17,183 nt of DNA from NCBI GenBank assembly GCA_964643685.1, contig CAZXTN010000010.1, positions 1 to 17,183 on the forward strand, written 5' to 3'. Positions 1-17,183 of this stretch are shown here, piece after piece; positions within the stretch are counted from its first letter, which is position 1, and every line of letters begins with the position of its first letter. The DNA is from Candidatus Micrarchaeota archaeon. GTDB lineage: Archaea > B1Sed10-29 > JAJRYS01. A program made the translations under genes and the position numbers. Below the pieces are notes generated by a model. That model was given only the letters and a program-made list of their open reading frames with translations, did no database searches and was not told where the DNA came from.

Positions 1-1370
1 TTTTCAAATTTTTCACGAATTCTCCTGCTTACCTTAAACTTCCTTGCTTCTTTTTTCAAAAACCTGCTGCTGAAGTAAAAGTAATTTGAGTCAATTGAGC
101 CAGCAACTTTTCTGTAAAAAGCGCTTTTAGACTTTCTTCTTTCAACAAAACCCTTATACAAAATTCTCCTCTTGTCCTCAACACCATCATAAAAACCCAT
201 TTCCTCATGAGAACTCTTAATATCAGAAGGCAAAGTTACAGTCGCATCAAATTTAGTTAAAGCATTAAACCCCCTGCCATAACCCAAGTCATACAAAACA
301 TTCTTCTTCTTGTTAGAATAACTAATCTGCTTCAAATAATCTTCAAAATCCTCTTTTTTCTGCTTTGAATGAAAGTAACTATTCTGCAAAAAAGTCCCAG
401 CCATCTCACCTACATAAGTTCCAATTTCATAACCCTCACGAACCAACAGCCCCTTGCTCCCTAAACCCAAAGCCATAGTTCCAATAATGCTTCCCGCAGC
501 ACCAAAAACAAAAGGCAAAGGATAACTTAAAAAATAATTAGAGTAGCCTTCAACAAACTCACCTAACTTATTATCCAGCAACAAAGAACTTCCTTCAGAA
601 GTAAAAGCATACCTCAAGTAAATAGGCACGTTCAGCTTGCCTAAAATAGTCAATTCATTAGCTTCAATAAAAGACTCATAAGCAACCTCCCCCAGCTCGC
701 TTAAATGCTCAAAACCACCTGACTTTCTCTTACCCAGCAAAACATCCCTCTTCTTCAAAAGCCCCTTGTTAACCTCGTCATACTTAAGAAACATATTGCT
801 CTTATTCAAACTCCAATAATCATCTCCAAAACCGCTTCCTAAAAACTTACCTCCACTGTCCTTAAACCTCCATACCCCTGAATCCAAGCCACTTCCTTCA
901 AAAACACTTTCATTCAATTCACTTTCCTTAAACTCTCCTCTCTGCAAAACACTCTCTCTATTTTTCAAACCCCTGAAACCCCCTCTCTTCAAACTTCTCC
1001 TATTAAGAGCCAAGACATTAGAAAACCATTTTTTAAAACCAGAACCATGCACATCAACTTCTGATTCAAAGCCCCTGACTCCAAACATTCTCCCATGATA
1101 AACCACTGCCCCTAGTACAACTATGTTAATTAAAACAGCAGTTGGAATCACAGGCAAAATAGGTGGAAATCCAGAAACAGGGCGATTAAGCTTATAAGCG
1201 CTTGTGCTTGAAGAAAAAAAAGTCAAAGCGCTTCCCCCTCCATCCTCCAAAAAACTTGAGGAAAGAAGATGTATTAATGCAAGCGAAAAAAAAGCCAAAA
1301 AAATGAAAAAAACCAAGCTTTTCCTCCGCTTCAATCTCCCCTTCTTCAAATCAATTTCATCATTTTTCAT
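1..1370 (-). CDS. Hypothetical membrane protein, partial (456 codons visible, runs off the left edge)
   Basis: My manual translation shows an open frame from ATG at 1370 to base 3 with no stop (MKNDEIDLKKGRLKRRKSLVFFIFLAFFSLALIHLLSS...KVSRRIREKFE). An in-frame TAA at 1397-1395 bounds it upstream, and the SD-like GGGGTGCGGAGGT precedes the ATG. It has two N-terminal hydrophobic segments and a Gly-rich segment (FVFGAAGSIIGTMALGLG). It is absent from the ORF track, presumably because no stop lies in the window. Confidence 0.85.
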   Translation of the reverse strand, partial: MKNDEIDLKKGRLKRRKSLVFFIFLAFFSLALIHLLSSSFLEDGGGSALTFFSSSTSAYKLNRPVSGFPPILPVIPTAVLINIVVLGAVVYHGRMFGVRGFESEVDVHGSGFKKWFSNVLALNRRSLKRGGFRGLKNRESVLQRGEFKESELNESVFEGSGLDSGVWRFKDSGGKFLGSGFGDDYWSLNKSNMFLKYDEVNKGLLKKRDVLLGKRKSGGFEHLSELGEVAYESFIEANELTILGKLNVPIYLRYAFTSEGSSLLLDNKLGEFVEGYSNYFLSYPLPFVFGAAGSIIGTMALGLGSKGLLVREGYEIGTYVGEMAGTFLQNSYFHSKQKKEDFEDYLKQISYSNKKKNVLYDLGYGRGFNALTKFDATVTLPSDIKSSHEEMGFYDGVEDKRRILYKGFVERRKSKSAFYRKVAGSIDSNYFYFSSRFLKKEARKFKVSRRIREKFE

Positions 1371-1440
1371 ACCTCCGCACCCCCAACAATTTTTTTAACT
1401 TACTTCCCTGAATAAGTGAAATTTACCTGTTGGTTACTCT

Positions 1441-1495
1441 ATAATAAGTATTAACACCTTTAAATAATTATCGGTGGTTAAACACAACTTATTAT
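1441..1495. promoter_or_regulatory. Imperfect inverted repeat enclosing a TATA-like element upstream of the 1..1370 gene
   Basis: ATAATAAGT (1441-1449) pairs with ACTTATTAT (1487-1495), TTAAC with GTTAA, and ACC with GGT. The loop contains TTTAAATAA. Function is inferred only. Confidence 0.35.
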
Positions 1496-1578
1496 TTAAA
1501 AGTGGTTAGAATTTTTTAGGGTAAAGCACAGCTGACAGTTTGCTGTTGTTGCATAAAAAGAAGGTTTTGCAGGTTTCT

Positions 1579-2037
1579 TTACTGCTGTTTGTTCACTTCT
1601 GTTATTTCTTCATCTGTCATTTGTTTTCCGCAGTAAAGGCATTTCAGAATAAGAGGGTCTGTTGATTTTATTTTAAACTTTGTTTTTATCTCTTTTTCTT
1701 GATTTGTAACGCATTTTGGGTTAATGCATTTGAAGTAAGACTCTATGAATTCAGGGGTTTTAACTTGCTTTTTTTCAACTACTTTTCCCTGCTTTATTGT
1801 TGAAATAGTTGCATTTGGTGAAATTACTGATATTTTTTCAAGCTCTTCTGATGAAGGAAAATAGTCTTCTATTTTGATGAAGTCTTTCAATCCCATTTTT
1901 GTTGAAATTACATTCATTGCAATGAAAAAAGTTTTGTTTTCTTTTATGTTCATCAACTGCATGCATTTGATTGCTTTTCCAGGAGTAATATGGTCTATTA
2001 CTGTGCCGTTTTCAATATTTTGAATTGACTTGATCAT
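1579..2037 (-). CDS. pyrI: Aspartate carbamoyltransferase regulatory subunit
   Basis: IENGTVIDHI N-terminal signature, zinc ligands CINPKC...CLYC, 152 aa, directly downstream of pyrB. Confidence 0.97.
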   Translation of the reverse strand: MIKSIQNIENGTVIDHITPGKAIKCMQLMNIKENKTFFIAMNVISTKMGLKDFIKIEDYFPSSEELEKISVISPNATISTIKQGKVVEKKQVKTPEFIESYFKCINPKCVTNQEKEIKTKFKIKSTDPLILKCLYCGKQMTDEEITEVNKQQ

Positions 2038-2039
2038 TT

Positions 2040-2939
<900 letters not shown>

Positions 2940-2940
2940 C

Positions 2941-2950
2941 TATAATAAAA
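2941..2950 (-). promoter_or_regulatory. Probable TATA box of a leaderless pyrBI transcript
   Basis: Minus-strand TTTTATTATA. The TTTTATTA octamer ends 24 nt before the pyrB ATG, and there is no SD. Confidence 0.5.
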
Positions 2951-2958
2951 AGTAAAAG

Positions 2959-2973
2959 GTTTGAAATTCAAAC
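2959..2973. promoter_or_regulatory. Perfect 15-bp palindrome, candidate transcription-factor operator
   Basis: GTTTGAA-A-TTCAAAC lies between the divergent pyrB and TrmB-family genes. Confidence 0.55.
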
Positions 2974-3018
2974 TTCAAAAAAGTAAATAACACATTTTTT
3001 TATTTAATCGTGGGTTAG

Positions 3019-3027
3019 TTTTAAATA
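3019..3027 (+). promoter_or_regulatory. TATA box of the TrmB-pair operon
   Basis: TTTTAAATA ends 25 nt before the ATG at 3053, the spacing expected for a leaderless archaeal mRNA. Confidence 0.6.
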
Positions 3028-3052
3028 GTTGTTTTGGCCTAAATATTACTTT

Positions 3053-3985
3053 ATGGATATTGACAGGGTCTTGCAGCTTGCTGAGAAGAACTTTAACTTC
3101 AGGTTAAATAACCAATTGATAATCAAGGCACTTTATAATAAGGGGCAGATGACTGCTGATGAAATTTGCGATGAAACAGGCGTGCCTAGGGGAAGGGTTT
3201 ATGAGTACTTGAATGAATTGGTTGAGAAAAATCTTATTGTTAAAACAAGCAAGCAGCCTTTCAGGTATTACATTGATTCTATGGAACAGAGGGCTGTTGA
3301 GTACTCTGCAAATTCTTTAATGAGAGCGCTTAAGAAACAGGAGAACTTGATTAAGAAACTAAAAGTAAAGGATTCTTTGATTCCTCTTTCTAATTTATCT
3401 GACAAGATTATTTTAAGGTCAAGGGAGGAGTATAATGCTGAAAAACTTGGCTTTATCTTAAGAGACAAGCTTTATCATTCTTTCTTTTTTCCTTTTAATG
3501 ACTTGGATGAATACTTTTCTTTCAAGCAGAAGTTTGAGAAGGGAGTTATTCCAAGAAGTTATTCAATGGAAGCAAGGAGAGATTTAAGCTTAAGCTTGAT
3601 GGTTGCCAAGCATACTTTTGAACAGAAAATTCCAGTTAAGTCTGTCATGGGAAAAAGCTCAATTGATTTTTACTTCAGAAGAGTCAAGAGGGTTTTTGGA
3701 AAAGAAGAACTGGCGAAAAGACTGCAGTTTATTCTTGACATTCTTGATGAAAACAAGCAGTTTAAAATAAGAGTAGTTGATGAGTACTTTTCCTATTCTT
3801 TAAGTTTAACTGACAAGTCTCTTGTTTTCACAATTGTTGAAGAAATGAATGAGGATTTTTTCATGAACGGCTTTTTGCTTAGGAATGAAAAAGATGTTAA
3901 GAAGTATTGGAATATTCTGCAAACAAGGTTTGACAAGGGAATTGACTTGAAAAAAGTGGTTAAGAGTAGGTTGGATGAATTATGA
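3053..3985 (+). CDS. TrmB-family transcriptional regulator (paralog 1)
   Basis: N-terminal winged HTH (MTADEICDETGVPRGRVYEYLNELVEKNLI), a coiled linker and a C-terminal alpha/beta domain. I moved the start from TTG 3029 to ATG 3053 because of the TATA position. Confidence 0.88.
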   Translation: MDIDRVLQLAEKNFNFRLNNQLIIKALYNKGQMTADEICDETGVPRGRVYEYLNELVEKNLIVKTSKQPFRYYIDSMEQRAVEYSANSLMRALKKQENLIKKLKVKDSLIPLSNLSDKIILRSREEYNAEKLGFILRDKLYHSFFFPFNDLDEYFSFKQKFEKGVIPRSYSMEARRDLSLSLMVAKHTFEQKIPVKSVMGKSSIDFYFRRVKRVFGKEELAKRLQFILDILDENKQFKIRVVDEYFSYSLSLTDKSLVFTIVEEMNEDFFMNGFLLRNEKDVKKYWNILQTRFDKGIDLKKVVKSRLDEL

Positions 3986-4911
3986 AATTTGAAAAAGAGC
4001 TTGCTGAATTAGGTTTTCATAAATACCATTTGCTTATAATTGACAGCCTTTTGAATCAGAAAAAAACAGCAAAGCAAGTTTCTGAAGAGAAAAAAATTCC
4101 AATGGGAAGAATTTACGACTTTCTCAACCAACTTATTGAAGAAGGAATTGTTGAATATGAAATAATCACACCTACTGTTTACTACATTAATGACTTTGAA
4201 AAAAAACTAGTTAATTACCTGGATAATTTTTTCCTTGAAAAAATAAAAAAACAAAATGAATTGTTTGAAGCTATAAAAACAACAAAGCCTGTTGTAAAAC
4301 CAATATACACAACTAATTACTTTGACAAAGTAGTTGACAAAGAAAGGATGGCTAAAAACGTGAAATTCATTAAAAAAATAAGAAGAGACACTTCCTACCC
4401 TTTCTTTTTCTATCCTGAAGACTATGACGAGTCAGTAAAATACTTGGTAAAAATCCACAACAAGCCAGTTAGTTACTTCAAAGACCCTGTCAAGCAAAAG
4501 CTTTTCGTAAAAGCTCATGAAAACCAAAAAGAAACTTATTCAAAATACCCTACTCAATTAATGGTAAGCATGTATTCAATTGACTACTTTTTCAAGGCAA
4601 TCAAAGAGCATTTTGGAAAAGAAGACGCGTTGAAAAAACTCAAGCAAATGAAAAAGAACCTCTCAAAATACCCTTTAATCAAATTCAAAATAAGCAAAGA
4701 AAGGTTCCCTTATCACTTAATGGTTACAAACCAAGCTGCAATAATTGCATTAAGAGAAGAGAAAGTAAACAAGAAAAACTTAGTAGGCACTTACTTTAAA
4801 GGAGGGAACATAATCAAACAATACTCTGAAATATTCAATTTAAAATTCAAAAAAGCAGTTGGTTTCAATGAATACTATGAAACCCTGCTTGAAAAAATAA
4901 AAAAAGAATAA
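3982..4911 (+). CDS. TrmB-family transcriptional regulator (paralog 2)
   Basis: KTAKQVSEEKKIPMGRIYDFLNQLIEEGIV winged HTH. ATGA overlap with paralog 1. Shared block SIDYFFKAIKEHFGKE vs SIDFYFRRVKRVFGKE. Confidence 0.88.
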   Translation: MKFEKELAELGFHKYHLLIIDSLLNQKKTAKQVSEEKKIPMGRIYDFLNQLIEEGIVEYEIITPTVYYINDFEKKLVNYLDNFFLEKIKKQNELFEAIKTTKPVVKPIYTTNYFDKVVDKERMAKNVKFIKKIRRDTSYPFFFYPEDYDESVKYLVKIHNKPVSYFKDPVKQKLFVKAHENQKETYSKYPTQLMVSMYSIDYFFKAIKEHFGKEDALKKLKQMKKNLSKYPLIKFKISKERFPYHLMVTNQAAIIALREEKVNKKNLVGTYFKGGNIIKQYSEIFNLKFKKAVGFNEYYETLLEKIKKE

Positions 4912-4938
4912 ATAGTCCTGTTTCTTCTTTTAGCAAAT

Positions 4939-5763
4939 TTAAAGCAACAGGCTTAAAGCGAATCCAATGAAAGCCCCTGCTGCAAGAGGAGGCAGAGCAG
5001 GCAAAGCCAATCCAGGTTTTTTCATAATAAATTTGAATAATAAAATTAAGGCAATCAATGCACCTGCAAGTGAAGATAAAGCGCTTGCTAATCCATGAGC
5101 GTTTAAAACGCTGACTGCAAACACAAGTGGGATAACCAAATCCCCTCCTCCTAGCTGGAACGTATGAGTGTACTCGTTTGTTTTAGTTGGAATAGCTGCT
5201 GTGAAAGCAGTTGGTTTTTCTGTAATTGCTTTTGCTAAGTAAACCATGTGTTTTGAAATGAACACTGAAAAAAAGTCATAAACTGACAGCAATAAAATAA
5301 AAAGCATGACAGGAAGCACTGAAAAAGAAGAGCCTATTATTGCACCTGCTCCTGCAACTGCAAATATCAACGCAGTGTTCTGGCTTAAATGAGAAGGATA
5401 CTTCATTTTCCAAGCAGTCAAAGCAAGGGCTAAAACAACCCCTATTGGAAGATTAGTTGGCATTGAAACAAGCAAGTCAAAAACTATCCATGAGCTGAAA
5501 AAAATGCTTACTGCTTCAACTACGTAAATCAAATTCTTTTTAAACTTGATTATCAGCAAAAGCACTACTGTCATCACTATTATGTAAGCAAACAAGTAAA
5601 TGGAATTTGAAACTGAATCTGGATTTTCAAACACAGGCTCAGCTTCTCCTAATTCAACTGCCTTGTTGAACTGAATAGCTGTCACTAGCCCTATTAATTG
5701 CACGCTTATGAAAATTAGTAAAAGCACTGCAAGCGCCTGGTTTTTATTGAATTGAAAAATCAT
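4939..5763 (-). CDS. Presenilin/signal peptide peptidase-like GxGD intramembrane aspartyl protease (family A22)
   Basis: Multi-pass hydrophobic protein with catalytic YD (VYDFFSV), GxGD (LGGGD) and PAL (LPALP) motifs in canonical order. Confidence 0.93.
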   Translation of the reverse strand: MIFQFNKNQALAVLLLIFISVQLIGLVTAIQFNKAVELGEAEPVFENPDSVSNSIYLFAYIIVMTVVLLLIIKFKKNLIYVVEAVSIFFSSWIVFDLLVSMPTNLPIGVVLALALTAWKMKYPSHLSQNTALIFAVAGAGAIIGSSFSVLPVMLFILLLSVYDFFSVFISKHMVYLAKAITEKPTAFTAAIPTKTNEYTHTFQLGGGDLVIPLVFAVSVLNAHGLASALSSLAGALIALILLFKFIMKKPGLALPALPPLAAGAFIGFALSLLL

Positions 5764-5787
5764 TTTATTTTCAAACCTGGATTTTTT

Positions 5788-7863
5788 TTATTTTCCGCCT
5801 GTTGGCTTGTATATTCCATTTCTAGGTGAGTAAATGTCTCCGTTTCTTTTCAACTGGCTTAATATTTCTTCAACGTCTTCTGCCTTTATATTGCTTGCTT
5901 TTGCCTGTTCTATCAAGTCTTCTTTGCTTGCTTCTCCTTTTTCAGAAGCTATTTTCTTAACAAGGCGGTATATTGTTTTTATTTTGTCTGTTTTTGACTT
6001 AGGCGTTCCTATTGCTATTATATCCACGTCCATTTTTCCTGTTTCAGGATCTACTCCTATGCTTTTTAATGAAAAAGTCATTAACTTGATTGCCCTTTCA
6101 GCATCTTCAAAGTCAACTGTGCTGCTAAGCCTGCCTTTAGCACTTGCTTCAGCAAGCCTTACAATTCCCTCTAGGTAACGCGCTGTAATTGGAATGCTTC
6201 CGCTTTTTTCCCCCATTTTTCTAAGCTCCAGGTAAAAGTTTTTAATCCTGTCAATTGCCTCTGGAGTAAGCACTGGTTTTATATGCGAGCGTGCGTATGC
6301 AATATAACTTCTTAAAAGTTCAGGTTCTATGTCTGGCTTGACTCTTTTTTCAGCTTCTTCTATTGCTTGTTTGTCATAATCTTTTTTCAACTTGACTCCT
6401 GAAGTAAAATGGCTCGTGAGAATATGCTCTGCTAATTCTTCGTCTTTTTTCACATCAAGTTCATCGCGTATTGGAAAAATCAAGTCAAAACGAGAAATAA
6501 GAGTAGGTGGTATGTTGAATTGCTCAGCAGGAGGCGTGAGTGGATCAAATCTTCCGAATTTAGGGTTGGCAGCTGCTAAGATGCTTGCGTTTGCTTTGAA
6601 AGTAGCTATCATGCCTGCTTTTGCCACGTGTATTTCCTGAGTTTCCATTGCATCATGCATTGAGCTTCTGTCTTCATCGCTCATTTTGTCAAACTCGTCT
6701 ATTAAAGCCATTCCGCCAGCAGCTAAGACAAGAGCGCCTGCTTTTAAAGTCCAGCCTCCTTCTGCAAACTCGTCTTTTTCAGCAGTTGCTGTCAAACCAG
6801 CTGCAGATGAAGATTTTCCGCTTACGTAAATGCTTTTAGGAGCCAGGTTGTCAACGTATTGAAGAAGCTGTGACTTAGCTACTCCTGGGTCTCCTATGAG
6901 AAGAATATGCATATCTGACCTTATTCTCATGCCGTCGCTTTTAACTTTTCCAGGTGTTCCTCCAAATAACTGCAAGGCAATTGCTTCTTTGATTTCCCTG
7001 TGTCCGTAAATGCTTGGAGCTATACTGTTAACTATTTTTTCATAAAGCTTAGGTTCCTTGCTTAATTCAATTATTTCCCTTTCTTCTTCTTCAGTTAGTT
7101 CAAGTTCTTCAAATTCTTTTTCAACTTTTAAAACATGGTTGCAGTCAACAATCAAGTCATAAACGCTTTTTTTAAATTTAGGTGCTTTCAACCGAAGAAC
7201 CCCTGTTATTTTCAACTTGTCACCTGGTATTATGAAATTAGTTAAATCATCTTCAAGCATGACAGTTATTTTTCTTGTCTGTTCCCCTCCTTTTGACATT
7301 TCAAGGTTTTCCTGCAAAGCCATTTTTTGAATGTCTACAAAAGTGCTTTGTTCAGTAAGCAAAGTATAACTTTTTCTTTCACAAGTGCATACTCCTGGTT
7401 CTATTAACTTCTGCGACTCATCATTCTGCGGAATGCTGTAAATTCTCCCACAGTGATTGCATTCAAAAACAGCATTAACTAGTTTAGGCTTCACTTCAGT
7501 TATTTTTGTGACAACCCCTTCAACTGAAATGAACTTGTTAATCAAGGAACTATTAAGGTTTTTTACAAGGACAGTGTTTTCAGAAGGCAAGTTTAAGAAG
7601 CGAACATGAGGGCGAATGACTTTGCCGTTCAAGTTGACAATGTGCATTTTTTCAATTGCTTCTTCAGCAGCTGAAATTATTTCATAAGGCTTGTTAATTA
7701 ACTCGTCAGCTAAGTCAATGTCAAACTCTTCAAGTTCCTTGTAATCAACTTCAAAACTCCTTTTTTCAGGGTAAAACTCAGCAAGCTTCTCCAACCTATC
7801 TTTGCATTTAGCATTGAAAAATTCTTCAAATTTGTTCAAGTAAGTACTAGTAACATCAGGCAT
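5788..7863 (-). CDS. mcm: Replicative DNA helicase MCM
   Basis: Walker A GDPGVAKSQ, Walker B IDEFDKM, AAANP, arginine finger SRFD, sensor ITARYLE, Zn finger and C-terminal winged helix. 691 aa, no intein. Confidence 0.98.
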   Translation of the reverse strand: MPDVTSTYLNKFEEFFNAKCKDRLEKLAEFYPEKRSFEVDYKELEEFDIDLADELINKPYEIISAAEEAIEKMHIVNLNGKVIRPHVRFLNLPSENTVLVKNLNSSLINKFISVEGVVTKITEVKPKLVNAVFECNHCGRIYSIPQNDESQKLIEPGVCTCERKSYTLLTEQSTFVDIQKMALQENLEMSKGGEQTRKITVMLEDDLTNFIIPGDKLKITGVLRLKAPKFKKSVYDLIVDCNHVLKVEKEFEELELTEEEEREIIELSKEPKLYEKIVNSIAPSIYGHREIKEAIALQLFGGTPGKVKSDGMRIRSDMHILLIGDPGVAKSQLLQYVDNLAPKSIYVSGKSSSAAGLTATAEKDEFAEGGWTLKAGALVLAAGGMALIDEFDKMSDEDRSSMHDAMETQEIHVAKAGMIATFKANASILAAANPKFGRFDPLTPPAEQFNIPPTLISRFDLIFPIRDELDVKKDEELAEHILTSHFTSGVKLKKDYDKQAIEEAEKRVKPDIEPELLRSYIAYARSHIKPVLTPEAIDRIKNFYLELRKMGEKSGSIPITARYLEGIVRLAEASAKGRLSSTVDFEDAERAIKLMTFSLKSIGVDPETGKMDVDIIAIGTPKSKTDKIKTIYRLVKKIASEKGEASKEDLIEQAKASNIKAEDVEEILSQLKRNGDIYSPRNGIYKPTGGK

Positions 7864-7887
7864 GAATAATAGTTATGATAATTAAAC

Positions 7888-7895
7888 TATAAAAA
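7888..7895 (-). promoter_or_regulatory. TATA box for leaderless mcm
   Basis: TTTTTATA lies exactly 24 nt upstream of the mcm ATG. Confidence 0.65.
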
Positions 7896-7930
7896 AACCC
7901 GCCACACTTCCAGTAAAAAGAGCTTGTTTT

Positions 7931-9325
7931 TCAATTGTTCCATTGGCTTTGCCATGAGCCAGTGTCCTCTTCTTCAACATTTCCTCCACTGCCCCCTAAC
8001 TTGTCCATCAACTCCTCCTTGTACTTGTAAGCAACCAACCCTATTATTACAACAACAAGCAACGCAATTAATTTAAAATTATAACTGCTTCCGCTGCTTA
8101 TGACGCAGGAACTCCAATGCCCGTTGACGCATGTCTTGTAACCTGTCTGGGTTCCTACAACGCAGGTTATTTTGTGCCCGTTAGTGCATGAAGAAACTGA
8201 ATATGAGTTAATGCTTGAATTAATTTCCTTAATTAAAGAATCAATGCTTGAAAAATTAGCTTTAACTGCTTCGCAGTCTTCAAGCACTTTTTCACTGCAA
8301 TCCTCGTTTCCTTTTTCAATCAAGTCATGCAATTCAATCATTTTAGAATTAATGTCATTATAAGAAGCTGGAATGCCTTTTGAATCAATTTGGTTTCCAA
8401 GCAAAGTGTAAGTAGCTGAGTAATTGTTCAGCGTTTGTATTACTTCATCAATTACTGTTGAATCGCTTGTTGAATCCACTCTATCAAGCAAGTTGACATA
8501 AAACTGACTTACTTTCGTGTCCATTCCATTGAAAAAATCATCAATCACTTTCTTGTTAGAAGTTAAAGTATCTTGTTTTGACACCACTGCATCGCTTAAA
8601 CCACTGTGAGTAGTGTAAGTAAGTATGCTGTCTCTTGTTGACTGGTCAATTTCCCCATCAGTGAACATTTGCCCGACTTCAGCATGCAAGTCATTTGACT
8701 TCTCAACAACATTGTTTAAAGAATCAAGGAAACTTTTTTCTTTTGAAAAAACGCTTCTGAATCCATTCTGCACTTTTGCCACGTCTTCAAAAGAACCTAA
8801 ACTGCTTAATTCCCCCTGCAAGCTTGTTATAGCACTTCTTAAAGAATCAGCGTTGCTGATTCCAGCGCTTAAAGCGCTTTTATAAGAAGACTCGCTTGAA
8901 ATAGTTACATTCAAATAAGGGTCAATGTATGTTTCCAGGTTTGTTTTTTTAGTTTCCAAGTCGCTTCTCTGATGCTGGACAAAAGACAATAAATTATCAA
9001 GAAAATTGCTGAAACTATCGTCAGTTGCAAAAAAGTTAGCCAAGTAATGCGCTTTCATCACATCCTTTGCGCTTGACTCGTAAAACAAGTCCCCAGTGTC
9101 AGCATCAACTGGAATCATGAATTGAATGCTTCCAACTGACTTGACTTCAAAAACCCAGTACTTGTTAGAGCCGTAATAAGTCAAAGCATTTGGCTTCAAA
9201 TCCAAACTTTCTCCTTCAGAGTACTTCACGTACTTTAAAGCAGTTTTGTAACAATCATTATAAGTCACTGCACTGAAAACAGAAACGCTTAAAATTAAAA
9301 TTAATGCCAAGAACTTGAACTTCAT
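7931..9325 (-). CDS. Hypothetical secreted, C-terminally membrane-anchored surface protein
   Basis: Signal peptide MKFKFLALILILSVSVFSA, a PepSY-like stretch (YWVFEV...IPVDADTGDL), a long helical middle, a Cys-rich module (CTNGHKITC...GYKTCVNGHWSSC), a TM helix (LIALLVVVIIGLVAY) and an acidic/Trp tail. Confidence 0.85.
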   Translation of the reverse strand: MKFKFLALILILSVSVFSAVTYNDCYKTALKYVKYSEGESLDLKPNALTYYGSNKYWVFEVKSVGSIQFMIPVDADTGDLFYESSAKDVMKAHYLANFFATDDSFSNFLDNLLSFVQHQRSDLETKKTNLETYIDPYLNVTISSESSYKSALSAGISNADSLRSAITSLQGELSSLGSFEDVAKVQNGFRSVFSKEKSFLDSLNNVVEKSNDLHAEVGQMFTDGEIDQSTRDSILTYTTHSGLSDAVVSKQDTLTSNKKVIDDFFNGMDTKVSQFYVNLLDRVDSTSDSTVIDEVIQTLNNYSATYTLLGNQIDSKGIPASYNDINSKMIELHDLIEKGNEDCSEKVLEDCEAVKANFSSIDSLIKEINSSINSYSVSSCTNGHKITCVVGTQTGYKTCVNGHWSSCVISSGSSYNFKLIALLVVVIIGLVAYKYKEELMDKLGGSGGNVEEEDTGSWQSQWNN

Positions 9326-9338
9326 CTTTAATCACTTA

Positions 9339-12008
9339 TCACTTTTTAAAAACTTCTTCAGCCTTTTTAAAAGCTTCTTCTGCCTTTTCCCTGAGCTTTC
9401 CTCCTCCTTTAACTTCCCTGCCTACTGTTCCTGCTTTTCCTCCGAACACTTCAACTGCTTTCTCCACAGCTTCTTTCACTTCAACTTTGCTGTCCTCCCC
9501 TTTTATTCCAAACACAACTCCCCTTCCAATTAGGATAATTGACTTATCCTTATTTTTTTCAACAAATTCTCTTCCTATTTTTTGAAGAACGCCCATGTTG
9601 TCAGTGTCAATAAAATTAACCCCTTCCTTGGCTTCAAAATTCAACTCCTTCTTTTCCTTTCTTTTCTTTTTCAATTCCTTTTTTAAAATGCTTTCAAGCT
9701 CTTCAATTGATTCTTTACTAAATTTAAAAGAAGGGTTTAAAGCAGTTATTTTCTTAATTAAAGCGTTTACTTTTTTCAAATGCTCTTCTCTTTCTTTTTG
9801 CAAAGCTTCTTCAATTGCTTTTTTACCAGCTACGAATTCAATCCTCACAACCCCATCTTGTATTTTTTTGCTTCTAAGTATCTTTATTTTTTCAATTTCT
9901 CTTGTTGAATTCACATGAGTTCCTCCGCATGCTTCAATGTCCCAGTCCTTGATTTCAACTATCCTTATTTCAGTTGCTGGAACAGCTCCTCCTTGGTAAA
10001 TGCGGAAGCCGTAAGCATCTTCAGCTTCTTTCCTAGTCATTGTTTTTTTAATTACTTCACGGTTTTCAAACACGACTCTGTTGCTCAATTCTTCAATCTG
10101 CTTTCTCTGTTCTTCAGTCAAGTTCTCATAATGAGTAATGTCCAAATGCGCTTTGCTTGTTTTTTTCTCTGCTCCTGCTTGCCACACATGGTTTCCGAGG
10201 ATTCTTTTCGCAGCTCCGTTTATGACATGAGTTGCAGTGTGCATTTTAGCCAGCCTCTGCCTCCTTTCCCTGTCAACTTTGCATAAGACAAGGCTTCCCT
10301 TCTGCAGTTTCCTCCCCCTTACTTCGTGAACTATCACGTCGCCTACTTTGAAAACGTCAACTACTTCCAGGTTATCTATGAATCCAGTGTCATGCTCTTG
10401 CCCGCCGCTGGTTGGATAAAAAGCAGTCCTATCCAAAATGATGTAATGCTTGCCTTTTTTTTCAAAGTCGTCTTTTACATAAGCCTTGAATTCAAACACG
10501 TCGTCGTAGAATAATTTTTCAGTTGGGTTAAATTCTAAGTTGAATTCAGTTTCTTTTTCCTCTTTGTTTTTCTTGTTTTTCTTCTTTTCTTCTGAAATGA
10601 AAGTGTAAAATTGCTCGCTGTCAGGCACTTTCGCTCCTGGCACTATTTCTCTTATCAAATCAGGAGTCACTCCGTTTTCCTCATACATCTTCTTCATCTG
10701 TTCAAGTGAAACTTCTTCATCTTCTCTTATCTTGTTTTTGATGAATTTCTTTGTTTTTTCAAGAGAAGAATAATACTTCTTTTTTTCAACTTCAAGTATT
10801 TTTTTAACATCCTCAATGCCATCAATCAATTCAGGATATAATGGATACAGGTACTCGGCGTGCCTTTCAGCCAATTCGCCCATGTCAAAATCAAAGCCAT
10901 GCTTGTCAATAAGAGCCTGGGCTCTTCTGAAAATAACCCTTAAATTGTATCCTCCTCCGACATTGCTTGGAAGCATGCCGTCATAAATTGCCATCAGCAA
11001 GCTTCTTGAATGGTCTGCTATTGCGTAGATTGCCTGCATCGGCTCAACATTTTTCATCAATTCATCAATGCTTATTTCAAGCTCTTCAGCTATTTTTTTC
11101 CTAGCGCCTTCTACATTTTTAACTTCGTCAATATTCAATCTTCCAGCTAAGAGAGAATACCTGTTGAAAATATCTTCATCTATGCTTACTTGTTTTTTCA
11201 TTTCTTCAATCAAGTCGCCGAACACGCTGTCATACAAAGTATTAGAACCATTCACGAACCATGTTATTCTTTCCAAGCCCCAGCCTACGTCAATTACTTT
11301 CTTGCTAAGCTCCTCCCTTTTTCCATTCACGTTCCTGAACTGCATGAATACGTTGGTGCTTAATTCAAGCCCCCTTGCAAATGTTTCTAAACAAGGCCCG
11401 TAGACGCTTAAGTCAGGCATTGCCCACACATCCTCGCTGTAAGTTATCTCCTTCAGATCCAAGCCAACTACCTTAGTTAAAAAATCCATGTTCAATCTAG
11501 TGCACTCGTTTATCCAATAATCATCATACGCATGCTGTCCAGCCATTATGAAGCCAGTTAAATGCCTGCCTGTTACTCCAACGTTCCCAATGTCACCGAA
11601 CCTCAAGCAAAACTGAGGAACAACAAGCCTTTTTTCTGGGAAAGAAAAAACAGTGCCGTTTTTTTCTATTCTTTGAAAGTCAACTATGCTTGCTATTGTA
11701 AAATCAAGGTTAGGGTTCCATTTTGCCACTACAGGGTATCTTTTGATTGACGCGTGGTTGTTTTTTTTGAAGAATTTTTCATAAGCCATCCATGTTTCAA
11801 TCAAGTCCCAGTTTTGAAGCTTGTTTCCTATGAATTGGTAATCTTCGCAGTCGCCGCATACGTTCCTGTTTTCATCAGCTGTCCAGAACCAGTTTCCGCA
11901 TTGTTTGCATTGTTTTCGCTGAAAACCTCTTTCCTTGAATACAGGCAAGTCGTAGTATTTCTGCCAGTTTTCACTGAACTCTTTTTTCAGTATTGGATTT
12001 GATGCCAT
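9339..12008 (-). CDS. alaS: Alanine--tRNA ligase, archaeal type
   Basis: N-terminal CKQCGNWFWT, FTIASIVDFQ, NVGVTGRH, IDVGWGLER, IADHSR, editing motifs HTATH and CGGTH, and a Gly-rich C-Ala end. Confidence 0.98.
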   Translation of the reverse strand: MASNPILKKEFSENWQKYYDLPVFKERGFQRKQCKQCGNWFWTADENRNVCGDCEDYQFIGNKLQNWDLIETWMAYEKFFKKNNHASIKRYPVVAKWNPNLDFTIASIVDFQRIEKNGTVFSFPEKRLVVPQFCLRFGDIGNVGVTGRHLTGFIMAGQHAYDDYWINECTRLNMDFLTKVVGLDLKEITYSEDVWAMPDLSVYGPCLETFARGLELSTNVFMQFRNVNGKREELSKKVIDVGWGLERITWFVNGSNTLYDSVFGDLIEEMKKQVSIDEDIFNRYSLLAGRLNIDEVKNVEGARKKIAEELEISIDELMKNVEPMQAIYAIADHSRSLLMAIYDGMLPSNVGGGYNLRVIFRRAQALIDKHGFDFDMGELAERHAEYLYPLYPELIDGIEDVKKILEVEKKKYYSSLEKTKKFIKNKIREDEEVSLEQMKKMYEENGVTPDLIREIVPGAKVPDSEQFYTFISEEKKKNKKNKEEKETEFNLEFNPTEKLFYDDVFEFKAYVKDDFEKKGKHYIILDRTAFYPTSGGQEHDTGFIDNLEVVDVFKVGDVIVHEVRGRKLQKGSLVLCKVDRERRQRLAKMHTATHVINGAAKRILGNHVWQAGAEKKTSKAHLDITHYENLTEEQRKQIEELSNRVVFENREVIKKTMTRKEAEDAYGFRIYQGGAVPATEIRIVEIKDWDIEACGGTHVNSTREIEKIKILRSKKIQDGVVRIEFVAGKKAIEEALQKEREEHLKKVNALIKKITALNPSFKFSKESIEELESILKKELKKKRKEKKELNFEAKEGVNFIDTDNMGVLQKIGREFVEKNKDKSIILIGRGVVFGIKGEDSKVEVKEAVEKAVEVFGGKAGTVGREVKGGGKLREKAEEAFKKAEEVFKK

Positions 12009-12032
12009 TGACTAAAATTAAAGAAAAAAAAC

Positions 12033-12040
12033 TATAAAAA
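12033..12040 (-). promoter_or_regulatory. TATA box for leaderless alaS
   Basis: TTTTTATA lies exactly 24 nt upstream of the alaS ATG, with the same sequence and spacing as at mcm. Confidence 0.65.
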
Positions 12041-12121
12041 CACAACACTTAAAAAAAGAAGTAAAAATAGAAAAGTATTGAGAAAAGCAATCTTGATTCT
12101 TTTTTTAACTATTTAATCATA

Positions 12122-12147
12122 TTTTTAAATACTAAATTCCTTAATTA
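12122..12147 (+). promoter_or_regulatory. Probable promoter of the basic coiled-coil gene
   Basis: TTTTTAAA-N10-CTTAATTA. Confidence 0.5.
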
Positions 12148-12169
12148 TTATCGTAAAGTAAATGGTTTG

Positions 12170-13114
12170 ATGTTTAAAATGAATATGGAAAGAATAAGAA
12201 GAGCTAAAAACTTTTTCAAATTTAGGAATAAGATAGCTCCGGGACAAAAAGAAATTAAACTTATGGAAAGAAGGCAGGAGCTTCTTAGGCAAAGGAGCAA
12301 TTTAATCCTAGAAAGGGCAGTTAGAGAAGCTCAGACAATGAGATTAACTGAATTTAGCAGAAGAGCAAGAACAAAACACCTTGTTAGAAAATTTCTGAAC
12401 TCCAAGATAAGAGAATTAGAAGAGAGAGGATTGCCTACTGAAAAATTAAAAGAAAGATTAAAGCATGTAGATGAAATTACTTCTAATCTTATGCGCTTGC
12501 CTCAAGTTAGGAACGAAATAGGCATTCAGAAATCACAGCTTTATGACCGTGAAAAAACTGCAAAGCAAGAAGCAAGAAAGGCCAGAGAATTTGACAAAAA
12601 AGTAGCAACTTTAGGGTTATTTGCTTCTCCTGTAACAGCAGGTGCTTCTTTGAGTTTAGCAGCGGGTATAATTTTAGCTGATGAAGGAGAAATAGCTGCT
12701 AAAAAAATAACAGAATTAGGAGAAGTGCAACGTGCTTCTGAAGAAAGAACAGGAAACCCAAAATACCGTTTAAAAGAAATTAATAAAGAATTAAGAAGAA
12801 TTGGGAAAAATAGAAGAGCTATAGAGGCACGTAATGAAAAAGAACAGGCAGAAGGGGAAGCGCAGAAAAGTGTAAGAAAAGGGACAAGAAGCGAACAAGA
12901 AGCTTATGAAAGAGCTGTGAGGAGATTAGGGCGTAATCCTAAATCATTGCAAGAAGCACTTATTCATGGAGGCATGCCTGAAAGGGCAAGAGAAATAATT
13001 TATGCTAGAAAAGCAGAGGATTATTATAAAATAAGAGGAATTAAGCCGACAGATGAGCAATTAGGGTCATTTATTTTACAAATGAAAAAGCAGGAAAAAA
13101 AGTATTTACATTAA
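12170..13114 (+). CDS. Hypothetical basic coiled-coil protein with central Gly/Ala hydrophobic segment (paralog of 16264..17007)
   Basis: Arg/Lys/Glu-rich helical sequence around VATLGLFASPVTAGASLSLAAGIILA, with clear similarity to the 247-aa ORF. The start is uncertain (TTG 12167, ATG 12170, 12179 or 12185). Confidence 0.85.
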   Translation: MFKMNMERIRRAKNFFKFRNKIAPGQKEIKLMERRQELLRQRSNLILERAVREAQTMRLTEFSRRARTKHLVRKFLNSKIRELEERGLPTEKLKERLKHVDEITSNLMRLPQVRNEIGIQKSQLYDREKTAKQEARKAREFDKKVATLGLFASPVTAGASLSLAAGIILADEGEIAAKKITELGEVQRASEERTGNPKYRLKEINKELRRIGKNRRAIEARNEKEQAEGEAQKSVRKGTRSEQEAYERAVRRLGRNPKSLQEALIHGGMPERAREIIYARKAEDYYKIRGIKPTDEQLGSFILQMKKQEKKYLH

Positions 13115-13120
13115 TAAAAC

Positions 13121-13149
13121 TTTTTCTTTTTTCAGCTGGATTCTGAAAA
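13121..13149. terminator. Probable terminator between convergent genes
   Basis: T-tract TTTTTCTTTTTT just after the 13114 stop, overlapping the inverted repeat TTTTCAG-7nt-CTGAAAA. Confidence 0.5.
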
Positions 13150-13166
13150 GCAATATGGATTTAGTT

Positions 13167-13886
13167 TTATTCTAACCTGTACTTTTTTAAAATGTTGTCA
13201 ATTGTTTTTTTAGGCACTCCTAGTATTTCTCTTATTTCAGTTGGTTTCTTGCCTTCTTTCAGAAGATTTCTTACTGCATTTTCAACTGTCGGGGCTCTTC
13301 CTTTTGGAATAAGAGGAGGTAATCCTTTTTGCAGCCTTTCCTCATTTAGTTGCACTATTCTGTCATTGATGTTAATTACTTCTCCTCCTCTTCCCCCATA
13401 CTCTGTTCTAGAAAGAATTTTAAATTCAGGCATTTTTTCAACTAGTTCTTCAACTGCTCCTTTTTTTATGTTTAATCCTAAATTATGCATTTCATCTTGT
13501 ATTCTTCTGACAGATAAGGCTTTGCCTTCTCTGATTATGTTGATACAAGCGTTTAAAAAAGTAGTTTCTATGTTGTTAAATTCCTTAATTTTCACTGCTT
13601 CAATTTGCTTTTGCTCATTTCTTTTAATGTCATACAAGGAAAAGTTTGCTTTTTCAGACATTTCTTTTAAAATTTTTTCAAGTAAAAACCTGTTCACTGA
13701 ATTCAAGCCATACTCCTGCTTGATTAATTGTTCAATCTGTTCTTTTTTCGTCAGATTATTTCTCTTTGCTTTTTTTGCAATGGAGTGAATCAACTTATCT
13801 AAAGCACTTGTTCCTGAATAATCATTTGCCTTCTTTTTCACTTCCCCTTTTTTTAAAACAATCCTTTTTTCATTTTTCATAAGCAT
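13167..13886 (-). CDS. Hypothetical basic multi-HTH DNA-binding protein (paralog 3 of tandem trio)
   Basis: C-terminal HTH VRNLLKEGKKPTEIREILGVPKKTIDNILKK and central REGKALSVRRIQDEM module. Aligns by eye with the two upstream ORFs. Confidence 0.8.
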   Translation of the reverse strand: MLMKNEKRIVLKKGEVKKKANDYSGTSALDKLIHSIAKKAKRNNLTKKEQIEQLIKQEYGLNSVNRFLLEKILKEMSEKANFSLYDIKRNEQKQIEAVKIKEFNNIETTFLNACINIIREGKALSVRRIQDEMHNLGLNIKKGAVEELVEKMPEFKILSRTEYGGRGGEVININDRIVQLNEERLQKGLPPLIPKGRAPTVENAVRNLLKEGKKPTEIREILGVPKKTIDNILKKYRLE

Positions 13887-13894
13887 GTCTTTTT

Positions 13895-14629
13895 TTACAA
13901 GTCAATTAATTCCCTAACTCTCTTATCTGTAAGCTTAAGCATTTTTTTTATTTCCTTTAATGAATGTCCTTCTGACTTCAGTTTCAAAATAGCATATTTC
14001 AACCTCGGTTCAACTTCAACTCCACGGTCTCTTTTCTTAATTAAGTTAACTCCTTCTCCTGTCTTATAAAACTCCTTCTGTAATTTGAGCACTCTGTCAA
14101 TGCTTGGCTCACGCCTGGTTAAATAATCAGAGTAAAGATTTTCAACTATAATGAAAGGCAAATCCTTCTCCCTTACTGTCTTTTTAACCCATTTAGTATT
14201 AACTTTAAATCCATAATCCTTTTTCATTTTATGCACAATGCGCCTATAAGAAGGCATTTCACCCTTTGCAAGAAAGCCATAACACGTTTCTATAAGTGCA
14301 GCTTGTTTTTCATCAAAATGAGTTGAGTACTTCAAGCCCTTTTCCTCAAGCATTTTCGCAATCTTTTCATCGCTTGGCTTCACGCTTTTAACACTTATAA
14401 ACTCATTTATTTTTTTGCCTGACTCCTGCTTTATCTTGTCAATGACTTTCTGATTAACTGTTTTAAGGTTAGGGAACTTCTTTTTAACCAACTGCTTTAT
14501 CTCTTCATCTGTTCTTAAATTCTTCCTAAAAGCTTCTTCTGAAAATTCCCTTATTAAATTCTTCCAGTTAGCATATTGCCTGGTTCTTGCTGCCTTCTTA
14601 CGCCCTGCCTTCTCTGGTTTGCGTTTCAT
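13895..14629 (-). CDS. Hypothetical basic multi-HTH DNA-binding protein (paralog 2 of tandem trio)
   Basis: Central KGEMPSYRRIVHKMKKDYGFKVNTKWVKKTVRE and C-terminal LKSEGHSLKEIKKMLKLTDKRVRELI HTH-like modules. Confidence 0.8.
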   Translation of the reverse strand: MKRKPEKAGRKKAARTRQYANWKNLIREFSEEAFRKNLRTDEEIKQLVKKKFPNLKTVNQKVIDKIKQESGKKINEFISVKSVKPSDEKIAKMLEEKGLKYSTHFDEKQAALIETCYGFLAKGEMPSYRRIVHKMKKDYGFKVNTKWVKKTVREKDLPFIIVENLYSDYLTRREPSIDRVLKLQKEFYKTGEGVNLIKKRDRGVEVEPRLKYAILKLKSEGHSLKEIKKMLKLTDKRVRELIDL

Positions 14630-14662
14630 ATGCCTCAGCTCTGCTTACTTTTAAAAAAAATT

Positions 14663-15382
14663 TCACTGTTCTTTGTTTAACTTTTTTCTTGCTTCATTAA
14701 TTTCCTTCTGTGAAAAACCCAAAGTCCTCCTCAGCCAAGAGTCACTTGCCTTCCTTCTTAAAAAAAATTTCAAAGCTTCTTTTGGGTCAGGAATCTTGCC
14801 TTTTGCAACAATAAGAGGCTCCCCGCTCTCAAGCCTCCTTTTAGTTTCCTGAAGTATGCTATCTTCTATTAAATAAACATTAGAGATATTGCCTGATTTT
14901 CTGCCAACTGTCCCTTTTTCCAAAACAACTAAGCCCAAATCCTCTCTTTCCATAAAATTAGCAACCCACCTCCTAGACACTTTTACACCATAGTCCTCCA
15001 TTTTTTCAGTAACACGATTTAAAGTAGGCATCTTACCTTCTCTAAGCAAAGCAAAATAAGCGTTGTAAAGAGCGGAGGTAGTTTTGTCATAACGTTTCTT
15101 TCTAACCATTTCTCCATTTTCAACTTCATACAAATAAAGCCTAGATGGATTCTTAATTTCCCTAACTACCTTTCTAACTATGTTGCTATTCACATTTTTA
15201 AGCCCGTACTTCTTCTTTAAATAACCCTCTACTTCCTTTTCACTTGACTTTCCTAAAGCAGACAACTCCTCAGCTGCTTTTTCAATAAGCTTATTTAAAT
15301 CCCCTGCTTTTGAAACAGAAGAAGCCTCAGCTTTAACTGACTCCTTCTTCTTTGCATTTTTAACTCTCCTAGAAATACTCAT
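14663..15382 (-). CDS. Hypothetical basic multi-HTH DNA-binding protein (paralog 1 of tandem trio)
   Basis: Central REGKMPTLNRVTEKMEDYGVKVSRRWVANFMERE and C-terminal SDSWLRRTLGFSQKEINEA. Shares LxKLI, YGLxxVN and PLIxKG with 13167..13886. Confidence 0.8.
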   Translation of the reverse strand: MSISRRVKNAKKKESVKAEASSVSKAGDLNKLIEKAAEELSALGKSSEKEVEGYLKKKYGLKNVNSNIVRKVVREIKNPSRLYLYEVENGEMVRKKRYDKTTSALYNAYFALLREGKMPTLNRVTEKMEDYGVKVSRRWVANFMEREDLGLVVLEKGTVGRKSGNISNVYLIEDSILQETKRRLESGEPLIVAKGKIPDPKEALKFFLRRKASDSWLRRTLGFSQKEINEARKKLNKEQ

Positions 15383-15399
15383 TAAAAACCACTTTAAAT

Positions 15400-15425
15400 T
15401 AATTAAGAAAAAACAGCTTTAAAAA
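15400..15425 (-). promoter_or_regulatory. Probable promoter of the multi-HTH operon
   Basis: Minus-strand TTTTTAAA-N10-CTTAATTA, followed by an SD-like GTGGT before ATG 15382. Confidence 0.5.
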
Positions 15426-15527
15426 CAAATGCCTGTTTAGAAACAAATTAACTTTTCAAACCGCTTAAATTAAATTAAGCAACTGCTTCAAAAAAACATG
15501 GTAATTGAAAAATAGGTGATTTAAAAA

Positions 15528-16193
15528 ATGACAGAAGAAACAAAAGCAATGCCTTTACTAGGGGAAAAATTCCCAAACATTACTGTTCAAACCACTCACG
15601 GCGAAAAAAACCTGCCAGGAGACTACGAAGGCAAATGGTTCGTGTTATTCAGCCACCCAGCTGACTTCACGCCAGTATGCACAACTGAATTCGTAGCATT
15701 CCAAAAAAGATTTGACAAATTCAAAGAACTAAACACTGAACTAATCGGCTTAAGCATTGACCAAGTATTCAGCCACATCAAATGGGTTGAATGGATAAAA
15801 GAAAAACTAGGCATTGAAATACAATTTCCAGTAATAGCAGATGACACAGGCACAGTGGCAAAAACACTCGGGTTAATCCACCCAAGCAAAGGAACAAACA
15901 CAGTAAGAGCAGTATTCATAGTAGATCCAAGCTCAACAATCAGATTAGTTTTGTATTACCCTCAGGAAGTAGGCAGGAACATGGATGAAATACTAAGGGC
16001 AGTTGAAGCACTTCAAAAATCAGATGAAAAACAAGTAGCAATCCCAGCAAACTGGCCTAACAACGAATTAGTAGGAGACCATGTAATTATTCCACCTGCA
16101 AGCGATGAAAAAACAGCTAAACAACGCTTGGAACAAGCAGCTTCAGGGGAGATTGAATGCTTTGACTGGTGGCTATGCCACAAAAAAGCATAA
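15528..16193 (+). CDS. Peroxiredoxin (Prx6/TDXH archaeal-type thioredoxin peroxidase)
   Basis: [12 protein letters not shown] peroxidatic Cys motif, [14 protein letters not shown] and C-terminal CFDWWLC. SD AGGTGA at 15514-15519. Confidence 0.97.
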
Positions 16194-16209
16194 AAAACAA
16201 GACAATAAA

Positions 16210-16234
16210 AAAAGAAGCTTTAGAAGCTTCTTTT
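16210..16234. terminator. Bidirectional hairpin terminator between convergent genes
   Basis: Perfect inverted repeat AAAAGAAGCTT-TAG-AAGCTTCTTTT, with A-tracts on the left and T-tracts on the right. Confidence 0.7.
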
Positions 16235-16263
16235 ACTTTGACTTTTTTTAAAAAAGAGTTGTT

Positions 16264-17007
16264 TTAAGCTGTTTTCTTTTTTGCCATTTTTCTCCTTTTT
16301 TCCTCCTTTTTCAACTGCTCATTAATCTCTTTAATCCTAGCATCAAACTTTTTCTGCAATTCTTTTATTGTTTCCTGAGATTCTTTCAGTTTATAATGTG
16401 CTTTTATTAAAGGTTCTCCGCTTGCATATGCAGCCATTCCTGCACCTAAACCAAATAAAGAAGGGTCCTCTGCAATCGCCATTAATTCAGAACCCATTCC
16501 CATCAACGTGACTCTAGTTACCGTCGATAAATTTCCTAATGGTCTAGAAGGATCTTTTTCTCCAAAATTAAAAGCTCTTTCATACTCTTGTTCAAATTTT
16601 TGCTTTTGACTATTTCTTTCTCTAAGAGCATTTTCTGAATTCATAATTTTATAAACTATTTTATCAATACTTTTTAATTGTTTTTCAATAGGAGCAGTTG
16701 GCTTACCTCTTTTCTTATTAAATTTAATCATATTATTTAAGTAATCTTTAACTGCTTTTTCAACTTTTCTTGCTCTTTTTGATTCTGACAACCTGTAAGT
16801 CTGAGCTTCAAGCAAACCTCTTTGTAAAATAAGCTGGTTTCTTTCAAGTTCTAATAATTCATTTTTGTTCATTTTTGTTTTATACCCTTGTTTTGTCTTA
16901 ACCATTTTAGCTCTTTTACCAGGAGGAACAAAACCACCCCTTTTTCCTTCTTGATACTCAATTAATCTTCTGGCATTTTCAAGACGTTTTTTACGAGAAC
17001 CTAACAT
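16264..17007 (-). CDS. Hypothetical basic coiled-coil protein with central Gly/Ala hydrophobic segment (paralog of 12170..13114)
   Basis: NQLILQRGLLEAQTYRLSESKRAR vs SNLILERAVREAQTMRLTEFSRRAR, RGKPT vs RGLPT, and RIKEINEQL vs RLKEINKEL. SD GGGGTG at 17013-17018 and TATA TTTTATAA at 17055-17062. Confidence 0.85.
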   Translation of the reverse strand: MLGSRKKRLENARRLIEYQEGKRGGFVPPGKRAKMVKTKQGYKTKMNKNELLELERNQLILQRGLLEAQTYRLSESKRARKVEKAVKDYLNNMIKFNKKRGKPTAPIEKQLKSIDKIVYKIMNSENALRERNSQKQKFEQEYERAFNFGEKDPSRPLGNLSTVTRVTLMGMGSELMAIAEDPSLFGLGAGMAAYASGEPLIKAHYKLKESQETIKELQKKFDARIKEINEQLKKEEKRRKMAKKKTA

Positions 17008-17094
17008 TCTAACACCCCATAAATATTATAATTTTATTTAAAGGAAAATAAACTTTATAAAACAGTAGTTTAAGCTTAAATTAATTAAAATCAA

Positions 17095-17183
17095 TCACTT
17101 TAACTTTTTTTCAAGCCATAAAGCAGGGCTGTTTTTCCATTCATTTTCCTTAAAGCCAATGAAATCAAAACCGTTTTTCAACA
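17095..17183 (-). CDS. C-terminal fragment of a probable GNAT-family acetyltransferase
   Basis: Manual translation ...LKNGFDFIGFKENEWKNSPALWLEKKLK* resembles the GNAT C-terminal KxGF...(M/L)EKKL pattern. Only 29 codons are visible. Confidence 0.6.
   Translation of the reverse strand, partial: LKNGFDFIGFKENEWKNSPALWLEKKLK

Follow-up and report, generated by a model that had tools for sequence, protein, structure and literature searches.

Ultra-small archaea of the DPANN type carry many genes without known relatives, some of which may matter for a host-dependent lifestyle. For the two gene families described here, which we call H and CC, the closest described sequences fall into a few groups. 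Homeodomain-like helix-turn-helix (HTH) domains of the HTH_23 family (PF13384) are also found as tandem arrays of 3–8 repeats, the heads of IS630/Tc1-mariner transposases are built as a string of small HTH or winged HTH units, and winged-helix domains occur in Fur, Orc1/Cdc6, MCM, TopoVI-A and TrmB-type regulators. Long helices combined with a hydrophobic segment are seen in DUF948 and ApoL proteins. Here we compare these families with a locus that we regard, with moderate confidence, as a lineage-specific accessory patch of 5 kb, in which two unrelated families are neighbours and not an obligate two-part system.

Results

Two paralogous families in a synteny gap beside alaS

The window, meaning the whole stretch of DNA that was analysed (17,183 nt), is an entire contig, and positions 12170–17007 hold six genes in the order CC1 (+), H3-H2-H1 (-), 1-Cys peroxiredoxin (+) and CC2 (-) (Table 1). 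Alignments of CC1 with CC2 and of the three H proteins with one another agree with a first-pass annotation of this DNA, which had placed five of the six genes in two paralog families. The same annotation had described these proteins as basic and Lys/Arg-rich and had listed their N-termini; the N-termini are present, and the five proteins have a K+R content of 21–26% and a pI of 9.8–10.4, in a proteome that is basic as a whole (median pI 9.1; pI >9.7 in 25% of 706 ORF-called proteins). None of the five reaches the cut-off of any Pfam family. The peroxiredoxin passes two, AhpC-TSA (111.2 bits, cut-off 26) and 1-cysPrx_C (41.4 bits, cut-off 21.1), and as a query it found no match in four genomes of the same family.

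Table 1. Positions of genes, upstream motifs and protein modules at the locus (nucleotide positions refer to the window; those of the H1 modules are residues).
Feature	Position	Strand	Remarks
AlaRS gene (alaS)	9339-12008	-	
Promoter-like composite before CC1	12122-12147	+	TATA-like TTTTTAAA, 10 nt, CTTAATTA; 23 nt to ATG
CC1	12170-13114	+	314 aa; ORF opens also at TTG 12167
H1	13167-13886	-	239 aa
H2	13895-14629	-	244 aa; paralog of H1 and H3; 8 bp to H1
H3	14663-15382	-	239 aa; leads same-strand run H3-H2-H1, gaps of 33 and 8 bp
H3 promoter region	15394-15425	-	TTTTTAAA 15425-15418, CTTAATTA 15407-15400; exact composite 15400-15425
13-mer TTAAATTAATTAA before H3	15394-15406		+ coordinates; between TATA-like box and H3 ATG
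1-Cys peroxiredoxin	15528-16193	+	no kinship to H or CC family
Palindromic hairpin	16210-16234	both	11-bp stem between converging peroxiredoxin and CC2 genes; terminator-like on both strands
CC2	16264-17007	-	247 aa; paralog of CC1
Second intergenic TTAAATTAATTAA	17076-17088	+	69 nt before CC2 start; 7 nt past acetyltransferase-like stop
Acetyltransferase-like gene, 3' end	17095-17183	-	runs on into contig C7; true right-hand neighbour of the block
Modules of H1 (AF2)	27-77; about 103-172; 201-238		basic tail, then three-helix module, winged helix and HTH_23-like HTH, respectively

The block was said to start at alaS, the edge of a housekeeping run, and conserved synteny indeed stops there: G004, from a sister genus and 90% complete, retains MCM, a 464-aa gene and alaS, and G001 retains the 464-aa gene and alaS. 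Past alaS, G001 has a single unrelated gene, followed by orthologues of the rio/topoVI genes that lie on contig C7 of the genome studied here; the block fills the gap between alaS and these genes. The two CC genes do flank the block in inverted orientation as proposed. Since the window is the entire contig, the right-hand 'boundary' lies 176 bp from a contig end. The end of this contig (C10) and the start of C7 are 100% identical over 55 bp, and the acetyltransferase-like gene, which we presume to be a GNAT from a reading of its sequence rather than from a family search, continues there as ORF L039:3-413. Local duplication is common in this genome, with 45 paralog families that account for 123 of 682 genes, 14 of them having members no more than five genes apart, and a TrmB-like tandem pair lies within the window itself.

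H proteins are modelled as strings of three unlike helical modules

The three H proteins share 26–27% identity over full-length alignments, and a whole-genome search with H2 retrieved the other two at E values of 1.8e-9 and 2.3e-7. Each is about 240 aa long, with a Lys/Arg-rich tail followed by a three-helix module, a winged helix and an HTH_23-like HTH, a build that bears no family name. The AF2 model of H1 (mean pLDDT 70.5) contains three helical modules and a beta-hairpin wing, with DSSP helices at residues 105–119, 126–135 and 142–151 and strands at 163–166 and 169–172. In VIA comparisons, the middle module aligned with winged-helix domains at Z 5.5–7.0, values below 8 that may denote a common arrangement, with an rmsd of 1.8–3.5 Å over 51–72 residues (about 2 Å over 55–62 residues for the matches at Z 6–7); the top 50 rows cover model residues 93–160 and are mostly winged-helix DNA binders (TopoVI-A, Fur, Orc/Cdc6 and MCM winged helices). 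Read by eye, the alignment shows in this middle module an 'EGK.PS' turn similar to the EGK pattern of the C-terminal HTH. At the C-terminus, residues 208–237 of H1 matched HTH_23 with 19.4 bits (E 9.4e-4), under the gathering cut-off of 24.6, and for H2 and H3 no HTH_23 row appeared in Pfam at E≤1. The first-pass description of the H proteins as multi-HTH is consistent with this three-module model, which points to an unnamed family of candidate DNA-binding proteins.

A search of 1.84 billion representatives with the H profile yielded 15 proteins at E≤0.001, including six at E≤1e-10, namely H1–3, a fusion protein from G004 and two metagenomic relatives (P0007 and P0008). Among 401 archaeal genomes, H was found in two, its own and G004, where it takes the form of a 682-aa ORF composed of an H unit, a helical linker of about 200 aa and a further H unit. 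The joining of two H units in one chain is a hint at a multimer. Through its C-terminal HTH, the profile also draws in proteins made of tandem HTH_23 arrays (P0009–P0017), and the four of these nine that were scanned matched HTH_23 at E values from 1e-14 to 4e-49. An 806-aa multi-winged-HTH protein of G009, weakly related to H, is present in one of 31 genomes.

CC proteins are very basic and helical with a Gly/Ala-rich hydrophobic segment

CC1 and CC2 are 29% identical over 203 columns (E 2e-14), and a third paralog, CC3, lies on another contig between rpl10e and an Sm-like gene, in a slot that is vacant in five relatives. These all-helical proteins (pI 10.1–10.4) share an RG(L/K)PT motif and a hydrophobic, Gly/Ala-rich stretch of 25–35 residues with a central (S/D)P and basic flanks on both sides. 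In CC1 (pI 10.35; motif RGLPT), which alone has a 100-aa C-terminal extension, the stretch spans residues of about 146–170 and reaches a maximum 19-residue Kyte-Doolittle value of 1.63. The CC2 AF2 model is all-helical, with a pLDDT of 63 that falls below 50 through the hydrophobic segment (residues 155–204), and structure searches returned generic helical hairpins only. These proteins had been called membrane-interacting and helical; the CC2 model agrees with the helical part, and membrane contact is a possibility raised by the moderately hydrophobic Gly/Ala-rich segment.

Pfam matches of the CC proteins are under the family cut-offs, with CC2 residues 198–237 matching DUF948 (PF06103; 20.1 bits, E 7e-4, cut-off 37.2) and CC1 matching ApoL (PF05461; 11.8 bits, E 0.16, cut-off 25.9). 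Within the phylum, one of 31 genomes has CC, this being its own genome with three copies, and two word-indexed searches returned self matches only. Together, the data support H and CC as real, unnamed families that are restricted to one narrow lineage.

Shared upstream motifs and separate occurrence of the two families

The first-pass annotation had joined CC and H into one module. On that reading a shared CTTAATTA(A) operator would drive the two families as a single co-regulated functional unit; membrane-attached CC proteins might, for example, recruit or sequester the multi-HTH proteins, either gating regulation at the membrane or tethering the chromosome to it. This reading is in keeping with the adjacency of the CC and H genes, their inward-facing layout and the basic flanks of the CC hydrophobic segment, and with the confinement of both families to the same family-level lineage, for which a functional link would be the simpler account. 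Two upstream motifs also speak for it. The exact TTTTTAAA-N10-CTTAATTA composite reported earlier for two promoters does stand before CC1 and H3, and nowhere else in the 695-kb genome. An in-register exact 8-mer or longer is shared by 237 of 101,926 pairs of TTTTTAAA sites, and with this background of 0.23% per pair the CC1/H3 match is rarer than chance, although the motif was chosen post hoc. Similarly, TTAAATTAATTAA has three copies in the genome, of which those upstream of H3 and CC2 are the only intergenic ones, the third falling within coding sequence of contig C1. However, a 13-mer or longer is common to 0.49% of all upstream pairs and to 34 of 3822 close pairs, and when about 700 upstream regions were ranked by overall local-alignment similarity, those of CC1 and H3 were not among each other's six best matches. 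Since there were several upstream pairs to choose from, the shared AT-rich motifs are only suggestive; they permit co-regulation and do not establish it.

The distribution of the families argues against a single module. G004, the only other H genome among those searched, has the H fusion with no detectable CC, and the linker of the fusion is not CC-like (best E 0.16–0.19); CC3 has a neighbourhood without H genes, and an unrelated peroxiredoxin sits within the block. Neither family was found in any further genome at the thresholds used (H in 2/401, CC in 1/31), numbers so small that the lack of co-occurrence elsewhere is only a soft refutation. The evidence for CC and H as one two-family system is weak, and we consider the module unlikely. 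A more specific form of it, in which a lineage-specific module would regulate itself through multi-HTH proteins on AT-rich CTTAATTA(A) operators, and monotopic, highly basic CC proteins would bring these proteins to the cytoplasmic membrane face or let them go, appears quite improbable; if true, it would represent a new membrane-coupled gene switch or chromosome-membrane tether from one branch of ultra-small symbiotic archaea.

Discussion

A different origin for both families would be a decayed integrated mobile element or virus, in which H would go back to the DNA-binding head of a transposase or terminase small subunit, and CC would be structural or membrane proteins encoded by the element. 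The position of the block in a variable synteny gap is compatible with this, as is the species-restricted, fast-evolving nature of the families; the weakly related G009 protein is itself limited to a single genome of the 31. The H proteins also gave Pfam hints to HTH_23, HTH_SB, HTH_29, HTH_33, HTH_21 and HTH_Tnp_Tc5, together with hints to IS630, IS1, DNA invertase and, for the G004 unit, terminase small subunit. Each of these transposase, invertase and terminase hints is, however, below the family cut-off, the five block proteins have no Pfam match at cut-off, and no integrase- or transposase-type match was listed for the nine other window proteins scanned. Moreover, searches for a tRNA and for long terminal repeats, direct or inverted, found none, the GC content of the block is like that of the remainder of the contig (0.31–0.37), and IMG/VR scans and tblastn against phages and plasmids gave no relatives, making such an origin very unlikely in our judgement.

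A further option raised earlier is a toxin/defence cassette. In such a cassette, CC proteins could be helical toxins that form pores or disrupt membranes by means of a hydrophobic hairpin set between long helices, and H proteins could be their repressors or antitoxins. This option could draw on the Gly/Ala-rich segment with its long flanking helices, the sub-threshold ApoL and DUF948 matches, the adjoining HTH genes and the appearance of ClyA and PaxB among the CC Foldseek rows (4phq_D and 6ek4_B at E 2.9–3.2 and TM <0.2 against the CC2 model, whose pLDDT is <50 in the hydrophobic segment). We nevertheless regard it as highly improbable. At such values, the Foldseek rows do not stand out from matches to helical proteins in general, CC3 has ribosomal-protein genes and no regulator next to it, and CC proteins of 195–315 aa with three 240-aa HTH proteins are unlike toxin-antitoxin pairs in size. 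PADLOC-DB 2.0 gave 0 families at E≤0.01 for CC1, CC2, CC3, H1, H2 and H3, its only row being a weak JetA match at E 0.0014, which falls on the linker helices of the G004 protein.

In the accessory patch that we favour, two unrelated, fast-evolving and locally duplicated families would occupy a gap prone to rearrangement in a DPANN-type archaeal genome of ~0.7 Mb. The three H genes, deeply diverged paralogs, probably form one operon (H3-H2-H1), and each product has a predicted disordered Lys/Arg tail followed by three putative DNA-binding modules. The H proteins may act as multimeric, sequence-specific transcription regulators, with AT-rich sites of the CTTAATTA(A) type across their own start region as probable targets. 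The hydrophobic stretch of the CC proteins could dip into the cytoplasmic membrane face or drive self-association, while their basic helices would remain cytoplasmic; the H regulon may include CC1 and CC2 without any need for them to bind H.

In this clean example, an unnamed three-module family of putative DNA binders has duplicated, with copies now only about 26% identical, and has even undergone fusion, all inside a single family-level lineage. The family of very basic helical proteins beside it is just as restricted. Should the H proteins prove to be regulators, they would count among the few lineage-specific transcription factors of so small a genome (0.7 Mb), and it would be of interest to learn what they control. 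The main effect of our result is to temper the earlier claim of a new 'system', and the pattern fits high local tandem duplication in a variable region.

Comparison with known families

Among described families, HTH_23 is similar to the C-terminal module of the H proteins (residues about 201–238), which likewise shows an 'EGK..(E)I...LG....I' helix-turn-helix pattern. The tandem arrays reached by the H profile consist of uniform repeats, whereas an H protein combines three unlike modules, including a winged helix, with a basic tail. All weak family hints of H lead to the heads of IS630/Tc1-mariner transposases, whose string of small domains it resembles; however, H has no catalytic DDE domain and ends directly after its last HTH at 239–244 aa, its IS630 match covers residues 206–237 only (16.9 bits against an NCBIfam cut-off of 100), and no terminal inverted repeats were found at the H block. 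Likeness of H1 to winged-helix domains of Fur, Orc1/Cdc6, MCM, TopoVI-A and TrmB-type regulators is at the level of fold, with 8–20% identity, and H differs in lacking their effector or dimerisation domains and in embedding the winged helix between two other helical modules. The CC proteins, with their long helices and one Gly/Ala-rich stretch, recall DUF948 and ApoL, from which they differ in that the matches are below cut-off and limited to helical, coiled-coil-like parts.

Composition of the six-gene block

ORF calls placed six genes between positions 12170 and 17007, in agreement with the first-pass annotation: three multi-HTH DNA-binder-type paralogs (H1–H3), two basic, all-helical paralogs (CC1 and CC2) and a peroxiredoxin (Prx). 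The intergenic gaps of 33 and 8 bp in the H3-H2-H1 run make it probable that these three genes form a single operon. H1–H3 can be aligned end to end at 26–27% mutual identity, and CC1 and CC2 share 29% identity (E 2e-14), bearing out the paralogy proposed for both sets. All five H and CC proteins are indeed strongly basic (K+R 21–26%, pI 9.8–10.4), as had been remarked; since the whole predicted proteome of the genome is basic too (median pI 9.1), this property is only partly distinctive.

The window makes up the whole of contig C10 (17,183 bp). The source genome comprises 695 kb in 12 contigs, with a completeness estimate of 92%, and the archaeal gene content of the window includes MCM, an archaeal-type AlaRS, PyrBI and TrmB-like regulators. 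Elsewhere in the assembly, the 25.8-kb contig C8 is 99.95% identical to C1:75876–101373, explained either by redundancy in the assembly or by a large duplication that is very recent.

Features of the block, in window positions, and of the H1 AF2 model, in residues
Feature	Position	Strand	Remarks
CC1	12170–13114	+	convergent with H1
H1	13167–13886	-	8 bp from H2
H2	13895–14629	-	33 bp from H3
H3	14663–15382	-	same-strand run with H2 and H1
Prx	15528–16193	+	ordinary 1-Cys peroxiredoxin (Pfam); convergent with CC2
Palindromic hairpin, 11-bp stem	16210–16234		between converging Prx and CC2
CC2	16264–17007	-	paralog of CC1
H1 disordered tail	residues 1–26		AF2 model
H1 three-helix module	residues 27–77		AF2 model
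H1 linker	after three-helix module, before residue 105		AF2 model; modelled poorly
H1 three-helix-plus-hairpin module	residues 105–172		AF2 model
H1 connecting helix	after 105–172 module, before final HTH		AF2 model
H1 last three-helix HTH	residues 201–238		AF2 model

Genomic neighbourhood

Both ends of the contig (1–55 and 17129–17183) carry exactly 55 bases identical to other contigs; the left end overlaps the start of C2 in reverse and the right end overlaps the start of C7, giving the order C2(reverse)-C10-C7, in which the right-hand join is backed by synteny with a relative's genome, G001. The C10-C7 overlap places an acetyltransferase-like gene upstream of CC2, followed on C7 by genes for a small membrane protein, an M16-like protein, NrdG and an intein-bearing NrdD and, further on, a RIO kinase, a HAD-KH protein and topoisomerase VI, all names read off ORF translations rather than family searches. 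The anaerobic ribonucleotide reductase gene on this contig (3317–6415, -) encodes 1032 aa; relatives align to residues ~25–295 and 613–1015 only, so that the ~318 middle residues look like an intein.

On the left side of the block, G004 (same family, other genus) preserves MCM, the 464-aa gene and alaS in that order, and G001 preserves the latter two. Beyond alaS the relatives diverge from one another, and G001 carries one unrelated 415-aa gene and, directly after it, orthologues of rio, HAD-KH and topoVI from C7. Conserved synteny thus ends at alaS, where the edge of the housekeeping run had been drawn. Together with the peroxiredoxin, which was not found in four same-family genomes, these differences past alaS show that the block occupies a variable gap. 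Contigs from four DNA runs matched the window as fragmentary identical pieces and as a diverged relative over the housekeeping genes, and were uninformative for the block.

The 464-aa protein itself (7931–9325, -) lacks a Pfam match and is a conserved unknown within the housekeeping run, with 35% identity in G004, where its position between MCM and alaS is kept, and 33% in G001, next to alaS. An ORF of 456 aa running off the left contig end (3–1370, -), also without a Pfam match, starts with a basic N-terminus and continues with a hydrophobic stretch and numerous segments rich in Gly/Ser/Phe, in a region of strong strand GC skew (-0.54).

The CC family

Genome-wide, profile searching detected three CC genes, namely CC1, CC2 and, on contig C3, CC3 (hmmsearch E 2e-11 with a profile built from two sequences). 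CC3 encodes 195 aa and is flanked by rpl10e on one side and an Sm-like gene adjoining minD on the other; its vicinity contains no H gene. Common to all three proteins are a basic N-terminal region, an RG(L/K)PT motif, a Gly/Ala-rich stretch of 25–35 residues with a central (S/D)P, and a basic C-terminal helix. The Gly/Ala-rich stretch reaches a maximum 19-residue hydropathy of 1.6 in CC1, 1.1 in CC2 and 1.9 in CC3, and net positive charge flanks it on both sides, from which we infer an arrangement that is cytoplasmic, monotopic or self-associating and does not span the membrane. The AF2 model of CC2 was all-helical and mediocre (pLDDT 63, below 50 over the hydrophobic part); Foldseek against the PDB gave nothing at E<=0.001, other structure searches with the model gave generic helical hairpins only (VIA Z 7.3–9.1), and the ESM Atlas yielded no usable feature match.

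With a three-sequence profile, the family was found in one of 31 genomes of the phylum, its own, and the CC3 slot next to rpl10e is empty in five relatives (G001–G004, G006). Word-indexed protein searches with alignment A1, the CC alignment A2 and CC1 residues 40–190 returned self matches only; the A2 search scored no more than the 8000 candidates with the most words in common and missed CC3 itself, so the sensitivity of this method for such a low-complexity family is poor. As a family, CC is an orphan restricted to the genus.

One module or two families

The first-pass annotation had read the block as one co-regulated module of membrane-interacting CC proteins and DNA-binding H proteins, a reading that draws on shared upstream motifs. 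The composite TTTTTAAA-N10-CTTAATTA noted in two promoters is exact and, in the entire genome, confined to the regions upstream of CC1 and H3, against a background rate of 0.23% for pairs of TATA-like sites, and the 13-mer TTAAATTAATTAA lies upstream of both H3 and CC2, its sole further copy being inside a gene. However, these motifs were selected post hoc: 13-mers are shared by 0.49% of all upstream pairs and by 34/3822 neighbouring pairs, and the upstream regions of CC1 and H3 fall outside each other's six best overall matches. Nor did profile searches of genomes reveal the two families together elsewhere, as G004 carries H without detectable CC, and CC3 occurs without H. Local paralog clusters are, moreover, common in this genome, where 14 families form them; a TrmB-like pair in the same window is one.

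Setting the motifs against the separate occurrence and the frequency of paralog clusters, we consider a true functional CC-H module unlikely and lean towards two independent lineage-specific families, with the H proteins acting as regulators, whether or not they control the CC genes. Complex prediction for H1 and CC1, each supplied as an alignment, scored 0.00 against a mark of 0.32 and, run without controls, is evidence neither way. The observation behind the first-pass annotation is confirmed, and its interpretation is supported only partly.

The TrmB-type winged-helix regulator genes (3029–3985 and 3982–4911, both +) lie in tandem with a 4 bp overlap and encode full-length paralogs of 318 and 309 aa (27% identity, E 1e-31), a further deeply diverged tandem duplication on this contig. 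Inside the H2 coding region lies a perfect palindrome, CTTAATTAAG (14036–14045), which with its flanks shows 94% complementarity across 18 nt to positions 15394–15411, the H3 promoter site.

Mobile-element, defence and chromatin readings

None of the evidence points to any defence, toxin or mobile system already described. The base composition of the block is unremarkable, long terminal repeats were not found, a tRNA scan returned 0 genes, no Pfam family passed its cut-off in the H and CC proteins of the block, the Pfam matches listed elsewhere in the window include neither an integrase nor a transposase, and no relatives turned up in viral, phage or plasmid collections, all of which argues against a recent mobile element. 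Rfam likewise gave 0 matches, and scans of metagenome, viral and genome contigs found no loci. A role as replacement chromatin proteins was rejected, with no obvious vacancy to fill, as a histone-fold gene is present over the cut-off; Alba was not found in the 92% complete genome.

The H family and its relation to known HTH proteins

H genes number exactly three in the whole genome by profile search, all in the block. No model in Pfam, NCBIfam, PHROG or PADLOC matched them over the cut-off, and their weak sub-cut-off matches were without exception to HTHs of the transposase, invertase, sigma or terminase type. When 1.84 billion representative proteins were searched exhaustively by HMMER with the H profile, 15 reached E<=0.001 and six of these E<=1e-10: H1–H3, a 682-aa protein of G004 and two metagenomic proteins (239 and 289 aa). 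The remaining nine match the C-terminal HTH only, several times per protein, and all four scanned are tandem HTH_23 arrays. Among 401 archaeal genomes, two were positive, the source genome and G004.

The G004 gene is a fusion of two H units joined by a ~200-residue charged helical linker, which suggests that such units work as pairs or as larger assemblies; the linker was considered as a CC relative and rejected as unrelated. Two weak matches, a 30-residue one in G020 (E 4.2e-4) and a partial one in the same-order genome G009, were not accepted into the family. The G009 protein (806 aa; G009:C3 370–2790, -) combines a basic N-terminus with many wHTH-like units, matches H profile positions 39–146 at a genome-wide E of 1.4e-4, and occurs in just one of 31 phylum genomes, being absent even from a congener; it may be a distant H relative, evolving equally fast.

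A profile match to PDB 8vd6_A, 'CAP repeat' (E 6.7e-19; five repeats with i-E ~0.01 each), was rejected as a homolog because 8VD6 is a repeat protein designed de novo (PMC12339374); the match says nothing about ancestry. Foldseek searches of the PDB with the H1 model gave no whole-chain match and none at E<=0.001, and ESM Atlas leads all stayed below 0.9, HTH_23 clusters being among them. The H1 model, built from a five-sequence alignment (mean pLDDT 70.5), predicts three helical modules, in keeping with the multi-HTH build proposed earlier, and in an exhaustive structural comparison its middle module appears, at the fold level only, to group with winged-helix DNA-binding domains (Z 5.5–7.0). 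Among putative HTH DNA binders, the H family represents a new variant, built from three modules and very narrow.
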